A stretch of 64,000 nt of DNA from Candidatus Midichloria sp. (GTDB lineage Bacteria; Pseudomonadota; Alphaproteobacteria; Rickettsiales; Midichloriaceae): positions 67,737 through 131,736 of the forward strand of contig CP094379.1 of assembly GCA_030060845.1 (NCBI GenBank). The letters run 5' to 3'. The notes under the pieces were generated by a model. The model had not been told where the DNA came from. It saw only the letters and a program-made list of their open reading frames with translations, and did no database searches. Shown here in pieces: positions 1-64,000 of the stretch. The position numbers and the translations under genes were made by a program. Numbering within the stretch: the first letter of the stretch is position 1; each line of letters starts with the position of its first letter.

Positions 1-10530: not shown

Positions 10531-10953
10531 TTATGTGTACCATTATCAGAGGTGGAGGCCCGTATTTTCTGCACATTAACTCATTATTGGATTAATTAAA
10601 GCGATTATCTATGGCGAATATGGACTTGAATACCAAAATGAGACTTTAGCCACAAGCTGTTGTAGATAATACAATGAAATACTTCCTTGATGTTGTGCAG
10701 TTCTGGAAAAATCATTGATTGTACTAATGAAGAGTCATGTAGCGAAACTATTAACAATCTGGATGTGGAATTTATGTATCTCTGATAACTTGATATTATG
10801 AGTAGTGTTGAAAATGTGGCAGCTTACTTAAGCTGCTAAAGCAGCATATGCTGATTGCATTTCGTGTATAAGGAATTAGTAAAAGTTGAGCCACCCGCAC
10901 TTCTTCATTTATAAACAGTATATTCTTTACATAAATTAATTTTCATTACCGCC

Positions 10954-10981
10954 CTTGCAGATCACTATAGCTTGAACTATA
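10954..10981 (+). promoter_or_regulatory. Putative RpoH (sigma32) promoter of dnaK
   Basis: CTTG-N17-ACTATAT, close to the alphaproteobacterial CTTG-N17/18-CYTATNT consensus, 35 nt upstream of the dnaK ATG. Confidence 0.35.
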
Positions 10982-11016
10982 TGAGCAGTTAAGCAATTAT
11001 TAATTTGGTAATAAAC

Positions 11017-12909
11017 ATGAGTAAAATCATAGGAATAGATTTAGGAACAACAAACTCTTGTGTAGCTATCATGGATGGGAAAAATCCAAGAGTTATTGAA
11101 AATGCTGAGGGTGCAAGAACAACCCCTTCGATAGTAGCATTTACTGAGGGCGGCGATAGATTAGTCGGTCAAGCGGCAAAAAGACAAGCTGTAACTAATC
11201 CTCAAAATACAATTTTTTCAAGTAAGAGGTTAATGGGGCTAGCCTTTTCTGATCATAAAACAAGTGAGCTTGTGGCCAAATCTCCTTATAAAATAGCAAA
11301 AGCAAAAAATGGTGATGCTTGGATTGACATTAAAGGTGAACTAATGGCTCCTAGTCAAATCGGTGCCATGGTCTTACAAAAAATGAAAGAATCTGCTGAG
11401 AATTTCTTAGGAGAAAAAGTCACTAAAGCAGTAATTACAGTACCTGCATATTTTAATGACGCACAGCGCCAAGCTACAAAAGATGCTGGTAAAATAGCTG
11501 GTCTTGAGGTGTTGCGAATTATAAATGAGCCAACAGCAGCAGCGCTTGCATATGGACTTGATAAAGCTGGCAGTAGAACAATTGCTGTATATGACTTAGG
11601 TGGCGGTACTTTTGATATTTCTATTTTGGAAATTGGTGATGGGGTCTTTGAAGTAAAATCAACAAATGGTGATACATTTTTAGGTGGTGAAGACTTTGAT
11701 CAACGTATTTTGGATTATTTAGTAAAAGAATTTAAAGCAAGTTCTGGCATAGATTTAATGAAGGATCCTCTTGCATTACAGAGACTAAAAGAAGCTGCTG
11801 AAAAAGCCAAAATAGAGCTTTCAACCAGTATGGAAACAGAAATCAATTTACCTTATATTACAGCGGATGCAAGTGGTCCTAAACACTTAAATATTAAAAT
11901 GACAAGATCTAAATCAGAGAGCTTGGTTGATGATTTGATAGAAAAAACTATTCAGCCTTGTAAGGCGGCATTAAAAGATGCAGGTTTAGATGCAAGCAAA
12001 ATTGATGATGTAGTACTTGTTGGTGGGATGACGAGAATGCCAAAAGTTATACAAAAAGTTAAGGACTTTTTCGGTAAAGAGCCTCATAAAGGTGTGAACC
12101 CTGACGAAGTTGTTGCAATAGGAGCTGCAATTCAAGGAGCAGTTTTAAGTGGCGATGTGAAGGATGTGGTATTGCTTGATGTTACGCCTCTTTCCATTGG
12201 TATTGAAACTCTTGGTGGGGTATTTACTCCACTTATTGAAAGAAATACAACAATACCAACTAAGAAGTCACAGATTTTCTCAACTGCTGAGGACAATCAA
12301 AATGCAGTAACAATTAGAGTATTCCAAGGCGAGCGTAAAGTAGCATCTGCTAATAAATTTTTAGGTCAATTTAACCTAGAAGGGATAGCACCAGCGCCTC
12401 GGGGCTTGCCTCAAATTGAAGTGGCTTTTGATGTTGATGCAAACGGTATATTACATGTATCTGCTAAGGATAAAGCAACTGGTAAGGAGCAAAAAATTAC
12501 CATTCAATCTTCAGGGGGATTAAGTGATGAGGAGATCAATAAAATGGTTAAAGATGCTGAAGAAAATGCCAGTGCAGATGAAGCTAAGAAGATATTAATA
12601 GAAACAAAAAACCATGCTGATTCTATGATTTATTCCACTGAAAAAAGTTTAAAAGAGCATGGAAATAAAATACCAGCTCCAGATAAGGCTGCAATTGAAG
12701 ATGTGATTAAATCTCTTAAGGAAGCTATGGAAGGGGAAGATGTTGATTTTATTAAACAAAAAACCGAAAATTTAACTGAATTTGCGGTCAAAATAGGGCA
12801 GTATGTATATTCTCAAGAACAACAAGGCGGTGCTGAACAAAATTCTTCTGCAAGTCCTCAGGAAAAAGTTGTTGATGCTGAATATGAAGATTTAAATGAT
12901 AAAAAATAA
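11017..12909 (+). CDS. dnaK: Chaperone DnaK (Hsp70)
   Basis: [40 protein letters not shown] at 11017. Confidence 0.99.
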
Positions 12910-13050
12910 TTTATGAAATATACTCCCTGGTTCTGTGGTATAACATAAGCTGGGGGAGATGTTTTAAATTTTGATTTCAAAAACATAAAAATTAAATTGT
13001 GGTTATTTATTAAAAACAATACCATGGATCTATAAGGGATTTCCATACGT

Positions 13051-13323
13051 ATGAAAAAATTTGAGGTGCTCTGCTTTTTTGGAGGAAAGAAATCTATGAT
13101 GCTGCTCTATATAGGAAATCCTGAACCTAGCCATAATCCAATCCACTTCCAAACTGATTGACTTAGTAAAGAGCGCAGCAGGCAGGTTCCTTCTCAAATA
13201 ATAGAAAATTTGATAAAAGTACAAAAACTTGCAATGGATAATGGTGTTGAATTTGAAGAGTTATGCCATTATGCACTCGAAGCTGCCAATAATAGGCTTA
13301 AACAAGAAAGTGAAGATAAGTAG
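13051..13323 (+). pseudogene. DUF2610-family protein with a single in-frame TGA
   Basis: MKKFEVLCFFGGKKSMMLLYIGNPEPSHNPIHFQTD*LSKERS...VEFEELCHYAL; TGA at 13159-13161 replaces the expected Trp; not in the ORF track. Confidence 0.75.
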
Positions 13324-13574
13324 AAGCATAGCGCCTGTGTCTTCTAATATAGGAGGTAATATACAAGCTCAGCCTTAGATGATACTCCTCTCCTGAGGCA
13401 GGACCTAATAATTTGAGCCTTGAATCACAGCACAGTAGCGAGTGAGGAAATAAAAATTAAAGACTTGGCTTTTTTCTATTCTCATATTCTCTTATTTACT
13501 CTTCATTCATAGACAATATATAAAAAGCTATTGCTTTCCGTAATAATTTCTGCATGCTCTGAGCTGTTACAGTA

Positions 13575-14403
13575 CAAACACAAGTTTAGGATAAGAGATT
13601 AGAAGAATGCTTCAAAAGAGGTGAATTAAAGATAGTTTTGTTAATATTATAAACATTAACACAAGCTAAGATATATACTAAGAAGTTTAGTGAAGCTCTA
13701 TGTTTTGTATGTTCAAAATTCATAGACTTTTTTAGAATATTAAACACTGATTCAACTAATGATCTTTTTTTAAGCAGTATTTTCTATTGCAAGTAAATGG
13801 TTTTCCATATCTTTCCTGATTTTTGTCAATAAACGTAATCCCTGATTATAAAGTTTAGTAAATAAATTCTTCAATAAGTATTCTTTACTGCCAAAGATTT
13901 TGCCTTTTGTAAAACCCTGAGGGATAGAGCAAGCTGTTGATATGTCACTACCGTTGCCTTTATTATTAATTGCAATACCATCCATAACTACTCATACTTA
14001 ATTTAGTTATATTGCCAAATACTCAGTTGTTGTTTGTATGGTTTCCATGGCATATTGCGGATGTAGTAAAATCAATGATACCTGTATAATCTCCCTTAAA
14101 TTAACTGTAACATTATGGTTAGCGGTAATATTAATCTTGATCATAATTGTATTGTTCTGTTGTAGCTTGGTAATTTGAAATATCCTCTATATCTACATGA
14201 TAAATGACATAGATAATAATTTTTAAAATCTTTGTAAGGTGATAAATAAAAGTATAGAATGATGATCAGTAATCCAGAAAACTTTAATTTTCCTTCTCCT
14301 TAACACTTTGTGAGTTGGTATTAATCTTCTTCTCTCTCATTCTTCTTATATCTGGCAGAAATTATCTAGGGTATAAAATGTAAGTTATGATACATCTCTT
14401 CAT
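13575..14403 (-). mobile_element. Degraded IS982-family element (Rickettsiales/Wolbachia type)
   Basis: Fragments MKRCII..LDNFCQIY, YFYLSPYKDFKNYY, LPSYNR, SSYGW, INNKG, KRSLVESVFNILK, FEHTKHRA. Confidence 0.85.
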
Positions 14404-14685
14404 GTTGAGTATATATTTCTTAAGCAAATCTATCTCAACACTTAGCTCCTGCAAAACTCTCTCTCCTCAAACTTGCTACTCTCTTCTTATCTTTAAATTG
14501 CCCTCTTGTTGGTTCAACTTCTTCTGTATCTTCTTCTAAGTGCTTCTACTTGTTGTTGAACGGACCGCCCCTCAGCTTTGGGCACAATCTCATGGTAAAG
14601 CAAGTTTCAACTGACTTTTATAAGATTCTGAAACTCTTTTTCTTTATCTTCAACTAGTATATTTCCTTCGTAAGCACCCAGAGAG

Positions 14686-14829
14686 TGTTAACAACCCTGA
14701 AGTTTTAATAAGAGATAAAGCAATAAATCCAAAGAAAGTAGTATCAAGCTTCGTACTTTATTCGTATCACAGCCTTTATTTTCATCTTCTTATACCAGCA
14801 CAATTTAGCATCTCCACCATCTCACTTGT
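14686..14829 (-). mobile_element. IS5-family 3' end fragment (internally deleted)
   Basis: Reverse complement matches the 3' part of the 14828-15361 copy and ends in the terminal repeat AGTGTTAACAACCCTG. Confidence 0.75.
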
Positions 14830-15361
14830 TAATAAACAGGTTGAAACAAGAAAGGATTGTGATATATTATCACCTAAAAAGGAAAAATGTTAGATCGCCT
14901 ATACCAAGTATCAGAAGATCCATTTAACAAAGATATATTATCTACTAATAGTAGAAAAATTTATTATGGCTGATTTTATACGCCTTAAAACAGAAGAAGA
15001 TATTGTATGTATTCAAGATTACAGGGGCAGCGCATTCTGATTGTAAGATGACAAGTGAGATGATGGAGATGCTAAATTGTGCTGATATAAAAAGATGGAA
15101 ATAAAGGCTTATGGTATGGATAAAGTACGAAGCTGGTTAAAGATAATGACATTGAGCTTGAGATACCTAATAAAAGGAATAAAAGAGTGAATTTTAGAGG
15201 TTGATAAAGACCATTTATTAAATGGAGGCATAGAAATAGAGAATTTATTTGGTAAAGTTAAAGAAAACCGTAGATTAGCTATGTGATTTGATAAACTTGA
15301 TGCTACTTTCTTTGGATTTATTGCTTTATCTCTTATTAGAACTTCAGAGTTGTTAACACTT
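14828..15361 (+). mobile_element. IS5-family element relic
   Basis: KWR-IENLFGKVKENRRLAM*FDKLDATFFGFIAL C-terminus; colinear with the 32985-33783 copy; ends in CAGAGTTGTTAACACTT. Confidence 0.8.
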
Positions 15362-15510
15362 CCTGAGCTCGTGTTTATAGAGTATATTTCTGACTTTACT
15401 TTTTCATGCTAAGTCTTTATAATTTGACTATACATCACTCGGTAGCTCATATAGGATTCACTACACTTTGCTCATACATTCAAATTAAAATACTTTAGCT
15501 ATAATTTAGA

Positions 15511-15876
15511 TTAAGAAATATTATCTATTAATTTCAGTATATTAGATTGCTTTTGAGTTATGGTATCTTCTATAAATCCAATTGTAGGTGCATGTTTTAA
15601 CTGAAGCTTACTGGCGATTAACTTTCTTATCTCTGTTGTTAGTGATTTTAAAATTTCTAAAACTACTTTAATTTTATCTTTATTGAGGCAATCTACATAA
15701 ATTGTAGCTATTTTCAAATCTGCAGTAATTTTTACGAAAGGAAATACCATCATTGTGTCTTCTAAATTAGGATGATAAATCTCTTGGATAACAAACGCCT
15801 TAGATACAACCTGTTGAATGGAGGAAGCAATAATAAGCTGTCTTTGTGTTGGTTGTTTAGAATATAGCAAATTCAT
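15511..15876 (-). CDS. rbfA: Ribosome-binding factor A
   Basis: RQLIIASSIQQ, VKITADLKIATIYV, LQLKHAPTIGFIED pattern and length. Confidence 0.85.
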   Translation of the reverse strand: MNLLYSKQPTQRQLIIASSIQQVVSKAFVIQEIYHPNLEDTMMVFPFVKITADLKIATIYVDCLNKDKIKVVLEILKSLTTEIRKLIASKLQLKHAPTIGFIEDTITQKQSNILKLIDNIS

Positions 15877-15896
15877 AAAAATTAGTTAATTATTGG

Positions 15897-16055
15897 TTAA
15901 TTTTTGATTTTATTACTTGAAGTATTTTTGGATGTATAAACAAAAACCTGTCCACAATATGGGCACTTTATGTGTTCATCTGTTCCTATTTCTAAATAAA
16001 TTTTAGGATGGCCATAATAAGGTCCGCCATCGCAACAAACATGTTTAGAATTCAC
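15897..16055 (-). CDS. Small zf-CHCC (NDUFS6-like) zinc-finger protein
   Basis: VCCDGG..YGHPKIYLEI.....IKCPYCG; GTG start at 16055, or ATG at 16090 with a frameshift in an A6 run; below the ORF-track cutoff. Confidence 0.75.
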   Translation of the reverse strand: MNSKHVCCDGGPYYGHPKIYLEIGTDEHIKCPYCGQVFVYTSKNTSSNKIKN

Positions 16056-16105
16056 AATATTTTTTCTACCATACTGGAATCTTTAGTCATAAATAAGTAC
16101 TTAAA

Positions 16106-16888
16106 TCAACTCTTCTTGTTTAAAAGATAAAAGTATTTTAAACCAAGTAAAGTTAAATTTGGTTCTATAAAGTCTATTTTTGAAGTTGAATCTTCCATTA
16201 ATACTGAAAGCCCACCAGTGGCAATCACCTTTAAAGGATATAGATATTCTTCTTTCATAGTATCTATCAACTTCTCAATCATACCAGTAAACCCGAAATA
16301 AGAGCCTGCAAGCATTGCTTTGGTTGTTGTAGTACCTAAAACCGTATTAGTTTTTTGAAAATTTAATGAGGGGAGTTGAGCTGCACTCTTTCTCATAGAT
16401 TGCAATATGGAGTTAAGGCCTGGCGCTATTGCAATTCCTAAATAATTTATCTTTGATTTATTATATTCGAGAAGGGAAAACGTAGTTGCTGTACCGAAAT
16501 CAACTATTAAGCAATGATCTTTAAATAATGCGGTTGCAGCTATTGCGTTGACAGCTAAATCAGACCCTAAATGCGGAGCTGGGACTCCTGCTATCAATAC
16601 ATTATGTTTGTCATGACTTACTATCATTGGACTTATCTTACAATATTTCTGAAAAAATCTTTGTACTCCAGACAATGCCATTGGCACTACACATGAAATT
16701 GCTGCAGAATCTATTTTTTCTATAGCTAGCTGATTTTGTATTAAAATCAGAATTAAGAATGCAAAAAATTCATCCTCAGTTCTAGTAATATCAGTTTTAA
16801 TTCTAGTTTGCAGTATTAACTCATCATCTTCAAAAAAACCAAATACTGTATTAGTATTTCCAATATCAACAACAACTAGCATATACAC
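16106..16888 (-). CDS. coaX: Type III pantothenate kinase
   Basis: VDIGNTNTVFG, LGSDL, IVDFGTATTF, IAPG, VIATGG. Confidence 0.95.
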   Translation of the reverse strand: MYMLVVVDIGNTNTVFGFFEDDELILQTRIKTDITRTEDEFFAFLILILIQNQLAIEKIDSAAISCVVPMALSGVQRFFQKYCKISPMIVSHDKHNVLIAGVPAPHLGSDLAVNAIAATALFKDHCLIVDFGTATTFSLLEYNKSKINYLGIAIAPGLNSILQSMRKSAAQLPSLNFQKTNTVLGTTTTKAMLAGSYFGFTGMIEKLIDTMKEEYLYPLKVIATGGLSVLMEDSTSKIDFIEPNLTLLGLKYFYLLNKKS

Positions 16889-16894
16889 TCCTTC

Positions 16895-17617
16895 TTATAA
16901 AAAAACGTCACCAGCACATAATAATTCAATCTTTTGATTTCTAAGCAGCTGAAGATTACCTTTATCATCAATCCCTAGGAAGATACCAGATTTCTCTTGA
17001 TCTTCAATCTTAATAACAATTCTTTTATTTAAATTAGCTGCTCTAGCTAACCAATGAACCTTAATTTTTTGAAAGCCAAATTGTTCCCAATGCGCAAAAA
17101 GCTCAAAAAATTCTTCTAGTACTACTTGTAACAGCACTTTGGGAGTAATAGGGTTGGGTAATGAACTAATATCAGCAATACCTATTGCGTTTAAGCCAGA
17201 TATAAATTTTTTAGACAAAATATTAATGCCTATTCCAACTAGAACAAACTTATTTTGATATCTTTCTAATAAGATGCCAGAAACTTTATGCTTTTCAACT
17301 AAAACGTCATTTACCCATTTATGCAATAAATGTGCAGCAGGAAAAAATCTTTTAATAGCATTACTAACTGCAATTGCAGCTATATAAGTAATCTGAGAAT
17401 GAGAAATTTCTTCAGTATTCGGACTAAGTATAATTGTGCAGGCCAAATCGCCTGGTTTACTGCTCCAAGTCCTTATATTTTTTGCTCTACCTTTGGTTTG
17501 TAAAGAAGTAAACACTACAGTGTTTGGATGAACCTTACTCATATATAGAAGATTTTTTGCTTCGGTCTGAGTACTATCCAGTTCATCATATTCAATAACT
17601 AAAAAATCTTTTTCCAT
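16895..17617 (-). CDS. birA: Biotin--protein ligase
   Basis: DSTQ, QTKGR, WSSKPG, KWVNDV, KVSGILLE, VGIGINI. Confidence 0.92.
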   Translation of the reverse strand: MEKDFLVIEYDELDSTQTEAKNLLYMSKVHPNTVVFTSLQTKGRAKNIRTWSSKPGDLACTIILSPNTEEISHSQITYIAAIAVSNAIKRFFPAAHLLHKWVNDVLVEKHKVSGILLERYQNKFVLVGIGINILSKKFISGLNAIGIADISSLPNPITPKVLLQVVLEEFFELFAHWEQFGFQKIKVHWLARAANLNKRIVIKIEDQEKSGIFLGIDDKGNLQLLRNQKIELLCAGDVFL

Positions 17618-17699
17618 ATCTACTAAATGGTTCCAGATAATTTTAGTAAAATACGCCTAACACTCCTTATTTTATCATAATGAGTGGCAGTAGACCTAA

Positions 17700-20235
17700 T
17701 CAAAAACAAAATCTCACTCATCAGGCTTTAATTTAGCTTTAATTCTCTTTCTAAAGCTATAACTTCCAACATATTTACACGAGTTGTGGCTTCATGGTAA
17801 TTTCAACCCTATCTACCATTCCCGCAGCAAACTTCTCACATTCTTCTTCTACTATATCAGCTATTTGTCTATATAACGAAAGTCTTAATGTGGCATCTTC
17901 TATATAATTTTCTAGGGTCTGAATAAAGATGCCTAGTTAAGTACAGAGCTCCATTTCCTATTAGCCTCAAGCGCTTCACTTTCTTGCATTTGAGCTATAG
18001 TATATGCAAGCAGTATACGCAAGCATTTTTTGAAACTCTATTCCAACTTCTTTTATATGCCCTAATTGTTCCCTCACTTCTCCCAACCTCTCTTCGCATT
18101 TGATAAAGCTGAGAAAGGCTAAACACATGGACTTAATCAATTATTATGGCATTGGCGCTCATAATATTTAGGCTAGGCTCTATAATACTAGTGCTTAACA
18201 GGATATCAAGTTTATGATCATAAAAGTCATTCATAATTTGCTCCAGCTCGCTAAAAGTAAGAGAGCCATGAGCCTTCACTACTTTAAGTTCTGGAACTAG
18301 CTTTTGTAGTTGTTGATCAAGCTCATCTAAATAATTAATTCTTGGAGTAACATAAAAACTTAAGCTATTTCTTTGTTTTTTTAAGTAGTGCTTCCCTTAT
18401 AGTAAGAGTGTCATATGCTAGTACTTAAGTTTTAACTGGTTTTCGATTAATAGGAGAAGTTGTAATAATACTAAGGGATTTGAGGTTCACTAAAGCCATC
18501 AGCAATATTCTAGGTATTGGGGTTGCAGAAAGGGTGAGCATATGAATATTGTCCTTTAGATTTCTCAGCTTTTCTTTTTGTGCTGCTCCAAAATGCTGTT
18601 TCTCATCAATAATCAATAACCCCAAATTTTTAAAGTTAATCCTTAGAAGCAATGCATGGGTGCCAATATGATATCAATTTTACTGCCCTTTAATTCTATC
18701 CTTTATCTCACTAACTTCACTGAGCGAAGTAAATTTTGAAAGTTGTTTAATACTAACAGGAGAATCATTAAACATTTCTAAGAACATTATATAATGTTGT
18801 TTTGTAAGCAAAGTTGTTTGAACAATTACTGCGATTTAAACTGCAGCTCTTAATGCTACTTTTGTTTTACCAAAACCAACATCGGTGCATAGAAGTCTGT
18901 CCATAGGTTGACCTGATTTGAAATCTTCTATTATATCCTCAATAGCGCTTTCTTGGTCAGCGGTAGTAATGTAAGGAAAATTATCACTTTGATAATTTTC
19001 GCTGATAGATTCTAAAATAAGTCCGTGAGCAGTTAATCTTTTAGCAGCAGTTTTAATTAATGCTGAAGCCACTAGTTTTATTCTTTCTTTTAGCCTGACT
19101 TCTCTTGCCTGCCAGGCCACTCCACCTAATTTATCTAGAACTACATTTTGGTTTTCTTCACCTTCCACCTAGCGAAAAATTGTTTCTAATTCTCCACATG
19201 CAGATAAAGCTTGTCATTATCTGCATATAGAATTTCTATAAAATCAATGCGTATAGTATTTACCGACAATGTCTTTAATTCCTGAAATCTGGCTATTCCA
19301 TATGCATTAGGGGATCACCAATTTTTATGGAGATTAAAATTTTAGCTGCTGTACCTTCTCTTTTTTCTGTTCCTTGAAAGCTTGTCCTATAATATCTTTA
19401 TCTATAAAGAAAATGACTATTTCAGTGTCAAACCCATTTTCTATAGGCAGTATAGCAAGGCTTACAACGCTTTTTGATTTAAAATTTCTTTGTAAAAACC
19501 CTAGAGGATCTAATATTTTTAATGGTGGCAGCAAGTTGTATATTGGGTACAAAATTTATCTTTTATGCATCATATATATTAAAACCTTCAAGTGCTGTTG
19601 CTACATGACTCTCCTCTAAATAAAGCAAAGATAGCGCTATAGCATTATAAGATCTATCATTTTTTCGTGGAGTATAATTTTGGTTGATTAAAAGACAATA
19701 ATTGTTCAGAATTACTTTTAATTGATTGCTTTTGATAATTAGGGCATCTTTTGGAATATAATTAAATATACTCCTTAATTCTTTAAAAATAGAGGTAGCC
19801 AGTGTTCTGCACCGATATATTTTGAGCCCTTTATCAGCTCATAATATAATGAGTCGTCATTAATACCAAAAAACTGCAAATATTTTTCTTTAAAGTGATT
19901 TATTGTTTCATCGGTTATGATAACTTCACTAATTGGATATAGTGTTATTTCTTCTACTTTTTGTAAGGTAAGTTGGGTAGTAGTATCAAAGGTTTTTATG
20001 CTATCAATTTTTGAACCAAAAAATCTATTCTATATCCAATTTGTTATAGTTTATAGTATCAATTATGCTGCCTCTAACTGCAAAATCGCCTGCAGATTCT
20101 GCTACACTATTTCTGTTATAGCCAAAAGTCTCAGTTCCATAAGATTTACCAACTACTAAATTAAGTATATCAGCACTGAAGTAACCCAGTAGCGGCAATC
20201 TTTGAACTGAAGCCTCAACAATTGTAATTAGGACT
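17700..20235 (-). pseudogene. mfd: Transcription-repair coupling factor, multiply frameshifted and 5'-truncated
   Basis: [53 protein letters not shown] and TRCF-like YIEDATLRLSLYRQIA in different frames. Confidence 0.92.
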
Positions 20236-21684
20236 TTATTTTCTAGCATATAATTTACTGTTGAATTGTCCATAAAATAAATAGAACAACACAATAAAGC
20301 TAACCCAGATAAGGGCATAAAAGTAAGTAATAGTAGGAAGGCTTGACATAATTTGAAGCAGAATCAGCATCCCAGCAATTGGTATAATAGGCATAAATGG
20401 ACATCTAAAATTACGTTTTAAGTTTGGCTGACTATATCTTAAAAATAGAGCTGCAAAACAAACTATGGCAAAGGTGCCAATAATTCCAAAATTTGCTAAT
20501 GGTACTAGCGTATCTAATGATACTGTAGAACTTGCAATAGCAATCATGAAACCACAAATAATAGTTAGTATATGCGGTGTTTTATAATCTTTATGTAATT
20601 TAGAAAAAAAAGCAGGTAATAAGCCATCTTTTGATATCACGAACAATACTCTGATTAAGCCATAAAGCATTACTAAAACAACAGACGTAAGCCCTGCCGT
20701 TGCTCCAACTTTAGCTAATAAGGAAAACCAAGGTAAACCCATTTTATCAACAGCGATTGCAATTGGCTGCGCAACACCAAGCTCAGTATATTTTACTAGC
20801 CCCGTTAAAACTCCAGCTACCAAAACATAAGTCAATGTTGCAATAATTAGAGAGCCCAAAATTCCGATTGGTAAATCGCGTTGAGGATTTTTAGTTTCCT
20901 GGGCAGCAGTTGCAACAGCATCAAATCCATTATACGCAAAAAACACCATAGCAGATCCAGCTATAATACCAGAAATACCATATTGGCCAAATTTTCCTGT
21001 ATTTTTAGGTAAAAATGGTTCCCAATTAGTAGTATCAATATATATAGACCCAACTATAATAAACCCGAATAAAACTAACATTTTTAAGAAAACTATAACT
21101 GCATTTATAAATGCAGAGGTTTGAATACCTTTATGTAAAGTATAAGTTATTAACATCACAATAAAAAATGCTGGTAAATTGAATATAGCTTCTACTTGCG
21201 AGCTATTATCAAGGTTTACTATACAACCTGTAGTAGCAGAAAATTGAGCTGGTATATAAATGCCAAAGTCTGCTAACAAACTTTGAATATACCCAGACCA
21301 GCCACTAGCAACTGAAGCAATACTTAAAAAACTGCCTAAAGTCATAAAGCCTGCCATGATACAAGCTGCTAACTCTCCAAGAGTTGCGTAAATGTAAGTA
21401 TAGGCGCTCCCAGAAACAGGAATCATAGAAGATAGTTCTGCATAACAAAGTGCGGCACATACACACGCTAAGCCACTAATTGCAAAAGAGATAGTAACTG
21501 CAGGTCCTGCATAACGGCTTGCAGCTTCCCCGGCCAGAACAAAAATTCCAGCACCAACAATAGCGCCAATTCCAAATAAAATTAATTGAAAGGCATCAAG
21601 AGAACGAACTAAATCTTTCGACTCTTCAGCTTCACTTACAAGTTCATTAATTGACTTGCGTTTAAAATACTTTGATATATTCAT
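20236..21684 (-). CDS. APC-family (cationic) amino acid permease
   Basis: GIGAIVGAGIF, AGPAV, CYAELSSMIPVSGSAYTY, ETKNPQRDLPIGI; about 12 TM helices. Confidence 0.93.
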   Translation of the reverse strand: MNISKYFKRKSINELVSEAEESKDLVRSLDAFQLILFGIGAIVGAGIFVLAGEAASRYAGPAVTISFAISGLACVCAALCYAELSSMIPVSGSAYTYIYATLGELAACIMAGFMTLGSFLSIASVASGWSGYIQSLLADFGIYIPAQFSATTGCIVNLDNSSQVEAIFNLPAFFIVMLITYTLHKGIQTSAFINAVIVFLKMLVLFGFIIVGSIYIDTTNWEPFLPKNTGKFGQYGISGIIAGSAMVFFAYNGFDAVATAAQETKNPQRDLPIGILGSLIIATLTYVLVAGVLTGLVKYTELGVAQPIAIAVDKMGLPWFSLLAKVGATAGLTSVVLVMLYGLIRVLFVISKDGLLPAFFSKLHKDYKTPHILTIICGFMIAIASSTVSLDTLVPLANFGIIGTFAIVCFAALFLRYSQPNLKRNFRCPFMPIIPIAGMLILLQIMSSLPTITYFYALIWVSFIVLFYLFYGQFNSKLYARK

Positions 21685-21816
21685 TACGTATCCTATTAAT
21701 TGATGATATAAAGGAATGCTATAGATTATCAATCCGAATTTATCAACAATAAAATATCAAGTTAAGATTTTTTATGATTAATTCCGATAGTAAAATAGTA
21801 ATTTTAAAACAAAATT

Positions 21817-22749
21817 ATGAATAAATTGAATAAGTTACTTTATGACATTACAGAAATAACCTCAAAGTCAGCTATTGCTTGTTATTCTTGGATAGGTCTT
21901 GGTAATGAGAGAAGCGCAGATCAAGCAGCTGTTGAATCCATAAGAGCTTCCTTAAATAATTTAGAAATCAGTGGAAGAGTTGTAATAGGCGAGGGAGAGA
22001 GAGATAATTCTCCGATGCTATACATAGGAGAATTACTTGGAAAGTCTGGAATAGCTATTGATATAGCAGTTGACCCTCTTGAAGGTACAACAATATGTGC
22101 TCATGATAAACCTGATTCTATATCAGTGCTTGCTATATCTGAGGCATCAAATATGTTAAATGCTCCAGATGTTTATATGGAAAAGATTGCAATAGGTAGA
22201 GATTTGCCTCATGACTTAGTTGATTTAGATGAACCAATTGAAAAGAACTTAAAATCCTTAGCTACTGCTAAAAAATGTTCAGTAAAGGACTTAAATATAT
22301 GTTTATTAAATAGAGCAAGACATACTGAGCTTATAAAAGCTTTAAGATTTCAAGATGTAAGAATCAAATTAATGGATGATGGTGATGTTTTAGCTTGTCT
22401 AAAAATTTGTTTAAAAGGAGGTAATATCGATATGTATCTTGGAATTGGCGGAGCCCCTGAAGGAATATTAGCAGCAGCAGGTCTGAAGTGTTTAGGAGGT
22501 CAAATTCAAGGTCGTCTTATTTTTAATACTCAAGAGGAAATTGATAGAGCTAATTCATTTGGGATAACAGACTTGTCGAGAAAATATAATATCCATGAAA
22601 TGGTGAAAGGAGAGGTTATTATGTCTGCAACTTGGATTACCGATGGGTTTTTTAAGGGAGTTAAGAAGACAGGCGATAATCATTATATTACTGAAACACT
22701 TCTTTTAGCTCCTAATATAATTAGGGTTATTACAACAGAATACAGATAG
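21817..22749 (+). CDS. glpX: Fructose-1,6-bisphosphatase class II
   Basis: VVIGEGERD, DIAVDPLEGT, APDVYMEK, GIGGAPEG. Confidence 0.96.
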   Translation: MNKLNKLLYDITEITSKSAIACYSWIGLGNERSADQAAVESIRASLNNLEISGRVVIGEGERDNSPMLYIGELLGKSGIAIDIAVDPLEGTTICAHDKPDSISVLAISEASNMLNAPDVYMEKIAIGRDLPHDLVDLDEPIEKNLKSLATAKKCSVKDLNICLLNRARHTELIKALRFQDVRIKLMDDGDVLACLKICLKGGNIDMYLGIGGAPEGILAAAGLKCLGGQIQGRLIFNTQEEIDRANSFGITDLSRKYNIHEMVKGEVIMSATWITDGFFKGVKKTGDNHYITETLLLAPNIIRVITTEYR

Positions 22750-22753
22750 TAGG

Positions 22754-23485
22754 ATGATTATAGAAGACCAAGGCATTGTAATTTCTGTGAGAGATTTCGA
22801 AGAGCGTTATGTTATAGTGCAATGCTTTTTAAAAAATAATGGTTTGATGAGTGGATTGATGAGAATTTCTAAATCCAGTAAAACAGATTGCTTACCAGGA
22901 AATATTGTAAATGTTACTTGGAATGCACGTCTTAGGGAGCAACTTGGTCATTATAAATTCGATCTGATAAGAAATACATTGGCTGCTACGGCTTTTGATC
23001 GAACTGCAGTAACTTTTATTAGGGCTGCTATAGCTATGTCTTTGCTTGTCTTACATGAAAAAGAAAAGCAGATAGAATTATTTAATGAATTGGAATTGTT
23101 TTTATTAACTACTTCACAACCCCATTCAGAATTTTTTTATAGTAAGTATCTATCCTTTAAACTTTGCATACTAAAAGCAGGAGGTTTTGGTTTAGAGCTG
23201 AATAAGTGTGTGAGAAGCGGTAAAACAGTAGAGTTAGTATATATTTCACCAAAGTCAGGTGCCGTAGTCAGCAAAGAAGTAGGTGAGCCTTACCATAATA
23301 AGATGATAAAGTTGCCTCAATCTATGCTTAATTTCCAAAAAGGTATATCAGAGCAGGAGCTATATGAATGTTTACAAATAACAGGATATTTTATAGAAAA
23401 GAACATTTTAAGCACAACTGGAAAAAAAATGCCTTTTGAAAGAGAATTAATGTTAGAAGTTCTGCGAGCAAATTATGAAAATTAA
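22754..23485 (+). CDS. recO: DNA repair protein RecO
   Basis: DQGIVIS N-terminus, WNARLREQLG, GFGLELNKC, YISPKSGAVVS. Confidence 0.9.
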   Translation: MIIEDQGIVISVRDFEERYVIVQCFLKNNGLMSGLMRISKSSKTDCLPGNIVNVTWNARLREQLGHYKFDLIRNTLAATAFDRTAVTFIRAAIAMSLLVLHEKEKQIELFNELELFLLTTSQPHSEFFYSKYLSFKLCILKAGGFGLELNKCVRSGKTVELVYISPKSGAVVSKEVGEPYHNKMIKLPQSMLNFQKGISEQELYECLQITGYFIEKNILSTTGKKMPFERELMLEVLRANYEN

Positions 23486-23627
23486 TATACAACTATGGAA
23501 GTCTAATTAATGAGATTTTTTTATGTCTGTTGTAAAGGACTATAGTACTAAAGTTTTTCAGTTTTATAAAAAGCAAAATCAATTGATGCTGGTTGTAATT
23601 GCAGCTATTATAGAGATATGTCTTTAG

Positions 23628-25844
23628 ATGTTATCAGGAATATTTCATAAAAAAGTTAAAATGAATGAAAAAGTTGCTCCTCAAGCTTCTTATAAAACTT
23701 TAAAGCCAGTCTCTCAACTAAGGCATAGTATATTAAATATCGGTGGAGTTGCAGAGTCAAAGAAGAAAAATAGGGGAAAAGTTGTAACCTGTAGAACAAA
23801 ACAAATGGACATAACTAACTTTGAATTTGGCAGTGAGACCTTTTTAAAAGTATCTAATTTTCTTAATAATTTGAATGCAGGAACAGTTATAGTGGATTGG
23901 GCAATTGCTAAGAATTTAAACGTAGATCAAAAGCATACAGTTATTACATCAAATTCCAAAGTGGTATTTAGTCAGGCTATTAATAATATTTATCTTGTAT
24001 TACCTAATTTTGGTATAGATTGGAATTTTATTAACGCTGTTACCATGAATCCAAAAAATAAAATTTTCACTATAGGTTATGGAGAAAAATTAGAATTCAC
24101 AAGTGTATTCAAGATTGAGGGTCAGGTAGTTAACTTTAATAAGCAGAAAATGCTAGAACTTTTATTTAGTTCGAATAAAGATTTTTTAGAGCTACAAGGT
24201 AATAAGGCCTTACTAAAAGAAAAGTTTAACATTTTAAATGCTAAATCAAAAGTTGATGAAAGTGAGCAAATAGCAGATTTTATTGTGCAAAATCCAAAGA
24301 AAAAAATTGCTATAATGGCTAATCAGGAAATTGCTTCAATTTTAGATGTAGCTTTAAGCGCAAGAAAAATTAAATTTCATAATGGAGTAAATAAAAAGTT
24401 TACTATAGAAGAAAAGAATTTTCTTAAAATTGCTTACTATTTATCAAAAAAGGAAATCAATGAAACTTCAGATATAAAAATGATGAGGGAAGGTGTTAAT
24501 ATAATTAAAATTAAAGCCCTGCACCAAGAATTTCAAAAATCTGAATGTATTCAAGAAATGTTTGAGATTAATTTAAGGGCTTACGAACAAATTACCCAAG
24601 AGATTTTTCATTTAAAAAATCCGGAGTTAGAAAATTTTGAGTTACTGGGCGCTAATTATTTTGAACTATTTTTAAACCTTTTGGGTAACAAAGGTAAATA
24701 TGCTGGTAGTAATATCGTGATTGTTAATATAAATGATATCATTAATAATTTTGATTTTTGTATTTTTACTCATATAACTTTGGAAGAATATTATCAACTT
24801 GAGAAAAAAACTTTAGAATTTCTTACTAAGCAAGAAATTAAAACAGTGCTTGCATATAAAATTGCTGCAAATATTTTTTGTAATAAGGAAGTTTATGTGA
24901 GCTATAATACTAATATAAATAATATTTTATATTGGTTTGAGTTAATACATAAGTTGTTAGAGTGTTCTCAAAGTACTCAAAATGAATATAGAGAAGAAAT
25001 TCAATATAGAAGCCCTGTAATAGCAGTAAACAAAGAAGACTTGCCTAAGGAAATTTCAGTTACCGCAGTTGAAAAGTTAATTAGAGATCCTTACCTGTAT
25101 TACATCAATCATATACTTGGGTTAAAGATGCCTAAGCTGAGCGAGGAGGAAGATTTAGAAAAGCTTTTCGGTATAGTTCTTCATGAAATTTTATCAATTA
25201 TGGTTTATAAATTTAAAGCAGAATCAACCGAGTATATAAGTCAGTTTATAGCAATTACTAGAGATATCCTTGCCAAATATAACTTGACCTCACCAATGGT
25301 TCATCACTTATGGGTAGCAAAATTTGAAAAAATAGCTCACTGGTTTTGGCAATATGAAAGCTCTGTAGTTTTTGCTAGGGATAAGATATTAACAGAAGTT
25401 GAGAGTTGGATGATAATTAACCTTGCACAAGATACAAATATAAAATTGTCAGCTCAGATTGATAGAATTGATGTGATGAAGGATGGCAGCATTCATATTA
25501 TAGATTATAAAAGCGGGAATTTACCAAGCAATAAAGATATTGCTACAGGTTTAAGTCCACAAATGCCACTGGAAGCTTTAATTGTCAAAAATGGCTATAT
25601 CAATGGTGGCAAGATGAAAGTACAAAATGGTAAACTGCGTCTGTATTATTTGCACTTGACTGGTAGACATAATATCGGCTCAGTAAAAGAGATAGAATAT
25701 GATTTAGGGACTACCCAAGAACAGTTAACTAAACTATTACACAAGTTTTGGATTGATAGCCCACGCTTTTTCTTTAATAATACTGATAATAAAAGTTATC
25801 AAGCAGATTATTATAGGCACTTTGTACGTTTTAACGAATATTAG
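23628..25844 (+). CDS. AddB-like double-strand-break repair protein (PD-(D/E)XK nuclease C-terminus)
   Basis: ISVTAVEKLIRDPY, FGIVLHEIL, AQIDRIDV...IIDYKSG, GLSPQMPLEA; divergent N-terminus. Confidence 0.75.
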   Translation: MLSGIFHKKVKMNEKVAPQASYKTLKPVSQLRHSILNIGGVAESKKKNRGKVVTCRTKQMDITNFEFGSETFLKVSNFLNNLNAGTVIVDWAIAKNLNVDQKHTVITSNSKVVFSQAINNIYLVLPNFGIDWNFINAVTMNPKNKIFTIGYGEKLEFTSVFKIEGQVVNFNKQKMLELLFSSNKDFLELQGNKALLKEKFNILNAKSKVDESEQIADFIVQNPKKKIAIMANQEIASILDVALSARKIKFHNGVNKKFTIEEKNFLKIAYYLSKKEINETSDIKMMREGVNIIKIKALHQEFQKSECIQEMFEINLRAYEQITQEIFHLKNPELENFELLGANYFELFLNLLGNKGKYAGSNIVIVNINDIINNFDFCIFTHITLEEYYQLEKKTLEFLTKQEIKTVLAYKIAANIFCNKEVYVSYNTNINNILYWFELIHKLLECSQSTQNEYREEIQYRSPVIAVNKEDLPKEISVTAVEKLIRDPYLYYINHILGLKMPKLSEEEDLEKLFGIVLHEILSIMVYKFKAESTEYISQFIAITRDILAKYNLTSPMVHHLWVAKFEKIAHWFWQYESSVVFARDKILTEVESWMIINLAQDTNIKLSAQIDRIDVMKDGSIHIIDYKSGNLPSNKDIATGLSPQMPLEALIVKNGYINGGKMKVQNGKLRLYYLHLTGRHNIGSVKEIEYDLGTTQEQLTKLLHKFWIDSPRFFFNNTDNKSYQADYYRHFVRFNEY

Positions 25845-26149
25845 CTATTACAAATTTTGATATCATAAAATAAAGCGAGTTAACAATGAAAACCGCTGGC
25901 CTTCGGCCAGTTGGACACAAAGCGTCCAAGGCTAACTGTTTAAAAAAAGCAGCAGAGTGCCATTTCTAGTAACCTATACTATTATCAAAGTTCTTATCTT
26001 TACACCTTGCTTAAGCAAGCCTTTCCAGTTAAGAAAGTGTATATATATCTTCTGCTACAAAGTTGTTTGATACAACCATTGAGCTAATCCCTACAACTTG
26101 CTGAATTGAGGTGAGGCTTGCAGCCAAATTCTATCATGCCTTGCAATGT

Positions 26150-26490
26150 TCCATAAGCAATACCAAGCAGATTGGCAGTCATCAGTACAAAATGATATTG
26201 CCATTAGTCCTCCAAATGTTGCATCATAGGCTATATTCAATAAGTAATAGCTAATACCAGTGTTTTCTTCTAAAATAAACTGGTTTTAAGATATTATGAT
26301 ATGCATGTCTTGAAGCATAGGCAGCAGAACTTAAAATTAGAGCGCACTTTTACTTAAACATGGATACTTCACCTTGTGCTAGGGGAGGCTATAGTAAACA
26401 ATAATCCACCAATAAAGTATGCTGGAATCTATGGTATTTCATTGCTGAACTTCTTAGCTGAAGATTGTCTTTTAAGTGCAGGAATGACTT
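26150..26490 (-). pseudogene. Second degraded MHS-type MFS transporter relic
   Basis: TGISYYLLNIAYDATFGG and VIPAL...YFIGG fragments. Confidence 0.35.
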
Positions 26491-26497
26491 CAGTGAA

Positions 26498-26569
26498 GAT
26501 AAACTTCATACTACTTTCTTTAGATTTATTGCTTTATCTCTTATTAAAACTTCAGGGTTGTTAACACTT
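26498..26569 (+). mobile_element. IS5-family 3' terminal scar (72 bp)
   Basis: Nearly identical to 15290-15361, including the terminal repeat CAGGGTTGTTAACACTT. Confidence 0.75.
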
Positions 26570-26853
26570 CCTAACATATATGTGGCTAATCAAAACAGAG
26601 TAGCTGATATAACTAATTCTGCCCTGCCTTCATATGAGGTAGTAATGCCTGCTGCTTTTTCAATGACTGATATTGCATAGTTTAATCCAGAAGTAATAAA
26701 GGCTAATTCTTGAGATTAAGCTATTACGATGGTTGACACTCCTCTCTTTCTTATATAAACTATCTTTTTGCAGGTGCTTTTGCTATTAGGCTTGTTGAAT
26801 TTTATTAAATATGATAATCAATATACTAAAACTGGTAATTTACAAGAGATACT

Positions 26854-28335
26854 ATGTCTTATCTAGGACAAATCATAAAAGGTAAAAGAGAGTGGGAAGT
26901 TGTAGTAGGTTTGGAGGTTCATACCCAGATTACTTCAGAATCAAAGCTATTTTCAAGAAGCAAAACAGAATTTGGTGCTGAACCAAATTCACAGGTATCT
27001 TTTACAGATGCTGCAATGCCCGGAACGTTACCTTCTATAAATGGAAAATGCGTCGAACAAGCAGTCAAAACTGGCTTAGTGCTTGGTGCTCAGATTAATC
27101 TTTTTTCATATTTTGATAGAAAAAATTATTTTTACCCAGATCTACCACAAGGCTACCAAATATCTCAGTTCAGACACCCAATAGTTAGTAATGGAAGAAT
27201 TACAATAGAGCTGCCAGATAAACAAGTTAAAACTATAGGGGTAACCAGGATACACATCGAGCAAGATGCTGGTAAAAGTATCCATGATCAGAGTCCTGAT
27301 GAAACTTTTGTGGATTTAAATCGCTCAGGAATAGCTTTAATGGAGATTGTTACAGAACCAGATATGAGAAGTAGCAAAGAAGCAGCAGAGTTCTTAAAAA
27401 AACTGCGTTCAATACTACGATATTTAGGAAGTTGTGATGGAGATATGGAAAAGGGTTCTATGAGGTGTGATGCAAATGTTTCTGTTAGGCCATTAGGAAG
27501 CGATAAATATGGCACAAGAGTTGAGATAAAAAACGTCAATTCTGTAAAATTTGTGATTAAGGCAATAAATTATGAAGCAATGAGGCAGGTTGAATTAATT
27601 GAATCAGGGAGGGAGGTCCTACAAGAAACAAGGCTTTTCGATTCAAATGAAGAGGTGACAAAGCCAATGCGTACTAAAGAAGATGCAGTTGATTATAGAT
27701 ATTTCCCTGATCCAGATCTGTTACCTCTGATTTTGTCGGAAGAATATGTTGAAAATATTAGAAAAGTATTACCAGAATTACCAGATGCAAAAATTGCAAG
27801 GTACATAAGTACAATGGGAATCTCTCTATATGACGCGAATGTAATTGTTGCAGATAAAAATATTGCGGATTATTTTGAAGCAACCGCAGCTTTAACAGAT
27901 CCAAAGCTCGCAGCAAACTGGATTATAGCAGAATTATTTGGCAAACTTAACAAGACTAACCTAGAAATCACTACCTCACCAATAAAACCTGGTGATCTTG
28001 CTGAATTAATTGAGCTTATAAGAAAGAAAGTGGTTTCTGGGAAGATTGCTAAACAAGTTTTTGAATTGATGTTTGAGACTCAGGAAGAACCGAAAGCTTT
28101 AATAGAAAAACATGGGTTAGTGCAGGTTACAAACAATGATGAAATCGAAAAATTTGTTGATCAGGTTCTTGCTGCTAACCCTGGAAAAGTTGCCGAATAT
28201 AGAGCTGGTAAAGAAAAACTTTTTGTTTTTTTTGTAGGTCAAGTTATGCAAATTTCAGAAGGTAAAGTAAACCCTTCTATCCTTAATAAGATATTAAAAA
28301 AGAAATTACGACTCATAAGTCATGATGAAGAATGA
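26854..28335 (+). CDS. gatB: Asp-tRNA(Asn)/Glu-tRNA(Gln) amidotransferase subunit B
   Basis: [52 protein letters not shown]. Confidence 0.99.
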
Positions 28336-29640
28336 GAGTACTTAAAATCCTCTCAGTAGTCCTTTGTATATTATCTTTGTTTTATAGAACCTGTTATCGC
28401 AAAGGAAAAACCAATTAAAGATGGAGATAAAGTTGATAAGATATCAGTTCTTAAAAAAGGAGTAGTAAATGTTAAAGTAAACTTCATAAAAAGTGCTTAT
28501 AACATTAAGGGAGAATACTTTGATAGTGGATTTTTAGTAGATAAAAAATTATGGTTAGTTCTAACAAATGCTCATATAGCAAAATCTTCAGAATTACAGG
28601 GATTACTTTTGACTTTTTTGATGGCAAGGAGATACAAGCAAAACTAGTTTACCAAGATTCCTGGCAAGATTTATCTGTTTTAAAAATAGATCCAGCTGAA
28701 TTACCTCACGATTGCTTTGAACTTGAGTTGGTTAACTATGAACATAAGACCGAACAAAAGATTCTAATTATTGGTAATAATCAGAATAATAATTTTTCTA
28801 TCCAAGAAGGAGTAATTAATTCTTTGTATAATACTGCTTCATTTTCCCCCAAGACAGCATTTGACAATTAGCATCAATGTAAAAGAGGGAGCCAGCTGCT
28901 CTCCGATTTTTAATAAAAAGGGCAAGTTATAGGAATTGTTTTTAGTGGCAATGATGCATTTGTTAATGGCCTTCCCGCGCAATATATCAACGATGTATTA
29001 TCCGTATTAAAGGATAGTAAGATTCCTAATAGAAAAGACACTGGTACGATTCTAAATTTTTGTTCTCTAGGCTGATTAGTAAAATTTTATAACTTTCCAA
29101 AAAAGATAGCAGACAATTATATAATAAAAAATCCGTCTTACATGAATTTAGCTCTCATAGTAAGAGGTTCTTTACCTAAACACCAGCTGAAAAATTGTTA
29201 AATTCTAGTGATGTAATCTGGGGGATTAATGGTAAAGAGATTGGAGCTAATCTTTTTTATTTACTTCAAGAACTAATAAATGAAGCTAGTGATAAGGTGA
29301 GCTTAACTATATATAGAAATGGTCAAAACAAGATATTAATGTAAATTTATACGACCTTAATAAAGCAAAATTAAAACGCATGCTATTAGTTGTGAATACT
29401 GTATTTTTGAAGCGGATGATACCATGCGTGCTGTCTATGGCACTTCTCTTGATACTGTATTAGTTTAAAAAACATCAAATAAAAAACCAAGCTTTGATGC
29501 TCTCCCCTATGGAAGATTCCAAAACTTTGGTTATATGCAATTAGCTCAAATATTAAATATTGATCATCAACTGGTTAATTCGGTTGATGATATAGCTAAT
29601 TGTACTCAAGCTGGTATTACTGGAATTTGATGATAATACT
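28332..29640 (+). pseudogene. Trypsin-like (S1C/HtrA, Nma111-like) serine protease, fragmented
   Basis: SGFLVDKK..LVLTNAH (28561-28575), LVYQDSWQDLSVLKIDP, ILIIGNN..FSIQEG, GASCSPIFN (catalytic-Ser motif at 28888), PDZ-like GDVIWGING fragment. Confidence 0.7.
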
Positions 29641-29700
29641 CTTGAATAGAAATCAAAATTTATATTAAATCAAGATAGTATAGAGCAAAAATAAAAAACC

Positions 29701-30171
29701 ATGCGTAAACATTATTTTCATCTACTTTTGGCGATATCAATATTGGTGCTTAGTAGCGCTTACATTGGTGAATTTTTTTTAGAAATATACCCCTGCCAGC
29801 TCTGTTATTATCAACGCTATGTCTATTTTATGCTATTGGTTTTCTCATTAATCTTTATATTAAAGCCAGATATTAATAAGATTATTTCCTTGTTGACAAC
29901 TTTTTTGATTTTGTTTACGGGTTTTATTATTTCATTTTTTCATTCAGGAGTTGAAAGACATTGGTTTAAATATGATGCTGTCTGCACCAGTTTTTCAGAA
30001 TCTCTAAATTCAGTAGAACAGATGGTTAGAAATATAGAAGGTTCTCTAATAGCAGCTTGCAGTACTTTAGGGCCGCAATTACTTGGATTAACTATGGCAA
30101 ACTGGAATACTATATTGTTAGGGTTCTTGTATTGCGTGACATTTTTTATATATTGCAAAGATCAAAAATAG
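29701..30171 (+). CDS. dsbB: Disulfide bond formation protein B family
   Basis: PCQLCYYQR, four TM helices, SFFHSGVE, LGLTMANWN. Confidence 0.88.
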   Translation: MRKHYFHLLLAISILVLSSAYIGEFFLEIYPCQLCYYQRYVYFMLLVFSLIFILKPDINKIISLLTTFLILFTGFIISFFHSGVERHWFKYDAVCTSFSESLNSVEQMVRNIEGSLIAACSTLGPQLLGLTMANWNTILLGFLYCVTFFIYCKDQK

Positions 30172-30177
30172 AAGCTT

Positions 30178-30690
30178 ATGTCAAAAAAAATAGCAGAAAT
30201 TATAAGAGTAAATCAGGCAGGAGAATATGGTGCAAAGCGTATCTATGAAGGGCAAATGGCTGCTTTATCTGAGCCTACCTCTTTGAGGAAAATAGAGCAT
30301 ATGTATAAACAGGAATTGGAGCATTTAAACTACTTTAATCTGGAAATGGTTAAAAAAAGGGTGCGCCCAACATTTATGTTGCCTATTTGGAATATAGGCG
30401 CATATGCACTTGGATATATTTCTGGTAAATTTGGGATTAAAGCTGCTATGGCTTGCATTGCAGCAGTTGAAGAAGTAATAGAAGGTCATTATCAAGATCA
30501 TATAGATTATCTAGAAAACTATAAAGAGGAGCAAGCTTTAAAAGAAAAAATAAAAAAATTTCAAAGTGATGAAGTAGAACATAAAATCACTGGATTAAAT
30601 AGCTCAACTGAAGAACTGCATTACCAAATATTTAAAGTTGGAGTTAGATCTTTAACTAGGGTTGCTATAAAAATCTCAAAAAAGATTTAA
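30178..30690 (+). CDS. coq7: Demethoxyubiquinone hydroxylase (Coq7)
   Basis: IRVNQAGEYGAKRIYEGQ, ELEHL, VRPT, AVEEVIEGHY, DEVEH di-iron motifs. Confidence 0.93.
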   Translation: MSKKIAEIIRVNQAGEYGAKRIYEGQMAALSEPTSLRKIEHMYKQELEHLNYFNLEMVKKRVRPTFMLPIWNIGAYALGYISGKFGIKAAMACIAAVEEVIEGHYQDHIDYLENYKEEQALKEKIKKFQSDEVEHKITGLNSSTEELHYQIFKVGVRSLTRVAIKISKKI

Positions 30691-30754
30691 ATAGTAGCAG
30701 TAACTAGATTTACTAATTATAAAAAAAGCCTTATATTTTATACTTGGGGTATTT

Positions 30755-31318
30755 ATGCTAGGGCAGTGTAGTTGCTAATCTGGTCAGATCCAAAAAGAAG
30801 CAGCCATAACAATCAAGTTGGGTCTAGCTTTTCCCCCTTGTATCTTTTAGTGAGTTGCTTAATCTTGGGTTTTGATAAGTGTACAAAGCAGTTTTGAATT
30901 AGAAAAGCATGGTTTTGAAATAGCAGTTATTGAAACAAATAGCGATGCAAATGTCTCTGCCTCAAAAGATTTGCCTGAAAATTAGATATGCACTCTATCA
31001 TGGCAAACGCAGATACTAAACTTGACTAAAAAATCTTTAAAAAATGTGCCGTATGTCATACTGTTGAAAAAGGAGGAGCTAGTAAAATTAGTCCAAATCT
31101 TTGGGGTATAGTAAATGCTATTACTGCATAAAAATCAGACCTTGCAATATTCTGCTGCTATGCCTGCTCGTGCTCAGCAAAATCTAAAGTGGGACTCATT
31201 ATATAGATGTTTACATGCCCCTAAAAAACTAGTTCCTGGAACGAAAATGGCTTTTGCAGGCCTCAAGAAAGATGATGAAAGAGTAAAATTTAATAGCATA
31301 CTTAAGAATGTTGTCTAA
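30755..31318 (+). pseudogene. Membrane-anchored cytochrome c (CycM/c2-like), frameshifted
   Basis: [24 protein letters not shown] (CxxCH at 31045-31059) and APKKLVPGTKMAFAGLKK in a different frame. Confidence 0.88.
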
Positions 31319-31512
31319 CTCCCCCTCCTAAATTACCATAAAGGCTTCACTTTTTAAAAGTGTATTTTAGTATAAATACGATATGTTAATGCAATTTGGT
31401 GTTGCAAAAAAGTCATTATTTGTTTTTTTTAATCTTTAAAAAGATATTTTTATATACTTAAAAATAAAAAGATTTTAGTTAGCTTTTTATATAAACAAAA
31501 TAAGAGATTTTT

Positions 31513-32880
31513 ATGCTTAAAAAAACACTGCTTGCAACTACATTTATAGTTGCATCTTCTTCTATAGCTTACGCAGAAGTTTCTTTCAATGCTGAAAACG
31601 ATAAAACCTCCCTAAATATTGGAGGTTCTTTGACAGTGACATCTCCAGCAGTAACCCAAACTGGACAATTCAAAAAATTAGGTAGAAACCAAAACGGAAA
31701 TATTATTGTTAATGAGAATTTAAGTTTTAATAAATTTGCTGTTTCAGCTAATCTATCTTTTGATGTCAATTTCAAGCCAGATGAAGATAGTTGTTACGGC
31801 TTTTTTACAAAATTAAATACCATTACCTCAGCATTAACTGCTAGCGGAAATCCAGAACATTCTGATAAAACTATGATCTATTTAGAAAATAAGACATTTG
31901 GTAGGTTAGAAGCAGGGAGCCATAATAGCGCTTATGACAGAATTAAAATAGCACCCTCTGCCCTAGCTATTGGTACTGGTGGTATTGATGGGGATCTTTA
32001 TAACTTCTTTATCAGCGGAGCTTTTTTAGCTAAGAATAATCCTTTAACTTATTCTAATGCTTCTTGTGCTTTCCACACAAGCGTTAATTTACCGGCCTCA
32101 GATGCAACACGCGCTAATAAAATTACTTATTACACACCAAATTACAACGGACTTGCAATTGGATTGAGCTTCACTCCAGATACTGAACATCAAGGTACAA
32201 TTTTTGATGTAACAAGCGGGCAAATAGGAAAAAAAGGCCTAGGATATACAGATACTATAGAAACTGCTATTAGATACGAAGCTACAACAAACGATGTTAA
32301 TCACGGACTTTCTTTAGTTGGAAATTTTGGCAAATCGAAGGATTATCAAGAACCAAATGGTAATACCTTCAAACGTAATAACCTTATGGCATTTGAAGTT
32401 GCTACTAGTCTTGCTTTCAAAGGATTTAAGCTTGCTGCAGCGTATGGTTACCTAGGTAAATCCGGTACTATCAAATCTATTACTGATAACAACAATCATG
32501 GTGTTGCGGTAACTGATTACTTAAAAGGTAAACCTGCAAATGATTTCTATTCATTAGGTGCAGCTTATGAGTCCAATAAAGTTGGAACAAGTGTTACTTA
32601 CTTAAATTCTTCTGCTTTAGGATTGCTAGCAAAAGATGAAGGTCAGAATATAATTAAACTTGATCAAGATGGTAATAAAAACAGGTTCCAAGCTTTGTCA
32701 GTTGGTGTAAGCTATAAGATATTTGAAAACTTAGCTGCATTCGTTGAATATGCTCACTTTCAGTATACTAAAAAGAGTGGCGCTAGCGTGGGAGTTGTTC
32801 CAGCTTACAGACCAATAACTAATAAATTTAGCTTAAATAAAGGTAATGTAGTTTTGGCTGGCTTAAAAGTTGGATTCTAA
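31513..32880 (+). CDS. Outer-membrane beta-barrel porin
   Basis: Signal peptide MLKKTLLATT...AYA, FGRLEAG, KITYYTP, amphipathic strands, C-terminal Phe. Confidence 0.85.
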   Translation: MLKKTLLATTFIVASSSIAYAEVSFNAENDKTSLNIGGSLTVTSPAVTQTGQFKKLGRNQNGNIIVNENLSFNKFAVSANLSFDVNFKPDEDSCYGFFTKLNTITSALTASGNPEHSDKTMIYLENKTFGRLEAGSHNSAYDRIKIAPSALAIGTGGIDGDLYNFFISGAFLAKNNPLTYSNASCAFHTSVNLPASDATRANKITYYTPNYNGLAIGLSFTPDTEHQGTIFDVTSGQIGKKGLGYTDTIETAIRYEATTNDVNHGLSLVGNFGKSKDYQEPNGNTFKRNNLMAFEVATSLAFKGFKLAAAYGYLGKSGTIKSITDNNNHGVAVTDYLKGKPANDFYSLGAAYESNKVGTSVTYLNSSALGLLAKDEGQNIIKLDQDGNKNRFQALSVGVSYKIFENLAAFVEYAHFQYTKKSGASVGVVPAYRPITNKFSLNKGNVVLAGLKVGF

Positions 32881-32984
32881 TTAACTGAAAATTTAAGAAG
32901 TTTAAAAAGCCAGAGGTAATAGTCTAGCTTTCTTGTTTGTACCTAGGACACCATCAGAAAAAACGGAGTACACATAAGAAATAA

Positions 32985-33783
32985 CCCAAGATAAGTGGAT
33001 CAAGTTTATCAAATCGCATAGCTAATCTACAGTTTGTTTTAATCCTAGCAAATAAACTCTCTATTCTATACCTCTCCATTTATAAATGGTCTTTATATCA
33101 AATCTAAAATTCACTCTTCTATTCCTTTTATTAGGTATCTCATGCTCAATGTCATTATCTTTAACCAGCTTCGTATTTTATCCGTACCATAAGCCTTTAT
33201 TTCCATCTTTTTACATCAGCACAATTTAGCATCTCCGTCATCTCACTTATCATCTTACAATCAGAATGCGCTGCTCCTGTAACCTGAAATATCTTCTTCT
33301 CTCATTATAACATGTATTTTTATACCCTTAACTGCTACGTTTTTACCTATACTTTGCTTACCTATCTTTCTAACGCTCCAGTTCCATGATAGTGCACTTT
33401 TATTGCAGTTGAGTCCATAAACACTATATCTATTTTCAATATCTTCTCCTGTTCTAAGGCGTATAAAATCAGCCATAATAAACCATCTTCATTACGTTTT
33501 TTAAACCTGCTAATATTCGTATGCCAGAGACCATATTCTTTAGGGCAATCTCCCCTCCAGGATACTGATATGCTTAGTATCTTCAGCACCACACAAAAAC
33601 AACTGATAATGACTAATTTTTAGGGCCTCACTCAAATGGGTGTCGTATGCTTTTCTATTATTGGTAACATCTCTTTGTTAAATAGATCTTCTGATATTTG
33701 ATATAGACGATCTGACATTTCTTTCTTTTTTAGATGATAGTATATCACAATCCTTTCTTGGTTCAACATGGTTGTTAATACTT
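32985..33783 (-). mobile_element. IS5-family element, most complete copy in the window (degraded)
   Basis: SWRGDCPKEYGLWHT..SRF and VFMDSTAIKVH (DUF4096 + DDE start); left terminal repeat AAGTATTAACAACCATG. Confidence 0.85.
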
Positions 33784-33799
33784 ACTAATACAGAAAGGC

Positions 33800-34545
33800 A
33801 AATAGTTACAGTGCTGCTGATTATACTACACACAATTGCACCATTATAACCATTCCTACAGCTGGTTGCAGAGTTATAAATTAACGGTTCGGTAGTTGGT
33901 AAATTGGTGAATGTGATAGAAGATTCTATTGTTGAGTATAGTGGTTCAACCCAGTTGTTGATAATGTTATAGTATGATTGTTGTGCTAAAAGTTGGAATG
34001 CTAAACAACAATTTCATTGTTGTTTAGCCAAGGTTAGCACTGACTATGTTTAGTTTTCCATCTTCATTAAGACCTGCTATTGCGATTTGGGCAGTACAAC
34101 TACTAATACTCTGTAAGAGAAAAGCAGCGAATTTGAAAAGCCCCATCACCGTTTCCTAATAACAGGAAAAGCATAGTTGAGCCATAGTTACCACTTACTA
34201 TATCATCTTTATTATCACCATTAAATCTACTTTTTTACACTTATAGGACTAGAGCCAACACTGTAAAAACAGCAGGTTAAAAAGGTACCATCTTTATTCC
34301 ATATCAGCACTGGAACTGTAGTCGAACCCTGATTAGTATTACCTATATCTTTTAATTCCATATCCCTGTTGAGATCAGTAATTGCTGTTTCCCAATAACA
34401 CAAAGATTGTGTTTGAACCTCTATTAGTATTTGCTATATCTAATTTTCCATCGTTGTTAAAATTTCTAACTGCAACTTCTACAGGGTCGCTGCCAACGAT
34501 AAGGCTTAAAGCTAACGCAAAGGTATCGCTCTTTTTCCTTCATTT
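33800..34545 (-). pseudogene. FG-GAP/VCBS repeat surface protein relic (four repeats plus Ser/Thr-rich tail)
   Basis: VGSDPVEVAVRNFNNDGKLDIANTNRGSNTIFVLLGN; AITDLNRD..DIGNTNQGS; D-NGDNKDDIVSGNYGS..LLLGNGDGAF; IAGLNEDGKLNIVSAN. Confidence 0.75.
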
Positions 34546-34725
34546 ATTTATAGCATTATTGTACCAAGACTATAATGCATTTTATCAACTATACAATGGA
34601 CTTCTTTGCAAATTCTAATTTATGTTGGAAATTTGTAAAGTAGTAATACTCGTTTGTTTTTTCTAATAGGGAAAGTTTTGAGGACTTATGGATTGGAAAG
34701 CCAGCTTTTCTACTACAAACTTATT

Positions 34726-35454
34726 TTAGTTTTTAGCTGATAACTTAAACGCGGTTCTTGCCCGTTCTAAGTTTTCAGGAGTATCAACAGATATAGGTGC
34801 ACTATCAACAATTGTAACATGTATTTTGATACCATGTTCTAGGGCTCTAAGTTGTTCAAGCCTTTCTCTCTTTTCTAGCAGGGTTTGTGGGGCTTTTACA
34901 AATTTTTCAAGGGACTCTGGAGTATAACCATAAATTCCAATATGTTCATATAACTTGCCTGGACCAAATGGAGCTGTTGCTCTTGTGAAATATAAGGCTT
35001 GATTACTTTGAGTTAAAATTGCCTTTACAATATTGGGGTCATTCTCTTTATTATGTTCTGTTATCTCAACAGCAGCTGTAGCTATTTCAATATCTTGTTG
35101 AGCCAATAGATCTTTTGTGGCTGAAATTATCTGTGGATCAATTAAAGGTAAATCACCCTGAAGGTTAATAATATACTTATAATTTCTACTAATATCTTTA
35201 AATGCTGCGTAAACTCTATCAGTGCCAGAAGCTAAAGTTGGTTCAGTTTTTATTGCTTCAAAATTATATTTTTTAGCAATATTATAAACGGCATCTTCAC
35301 AAGCGGCGATAAAGACATCGCCAGCATTAGAAGATTTTGCTTGATTTGCAACTCTGATTACTATGGGTACATCACCTATATTGGCTAGCGGCTTGTTTGG
35401 TAATCTTACAGCAGCAAGCCTCGCTGGGATTATTATAGCAGTATTAGAGCTCAT
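34726..35454 (-). CDS. kdsB: CMP-Kdo synthetase
   Basis: IIIPARLAAVRLPNKPL, SGTDR, INLQGDLP, HIGIYGY, EQLRALE. Confidence 0.97.
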   Translation of the reverse strand: MSSNTAIIIPARLAAVRLPNKPLANIGDVPIVIRVANQAKSSNAGDVFIAACEDAVYNIAKKYNFEAIKTEPTLASGTDRVYAAFKDISRNYKYIINLQGDLPLIDPQIISATKDLLAQQDIEIATAAVEITEHNKENDPNIVKAILTQSNQALYFTRATAPFGPGKLYEHIGIYGYTPESLEKFVKAPQTLLEKRERLEQLRALEHGIKIHVTIVDSAPISVDTPENLERARTAFKLSAKN

Positions 35455-35464
35455 ATAGCGTTAT

Positions 35465-37750
35465 TTAGAGAATTTATCATTTCCAAAATTAATTGATAAA
35501 TATCATCTACATCAAAAGCAAGCTTATTTTTATCTTTTATCTTTTATACTTTTGCGATATTGGATAACAACTATATAGATTTATAATATTTATCTTTTGT
35601 TAAGATTTTAGGCTTAAAATCTTCATGTAGAGCTTCCAGTAATTCGTATTCTCTTAAGTTAAGATATGAAATCATTTGTTTTAAGATACGTTCAACTTCT
35701 TTCTCGTTTAAGGTGAACTCTTTATTTCTTATTGAATACATTGATAACTTATATCATCTTTAAGTAAGTTAAGCACATCCTTGCCCTTTCCTAATTTTTG
35801 CAAGGCTTTTGCAACTATATATTTTCTTTCCCTTTCCATGAATTTTGGTAAATGAAAATTTGGAGATTTAAAATTCATGATATTGATGGCATTAATTGGC
35901 TGAAGATTTTTTGTGTATGCAGTAACTAATGTATTAATAGCACGTTTTTTTAAAGCCTGTTAACCTGTTCTTTACCTGCTGTTCTAGCAACACTATGTAT
36001 CTGTCTAGTAAGTCTAATTCATCTAAATAATCGGCTACCCTTAGTATGATTTTGTCACTGATAATACCGATTGGTAATAGATGCTGAAATTCAAAAAATA
36101 TCTCTAAGGCCTAGATGGAGTCATTGTGAGTAGTATCCTTTTCTAGGAAAAATCTTATAAAAGATTTACTCATATTATGAGTTATTTGTATTGCTTCTAA
36201 AGAAGCAGGATAATTATTTAATATAGATTGTCCAACTCTTAATGCCTCTAGTTGTGGTGTATATCTCATACAGTTTTTTGGAACTCTGATTTCAAAATTA
36301 TTTCCTTTTCAACGTAGTTTCACTCTTCCTAATATTTCTATTTATTGTTCTTCGCTAATCATATTTGATTTTTTGAGCATTAAAGCTCTATAATAATGAC
36401 AGCGATTATAGTGAAGGTTATCATCAAACCACTCTAAACATCTATTAAAGTAGTTTAGCGCATTTTTAGTATCATGATTTGCTAAGTAATATCTTGCTAT
36501 ATCATAATTTAACCTGCAAAGTTTTGAATTTCATAAAGTGCTTTTTGATGATTTAGTGTGAAAAATTCAAGAGCAGCTAATAATGTAATCATTTAGTATT
36601 TTTTGTTTAGCATTTTGTCTTCTTTCCGGGCTAGATTTAATACAGCTTTGGCTTTATTGTAAAAAAACCATGCTCCAGGTAAAACATAGTAAGTTAAAGC
36701 CTTGCGCGTGATTTAAAGACGGCATAGCTGTTATAATCTTTTTGATTGATTTATCTTCTGTGTTTATAAAGGATTCTCCTTTAGATTGGAAATATCTTGG
36801 GTTTAATATAGCCTTTTCGGAAGATCTCATTAAATTATAGGATAAATCATCATGCTGAACTAAATAGATTTCAGGGGCTATACTGAGAACGGATTTTTTG
36901 GTTATTGAAAAAGATTTATTACCTAAGGGATTAAACGTAATGCCATTAGATATTCTCTCCATAACGACTCCTTGGATGGTGTCTAATATATTGAGATCAA
37001 TAAATTCTCTTTTGGTTGTTGTTGCGATATTGTTGTTATAAAGTGTAGCAACACTAATGTTTTGCTGGGTAAATTGGTCTACGTAATCGATAGTATTATA
37101 AAATCCTTCTCCCATTCTTATTATTAAGTAAGGATAAATGTTATTAAATTTTGCGTTAACTTTATGCTCTTTAATTTTTCATAGCGGTGTGCAACCTCGA
37201 TGATCAAGCTATTATCTTGCTTATAGGCTGCAATAATTGTACTTTCGATTTCTTTAGGGAGTTTTACATCAGAGATTGTAAAAATTTTCCTTTGCATCAT
37301 ATCGGCTACCTTGATATAGCCTTGAGCTTTGGGATTAAGAAATTGTTGAGTGTCATCAATAAAGTGTATATTAGAAAATTTATCGAATATAATCCATAAT
37401 TTTCTATTATTAATAGATGCTGCTGCTGCTATAGATTGATCCAATAAAAAGGTTATGGTGGTTCTCGATAAATTCTGTTCGATTTTAGCAACTGTTGAGA
37501 TGGTTTGAGCAAATTAGGAGTTAGTTATTTTGGAGCATAGCTTAAGCCTTTATTTTCAATAATATTGTCTAATTCTGTAGGCGATATTATTTTTGGTTTG
37601 TTATTCATTTTATTAGTTGGAGTTATTTTTATAACATTTTTTGGAGCTTTTTGAGCGGTTACTTTTGGTTTTATATCTTTTGCTTCGTTAAGAGGAAAGT
37701 TTAATTATTTGGTTTAATGAATCAATTAATGCTTTTTTCTCTTTAAAATG
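35465..37750 (-). pseudogene. Large fragmented gene, probably a conserved alphaproteobacterial TPR-like protein
   Basis: Consecutive minus-strand ORFs 37124-37444 (IAAAAS..RKLWIIFD) and 36654-37115 (LDTIQGVVME), followed by ~1.1 kb of broken helical-looking coding sequence. Confidence 0.45.
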
Positions 37751-37924
37751 ATATTGGCTCTTCTGCTTTTACTAATATGGAAAAAGGTACTATAAATAAA
37801 AGATAGGTTATTATAAAAAAATAGCTAATTTGTTTATACATTTTTGCGGTAATTTATAAATAATTAAAAAATTGCTTTGATTTTAAAAATACCTAAAATG
37901 CGGTTGTAGGTTTTGGTAAATAGC

Positions 37925-38551
37925 ATGATAAACAAAGAAATTTTAATTAATAGATTGAAATATAGGCTAATGATAGTAGGCTACTCAATTGTATTAATTT
38001 TTATTTTCGTAGTTTCTGGCTTTTATTATTTTAAGTGTTATATAAAAAACCTTAGTGAACAAAATAATTTGTGTGATAGCAACCAAGCCATAGTAGTGAT
38101 TACAGGAGGTGTGGGAAGAATCCAAGCAGGAATGGTTTTGTTAAACCGAGGTTGTGGTAAAACTCTTTTAATTTCTGGCGTTAGCTCAACATTTAGTAAA
38201 AGCTATTTAAAAAAATCTACTCCAATTAATAAAGTGTTTCTAGGGTATGAAGCAAATAATACTGAAGGTAATGCTAAAGAGGCTTTAGTATTTTTAGTTA
38301 TGCACGAAATTGAAAAGGTATTACTCGTAACAAATGATTATCATATGCCAAGAGCAAAGTTTTTATTTGAAAATTTTATGCTTTCAAAAAATATTAGAAT
38401 ATATGTGGTGAAATCTGATGAAGACTTGTTAATTGAGCTAATAGAATATATAAAATTTATAGGGACCTATGTTATATATAAATTTGAAGCTATTAATAAA
38501 TCTTATATAACCTATTTATACAGTATAATTTCTTTTTGGAAGAATCTTTAG
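37925..38551 (+). CDS. YdcF/DUF218 family membrane protein
   Basis: AIVVITGG.GRI, LLISGV, NTEGNA, LLVTNDYHMPRA. Confidence 0.88.
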   Translation: MINKEILINRLKYRLMIVGYSIVLIFIFVVSGFYYFKCYIKNLSEQNNLCDSNQAIVVITGGVGRIQAGMVLLNRGCGKTLLISGVSSTFSKSYLKKSTPINKVFLGYEANNTEGNAKEALVFLVMHEIEKVLLVTNDYHMPRAKFLFENFMLSKNIRIYVVKSDEDLLIELIEYIKFIGTYVIYKFEAINKSYITYLYSIISFWKNL

Positions 38552-39715
38552 TATGGCTTCAGCAGCTATTTGGCTTGGCTTACTATCATTCTCTAGTTTT
38601 AATTTTTGCATAGTTTCACTTAATTGATCAATCTGCTTTTCTCCCCCTCCTCCAAGTAACTTGTCCATCTCTTTAAAGAGATTATCAGCAGTAAAATTCT
38701 CTTGAATTAACTCTGGAATGATCACCTTATCAGCCATTAAATTTAATATGCTGATATACTTTATTTTAATTTTTTTCCTAATTATCCATGCTGTTATTCT
38801 AGAAATCTTATAAAATATCAACATAGGTACTTTCATAAATGCACATTCAATTGCAATGGTTCCAGATTTTATAAATGCAGCATTACTGGCATATAGCAAG
38901 GCTCTTTTTTCTTCATTATCTGTTTTTAACAAGATATATTTTTTAAATTTGTAGTAAGATAAAATTTCCCGGCATGTTTGCAAGAGGTGAGGGAAGGTAG
39001 GGAGAATAAAATAAATATCATTGTATTTATTAATTAATTCTGATACAGCTTCTAGTACTATTTTTAAATGATATTTGATTTCTTGCTTTCTGCTTCCTGG
39101 GGTTATAGTGATTAATTTATCTTGCTTGTTGAATCCGTATTTTTCCTTGATTTCTTCCTTACTTAAAGTAATCTCTTCATCTTCTAAAACTGGGTGCCCA
39201 ACATAGGTGCAGGAGAGGTTTACCTCATCAAAATACTTTTTTTCAAAGGGCAATATAGTTAATATATGGTCATACAGCCCAGCAAATTTTTTGGCTCTTT
39301 CTGGTTTATATGCCCAAACAGCAGGAGCTACATACTGTACTATAGGAAAATTAACTTTTCTCTTTTTTAATTTATTAACTAATCGCATATTAAAGCCTGG
39401 TGAATCTACCGTAATTAAAATATCTGGATTATAAGATGTAATCCATTTTGCTATTTGATATAGCCTTATTAGTATTAATGGTATCTTAAAAAGTGCTTCA
39501 AAATATCCCATAATAGAAAGATTTTCCATTGGAAATATAGTCTTAAAACATTTTTTAATCATACACTCTCCTCCAACACCTCTGGCATCTATAGGGAGCT
39601 TTTTTTGTAATTGATTTAAAAGTTTTGCAGCGATTAAATCACCTGATGGTTCACCAGCTATTATGGCTATTTTATAGCGATCTTCTACTCCATTCTTGAT
39701 TTTTGTCTCTGCCAT
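38516..39715 (-). CDS. lpxB: Lipid-A-disaccharide synthase
   Basis: IIAGEPSGD, VDSPGFN, YVAPAVWAYKP, ILPFE, YVGHP, PGSRKQE. Confidence 0.96.
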   Translation of the reverse strand: MAETKIKNGVEDRYKIAIIAGEPSGDLIAAKLLNQLQKKLPIDARGVGGECMIKKCFKTIFPMENLSIMGYFEALFKIPLILIRLYQIAKWITSYNPDILITVDSPGFNMRLVNKLKKRKVNFPIVQYVAPAVWAYKPERAKKFAGLYDHILTILPFEKKYFDEVNLSCTYVGHPVLEDEEITLSKEEIKEKYGFNKQDKLITITPGSRKQEIKYHLKIVLEAVSELINKYNDIYFILPTFPHLLQTCREILSYYKFKKYILLKTDNEEKRALLYASNAAFIKSGTIAIECAFMKVPMLIFYKISRITAWIIRKKIKIKYISILNLMADKVIIPELIQENFTADNLFKEMDKLLGGGGEKQIDQLSETMQKLKLENDSKPSQIAAEAILKILPKRNYTV

Positions 39716-40149
39716 TCCCTTTCTTTGATTGTTTCGCGTTTATCATAATTTTTTTTACCTTTACCCAAGCCCAGCACTACTTTGATTTTATTTTTTTTGT
39801 TAAAATATATAGCAATAGGCACAAGAGTATAACCTTTTTTTTTAATGAGGCCGATAAGTTTCCTTATTTCTTTGGCATGAAGTAGCAGCTTTCTAGGTCT
39901 TTTTGGATAATGATTATATTGATTGGCTTCAGTATATTCTGGAATATTAGCATTGAGTAAAAAAATTTCACCATCAATTTCATCAGCATGTGATTCTACT
40001 ATGCTGATTTTACTGCACCTCAAAGATTTTACCTCAGTTCCAGTGAGAACAATCCCAGTTTCATAAATATCTTCTATGAAATAATCATAATATGCTCGAT
40101 TATTTTGAGAAATATTTTTTAAAATATTTTTTTCGTAAGCATTGCTCAT
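39685..40149 (-). CDS. smpB: SsrA-binding protein
   Basis: NNRAYYDY, GIVLTGTEVKSLR, RPRKLLLH, GKKNYDKRE. Confidence 0.98.
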   Translation of the reverse strand: MSNAYEKNILKNISQNNRAYYDYFIEDIYETGIVLTGTEVKSLRCSKISIVESHADEIDGEIFLLNANIPEYTEANQYNHYPKRPRKLLLHAKEIRKLIGLIKKKGYTLVPIAIYFNKKNKIKVVLGLGKGKKNYDKRETIKEREWQRQKSRME

Positions 40150-40982
40150 GAATTTCCAGGATACTTTTTAGCTATTTGATCAAACTCCATTAACTCATTC
40201 AGTAATCCTTCCAATTCAGGTAAAGGCAACATGCAAGGACCGTCACTAGGGGCGCAATCTGGATTTGGATGGGTTTCAATAAATAGGCCAGCAATACCAA
40301 CCGCAACAGCAGCTCGTGCAAGTGGTCTAATAAATTCTCTTTGACCACCGCTTGCTGAGCCGAGACTAGCTGGTTGTTGGATAGAATGAGTTGCGTCAAA
40401 TATAACTGGGTAGCCAGTCTTGGCCATAATTGAAAGTGCTCTCATGTCGTTTATTATGGTATTGTATCCAAAAGAAACTCCTCTCTCTGTTAGCATGATA
40501 TTCTGGTTACCAGTTGAAGCCACTTTGTCTGCAGCATTTTTCATGCTTTGTGGTGCCAAGAACTGCCCTTTTTTAATGTTTATAGCTGTTCCTATACTTC
40601 CTGCTGCGACTAATAGGTCAGTCTGTCTACAAAGAAGTGCTGGTATTTGCAATACATTTACGCAACTGGCAACAATCTTGCATTGGTCTGGAACATGTAC
40701 ATCGGTGAGGATTGGGCATTTAATCTGTTTTTTTATTTCTTCAAAGATTTCTAATGCTTTTTCTAATCCAATACCCCTCTGCCCTTCAATAGAAGTTCTA
40801 TTGGCTTTATCGAACGAGCTTTTGTATATGTAGCTAATACCTAATTTTTTAGCTATTTCTGCAATAGCATGGGCGGTTTCTAATGCGTGTTCTTTAGATT
40901 CTATTTGGCAAGGGCCGGCGATTAAAATAAAAGGCAAATTATTGGCGATTTTTATATCATTAATTTTTATAATTTTATGCAT
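40146..40982 (-). CDS. kdsA: Kdo-8-phosphate synthase
   Basis: IAGPCQIE, KSSFDKANRTS, LTDVH, NIKKGQFL, VIFDATHS, ETHPNP. Confidence 0.98.
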   Translation of the reverse strand: MHKIIKINDIKIANNLPFILIAGPCQIESKEHALETAHAIAEIAKKLGISYIYKSSFDKANRTSIEGQRGIGLEKALEIFEEIKKQIKCPILTDVHVPDQCKIVASCVNVLQIPALLCRQTDLLVAAGSIGTAINIKKGQFLAPQSMKNAADKVASTGNQNIMLTERGVSFGYNTIINDMRALSIMAKTGYPVIFDATHSIQQPASLGSASGGQREFIRPLARAAVAVGIAGLFIETHPNPDCAPSDGPCMLPLPELEGLLNELMEFDQIAKKYPGNS

Positions 40983-41066
40983 CTTTTCGAGAATTTTTCT
41001 TTCTTTATATTATATAATTCATAGTATCTCAATAAATATGCTTTAACTTAAGAAAAGTAATGAAGA

Positions 41067-42347
41067 ATGAAACTGCCGCATTGGCCAGTTCCCTATGGCA
41101 AAAAAGCCATAGATTTAGGCTTGAGTAGAATTAAAAAAATGCTCTCTAAAATAGGTAATCCACATTTAAAGCTGCCGCCAGTGATTCATGTAGCTGGCAC
41201 TAACGGTAAAGGATCAACTATTGCTTATCTCAAAGCAATATTAGAACTTGCTGGTTATAAAGTCCATCAATATATTTCTCCGCATTTGGTGAGGTTTAAT
41301 GAGCGAATAATGCTTGCTGGACAAGAAATCGAGGACGATTTTTTAACGGAAATTACAGAAGAATGCTGCGTTGCAGCAAGAGATATGCAATTAACCTTTT
41401 TTGAAGGAACAACAGCAGCAGCTTTTTTAGCATTTTCCAGAGTAAAAGCTGATATATTGCTTCTAGAGACTGGGTTAGGTGGAAGGTTAGACGCAACTAA
41501 TGTTATAGATAACCCCTTAATGTCAGTTATTACACCTATTTCATTAGATCATGTGGAGTATCTTGGAAATACAGTTGCATTCATTGCTAAAGAAAAAGCA
41601 GGTATCATAAAGAAGAACTGTGTTATAAGCTGGCAACTTTCTGAAGCGATGGAAGTTTTAGTACAAGAATGTGAGAGAGTTGGTGCTAATTATTATGCTT
41701 GGGGTAAACATTGGGACTTTTCTGGTGACCAAAATCACTTTTTGTTTAACAGTAATGGCCTTACTTTAGAATTTCCAATACCATCTCTTTATGGTTTGCA
41801 TCAAATAGTAAATGCAGCAACTGCTATTGCAGCTGTTAATCTCTTAAATGACTTTAATATTAGTAAACAGCATATAGATTATGGTTTAACCCATACTGTT
41901 TGGCCGGCAAGGCTACAAAAAATCACATCAGGAGTGCTATTTGAAATGCTAGAGGCTGGCTCTGAAATGTGGTTAGATGGAGCGCATAATATAGGAGGAG
42001 CACAAATGCTTATTGCAAGTATTGAAAACATGCAAGAAAAGCTTCCTTTATATTTAATAAATGGGCGTTCAAAAGACTGGGATATTGCTGGGTTTTTAGA
42101 ATGTTTTAAGGATAGAACAGCTTTTTTTTGTGCAACTTACGTTAAGTCTGAGCCACTTAGTGAAAGCTCTGAAAAGATTCACCAAGTTGCTGTTGAAATG
42201 GGTTTTAAAGCTGAATGCTCGGAATCGATTAGGCAAGCAGTTGAAAAATGCTTAATGTATGCTAATGGAAAAAGGGTTAGAATATTGATTTGTGGTTCTT
42301 TATATCTATCTGGGGATGTTTTGGCAGTGAATCAAGGTATTATTTAA
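41067..42347 (+). CDS. folC: Folylpolyglutamate/dihydrofolate synthase
   Basis: IHVAGTNGKGST, SPHLVRFNERI, ETGLGGRLDATN, LDGAHN, CGSLYL. Confidence 0.97.
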   Translation: MKLPHWPVPYGKKAIDLGLSRIKKMLSKIGNPHLKLPPVIHVAGTNGKGSTIAYLKAILELAGYKVHQYISPHLVRFNERIMLAGQEIEDDFLTEITEECCVAARDMQLTFFEGTTAAAFLAFSRVKADILLLETGLGGRLDATNVIDNPLMSVITPISLDHVEYLGNTVAFIAKEKAGIIKKNCVISWQLSEAMEVLVQECERVGANYYAWGKHWDFSGDQNHFLFNSNGLTLEFPIPSLYGLHQIVNAATAIAAVNLLNDFNISKQHIDYGLTHTVWPARLQKITSGVLFEMLEAGSEMWLDGAHNIGGAQMLIASIENMQEKLPLYLINGRSKDWDIAGFLECFKDRTAFFCATYVKSEPLSESSEKIHQVAVEMGFKAECSESIRQAVEKCLMYANGKRVRILICGSLYLSGDVLAVNQGII

Positions 42348-42420
42348 CTTTACTTTGCTTGACCAATATTTATTATACAGCGAAACTAACTAAAGAAGAT
42401 AATTTGAAGAGGATACATAA

Positions 42421-43544
42421 ATGGCTGATGCAAAAACAATAGTTGTCGCAAAAGGAGATGGGATTGGGCTGGAGATTATGGATTCAGTGCTAGATATATT
42501 TAAATTTGCTGGGGCAAGACTTAATTTTGAATTTATTGAAATAGGTGAAAAGCTTTTATAGTCAAGGAATTTCAACTGGTATATTAAGAGAAGCTTGGGA
42601 TGCTATAAAAAAGGCACAAGATTTTATTAAAGGCTCAGATTACTACTCCGCAGGGTAAGGGATATAAAAGTTTAAATGTTACTTTTTTAAGAAAAGTATT
42701 AGGTTTATTTGCTAACGTTAGGCCTGTTGTATTGTTCCAGTCATTAATAAATGGCCTTAATAACAAGATGAATATGGTGATCATAAGGGAAAATGAAGAA
42801 GATTTGTATGCTGGCTCAAGTATCGATCAACAGAAAGCAGCTATCTATCTCTTAAGCTAATCTCAAAAGCAGGGTATGAGAGAATTATTAATTTACTGCA
42901 GATAATTATATAGTTGATATAGTGATTACTAGAGTTGCAAAAAAACCACAGTTGGTTGATGTAATTGTGACTTTGAACCTTTATGGTGATATTTTATCTG
43001 ATATAGCAGCAAGAAGTATCTGGCTCTGTCGGGCTTACTGGAAGTGCCAACATTGGGGCAGAGTACGCAATGTTTGAAGCGGTATATGACTCAGCTCCAG
43101 ATATTGCAGGTCAAAAATATATCTGGTTTTTTAAATGCTGCGATTTTGATGCTGGATCAATATATGGCAACAGAATATTGCTGCTAAAATTCAGAATGCG
43201 TGACTTAAAATTATTGAAGATGATATGCATACTGTTGATATATTTAATCAAGCAAGCAGAAAGAAGCTTTCTACAAGGAAGTTTACAGAATTGGTGATTG
43301 CAAACTTAGGTTCCATTCTAACTCAGATTAAAGCTATTGAGGTCAAATTTTCGGAAAAAATACTGTGCGATTAGAGCTAGCAAGTCAGGTAAATAGAAAA
43401 ATGATGGAAGTTGATATTTATTTGATGAATCATAAAAAATCAGTGAAAGATTTTCAATCTCAGAGCCTGAAATTGGATTTAAATAATTATGATAGCATTG
43501 ACGGTTTTTTAAAAGCGCAGGGTGGAGTAACTAAATTCCAATAA
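42421..43544 (+). pseudogene. icd: Isocitrate dehydrogenase (Rickettsia-type), multiply frameshifted
   Basis: VAKGDGIGLEIM, ITTPQGKGYKSLNV, LFANVRP, IRENEEDLY, NLYGDILSDIA, GSVGLTGSANIG, MFEAV..SAPDIAG in shifting frames. Confidence 0.9.
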
Positions 43545-43558
43545 ATTTGATATGAAGC

Positions 43559-44707
43559 CTAATAAAGCCTAATCATACCATTTTTACTGCTTTTATCTAC
43601 GCTTAAAATTAGTCCTAATCCCATTAATACTGAGACTAAATTCGAGCCGCCATATGATAGCAAGGGTATTGGCGTACCAACTACTGGTAATAATCCAGAT
43701 ATCATGCCTACATTGATAAAAACGTGCAAAAATATCATAGTGGCTACTCCAATTGCAATCATTTTACCAAAATGATATAAAGAATTGAAACCAATGCGAT
43801 AACAAGTAAAAAGTAAGACTATATACATAAACATAATTATACAAAAGCCTATAAAGCCCCATTCTTCTGTGAGAAGAGTGAATATAAAATCAGTATGCTT
43901 CTCTGGTAAGAAACTTAATTGATTTTGGCTACCTTTTAAAAATCCTTTGCCAAATACTCCACCAGCTCCTATTGCTATTTTTGATTGGGCTATATTATAA
44001 CCTGCCCCTAAAAGGTCATCTTCTGGATTTAAAAAAGTTAGAATCCTCTTTTTCTGATAATCATGGAGAAAGTTCCAGGCAAGAGGTAAGGAAGAGATAA
44101 CGGCAATTCCTGGTATGATAAAAAGCCATTTGTTTACCCCGGAAGCAAAATATATTGTGATAGAGATCATAATTATAATTAGGGTAGTACCCAGATTTGG
44201 CTGTTTAAATATTAAAATGGCTGGGATAAAAATAATGATAGTTGGAATAATTAAAAAACTTACCTTTTTTATATCAGTGTAAATGCAAGCATGAAAGTAT
44301 CTAGATAACGCTAATATAACCCCTAATTTGGCAATTTCTGAAGGTTGGATGTTAATTATACCAATCCTTAACCATCTTTGAGCTCCCATGGTGGTATAAC
44401 CTATCAATTCAGCAATAATCAGACTTAAGATACAAAGGCCGTATATATAGTAAGATAAGCTATATAGGGTAGTAATTTTTACGAACCTTAAGAGTAGCAT
44501 AACAAAAGTAAATATGATAAAAGTGATGCCTTGTTTTAGAGCCCAAGGGCTGTAATCACCATTTGCTGCTGAGTAAAGCATCGTAAAGCTTGTAATGGCA
44601 AAAAAAATTACAATTGATGTGATTAATAGGATAGTTGGATCAAAAAATGTGAGATCAACTTTGCGTGTCAATTTTGAGTCTTTCCAATGAATTGTGTAAA
44701 TTCTCAT
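43559..44707 (-). CDS. rodA: Rod shape-determining SEDS protein RodA
   Basis: LYSAA, GAQRW, IQPSEIAK, QPNLGT, GAGYNIAQSKIAIG, FLPEKHTDF, LSYGGS. Confidence 0.96.
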   Translation of the reverse strand: MRIYTIHWKDSKLTRKVDLTFFDPTILLITSIVIFFAITSFTMLYSAANGDYSPWALKQGITFIIFTFVMLLLRFVKITTLYSLSYYIYGLCILSLIIAELIGYTTMGAQRWLRIGIINIQPSEIAKLGVILALSRYFHACIYTDIKKVSFLIIPTIIIFIPAILIFKQPNLGTTLIIIMISITIYFASGVNKWLFIIPGIAVISSLPLAWNFLHDYQKKRILTFLNPEDDLLGAGYNIAQSKIAIGAGGVFGKGFLKGSQNQLSFLPEKHTDFIFTLLTEEWGFIGFCIIMFMYIVLLFTCYRIGFNSLYHFGKMIAIGVATMIFLHVFINVGMISGLLPVVGTPIPLLSYGGSNLVSVLMGLGLILSVDKSSKNGMIRLY

Positions 44708-45135
44708 AAGCTACTAAATTCTACCTTCAAATTTTATCAAGAAATGAAGCATAGCTTCATTCCAATTTTGAATAGGCATATGCTATTTTCATGTAATATA
44801 ATCAATTGTCAAGTATAGGATTTTAAATACAGATTCAGCAGTAAGAAAAACCTGTTTATTTTTGTAAGCCTTGCGTAGCTGATTATTGACAGATTCAAGG
44901 CTGTTAGTTGTATAAATTACCCTTCTGATGGCCTTTTCTGGGATACTGCAAAAAATCATCGAATTATTCTAATGAGGATATCAGGATTTAGCTATTTGTG
45001 TATATTGTTTACTTCATTTAAAATCAAAAGATTCCAATGCTAATTGAGCTTCTTCTTCAGCTTTGGCAGCATAAATCGGCTTTAAATTAAACGCTACTTT
45101 CTTTCTATCTTTAATTCACTTCTTTTGAAGCATTA
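44676..45135 (-). mobile_element. IS256-family 3' half with terminal repeat
   Basis: KDRKKVAFNLKPIYAA, IRRVIYTTNSLESVNNQLRK, MPIQNWNEAMLHFLIKFEGRI*; end GAGTCTTTCCAATGAATTGTGTAAA (+ strand) fits the IS256 GAG...TGTGTAAA terminal pattern. Confidence 0.85.
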
Positions 45136-45150
45136 GTTTTTTGGGGGGCA

Positions 45151-46011
45151 CTATTCATTAAAATACTTCATAAAATGGCTATCAGAAGATATTACAACCG
45201 ATGTATTAAGCTTAAAGGTATTTTTATATGCCTCTAGTGACCTATAGAAAGAGAAGAATTCTGGATCACTATTAACAGCACTTGAGAATATTTTGATTGA
45301 GGCCGCATCACCACTCCCTTTGAGAATTTCTGATTGTTTTTTAGCTTCTGCTAAGATGATAGTTTTTTCTTTATCAGCGTTAGCTTTAATAGCTAACGCT
45401 TCTTCTGCTCCTTGGGCTCTGATTTCCTTGGCTTCTTTTAATCTGTCAGTTCTCATTCTATTATAAACTGCATCTCTAGCTTTGTCTGGTAAATTTACTC
45501 TAACAATTCTTACATCAATTATATCTATACCAAAATTTTCAGCTTGTTTTTTAACTAATTCAGTTATATTATTGGTAATAATAGTTCGTTTACTACCAAG
45601 CACATCAATGAAAGGGAAAGTACCAACTACTTCTCTAACGCTTGATTCTATAACAGAACCAATTCTCATTTTAAGTTTTTGATCGTTTTGTACAGATTGG
45701 TAAAATTTTAGTGGATTAGTTATTCTATATTTAGCAAAAGCATCAAGTTTCATAGTCTTTTGATCCATTGCCATTAATTCACTTGCATCACCAGGGCTAA
45801 ATGTAAGATGTTGAATTCTTTTATCAAATTTTATTACATTTTGCAGTAGTGGAATCTTAAACTTAAGACCAGGAGTTAAGCGCTGCCTTATTGGTTCACC
45901 AAATTGTAAAACCAAAGCAGTTTGTCTTTGATCTAAAACATAAACAGAATTGACCATTACCACCAAAAATAATAATAATGCGCTGATAATTTGGTACATT
46001 TTATTTGTCAT
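45151..46011 (-). CDS. hflC: FtsH modulator HflC
   Basis: VLQFGEP, PGLKFKIP, DAFAKYRI, YNRMRTDR, EFFSFYRSLEAY. Confidence 0.96.
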   Translation of the reverse strand: MTNKMYQIISALLLFLVVMVNSVYVLDQRQTALVLQFGEPIRQRLTPGLKFKIPLLQNVIKFDKRIQHLTFSPGDASELMAMDQKTMKLDAFAKYRITNPLKFYQSVQNDQKLKMRIGSVIESSVREVVGTFPFIDVLGSKRTIITNNITELVKKQAENFGIDIIDVRIVRVNLPDKARDAVYNRMRTDRLKEAKEIRAQGAEEALAIKANADKEKTIILAEAKKQSEILKGSGDAASIKIFSSAVNSDPEFFSFYRSLEAYKNTFKLNTSVVISSDSHFMKYFNE

Positions 46012-46018
46012 ATCTTAA

Positions 46019-47164
46019 CTATTTTTTCATTAATTCATTTATTGAGAAGAAGGGAAATGATTTACCTGCAACCGATTTATCAACAATTACTTTATTTAAA
46101 TCTTTTAACACTTGCTCCATAGTTTCAATATACATGCGTTTTTTTGTGACCTCACGAGCATTTTGATATTGAGAAACTATATTCTTAAATCTTTCTGCTT
46201 CACCAGTTGCCCTTGCTACAGCACTCTCTTTATATGCTTTAGCTTCTTCTATTACAGCTTGAGCTTCACCTCTGGCGCGTGGTATAATATCATTCCTATA
46301 AGCAAATGCTTCATTGATTTCTCTTTCTTTATCAGCTTTTGCAGATTGAATATCACGATAAGCATCTCTCACTTCTGGTGCAACATAACTATAAAGTATA
46401 CCAACATTAACCACTTCTATACCTGAATTATAATTATCTAAAATTTCTTGTAGAATATTTTTAGCACGTTGCTCAATTTCTTGTCTTTGCTCTGATAAAG
46501 CCTCAGAAATTTTAACTCGTCCTACAACTTGCCGCATAGCGCTCTCTGCTGACACTTTTATGGTGCTTTCACCTATATCATCCTTAATATTAAATAAGTA
46601 ATCCTTGGCGCTTTTGATATACCACTGCACAAAGAAATGCATATCAATTATATTTTCATCACCGGTTAGCATCTGGCTTTCTTTTGGATTGCTTGAATCA
46701 GTTTCATCTAAATTGTTATTAATATTAACTTTACCAGAAAAAGCTTTTAGTCCTATCATTTCTTTATTGATCCTGGTCACACTGATTTTATCGACTGTTT
46801 CAATAGGTGAGGGGAGCTTATAATTAAGACCAGGTGTTGCTGTTCTATTATATTTGCCAAACCTCATTATTACACCCTCTTCATCAGTATCTATTGTATA
46901 AAATCCTGTTGCGAACCATATAAAAATTAATCCGATAAAAAATGCTATCACCACTGGAGAGGGGTTAATAGGAGTATTATCTTTTAAAGATTTATTACTG
47001 CCTTTAGTCAGAAAGTTGATGATTTTTTCTTGCCCTTTTTTAATTAATTCATCTATGTCATTACTAGCGTTTATTGGACGAGCCTTACCTTGATCTTTAT
47101 CCTTGTTGGGTGTATTATTTCCCCAAGGGTTTTCAAAGTTTAGTAAATTATTAATAAAGAGCAT
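46019..47164 (-). CDS. hflK: FtsH modulator HflK
   Basis: NPWG, GFYTI, RFGKY, MLTGDENI, PRARGEA, RMYIETME. Confidence 0.96.
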   Translation of the reverse strand: MLFINNLLNFENPWGNNTPNKDKDQGKARPINASNDIDELIKKGQEKIINFLTKGSNKSLKDNTPINPSPVVIAFFIGLIFIWFATGFYTIDTDEEGVIMRFGKYNRTATPGLNYKLPSPIETVDKISVTRINKEMIGLKAFSGKVNINNNLDETDSSNPKESQMLTGDENIIDMHFFVQWYIKSAKDYLFNIKDDIGESTIKVSAESAMRQVVGRVKISEALSEQRQEIEQRAKNILQEILDNYNSGIEVVNVGILYSYVAPEVRDAYRDIQSAKADKEREINEAFAYRNDIIPRARGEAQAVIEEAKAYKESAVARATGEAERFKNIVSQYQNAREVTKKRMYIETMEQVLKDLNKVIVDKSVAGKSFPFFSINELMKK

Positions 47165-47221
47165 AATGAAAATCTTAAAATTGTCCTGTACATAAGTTTA
47201 TATAAAGAAATCTTTTTTATC

Positions 47222-48232
47222 TTGCAAGTCATGTATTCAAATGAATTAGTTTTAAATTTACTAAAAGAGATTAAATACCAAGGAAAAAATCTTATAGAGG
47301 ATGATACTGTTCAAGATCTTTTGGTACATCAAGAAAAAATAATTATTGTGCTAAATGCTAATAAATTTGATATTGCAGTACATAAAGGTATTAAATCTTT
47401 AATAGTAGATTATTTACTAAAATCTTTGAAAATCAATGAGAATTCCTTAAAAATTATTTTCAGTAAAGAAAAAAAAATTAAAAACCAAAAGGAAAAAATA
47501 CCCAACGTAAAAAAAGTTATTTTAGTTGCTTCAGGTAAGGGAGGGGTAGGAAAATCCACTGTTGCGGCTAGCCTTGCTGTTGCATTAGCAGAAATAATGA
47601 AAGTAGGTTTGCTAGATGCTGATATATATGGCCCTTCAATACCTCATCTTTTTGGAATTAAACAAAAACCAAGTATAACTGATGATAATAAAGTCAATCC
47701 TATTTTAAGAGTGGGAGTTAACTTGATGTCTATGGGTTTCCTAATTAATGATGAGCAGCCAACTATTTGGAGGGGGCTAATGCTTAGCAAAGCGTTATTT
47801 CAAATGACTCATGGTGTTGATTGGCGCTTAAGCAGTACAGAGTTGGATATATTGATTATTGATACTCCTCCAGGAACAGGGGATATTCATTTAACATTAG
47901 CAACAAAATATTTTATAGATGGAGTAATTTTTGTTACAACACCTCAACTATTAGCAGTAAAAGATACTATTAAATCAATTAAAATGTTTATTGAGTTAGG
48001 GATACCTATTATAGGAATTGTAGAAAATATGAGTTATTTTTTAGAATCTACTGGCATCAAGAAAGATGTTTTGGGAAATAATAAGATAAGGCTTGATGAA
48101 TTGAAATATCTTGCTAGAATTCCATTAGTGGAATCAATTGCTCAAGCCGAGTATATAGATAACAATATCTTTTCTTTAAAAGATTATTTTAGTACGTTGG
48201 CTTTTGCAGTAAAAACGTTTATAGAGAATTAG
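47222..48232 (+). CDS. mrp: Mrp/NBP35 Fe-S carrier ATPase
   Basis: VASGKGGVGKST, LDADIYGPSIP, IWRG, DTPPGTGD, GIVENMS. Confidence 0.93.
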   Translation: MQVMYSNELVLNLLKEIKYQGKNLIEDDTVQDLLVHQEKIIIVLNANKFDIAVHKGIKSLIVDYLLKSLKINENSLKIIFSKEKKIKNQKEKIPNVKKVILVASGKGGVGKSTVAASLAVALAEIMKVGLLDADIYGPSIPHLFGIKQKPSITDDNKVNPILRVGVNLMSMGFLINDEQPTIWRGLMLSKALFQMTHGVDWRLSSTELDILIIDTPPGTGDIHLTLATKYFIDGVIFVTTPQLLAVKDTIKSIKMFIELGIPIIGIVENMSYFLESTGIKKDVLGNNKIRLDELKYLARIPLVESIAQAEYIDNNIFSLKDYFSTLAFAVKTFIEN

Positions 48233-48317
48233 CTATGAAGTGTATTAAATTTTTTTGCTAATCTTTTTTGCTAATCAAATATAACTAGCTATTAACAGTA
48301 ATAAATTTTTAAGCTAT

Positions 48318-49625
48318 ATGGAAATAAAACCTATAAAAAAAGAAGGACTACTTAGAGAATATACTGTTATTATTCCTTCCGAAAACATCAAGAAAAAAGT
48401 TGATAAAATCATAGCTAAAGAGGCAGAAATATTTAAAATGCCTGGATTTAGGGAAGGTAAAGTTCCTATTAGTTTAGTCAAAAGGCAGATTGGCGGAGAA
48501 GTACTACAAAAGCAATTGAGGCAGGTTATAGATGATGCCATTAAGGCGATCCTAAAAGATTCAGAAGAGAGGCCAGCTATGTCTCCAGAAGTTCAAATGA
48601 ATAATTTTGATGAAGATACTGATTTTAAAATCACTATTAGTTTTGATGCGTTACCTAAAATTCCAGAAATTGACCTAACTAAAGTTGCGGTTGACTGGTA
48701 TGAGATAGAAGTCCTTGATAGCGACATGGAAAAAGCTAAAAGTGAGATTTTAAAACGGTCTAAGAATTTCCAACCTGCAGAAGCAGGCCATAAAGCACAA
48801 GTAGGCGATATGTTAAAAATAGACTTTGTTAGTAAAATTGATGGAGTTGAATTTGAAGGAGAAAAGGGCACTGGAATTAAATTAGAGATTGGTTCTAAAC
48901 AATTTGTACTTGGTTTTGAGGAGCAATTGGTTGGAGTAGCAGTTGGAGAGGAAAGAACTATTAACGTTGTATTTCCACAAAATTACCCCAAATACCCCAG
49001 TAGGGAAGTTACCTTTGATATAAAGATTCACGAGATATTTAAAACTCAAGATAATTTAGAATGGAACGATGAGCTAGCTAAAAAGCTTGGTTTTGAAAAA
49101 ATTGAGAATATTGAGAAAATGATAAAAGATAGGATGTTTACTGATTTTGCTGTTATGGCGCGTTTTCACACTAAGAAAGAGCTCTTTGATATTCTTGATA
49201 AGGAATATGAATTTGAAATACCTCAAAAGATGCTACAGGCTGATTTAGAGCAATTAATAAGAGAAGCTGAATCCAAGGTTTTAACAAATAATCGAGGTAA
49301 GTCAGAAGAAGAATTGAAGGAAGAATTTAAAAAAATCTCTTCTAGAAGGGTAAAATTAGGGCTTTTGTTGGCTGAGCTTGCTAGGATTAACAAGATTGAA
49401 GTTAGTGAAAATGACTTGAGAGAAACAATAGCAGCTCAAGTCATGCAGATGCCAGATAAACAAAAAGAAATCATTGAGTATTTTAGCAAACCTGAAAATT
49501 TAAGAATGCTGGAAGGTCCTATTCTTGAAGAAAAAGCAGTTGATTTTATTTTAAGTAAAGTGAATTTAAATAAAATAAAAATTACTGCTGAAGAATTTAG
49601 CAAAAAAATCTCATTATGTAACTGA
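48318..49625 (+). CDS. tig: Trigger factor
   Basis: MPGFREGKVP signature, FKBP domain (DF..KIDGVEFEG, FVLGFEEQL). Confidence 0.96.
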   Translation: MEIKPIKKEGLLREYTVIIPSENIKKKVDKIIAKEAEIFKMPGFREGKVPISLVKRQIGGEVLQKQLRQVIDDAIKAILKDSEERPAMSPEVQMNNFDEDTDFKITISFDALPKIPEIDLTKVAVDWYEIEVLDSDMEKAKSEILKRSKNFQPAEAGHKAQVGDMLKIDFVSKIDGVEFEGEKGTGIKLEIGSKQFVLGFEEQLVGVAVGEERTINVVFPQNYPKYPSREVTFDIKIHEIFKTQDNLEWNDELAKKLGFEKIENIEKMIKDRMFTDFAVMARFHTKKELFDILDKEYEFEIPQKMLQADLEQLIREAESKVLTNNRGKSEEELKEEFKKISSRRVKLGLLLAELARINKIEVSENDLRETIAAQVMQMPDKQKEIIEYFSKPENLRMLEGPILEEKAVDFILSKVNLNKIKITAEEFSKKISLCN

Positions 49626-49640
49626 AAAGTGGCCTGTAAG

Positions 49641-50291
49641 ATGTCTGTTATACCTATTGTCATAGAACAAAGTTCTAAAGCTGAAAGAGCTTTTGATATA
49701 TATTCTCGTTTATTGAGAGATAGGATAGTATTTGTTAATGGTCCAATAGAAGATAGTATGGCTGCAATTATTGTTGCACAATTGCTTTTTTTAGAATCAG
49801 AAAACCCTGACAAAGACATTTATATATATATAAACTCTCCCGGAGGAGTTACAACTTCTGGTATGTCTATATATGATACTATGCAATATATAAAACCCCG
49901 GGTTGCAACAGTATGTATGGGGCAGGCATGTTCAATGGGCTCAATGCTTCTAACAGGTGGAGAACCTGGGATGCGCTATTCATTGCCCAACTCTAGAATT
50001 ATGATCCACCAGCCACATGGGGGATATAAGGGGCAAGCAACTGATATAGAAATACATGCCAATGAAATACTGCGCATTAAGCATAATATGAATTTGCTTT
50101 ATGTTAAGCATACGGGCCAACCTTTAAAAGAAATAGAAAAAAGAATCGAGCGTGATAGCTTTATGTCTGCTTCTGAAGCTAAGAAATTTGGTTTGATAGA
50201 CGATATTATTGAAAAAAGGCATTTTATTGATAAAGAAAAACTTGTTAAAGTTGATAGTAAAATGAAAGGTATTTATGCTAAAATAAAATAA
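49641..50291 (+). CDS. clpP: ClpP protease subunit
   Basis: DIYSRLL, YINSPGG, GQACSMG, MIHQP. Confidence 0.98.
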
Positions 50292-50314
50292 GTAATATAG
50301 GACTTTTTGTTAAT

Positions 50315-51565
50315 ATGGTAAATTCGCATCCCTCTTCACATTCTCTTCATTGCTCTTTTTGTAGTAAAAGTCAGGAAGAAGTAAAAAAACTTATAGAAGG
50401 TCCTACTGTTTATATATGCAATGAGTGTGTCGAGCTTTGCAGTGAAGTCATAAAAGACAGTACCATTACAGATACTGAGGGGTTTTTATTACCAAAGCCT
50501 GCCCAGATATATAATTATCTTTCTCAGTATGTTATCAGACAGGAGCATGCGAAGAGAATTTTATCTGTTTCGGTTTATAACCACTATAAGAGGCTGTTTC
50601 ATAAAGATTCAAGTAATGATATTGAAATTGCTAAGTCAAACGTGTTACTTATTGGCCCAACTGGCTGTGGTAAGACTCTTCTAATTCAAACATTGGCAAA
50701 AATTTTAGATGTTCCATGTGCAGTTGCAGATGCAACCACTTTAACAGAAGCTGGCTATGTTGGAGAAGATGTTGAGAATATAATAGTGCGCTTGTTACAA
50801 ACTTCTGATTATAATATTGAAAGAGCCCAGAGAGGGATAGTATATATAGATGAAATTGACAAGATATCTCGTAAGTCAGATAGCCCCTCAATAACAAGAG
50901 ACGTATCTGGGGAAGGAGTGCAGCAAGCGTTACTAAAGCTAATGGAGGGATCTATTGCATCTGTGCCACCGCAAGGAGGGAGAAAACATCCACAGCAAGA
51001 GTTTTTACAGGTGGACACAACCAATATTTTGTTTGTTTGTAGTGGTGCTTTTGAAGGATTGGATAAGGTTATTGCTAGAAAAAACAAAAAAACTCATATT
51101 GGTTTTAGTGGTAATGTTAAGAACTTAACTGAGGAGCAGGTTGGAGAATTATTGACTCAAGCTGAGCCAGAAGATTTATTAAAATATGGTTTAATACCAG
51201 AATTTATTGGCCGCTTACCAATTATTGCAGCTATGGAAGAGCTGGATAAAGAGGCCTTAGTTGCTATTCTTAGTAAACCTAAAAATGCTTTAGTAAAACA
51301 ATATGCAAAATTGTTTGAGATGGATAATATAGATTTACAAATAACAAAAGAAGCGCTGGAGGTGATTGCTGAAAAAGCAATGAACCGCAAAACTGGGGCA
51401 AGGGGCTTACGTGCTATTTTGGAGGAGACATTGCTTGATATAATGTTTGAAACTCCTAGCCAGAATAATATAGCTAAAGTTATTATTGACGAAGAAGTTA
51501 TAAAAAAGTGGAAAAAGCCTAAGGTAGTTACCAAAACCAAGGAAAAGAAGTTAGCAAATCGTTAA
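50315..51565 (+). CDS. clpX: ClpX ATPase
   Basis: CSFC/CNEC zinc finger, [28 protein letters not shown]. Confidence 0.98.
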
Positions 51566-51599
51566 TGATTTACCTAATATGTAATAGTGCTGGATATCG

Positions 51600-52007
51600 T
51601 AAATCAAAAAAATAAAAGAATATCTACAAAATAGCAGGATAGAACTATTATCTTTGCCTCCATATAACCATAATTTAGATCCAACTGAGTAATTATGGAA
51701 ATTTATGCATTGGTATAGTTACAAATAATAAATTTTATGCCAATTTTGAATTATTTGCTAATCCTTTCAGCAATTCTTTGAGAATATTCCTAAGGACAGA
51801 TCTGCTTCTTTAATAAACGATAATTTTCAGTCTATTAGAGAAATGGGTACCAAAAAAATAGAAAATGCGCAAAGTCATACAAGAGGAGATCAAATTGACT
51901 CAAGAACCAAGTTCTATTGATGTTAATGAACAGAGCCATGCTGATAATAAAAAACATGTTAATGCTTTAGAAGAAAGAAGATCGAAAAGTGGTCCAAGTA
52001 TTGGATA
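51600..52007 (+). pseudogene. Remnant of an effector-like gene
   Basis: Broken reading frame ending HVNALEERRSKSGPSIG*, a basic C-terminal tail of the kind common in Rickettsiales secreted proteins. Confidence 0.3.
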
Positions 52008-52016
52008 AGAAAATTC

Positions 52017-54734
52017 TTATTTTGCAACTGGGAGAGTAATGAGGAATTCCGTATATTTCCCATGTTCAGAGTTACATTCTATGATGCCACCCATGTTATG
52101 AATTAGTATACCACAAAACGCTAACCCAATACCTGTGCCTTTAGTGCCCTTTTCATGAAAAGGCTTAAACAAGTTTTTCATGTACTCTGGTTCAATCCCA
52201 ATACCGTTATCTTTTACACGCAAAGAGTTTCCTTCAACTAATATAGTGATTTTTGCATCCTCTCCGGCATACTTAAAAGAGTTGTTAATAAGGTTCTTTA
52301 AGACCTGCTTCATATATTGCTTAGTTCCAAAAAACTTGAAATCATTTACCTGTTTCAAAATAATTCTGTTCTTTTTCTCAGCTTCAAGCATGTAATCCTC
52401 TAAAACTTCTTGGATAACTTCAACCATTGAATAAATTGAGCCATATTCAATGCCACGATGCTTTAAGAGCATTAATAATACATCAACAACTTTTTTAGCC
52501 TCTTTTGAAGTTTTCACTAAATCATATGGTAAACTTTCAAATATCATCTTATATTCTGCTTCTGGTATGGTAAGTACATAGTTAATGGATCTGTCTTCTT
52601 GCTCCTTTTTTACTACTTCTTTACTTGAAATTGCAGCTAAATCAGATAAGGTCATTGCAATCATTTGAATTGTGGCGATAGGAGTGTTAACTTCATGTGC
52701 TATAGCGCCGCCAAATAGCTCCATATGCTCTAATCTTTTTTCCTGGACCCTTTCCTTATCTCTAATAAAGAGGAACATTATTATTAATAAAAATCCATAA
52801 AGGTAAAATAAAAGTAAAATATCTCCTGAATGAGTATAGTATGGGTAGACTTGATAAGATAGGGAAGTATATAGCAGGTAACCCACAAAGGATCCAGAAA
52901 GCATCAATACACCAAAGCTAATCCAATCAGTTATGATAAATAATAAGATAATAGATAAAATTGCATTTAATAGCCAAAACTCACTAGTATAAGTAACGAA
53001 AATGGTGTAACTTGCAGTAAATGGTATACAGAAGAATAAGCAAAAATACCAATAGAGTGCGTAATATCTGTTTTTAGATTTTTTCGTCCAATATTCGGCA
53101 AATAGTAATATAAGACACAATAAAATAGATAAAACACGCAAATAAATAATAGAATCGTGCAAAACATTTCCTGTTACATTCACTACAATCAAAGGCATGA
53201 AATAATTTACAGCTATGAATAAGCAAAAAGAATGGCTTGTGGTACCACTTTTTTCAATTTGACTCTTCATGAAGGCGGCAGTTACGCTATAAATTTTTTC
53301 TATTTTTTTCTTGGATACTATATTAAGTCTCTCTAACTGCTCATAACCGTATCGTTTTTCTCCATATTTTTGTAAATAGTGAATAGCAAATAAACTAAAC
53401 CCACTCCCTAGAATTCCTAAAATTAAACTAATTATTGAAAATTCACCGGCTATCAAATACCATACTGAAATAAAAAATATAGCTAAAATTGTTGAAATAA
53501 CAAAAGATAAGGTGCTTGCTTGAAAACCTAAGAAGCCAGCAGCTAAAGGAACCAAAATAACTGGTTGCCAAAAATTATCTACCATCCATAGCAGTGAGAA
53601 GATATTGCCTTTTGATAACGCTAAAAGTGTAGCTAAAATAGTAATTATAAATATTGAGGTATATATTATAGATAATTCTTGCTTTATAGTAACATCTGGG
53701 GATATTTTTTTTATAATATTCTCTGTACATATTAAACTCGCATAATTAAGCCATGAATTAGCTGAGGACACTATAACTGTAATTAGGCCTGCAATCATTA
53801 AGCCCTTAATTCCAGTACTGATATAACTTGAAATAAAGTGCATGAAGGCAAACTTTGAATCTAGTTCTGGAAACTTTACTTTTATTAGAAAGGAGATACT
53901 GCAAGTCATTATAGTAAATGGAACTGCTAGAGCCATTACTACTTTCAAAGATCTTATAAGTTGGGCCTTGTTATAAGTCATTAAGAACCGTTGTACATGC
54001 ATGCTTTCTGCAGCAGGAAGCATGCTATAAAGTACTAGACTTAAAAACACCCATATATTCGATAAATTGAGATTTAATTTGAATAAGTTTGGCTGAGTGC
54101 TTTTAGTTATAGCTTTATATCCTCCGATATCATGATAAGCTGTATAGCAAGCCAGTGATAGCGCGATTAGAAAAATACATAAGTAAAATACCTTTATGAA
54201 ATCAACCTGCTTTATTCTACTTATAATTGAGTAAATGGTCATTATCAAAAAGCTTATAGCAATGCTTACGCTATAGGAAAAATCAAAAAAATAACTAAAA
54301 ATATATCCAAGAGCTGCTATTTGGCAGGCCACTATTCCTTTTCCAAAAAGTACTGTCGCAATATCTGTAACCCATTTACCAGGAAGCCCATAAAGCTTCT
54401 GCATTACATCACTTATTGATAGGCAGCCCTTAAATTCTCTGATACGCTCTCCGTATACTTTAAGTACAAATAACCAAGACAAGGGAGCTATGATTCTAGG
54501 AATTGCGAAAAATAAACCGTATAGATAAATATTTTCTATCGCACCAATTGTAATAGTGCTTATTAAGACAGCAAGTATTGCTGAGATAACAACAATATTA
54601 TGCCATCTACCATGGTCACTAATTGAATATTCGTTAATATTATTGATGCTTCTTGCTTTATAAAAAGCTATTGCTAAATAGCCAATCATATAAACAAAGA
54701 TAATAATTCCATCAATAAGTTCTAGAGATCCCAC
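52017..54734 (-). CDS. Sodium:solute symporter (SLC5)-histidine kinase hybrid sensor
   Basis: N-terminal ~13-TM SSS-like region (VQRFLM, GLMIAGL..VSSANS), H-box AIAHEVNTP, N-box NLINNSFKY, DNGIGI, GTGIGL. Confidence 0.9.
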   Translation of the reverse strand: MGSLELIDGIIIFVYMIGYLAIAFYKARSINNINEYSISDHGRWHNIVVISAILAVLISTITIGAIENIYLYGLFFAIPRIIAPLSWLFVLKVYGERIREFKGCLSISDVMQKLYGLPGKWVTDIATVLFGKGIVACQIAALGYIFSYFFDFSYSVSIAISFLIMTIYSIISRIKQVDFIKVFYLCIFLIALSLACYTAYHDIGGYKAITKSTQPNLFKLNLNLSNIWVFLSLVLYSMLPAAESMHVQRFLMTYNKAQLIRSLKVVMALAVPFTIMTCSISFLIKVKFPELDSKFAFMHFISSYISTGIKGLMIAGLITVIVSSANSWLNYASLICTENIIKKISPDVTIKQELSIIYTSIFIITILATLLALSKGNIFSLLWMVDNFWQPVILVPLAAGFLGFQASTLSFVISTILAIFFISVWYLIAGEFSIISLILGILGSGFSLFAIHYLQKYGEKRYGYEQLERLNIVSKKKIEKIYSVTAAFMKSQIEKSGTTSHSFCLFIAVNYFMPLIVVNVTGNVLHDSIIYLRVLSILLCLILLFAEYWTKKSKNRYYALYWYFCLFFCIPFTASYTIFVTYTSEFWLLNAILSIILLFIITDWISFGVLMLSGSFVGYLLYTSLSYQVYPYYTHSGDILLLFYLYGFLLIIMFLFIRDKERVQEKRLEHMELFGGAIAHEVNTPIATIQMIAMTLSDLAAISSKEVVKKEQEDRSINYVLTIPEAEYKMIFESLPYDLVKTSKEAKKVVDVLLMLLKHRGIEYGSIYSMVEVIQEVLEDYMLEAEKKNRIILKQVNDFKFFGTKQYMKQVLKNLINNSFKYAGEDAKITILVEGNSLRVKDNGIGIEPEYMKNLFKPFHEKGTKGTGIGLAFCGILIHNMGGIIECNSEHGKYTEFLITLPVAK

Positions 54735-54794
54735 AAATCCCCCTATTATATAGTATAGCAGCCTGTTTTAAAAAGCCAATGTTGTAAATCGTAC

Positions 54795-56174
54795 TCAAGA
54801 TTTATTTTGTATAACTTGTAGAAGAGTTTTGTCTATTAAGCCAGGAGATTCTGATATAGTTATTCCTGCACTTTTCATAACTTCAATTTTACTTTCTGTA
54901 GTATCGCTTCCTCCAGAAATAATGGCACCAGCGTGCCCCATTCTTTTACCGAGCGGAGCAGTACGTCCAGCAATAAAAGTAACTACAGGTTTTTTTATTT
55001 TGCTTTTTTTTATAAAATGGGCTACATCAGCTTCAGCATTTCCACCGATTTCTCCAATCATAATAACTACTCCCGTATTAAAGACTGGCAAATTCAAGTG
55101 GGCAGTATCTACTTTTCCAGGAGTTACTCCCACAACCATTTTTATTCCATATTCTGCTTGTTCAGAGTGAAATGTACCTTGTTGTCCGGTAAAACCCTGG
55201 CATATTACTTTGGTTGTAGCATTAACTCCGATTGCCTTAACTATTTTTTCAGCGGCATCATTTAAGTTATTAGCAGATTCAACAGCTAACCTAGAATTGT
55301 TGATGATCTCTTTACTTTTTTCTGCATTTGTGTCTTCTAAACGCACTGCAACTAGTACTTTAATCCCGACTTCTTTTGCAGCAGTTACAACACCGTTAGC
55401 AATTACGTCACAGTGCATTATACCACCAAAGACGTTAATTAAAATACCTTTAACTTCCGGATCAGCAGTAATAATTTTAAATGCTTCTGTAACTTTTTCA
55501 GTAGTTGCACCTCCTCCAACACCAAGGAAATTTGCTGGCTTGCCCCCATGCAGTTGTATTATATCCATAATTGCCATTGCAAGACCAGCACCATTGACTA
55601 TGCACCCTATATTACCGTCCATTTTTACATAGTTTAGATCAAAATTTGCGGCTTGAACTTCTAAAGCCTCTCTTCCATCTGGATCGCCCAGAAAGGTAAT
55701 ATCTGGATGCCTATAAAGGGCATTAGAATCGAAGTTAAATTTTGCATCTAACGCTACAAAATCTCTTTTGTTAATTTCAATTAACGGATTTATTTCAATC
55801 TGGCTTGCATCATTGTATAACGATTTAACAAAAAAAGTAAATTTCTTGCCTTGGGCAGAAGTAAATTGGAGTGCTGAAATAATATATACTCTTTTAACTA
55901 TTTTACCTTTTGGTTCAGTTTGATGCGTAACCAGCTTCATACTTAACATAGATTTTGCAGTTGGTTTTACTAAAGTGATATCATTAAGTACTTTTACTCT
56001 ACCAGCCTTACCACCTCCGCCAGCATGTATCTGTGCTTTAACTACCCAAACTTTTGTATTTAATTTTTTAGCAACAGACTCTGTTTCAGAAGATGAGAAA
56101 ACTACATATCCTTCAGGAACTTTAACTCCATATTTTGAGAGAAGATCTTTAGTTTGATATTCATGTATGTTCAT
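54795..56174 (-). CDS. In-frame SucC-SucD fusion with internal deletions (succinyl-CoA synthetase relic)
   Basis: SucC motifs [29 protein letters not shown] joined at ~55229 to SucD motifs [22 protein letters not shown]. Confidence 0.9.
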
Positions 56175-56354
56175 CAAAATATCCCTAAGCTTCACATTTC
56201 ATCAACTATGATTAATACATTATTTTTATATTAATGACAACTAATTTTAACTTGATAAGAATATATTTTTGTATGAATTTTTTTATATTTAGTACCATTT
56301 TATATTTAGTACTATTTTTTGTATTTGCATTGATTTTTTGTAAAATTTCTGTAA

Positions 56355-56648
56355 AATAAGGTGTGCCTGAATAGGCTATGGTGATAAACATAACTTATAA
56401 TAAATATTTTGGACTCGGGGGCAGTACCCGGCACCTCCACCTGTGAAATTTATGGGGGTGAACTAGCTTCGACAGATATTAAAAAAAGTTACTTTTACTC
56501 GGCAAGATACCGCCGTAATGGATCAAAAAAAGTAAATGCAAACAACAAGTTTGTACCTGCTAACAGCAACTTTATGCCAGCTCTTCAAGCAGCATAATAT
56601 ACGCTAATTAGCGCGGTTTGGGCTTACCGGGCAACAGAAAAGCCCGCA
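56355..56648 (+). ncRNA. ssrA: Permuted two-piece tmRNA
   Basis: T-arm CGGG-GGCAGTA-CCCG and acceptor 3' strand CACCTCCACC precede the 5' strand GGGGGTG at 56454; tag ORF 56538-56597 ANNKFVPANSNFMPALQAA; 5' boundary approximate. Confidence 0.93.
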
Positions 56649-56667
56649 ATTTTTATGTAAGTAGAAC

Positions 56668-57042
56668 ATGGTTTACGATCAACAGAACATATTTGCAAAA
56701 ATATTACGGAATGAAATTCCTTGTAATAAGGTTTATGAAGATCAATATGCTTTAGCTTTTCATGACCTAAATCCATCAGCACCAGTACACGTCCTTTTTA
56801 TTCCAAAAGGAGAGTTCATTTCTTTTAGCCATTTCATCGATACTGCTAATCATAATTTTATAGCTAGCTTTTTTACTTCTGTTCGAAGAGTCATTGAGAT
56901 ATTAGAAATTGAAAATTCTGGATACCGTATTATTTCTAACTGTGGGAGTGATGGTATGCAAACAGTATACCATTTCCATATACATATTTTAGGAAAAAAG
57001 AGGTTAGGGGCTTTGGTTTCTGGAGACAATTTTCATGCTTGA
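56668..57042 (+). CDS. hinT: HIT-family nucleotide hydrolase
   Basis: NIFAKIL, AFHDLNP.APVH, QTVYHFHIHILG. Confidence 0.93.
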   Translation: MVYDQQNIFAKILRNEIPCNKVYEDQYALAFHDLNPSAPVHVLFIPKGEFISFSHFIDTANHNFIASFFTSVRRVIEILEIENSGYRIISNCGSDGMQTVYHFHIHILGKKRLGALVSGDNFHA

Positions 57043-57531
57043 AAGTTGATAACCTTTTAGTATTTATAATATTACAAAATTATAAGTTTGCGTTTTTTCT
57101 GCAATTTCATATAATATTTCCGTTTTCCAAATAAATTTGGAGTCTTTGATTTTATAATAGTATTTATAAATTACGGATGCAAAGAAGGTGAGGGCACAGT
57201 ACCTTATTATTATGTTTATAGTTGATATAGAAAGCTCCCTTATTACAGACGTCACCCGAGGTAATAGGGCATAGCTGTTAAAGGGGTTAGAAATAATGTT
57301 AATAAGGACTAAAACTAAGTTCGAGCTAGAAGAAAACAGTTGCTCTTGGACGCTGAAAGTATATATTTCTAGTAAACTAAAAGTTATAAGCGTTTTGGCA
57401 GAAGTTCAGGAGTGCGAGTTAAACTTTTTGATATAATTTGTATTTTAAATCTAATTTATTGCAATAAAGGGAAAAAGTTATTACCATTGGGATAACTTTA
57501 CTGAGCTTAATGTTAAAGAAATTTTAATAAA

Positions 57532-59094
57532 ATGCAAGATTCATTATTTATTCAAGAAGAGTTAAATAAAAATAAATCCTATAAGGTGTTGGCACGAAAA
57601 TATAGACCAAAATCTTTTAACGAATTGATCGGTCAAGATATTTTAGTTAAAACTTTAACTAATGCCATAAAAATGAATAGATTCCCTCATGCCATATTAC
57701 TGACTGGGATTAGGGGTACGGGGAAAACTACTACTGCAAGAATTATAACCAAAATAATGAATTGCCATGGTATTGATTTGCAAGGAGGAAGCCTTAGCCC
57801 TTGCGAAAATTGTGATAGTTGTATTAATATTGCAGCTTCCCAACATACAGATGTTTTAGAGATGGATGCTGCAAGTCATACTAGTGTTAATGATATAAGG
57901 GTTATAATAGAAAATGCTTATTATGCTCCTGTCTCATCTCGTTTTAGGGCATATATAATAGATGAAGTACATATGCTTTCAACAAGTGCATTTAATGCAC
58001 TGTTGAAAACTTTAGAAGAACCGCCTCAGCACTTAATTTTTATATTTGCGACTACTGAAATTCAAAAAATTCCGCTAACAATTTTGTCTCGCTGCCAAAG
58101 GTTTGACTTGAGACGTGTCCCAGCAGAAATTTTAAAAAGTCATTATTTGAATATCTTAAACCAAGAGAATATCAGCATAGAAAATGAAGCAATTGATCTC
58201 ATAGTAAAAGCAGCTGATGGGTCAGTAAGAGATGGTTTATCTATCTTAGATCAAGCTATTGCTTTAAGCTATGGAACTATAAAAAATGAGTTAATAAGGG
58301 ATATGCTCTGTATAAACAATAAAGTACAGATCATTAGATTGTTCATGTATTTGATTGAAGGGCAGGTAAAAGAATTACTAAATTTAGTTAATAATCTTTA
58401 TAATTCTGGCGGTGATCCGGTAATGATTGCAAATCAATTGTTGGAATTAATTTATGAAATATCTAAATTTAAAACTTTAAATGACAAAAATTATATTACG
58501 GGTTTTAACCAGCTGCAGCTTGAAAAAGTACAATTGCTAAAAATATCTTTTTTATCAAGAAGTTGGCAAGTTATGCTCAGAGGTCTTAAAGAGATCAAAA
58601 TCTCTATGATGCCTTTACAGGCCCTAGAAATGGTATTAATCAGGTTGTGTTACTTAAATTCTTCCATAACGCCTGAAGAAATATTGAGTAAGTTAGATGA
58701 GAGTACTCAAGCAATAATCTCCAATACTGAACCTAGCCTAAAAGTTAGTGATATAAATAACTTATTGGCTATTTTATATGAAAAGAACGAATTAGGTCTT
58801 TATTATATGCTGCATAATGAAATTGCGATAGTAGAATTTAAGGAAGGAATGATGAAAATTAATCCATTAAATTATTCGCCTTATGGTTTGGTAAATATGC
58901 TAGAAAATAAGCTAAAAGAGATTACAAAAATAGATTGGCATATTGAATTAGTTAAAAACGATGCTTTAACGATTGGGTTACAAAATAAACAACAGCAAGA
59001 GGAAAAAAAAGAAGCCATTGCTAGCCATGATATGGTAAAAGAAGTTTTGAATCACTTTACAGGAAGCAAGATAATTGATATTAAAGTTCGTTAA
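57532..59094 (+). CDS. dnaX: DNA polymerase III subunit gamma/tau
   Basis: LARKYRP, GIRGTGKTT, IIDEVHMLS, LLKTLEEPP, ILSRCQRF. Confidence 0.98.
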   Translation: MQDSLFIQEELNKNKSYKVLARKYRPKSFNELIGQDILVKTLTNAIKMNRFPHAILLTGIRGTGKTTTARIITKIMNCHGIDLQGGSLSPCENCDSCINIAASQHTDVLEMDAASHTSVNDIRVIIENAYYAPVSSRFRAYIIDEVHMLSTSAFNALLKTLEEPPQHLIFIFATTEIQKIPLTILSRCQRFDLRRVPAEILKSHYLNILNQENISIENEAIDLIVKAADGSVRDGLSILDQAIALSYGTIKNELIRDMLCINNKVQIIRLFMYLIEGQVKELLNLVNNLYNSGGDPVMIANQLLELIYEISKFKTLNDKNYITGFNQLQLEKVQLLKISFLSRSWQVMLRGLKEIKISMMPLQALEMVLIRLCYLNSSITPEEILSKLDESTQAIISNTEPSLKVSDINNLLAILYEKNELGLYYMLHNEIAIVEFKEGMMKINPLNYSPYGLVNMLENKLKEITKIDWHIELVKNDALTIGLQNKQQQEEKKEAIASHDMVKEVLNHFTGSKIIDIKVR

Positions 59095-59115
59095 CTGTTA
59101 AATCTAAGAGAAAAT

Positions 59116-59427
59116 ATGAATATTCAACACATGATGAAACAAGCACAAATGCTTCAAAAAAAAATGAATGACATACAACAGCAGCTTGAAAATGTAGAGG
59201 TTACAGGATCAGCAGGGGGTGGCCTTGTTACATGTGTGACAACCGCAAAAGGTGTGATAAAGAAGGTTAATATCAATAAAGATTTAATGAATCCTGAAGA
59301 AGTTGAAGTCCTTGAAGATTTAATATGTGCATCACTAAGTGATGCAAAAAGAAAAGCTGATGAACTTGTCAATCAAAATATGAGCAGTTTTGGGCTTCCT
59401 CCGGATATGATGAAAATGATGTCTTAA
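59116..59427 (+). CDS. ybaB: YbaB/EbfC nucleoid-associated protein
   Basis: MMKQAQMLQ, GSAGGGLV, LEDLI; directly after dnaX. Confidence 0.94.
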   Translation: MNIQHMMKQAQMLQKKMNDIQQQLENVEVTGSAGGGLVTCVTTAKGVIKKVNINKDLMNPEEVEVLEDLICASLSDAKRKADELVNQNMSSFGLPPDMMKMMS

Positions 59428-59442
59428 TTAAGTAGATTATCG

Positions 59443-60708
59443 TTGATGCTGTATCTACATTTATATAGACTTGTATCCTTTTTATTATATCCGATCTGGC
59501 TGTTAGTGCTCAAGAAAAGAATCAAAAAGGGAAAAGAGGAAGAAGGACGGTACTTAGAAAAATTAGCAGTGATATCAGTTAAAAGGCCTAAAGGAAACTT
59601 AATATGGTTTCACGCTGCTAGTGTTGGTGAAATCAATATTATCATACCTCTTATTAAGCTTTATCATGAAAAATTTCCTGAGGATAATTTTTTGATTACT
59701 ACTACTACAGTCACTTCAGCAGAAGTTTTTAAAAAAGCTAAGATACACAATGCTATACATCAATATTTACCAATAGATGTACCATGTGTTGTTGAAAAAT
59801 TTTTTAAATATTGGAAACCTAACTTATCAGTTTTCACTGAATCAGAAATATGGCCTAATCTGTTGATAGAAGCTAAGAAGAATAGCCATGTGTTATTAAT
59901 TAACGGAAGACTTTCAGATCAATCGTTTTCTAAATGGAAGAACGTAAAATCCTTAATGGTTAGTTTGCTTAAAATGTATGATCAGGTGCTACCTGGTACT
60001 TCTATTGATTTAAAGAGATTTAGCTTTTTTTATCAAGACAATATACATTATCTTGGGAATTTGAAAAATGCTGCCCCTCCAATGTCATACAATTCTTCTC
60101 TATTTAAAAAATTAAAGGAAAGCATAATGGATCGCAAAGTAGTCGTCTATGCAAGTACTCATAGGGGAGAAGAAGAAATTATTATAAGTGTGCATGAGCA
60201 GTTGAAACAGCATTACAAAGATCTCTTAACCATTATAGTTCCACGGCATATAGATAGAACTGCTGAGATACTTAGAATGACTGCTCGCCATAAGCTAAAT
60301 GTTTCACTATATACTGACAATAATCATGTTATTGATAATAAAGATGAAATATATATTGGTAATGCTATAGGGGAGTTAGGAACTTTTTATAGATTAGCAG
60401 ATATAGCATTTGTTGGTGGGTCTTTGGTTGAAAGAGGGGGACACAACCTATTAGAGCCGGGCAAACTTGGATTAGCTGTGATAGTTGGACCTCATACTTT
60501 TAATTTTACTGAAATTGTGCAGAGTTTTTTAAGAAAAGAAGCAGTGATCATTGTTGCTAATCAAAAAGAACTTTATGAGAAAATTAAGAATTTATTTAAT
60601 GATAGTGAATATCTCAAAAAGGTACAAAAAAATGCTTTGAAGGTCTCAAAAAGCCAAGATGAAGTAATGAATTTATATATTGAAACTATTAATAAATACC
60701 TAATCTAA
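59443..60708 (+). CDS. waaA: Kdo transferase
   Basis: WFHAASVGE, ESEIWPN, GNLK, ASTHRGEE, VPRH, GGHNLLEP. Confidence 0.96.
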   Translation: MMLYLHLYRLVSFLLYPIWLLVLKKRIKKGKEEEGRYLEKLAVISVKRPKGNLIWFHAASVGEINIIIPLIKLYHEKFPEDNFLITTTTVTSAEVFKKAKIHNAIHQYLPIDVPCVVEKFFKYWKPNLSVFTESEIWPNLLIEAKKNSHVLLINGRLSDQSFSKWKNVKSLMVSLLKMYDQVLPGTSIDLKRFSFFYQDNIHYLGNLKNAAPPMSYNSSLFKKLKESIMDRKVVVYASTHRGEEEIIISVHEQLKQHYKDLLTIIVPRHIDRTAEILRMTARHKLNVSLYTDNNHVIDNKDEIYIGNAIGELGTFYRLADIAFVGGSLVERGGHNLLEPGKLGLAVIVGPHTFNFTEIVQSFLRKEAVIIVANQKELYEKIKNLFNDSEYLKKVQKNALKVSKSQDEVMNLYIETINKYLI

Positions 60709-60832
60709 CCCTAATCTATATTCATTCATTGGTATTTGCACAAAAAAGGGTAGGAATGTCAGACCCCAAAAGTTAAAGTCTATATAAAAACATGATAATA
60801 TATATTATGGAAAATGAGATTAGTTACAACAG

Positions 60833-61588
60833 TTACAACTTGTAGCCTCGGTGTATTGCTACAATTCCAAATGTTAATTTAGAGAAAGTAACAAATTCAA
60901 ACCCAGCTTCTTCAACTATATAAGCAAATTTTTGTGCTCTAGGAAAAAGTTTTATACTTTCTGAGAGGTATAAATAGTGATCTTCGCTTCTTGCAACTAA
61001 TTTACCTATTTTAGGAATTATATTAAAGGAATAAAATTCGTAAAACTTGCGTAAAACCTTGTTATTTATCTGAGAAAACTCTAAACATAAAAATCTGCCT
61101 CCTGGCTTTAAGACCCTCCTCACTTCCTGCAGAGCTTTTGGAATATTGCTAAAGTTTCGAATCCCAAATGAAATAGTGCAACAATCAAAGGTATTATCTT
61201 GAAAAGGTAAATTTTCAGCATTAGCACAAACGGTTTCTAATGGTAAGTTATAAAGCCCTTTATTAAAACGTTTCTTGTTTCCATGTTCCAGCATTTCGTT
61301 ATTTAGATCACATATAATAGCTCTTTTACCGCCCCCCTGGACAAACTTAAGAGCAATATCGCCAGTACCTCCTGCCAGGTCTAATAATATTTTCTCACTG
61401 CCTGGTCTTACTTCTGATATAAATTTTTCTTTCCAAATTCGATGCACTCCAAAACTCATCAAATCATTCATTAAGTCATATTTTTTTGCAACGTCACTAA
61501 ACACTTTTTGTACTTTTTCTTGCTTTTGGCTTTCTTTAACAATTTGAAAGCCGAAATTTACCTCTTTTTCTTTTGTTTCTTTTATCAT
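60833..61588 (-). CDS. ubiE: Ubiquinone/menaquinone C-methyltransferase
   Basis: VFSDVAKKYDLMNDLMS, LDLAGGTGD, ISFGIRN, LKPGG, YLSESI. Confidence 0.97.
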   Translation of the reverse strand: MIKETKEKEVNFGFQIVKESQKQEKVQKVFSDVAKKYDLMNDLMSFGVHRIWKEKFISEVRPGSEKILLDLAGGTGDIALKFVQGGGKRAIICDLNNEMLEHGNKKRFNKGLYNLPLETVCANAENLPFQDNTFDCCTISFGIRNFSNIPKALQEVRRVLKPGGRFLCLEFSQINNKVLRKFYEFYSFNIIPKIGKLVARSEDHYLYLSESIKLFPRAQKFAYIVEEAGFEFVTFSKLTFGIVAIHRGYKL

Positions 61589-62001
61589 GAACTTAATTGG
61601 AAAAGATTTTTTCTAGGATTATATGTTTCCAGCTAAAATGATTACTTAGGTCTGCCTTTCTAGTTGGAGCTATTTCTGCATGTCCTAAAAAATTAAAGAA
61701 GTTAATATTATAAGCCTTCTTTAAACTTTAAGAGAGAAATTCCTATACCACTAGAAAGGTTATTAGAGTTAATATCTACCAATTTCAGCTTATTCACTAT
61801 TTCCTGTATACCAAGCTTTTTGATCATCGTCCACTAAATTATTTTAGCAATATGGATTTTTCACTGAAGTTCAGTGATGGAATATGAAGCATTTAATATT
61901 TAATTTTTTAGCAATTTAACTTAATAGGAAAAATTTTCTTGCTCATTTTATTCTATTTTAATAGAATACGCTGGTGGTATTTAATATTTTGGGTAATAAG
62001 T

Positions 62002-62373
62002 ATGATGAGTTTATTCGTTGTTGAAGCTTTTGCTGCAGAGGCTACTGCATTATCAAGTAACTCTCTATTAAGCAATTTAATGCCAATTGCTTTAATAATG
62101 ATTGTTTTTTATTTTTTATTACTACGCCCTCAACAGAAGAAGATGAAAGAACATCAAAATATGATTAATGCTTTGGAGAAAGGTAGTACAGTGGTTTTTG
62201 GTAGCGGCATAATTGGAACCGTAAAAAGTGATGAAGAGCATATATTAGGTGTTGAAGTTGCTCCAAATGTTAAGATAAGAATTCGTCGAGAGTCTGTTAC
62301 TGAACTTATTAAAGATGAAGCAGTGAAGAAACCTTTAGAAGAGAAACCTGTAGAGAAAAAAGCAAAAAAGTAG
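62002..62373 (+). CDS. yajC: Preprotein translocase subunit YajC
   Basis: [27 protein letters not shown]. Confidence 0.93.
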
Positions 62374-62375
62374 AC

Positions 62376-62708
62376 ATGGCAAAAGTTAATTTTATAAATA
62401 AGGATGATTCCATTTCAACAGTGGAAGCTCCTATAGGTCTTTCTATATTAGAAATTGCCCACAAGCACAAAATCAACTTAGAAGGAGCATGCGAGGGATC
62501 TTTAGCCTGTTCTACCTGTCATGTAATAATTGATGAAAAAGATATAAAAAAGCTTGACCCAGTGAAAGAAGAAGAAGAAGATATGTTAGATCTTGCCTTT
62601 GGATTAACAAAAACTTCTAGGTTAGGTTGTCAAATTATAATGACCGAAAAGTTGGATGGAATAACTGTTAAATTACCTGCGGCAACGAGGAACATAATGC
62701 TTGATTAG
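62376..62708 (+). CDS. 2Fe-2S ferredoxin (adrenodoxin/ISC type)
   Basis: [28 protein letters not shown]. Confidence 0.95.
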
Positions 62709-62721
62709 AGGTGAAGCTTAT

Positions 62722-63084
62722 ATGAATAGTCTGCTGTATCAATATATGCCGATATTAATATTTTTGATTATAGCCCTAGCCCTAGCCTTTGCTTTATTGG
62801 TAGTCCCATTCTTTGCATCTTCAATAAGGGACGATAGGGAAAAGTTATCTCAATATGAATGTGGATTTGAGGCTTTTAATACTAATGAACAATCAAGATT
62901 TGATATAAGGTTTTATTTAGTTTCTATCCTTTTTATTATATTTGATTTAGAAATTGCACTTTTGTTCCCGTGGGCGTTGGTAATGCAACAACTTGGAATT
63001 GTAGGGTTTGTTTCTATGATTACATTTCTTTTTATTTTAACAGTAGGTTTTATTTATGAGTGGAAAAATGGAGCTCTGGATTAG
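62722..63084 (+). CDS. nuoA: NADH-quinone oxidoreductase subunit A
   Basis: YECGF, FYLVSILFIIFDLEI, YEWKNGAL. Confidence 0.95.
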   Translation: MNSLLYQYMPILIFLIIALALAFALLVVPFFASSIRDDREKLSQYECGFEAFNTNEQSRFDIRFYLVSILFIIFDLEIALLFPWALVMQQLGIVGFVSMITFLFILTVGFIYEWKNGALD

Positions 63085-63111
63085 GAATAAAAATTAATAA
63101 GCGGTTTTTTC

Positions 63112-63481
63112 ATGTTAAATCCAACAAAAATTTTTATTCAGAAACAACAAGATACAGTACTGAACCAGGCAGCTGAAGAAATACAAGATCGTGGTTTTAT
63201 TATTACTCAAATAGATAAAGTTACTAATTGGGCAAGAAGTTCCTCGTTATGGCCCATGACCTTTGGGCTTGCATGTTGTGCTGTTGAAATGATGCAAGCT
63301 GCTGCAAGTAGGTATGACATGGATAAATACGGTATGCTTTTCAGACCAAGCCCTAGACAATCTGATGTTATGATAGTCGCTGGTACGTTAACCAATAAAA
63401 TGGCATCTGCACTTCGTAAAGTTTATGCTCAAATGCCTGAACCTCGTTAGGTTGTTTCAATGGGAAGTTGCGCAAATGGTG
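63112..63481 (+). pseudogene. nuoB: NADH-quinone oxidoreductase subunit B, nonsense mutation plus truncation
   Basis: [30 protein letters not shown] (TAG at 63448 replaces the aromatic residue); homology stops abruptly at ~63481. Confidence 0.92.
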
Positions 63482-64000
63482 TAAGCAAGGGAGTTGCAAT
63501 TGAAACCATGCCCATACCAACAACAGTAAACCATATACTTGATTGAGCCCAAGATACTGCTTTTTTTGTAATTCATATGAGGTTTTCATTATTAGCCAGC
63601 TTGATCCAACAAACAAATAACCAGCAGCAAGACACACTGCCACCAGCAAATTAAACGATAAATAACATATATCACTTTGAAATCTAGTAATATAAGAGCC
63701 CAACATATAACCTTGAGCCAGCGAAGTTAGAGTTGACCCTATGATGAAGCAATTGTCCCACCTATCTTTATGGTTAGCTTGAGCTTTTGCTCTAAAATCA
63801 AACGATACACCACGCAGAATTAACCCTATGGACATTATAACCGCTGGTAAATATAAAGCCGTTAGTATGGCTCCATGAGCCATTGGAAATGCAACAAGAA
63901 GTATACCGACACCAAATACTAACCAAGTTTCATTAGCATCCCAAAATGGTCCAATGGAAGCAATCATAATGTCGCGTTCCTGCAAAGTCGCATATTTCAT
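63478..64000 (-). pseudogene. cydB: Cytochrome bd ubiquinol oxidase subunit II, frameshifted and 3'-truncated (5' end outside the window)
   Basis: IGPFWDANETWLV, LILRGVSFDFR; -1 frameshift in an A7 run at ~63561-63567, then AVSWAQ..GMVSIATPL abutting nuoB. Confidence 0.88.

Follow-up and report, generated by a model that had tools for sequence, protein, structure and literature searches.

The ADP-forming succinyl-CoA synthetase (SCS), represented by the Escherichia coli enzyme (PDB 1SCU/2SCU) and the protein families NF001913 and NF004230, is the closest described relative of the sucC-sucD open reading frame (ORF) analysed here. The ORF is clearly descended from SCS, keeps the phospho-histidine motif GHAGA, and lies at the same locus and between the same neighbours as the intact sucCD operon of other Midichloria. 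Compared with SCS, however, its ATP-grasp region is shorter by 65+5 residues and its SucD part by 145+1, the subunits are joined in one polypeptide, and conserved ligand-binding residues have been replaced (R54G, D288G, G44V and G45D). Natural SucC-SucD fusions of approximately 670-690 aa (P0007-P0010, P0013 and P0016) share its order of SucC first and SucD second, but they keep four full-length domains, whereas this relic has lost one third of the sequence and owes its fusion to a 25 bp deletion in a decaying gene. Among candidates for a similarly short fusion, P0019, P0021 and P0070 were rejected as out-of-frame read-throughs in high-GC genomes, and P0018 because it has no N-terminus.

Transcribed pseudogenes are known from other reductive genomes, for example those of Mycobacterium leprae and Sodalis glossinidius. 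Bacterial operons are also subject to nonsense polarity, in which Rho-dependent termination follows premature stops, as established by E. coli genetics. The relic resembles the setting of nonsense polarity in that it apparently shares a transcript with the intact gene downstream, in a genome with an intact rho (an open frame of 582 aa, with a PF07497 match of 111 bits), and translation-stopping lesions are the only kind that is missing. Contrary to what nonsense polarity would lead one to expect, other operon-internal pseudogenes of the genome show no in-frame bias. The fragmented genes described in the same symbiont (PMC11650858) likewise combine a lost pathway and relaxed constraint with transcription, which in the relic is probable. 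Typical pseudogenes of this genome carry approximately four frameshifts and two stops per kb; the relic, despite five deletions, carries none.

The source genome matches that of the 933,600 bp Midichloria symbiont of the tick Ixodes holocyclus, and our analysis concerns a window of 64,000 nt of this genome, to which all coordinates refer. Approximately 330-370 of its roughly 860 conserved genes are decayed. The tricarboxylic acid (TCA) cycle genes gltA, icd, sucA, sucB and sdhB are fragmented (identities assigned via NCBIfam), and no match to sdhA or fumC was found in the symbiont genome; hemA, whose product consumes succinyl-CoA in haem synthesis, is also missing from this symbiont (PMC11650858). 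The I. holocyclus Midichloria should be regarded as lacking a TCA cycle. As the first-pass annotation had pointed out, the icd and cytochrome c pseudogenes of the window are riddled with frameshifts: icd (42421-43481) has eight frameshifting indels and one stop, and the cytochrome c gene (30956-31312) three frameshifts and two stops. The relic, which is the sole sucC-sucD copy in the genome, has neither a frameshift nor a stop in 459 codons, and its description as an open frame with the native start and the GHAGA motif was accurate (Table 1). The longest version of the ORF, from a GTG start, spans 54795..56195 (-) and encodes 466 aa.

Table 1. Features of the sucC-sucD relic and its surroundings (window coordinates)
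Feature	Position	Strand	Details
Fused sucC-sucD relic ORF	54795..56174	-	459 codons + TAA from native ATG at 56174
SucC N-terminal ATP-grasp remnant	55881..56174	-	aa 1-98; GGRG>GGGG and G59R
SucC C-terminal Ligase_CoA domain	55239..55601	-	PF00549 positions 1-128 of 128; residues 192-312
Phospho-histidine loop GHAGA, kept	54938-54924	-	residues 413-417
Junction D1	55881/55880	-	195 bp (65 codons) gone: ATP-grasp core strands and hinge
Junction D2	55813/55812	-	15 bp (KAFIE) gone
Junction D3	55228/55227	-	25 bp gone; joins sucC and sucD frames
Junction D4	55156/55155	-	3 bp (1 codon) gone
Junction D5	55074/55073	-	435 bp (145 codons) gone
-35-like hexamer TTGTCA, sucC promoter	56235..56240	-	from sequence; 17 nt upstream of TATTAA
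-10-like hexamer TATTAA	56212..56217	-	8 nt upstream of 56203; alternative ATTAAT at 56211-56216
Inferred transcription start (G)	56203	-	shared contig 5' end
Shine-Dalgarno-like AGGGA	56182..56186	-	7 nt before ATG
Relic-kinase spacer, 60 nt	54735..54794	-	85-88% identical to both sister genomes
Intact membrane sensor histidine kinase, 905 aa	52017..54734	-	NCBIfam histidine-kinase matches

Alignment of the DNA with two intact Midichloria orthologues allowed the breakpoints to be placed, and showed that the relic was shaped by five deletions (195, 15, 25, 3 and 435 bp), all of which preserved the frame. The first-pass annotation had proposed four in-frame deletions; the losses that it placed near 55880 (about 60 aa of the ATP-grasp region), 55812 (about 5 aa), 55229 (the stop/start junction) and 55074 (about 140 aa of SucD) correspond to D1, D2, D3 and D5, whilst the 3 bp D4 had escaped notice. 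The columns removed by D2 contain a gap in 0 of 71 orthologues, and the D4 position in 0 of 67. D3 took the last two codons and the TAA of sucC, the spacer, and the first four codons of sucD (ATG and SIL). In an intact relative, sucD starts 1171 nt past the sucC start and so sits in the +1 frame relative to sucC, which is why a loss of 3n+1 nt at D3 fuses the two frames. D5 took out the CoA-binding domain from its midpoint onwards, as well as the front half of the C-terminal domain of SucD. The microhomology across the junctions, absent at D1 and only 0-4 nt overall, is uninformative as to mechanism.

The junctions themselves are real. A hybrid long-read and short-read assembly, as used for the genome record (bioRxiv 10.1101/2022.05.16.490919), can in principle contain indel errors, and the deletions and fusion could on that account be sequencing or assembly mistakes, although no evidence in favour of this was found. 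However, ten of the ten public run assemblies that we fetched (12 carry the protein) are gap-free and 100% identical in DNA sequence over all five junctions, with contigs that cover 56203-54784 or more. These contigs come from ten runs and were assembled independently; a single error source common to all runs and to the genome would be implausible for independent libraries, and we rejected an assembly artefact as having a negligible chance of being correct.

The relic is almost certainly not a succinyl-CoA synthetase, and on this point the earlier reading was right. When compared with E. coli SCS, relic residues 1-102 correspond to SucC 1-102, residues 119-315 to SucC 189-385 and residues 366-450 to SucD 199-282. 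Pfam recognizes only positions 1-102 of 202 of the ATP-grasp_2 domain (PF08442) and positions 3-54 of 97 of the CoA_binding domain (PF02629), in addition to the full-length Ligase_CoA domain of SucC and a second Ligase_CoA stretch. Whole-protein scores for SucC straddle the cut-offs (390.2 bits against 370 for NF001913, and 358.6 against 375.55 for TIGR01016), whilst those for SucD fall far below them (153.3 against 336 for NF004230, and 144.2 against 353.2 for TIGR01019). On the SucC side, the C-terminal Ligase_CoA domain is complete, but the ATP-grasp domain is reduced to half and the ligand-binding residues of the GGRG loop and NFLD are altered; on the SucD side, the GHAGA loop is present, but neither the CoA-binding Rossmann domain nor the front half of the C-terminal domain is complete. 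Deprived of its ATP-grasp core and of half of SucD, the product cannot bind ATP or CoA normally.

Substitutions at conserved sites tell the same story. Of the 121 columns with a conservation of 95% or more, 12 carry lineage-specific replacements, compared with 0 and 0 in the two intact sister lineages, and these hits are scattered over all parts of the protein. R54G, G59R and D288G are specific to the relic lineage; the columns concerned are conserved to at least 95% across 69 orthologues and are unchanged in the sisters. Two of the changes previously put forward as diagnostic, GGRG to GGGG (at 56027-56001) and NFLD to NFLG, are thus lineage-specific, but the third, MRCD to MHCD, is shared with the intact gene of the H. 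scupense symbiont and is not diagnostic. In the SucD part, GKGG has become GKVD (G44V, G45D), and even in the full-length Ligase_CoA domain four conserved sites have undergone radical replacement (NFLD to NFLG, P344L, G351D and G357S).

The amino acid replacements point to a protein sequence that is very likely under no constraint, since two independent measures, the conserved sites and the radicalness of the replacements, agree on neutral drift. The 55 lineage-specific replacements average -0.44 on the BLOSUM62 scale, where neutral change should give -0.33 to -0.38. The corresponding means are higher for intact genes (+0.62), for broken genes taken together (+0.25) and for what changed at these codons in the sister lineages (+0.87). 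When the intact-gene pool was sampled 20,000 times, no draw reached so low a value, and the sucC mean is the third lowest among 218 genes. These three-taxon comparisons used the first 841 kb of the H. scupense symbiont genome; sucD dropped out of the automated set because of a 1 nt insertion near its 3' end in that symbiont, and was covered by a hand-built alignment.

By comparison, branch dN/dS, which had been suggested as a check, proved uninformative because decay set in late on a branch whose dS is approximately 0.44. The lineage omega of the relic is 0.14, but icd, an undoubted pseudogene, has a pairwise omega of 0.11, and we rejected branch dN/dS as a test of function. The ratio of lineage to sister omega (1.06-1.17 for the relic), on the other hand, resembles that of pooled broken genes (1.14) and not that of intact genes (0.74), in keeping with neutral drift. 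An open frame with a low branch-wide dN/dS is poor evidence for function in a recently decayed genome; here, counts at ultra-conserved sites and the radicalness of replacements separated dead from live genes far better.

These results bear directly on the proposal that the fused 459 aa product has been repurposed, with a new non-SCS function carried, for example, by the SucC C-terminal domain and the phospho-histidine loop. The retained reading frame, the native start with its Shine-Dalgarno-like sequence, the probable transcription of the ORF, and the presence of a complete Ligase_CoA domain and GHAGA are all compatible with such a role. Natural full-length fusions show that fusion as such is viable, and a changed function would also relax the old ligand-binding loops. 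Nevertheless, replacements are random-like even in the best-preserved part, the SucC C-terminal domain (mean BLOSUM62 of -0.50, with P344L, G351D, G357S and D288G among them), and only the SucD C-terminal segment departs from this pattern (mean 0.00). D1 and D5 cut through domain cores instead of removing whole modules, no comparable short fusion was found elsewhere, and all metabolic partners are gone. In an AlphaFold2 (AF2) model built from an alignment, confidence is high over the SucC C-terminal domain (block means of pLDDT 79-96 over residues 171-310, and at least 90 in most 10-residue blocks), but the pTM is only 0.55 and pLDDT drops below 50 at residues 100-106 (D1) and 416-418 (the histidine loop); the model owes most to the homologues and gives no verdict on foldability. 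The notion of a repurposed mini-protein, raised in the first-pass annotation, fits poorly with random-like replacements that reach 12 of 121 ultra-conserved residues, and we consider it improbable. The relic is probably a decaying remnant with an unusually intact frame and not a new enzyme.

As a pseudogene, the relic presents a mixed picture: essential parts and pathway partners have been lost and amino acid constraint is relaxed, but there are no frameshifts or stops. The impression that its frame retention is exceptional held up. Decayed genes with similarly neutral-looking replacements bear 1-16 disrupting events (median 8). The in-frame share of indels among decay events is 0.17 across 350 decayed genes, such that only 0.005 genes per genome would be expected to have at least five events all in frame. 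Just 5 of 859 genes have stayed open despite in-frame losses of at least 60 nt, with sucC and sucD as the extremes. Single-base indels, the commonest lesion in other decayed genes, are lacking in the relic, and its homopolymers of 7-8 nt (T7, A8 and A7) have not slipped. At a central neutral age of approximately 0.04 substitutions per site, about 2.3 stops would be expected in the retained 1.38 kb, and about twice as many frameshifts, given the genome-wide ratio of frameshifts to stops; none of either is seen. The odds of (1/3)^4 originally quoted for such a coincidence took no account of multiple testing over the approximately 350 decayed genes, and yet they understate the case: five events kept the frame, and the relic contains neither a stop nor a single-base indel.

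It is nonetheless conceivable that the relic is a chance survivor, a fairly young and otherwise ordinary pseudogene that has not yet acquired a frameshift or stop and whose deletions stayed in frame by luck. With some 350 decayed genes, rare outcomes are to be expected somewhere in the genome. The spacings between successive deletions (68, 585, 72 and 82 nt) are loosely clustered, and the five deletions may not all be independent; if D1+D2 and D3+D4+D5 represent only two complex events, the frame-keeping odds would be about one third each and the argument against chance becomes much weaker. If only three post-inactivation deletions are counted, 0.2 such genes would be expected in a genome, and with the neutral age at its low end (0.022 substitutions per site), a stop-free frame has a probability of 0.3. 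The neutral drift of the protein and the absence of a general in-frame bias in operon-internal pseudogenes are equally compatible with luck. Against this stand the figure of 0.005 for five independent events, the missing stops and frameshifts at the central age, the unslipped homopolymer runs, and the disruption of every equally neutral-looking gene. We regard pure chance as unlikely, and selection of some kind as the more probable reason for the open frame.

Evidence from public assemblies suggests how such selection might act. Nine of ten public run assemblies begin exactly at 56203, within k-mers that are unique in the genome; one contig carries the Illumina read-2 adapter and GG immediately before this position, and two others have 1-3 extra bases. 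Contigs extend from 56203 to 54016, inside the kinase gene, and at least eight cross the spacer. From the contig ends and a plausible link to PRJNA777641, we infer that the runs are RNA libraries; the link of SRR16767xxx to that project derives from accession range, host and library kit, and a literature search for the run accessions found none. The relic is probably transcribed from the old sucC promoter, with a start at 56203 and reading into the kinase gene, to judge from the assembly ends and adapters. The TTGTCA hexamer is conserved in both sister genomes; a consensus promoter scan did not report the -35/-10 pair, the -10 hexamer being without the final T. Transcription alone proves little, since transcripts of fragmented genes are widespread in this symbiont (PMC11650858).

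Downstream of the relic, the histidine kinase gene is intact in the lineage (omega of 0.10); an exact look-up of the 905 aa sequence returned no record. A scan of the intervening spacer detected no terminator-like site, but did reveal the promoter-like matches TTGGCT-16-TATACT and TTTAAA-16-TATAAT.

Our data are consistent with a model, which we favour tentatively, in which the relic is dead but its translation is still selected, probably because this avoids polarity on the kinase gene. The locus is the remnant of a sucCD operon in a symbiont that has dismantled its entire TCA cycle, and the transcript starting at 56203 would pass without a terminator into the histidine kinase gene. What selection preserves would then be the translation of this stretch, and not the protein made from it. 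After a premature stop, approximately 1 kb of the RNA preceding the kinase gene would go untranslated and be exposed to Rho-dependent termination or decay, whilst in-frame deletions and missense changes would carry no cost. The earlier suggestion of selection against truncated products survives here in modified form, as selection against premature termination of translation. That polarity is the particular force keeping the frame open is plausible but far from assured. In-frame shares are equal in the 86 decayed genes just upstream of intact co-directional genes (0.159) and in the other 246 (0.171), so polarity is no general force in this genome. The relic RNA, with 287 G against 207 C and a C/G ratio of at least 1.5 in only 4 of 217 windows, is a poor Rho substrate. 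Kinase expression may also be independent of the upstream promoter, given the promoter-like hexamers in the conserved spacer.

Under the polarity model, the former enzyme gene may serve as a translated spacer, encoding a junk protein in a frame that is under purifying selection to protect the kinase transcript. If so, selection in a reductive genome would shape the course of gene decay, leaving in-frame deletions and missense changes only, and some of the ORFs that remain open in symbionts would be cis-acting relics and not proteins. The locus would then offer a clean natural case in which operon polarity limits the routes that gene decay can take. Whichever force has kept the frame open, the relic ORF should not carry a succinyl-CoA ligase annotation; the public record for the locus holds a single 149 aa product (P0121), which equals the SucD-derived tail.

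The fused sucC–sucD open reading frame of this Candidatus Midichloria genome is the dead remnant of a lost pathway, and its frame may have been kept open by selection on translation. This relic is a single minus-strand ORF at 54795–56195, which encodes 466 aa if read from a GTG and 459 aa if read from the native ATG (56174); no other sucCD-like sequence exists in the whole 933,600 bp single-contig genome. Relative to Escherichia coli succinyl-CoA synthetase (SCS), its residues 1–102 correspond to SucC 1–102, residues 119–315 to SucC 189–385 and residues 366–450 to SucD 199–282. The closest relatives of the genome are Candidatus Midichloria. Two of them, a complete genome of 1,183,732 bp and the MAG of the H. 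scupense symbiont (the sisters), carry intact sucC (388–389 aa) and sucD (291–293 aa). The locus is the same in all, with a HIT-family gene upstream and a 900 aa sensor kinase gene downstream. The 933,600 bp Midichloria symbiont of Ixodes holocyclus has been placed as long-branched sister to all other Midichloria (10.1101/2022.05.16.490919), in agreement with the three-taxon distances computed here. Public annotation of the relic consists only of a 149 aa product (P0121; 54798–55244) that starts at a non-canonical codon within the fused ORF; no single annotated gene spans the fused frame. The H. scupense symbiont sucD has a 1 nt insertion near its 3′ end (L002:6030–6047), and its last residues are QVYTK, not QVIQNKS.

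Features of the relic and of fragmented TCA-cycle genes (C1, the 933,600 bp genome; other positions are those of the window)
Feature	Position	Strand	Description
D1	junction 55881/55880	-	195 bp deletion; ATP-grasp core lost
D2	junction 55813/55812	-	15 bp deletion; KAFIE lost
D3	junction 55228/55227	-	25 bp deletion; sucC end, TAA, spacer, ATG and 3 more sucD codons lost
D4	junction 55156/55155	-	3 bp deletion; one codon lost
D5	junction 55074/55073	-	435 bp deletion; 145 SucD codons lost
SucC ATP-grasp domain, first half	profile positions 1–102 of 202	-	Pfam
SucC Ligase_CoA domain		-	Pfam; complete
SucD CoA-binding domain, first half	profile positions 3–54 of 97	-	Pfam
Second Ligase_CoA stretch		-	Pfam
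SucC private replacements at conserved sites			R54G, G59R, T272I, D288G, I318V, P344L, G351D, G357S
SucD private replacements at conserved sites			G44V, G45D, A218V, A260T
Promoter elements	within 56203–56240, just upstream of 56203	-	-35 TTGTCA, 17 nt spacer, -10 TATTAA; conserved in sister genomes
gltA	C1:251598–252313		spread over three frames
sucA/sucB	C1:405197–406184		sucA, two small pieces; sucB, 150 aa piece
sdhB	C1:723385–723790		two pieces

The first-pass annotation had correctly placed four in-frame deletions; DNA alignment with both intact orthologues showed five gaps and zero insertions. As the sucD frame is +1 relative to that of sucC, the 3n+1 length of D3 fuses the two. Junction microhomology is 0–4 nt. 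The columns of D2 and D4 are free of gaps among 67–71 orthologues, so that an origin of these two deletions before the loss of function appears unlikely. The concern that the junctions might be assembly artefacts has been removed: the exact 459 aa product is present on independently assembled contigs from 12 sequencing runs, and all ten contigs that were compared match the window gaplessly at 100% identity, with every junction covered.

Neither the relic enzyme nor its pathway is still functional. Across 121 columns with at least 95% conservation among 65–69 non-Midichloria orthologues and still present in the relic, the relic lineage has 12 private replacements, versus none in each sister lineage, and the SucD part reaches 153 bits, where the NCBIfam cut-off is 336; both results agree with the earlier prediction that SCS activity has probably been lost. 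The TCA cycle is lost from the genome: gltA, sucA, sucB and sdhB are in pieces, icd carries eight frameshifts and one stop, and sdhA and fumC gave no tblastn match in the whole genome. The identities of the fragmented genes were confirmed by NCBIfam. Cytochrome c, nuoB, cydB and cytochrome b (C1:578140–579332) are likewise broken. The respiratory chain is largely fragmented or missing, with atpD and cydA still intact. Absence of hemA has been reported for the I. holocyclus symbiont (PMC11650858), so succinyl-CoA is also not needed for haem synthesis. Four genomes from other genera of the family, one only 54% complete, have no sucCD match, and SCS loss may be recurrent within the family.

Whether the protein itself is under constraint cannot be read from omega. 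Nei–Gojobori branch decomposition over 450 retained codons gave dN 0.062, dS 0.444 and omega 0.14 (bootstrap 0.09–0.19) for the relic lineage, against 0.12 between the intact sisters. This value, from the dN/dS check proposed in the first-pass annotation, resembles constraint but is uninformative, because pairwise omega is only 0.16 in broken genes genome-wide (0.088 in intact genes) and 0.11 in the icd pseudogene despite 11 indels. Across the three taxa, lineage omega divided by sister omega gives 0.74 in intact genes (n = 301), 1.14 in broken genes (n = 57) and 1.06–1.17 in sucCD, which thus behaves as broken genes do. Replacement radicalness is a sharper measure of constraint. The 55 relic-lineage replacements have a mean BLOSUM62 score of −0.44 (47% negative), compared with −0.33 to −0.38 expected from random non-synonymous mutation of sucCD, +0.25 in pooled broken genes, +0.62 in intact genes and +0.87 for changes at these codons in the sister lineages. 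Drawing 20,000 times from the intact-gene pool never gave a mean as low, the sucC mean is third lowest among 218 genes, and the mean is negative in four of five relic segments (0.00 in the SucD C-terminal segment). The conserved-site count and a BLOSUM mixture agree on a neutral divergence of ~0.04 substitutions per site since constraint was lost.

These replacements also bear on the earlier suggestion of a repurposed mini-protein, in which the product has gained a new role. An AlphaFold2 model (76-row alignment; mean pLDDT 79.7, pTM 0.55) is most confident in the SucC C-terminal domain, where block means are mostly ≥90; confidence falls below 50 at the D1 junction, the phospho-histidine loop and residues 53–57, which form the altered GGGGK loop. 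The model mirrors the homologues and decides nothing. Repurposing is the less likely reading, since not even the best-preserved domain has escaped radical replacements and the cores of domains are cut through by D1 and D5.

A neutrally drifting protein within an intact frame is the pattern that would be expected of selection on translation, rather than on the product. Among 859 conserved ORFs compared with the 1.18 Mb relative, 480 are apparently intact, ~374 are broken by frameshifts or stops, and five are open with in-frame deletions of at least 60 nt. In 350 decayed genes, the rates per kb are ~3.95 for frameshifting indels, 1.21 for in-frame indels and 1.98 for stops, which gives an in-frame share of 0.17 of all decay events. 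Genes with every event in frame are expected at 0.2 per genome for at least three events, 0.03 for at least four and 0.005 for at least five. With 0.043 neutral substitutions per site, the relic ORF would be expected to have gained ~2.3 stops (P of none, 0.09) and about twice as many frameshifts. Decayed genes with equally neutral-looking replacements have 1–16 disrupting events each (median 8), and none of the T7, A8 and A7 runs in the relic has slipped. Survival of the frame by chance is therefore unlikely, though far from negligible: the deletions are loosely clustered (spacings 68, 585, 72 and 82 nt), so independent events might number fewer than five, and at the lower-bound neutral age of 0.022 per site the lack of a stop is unremarkable. 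The homopolymers at 54990–55011 and 55830–55836 are typical slippage sites, all in frame, and the A8 run is longer than its A6 counterpart in the sisters. Elsewhere, a 1.5 kb ORF (C1:697174–698427; counterpart of ORF o931 of the 1.18 Mb relative) has ten in-frame indels at 71% DNA identity, with neither frameshift nor stop relative to its orthologue, and resembles a live gene that evolves fast.

The relic is probably transcribed, from what would be the start site of the old sucC promoter. Nine of ten public contigs have their 5′ end exactly at 56203, 29 nt ahead of the ATG, where k-mers are unique genome-wide. One has the Illumina read-2 adapter and GG directly before this position, two have 1–3 extra bases, and two contigs terminate in the read-1 adapter, reverse-complemented. 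The sharp common end and the untemplated G point to an RNA 5′ end rather than the end of a DNA fragment. Run numbers, host and kit are consistent with the Australian tick metatranscriptome PRJNA777641, for which a Zymo RiboFree total RNA kit was used (PMC9790515); its libraries were later mapped to the I. holocyclus symbiont (PMC11650858). Fragmented genes of that symbiont are widely, at times highly, transcribed (PMC11650858), so transcription of the relic says little by itself.

The nearest known kind is the transcribed pseudogene of reductive genomes, from which the relic differs by its intact frame. It descends from the SucCD family but keeps only one domain and the His motif of the defining features, unlike natural SucC–SucD fusions, which are full-length with all domains. 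Other short fused SucC–SucD matches proved to be read-through artefacts. The earlier observation is confirmed, with five deletions in place of four, and its interpretation is partly supported; the relic is of moderate interest for a frame that selection on translation may have held open.

A concrete candidate for such selection would be polarity on the downstream kinase gene, because rho is intact, the kinase gene is intact and constrained (omega 0.10), and relic and kinase gene share an apparent transcript: at least eight contigs cross the 60 nt spacer into the kinase gene, reaching 54016, and no terminator-like site lies between them. Against polarity, promoter-like hexamers in the conserved spacer could serve the kinase gene, C is scarcer than G in the relic RNA, which offers few windows suited to Rho loading, and the in-frame share is no higher in 86 decayed genes that precede intact co-directional ones (0.159 vs 0.171). 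The spacer (54735–54794) shares 85–88% identity with the sister genomes, a level of conservation equal to that of coding sequence; it contains two promoter-like sites that overlap and, as ribosome-binding site, a strong AGGGGGA.
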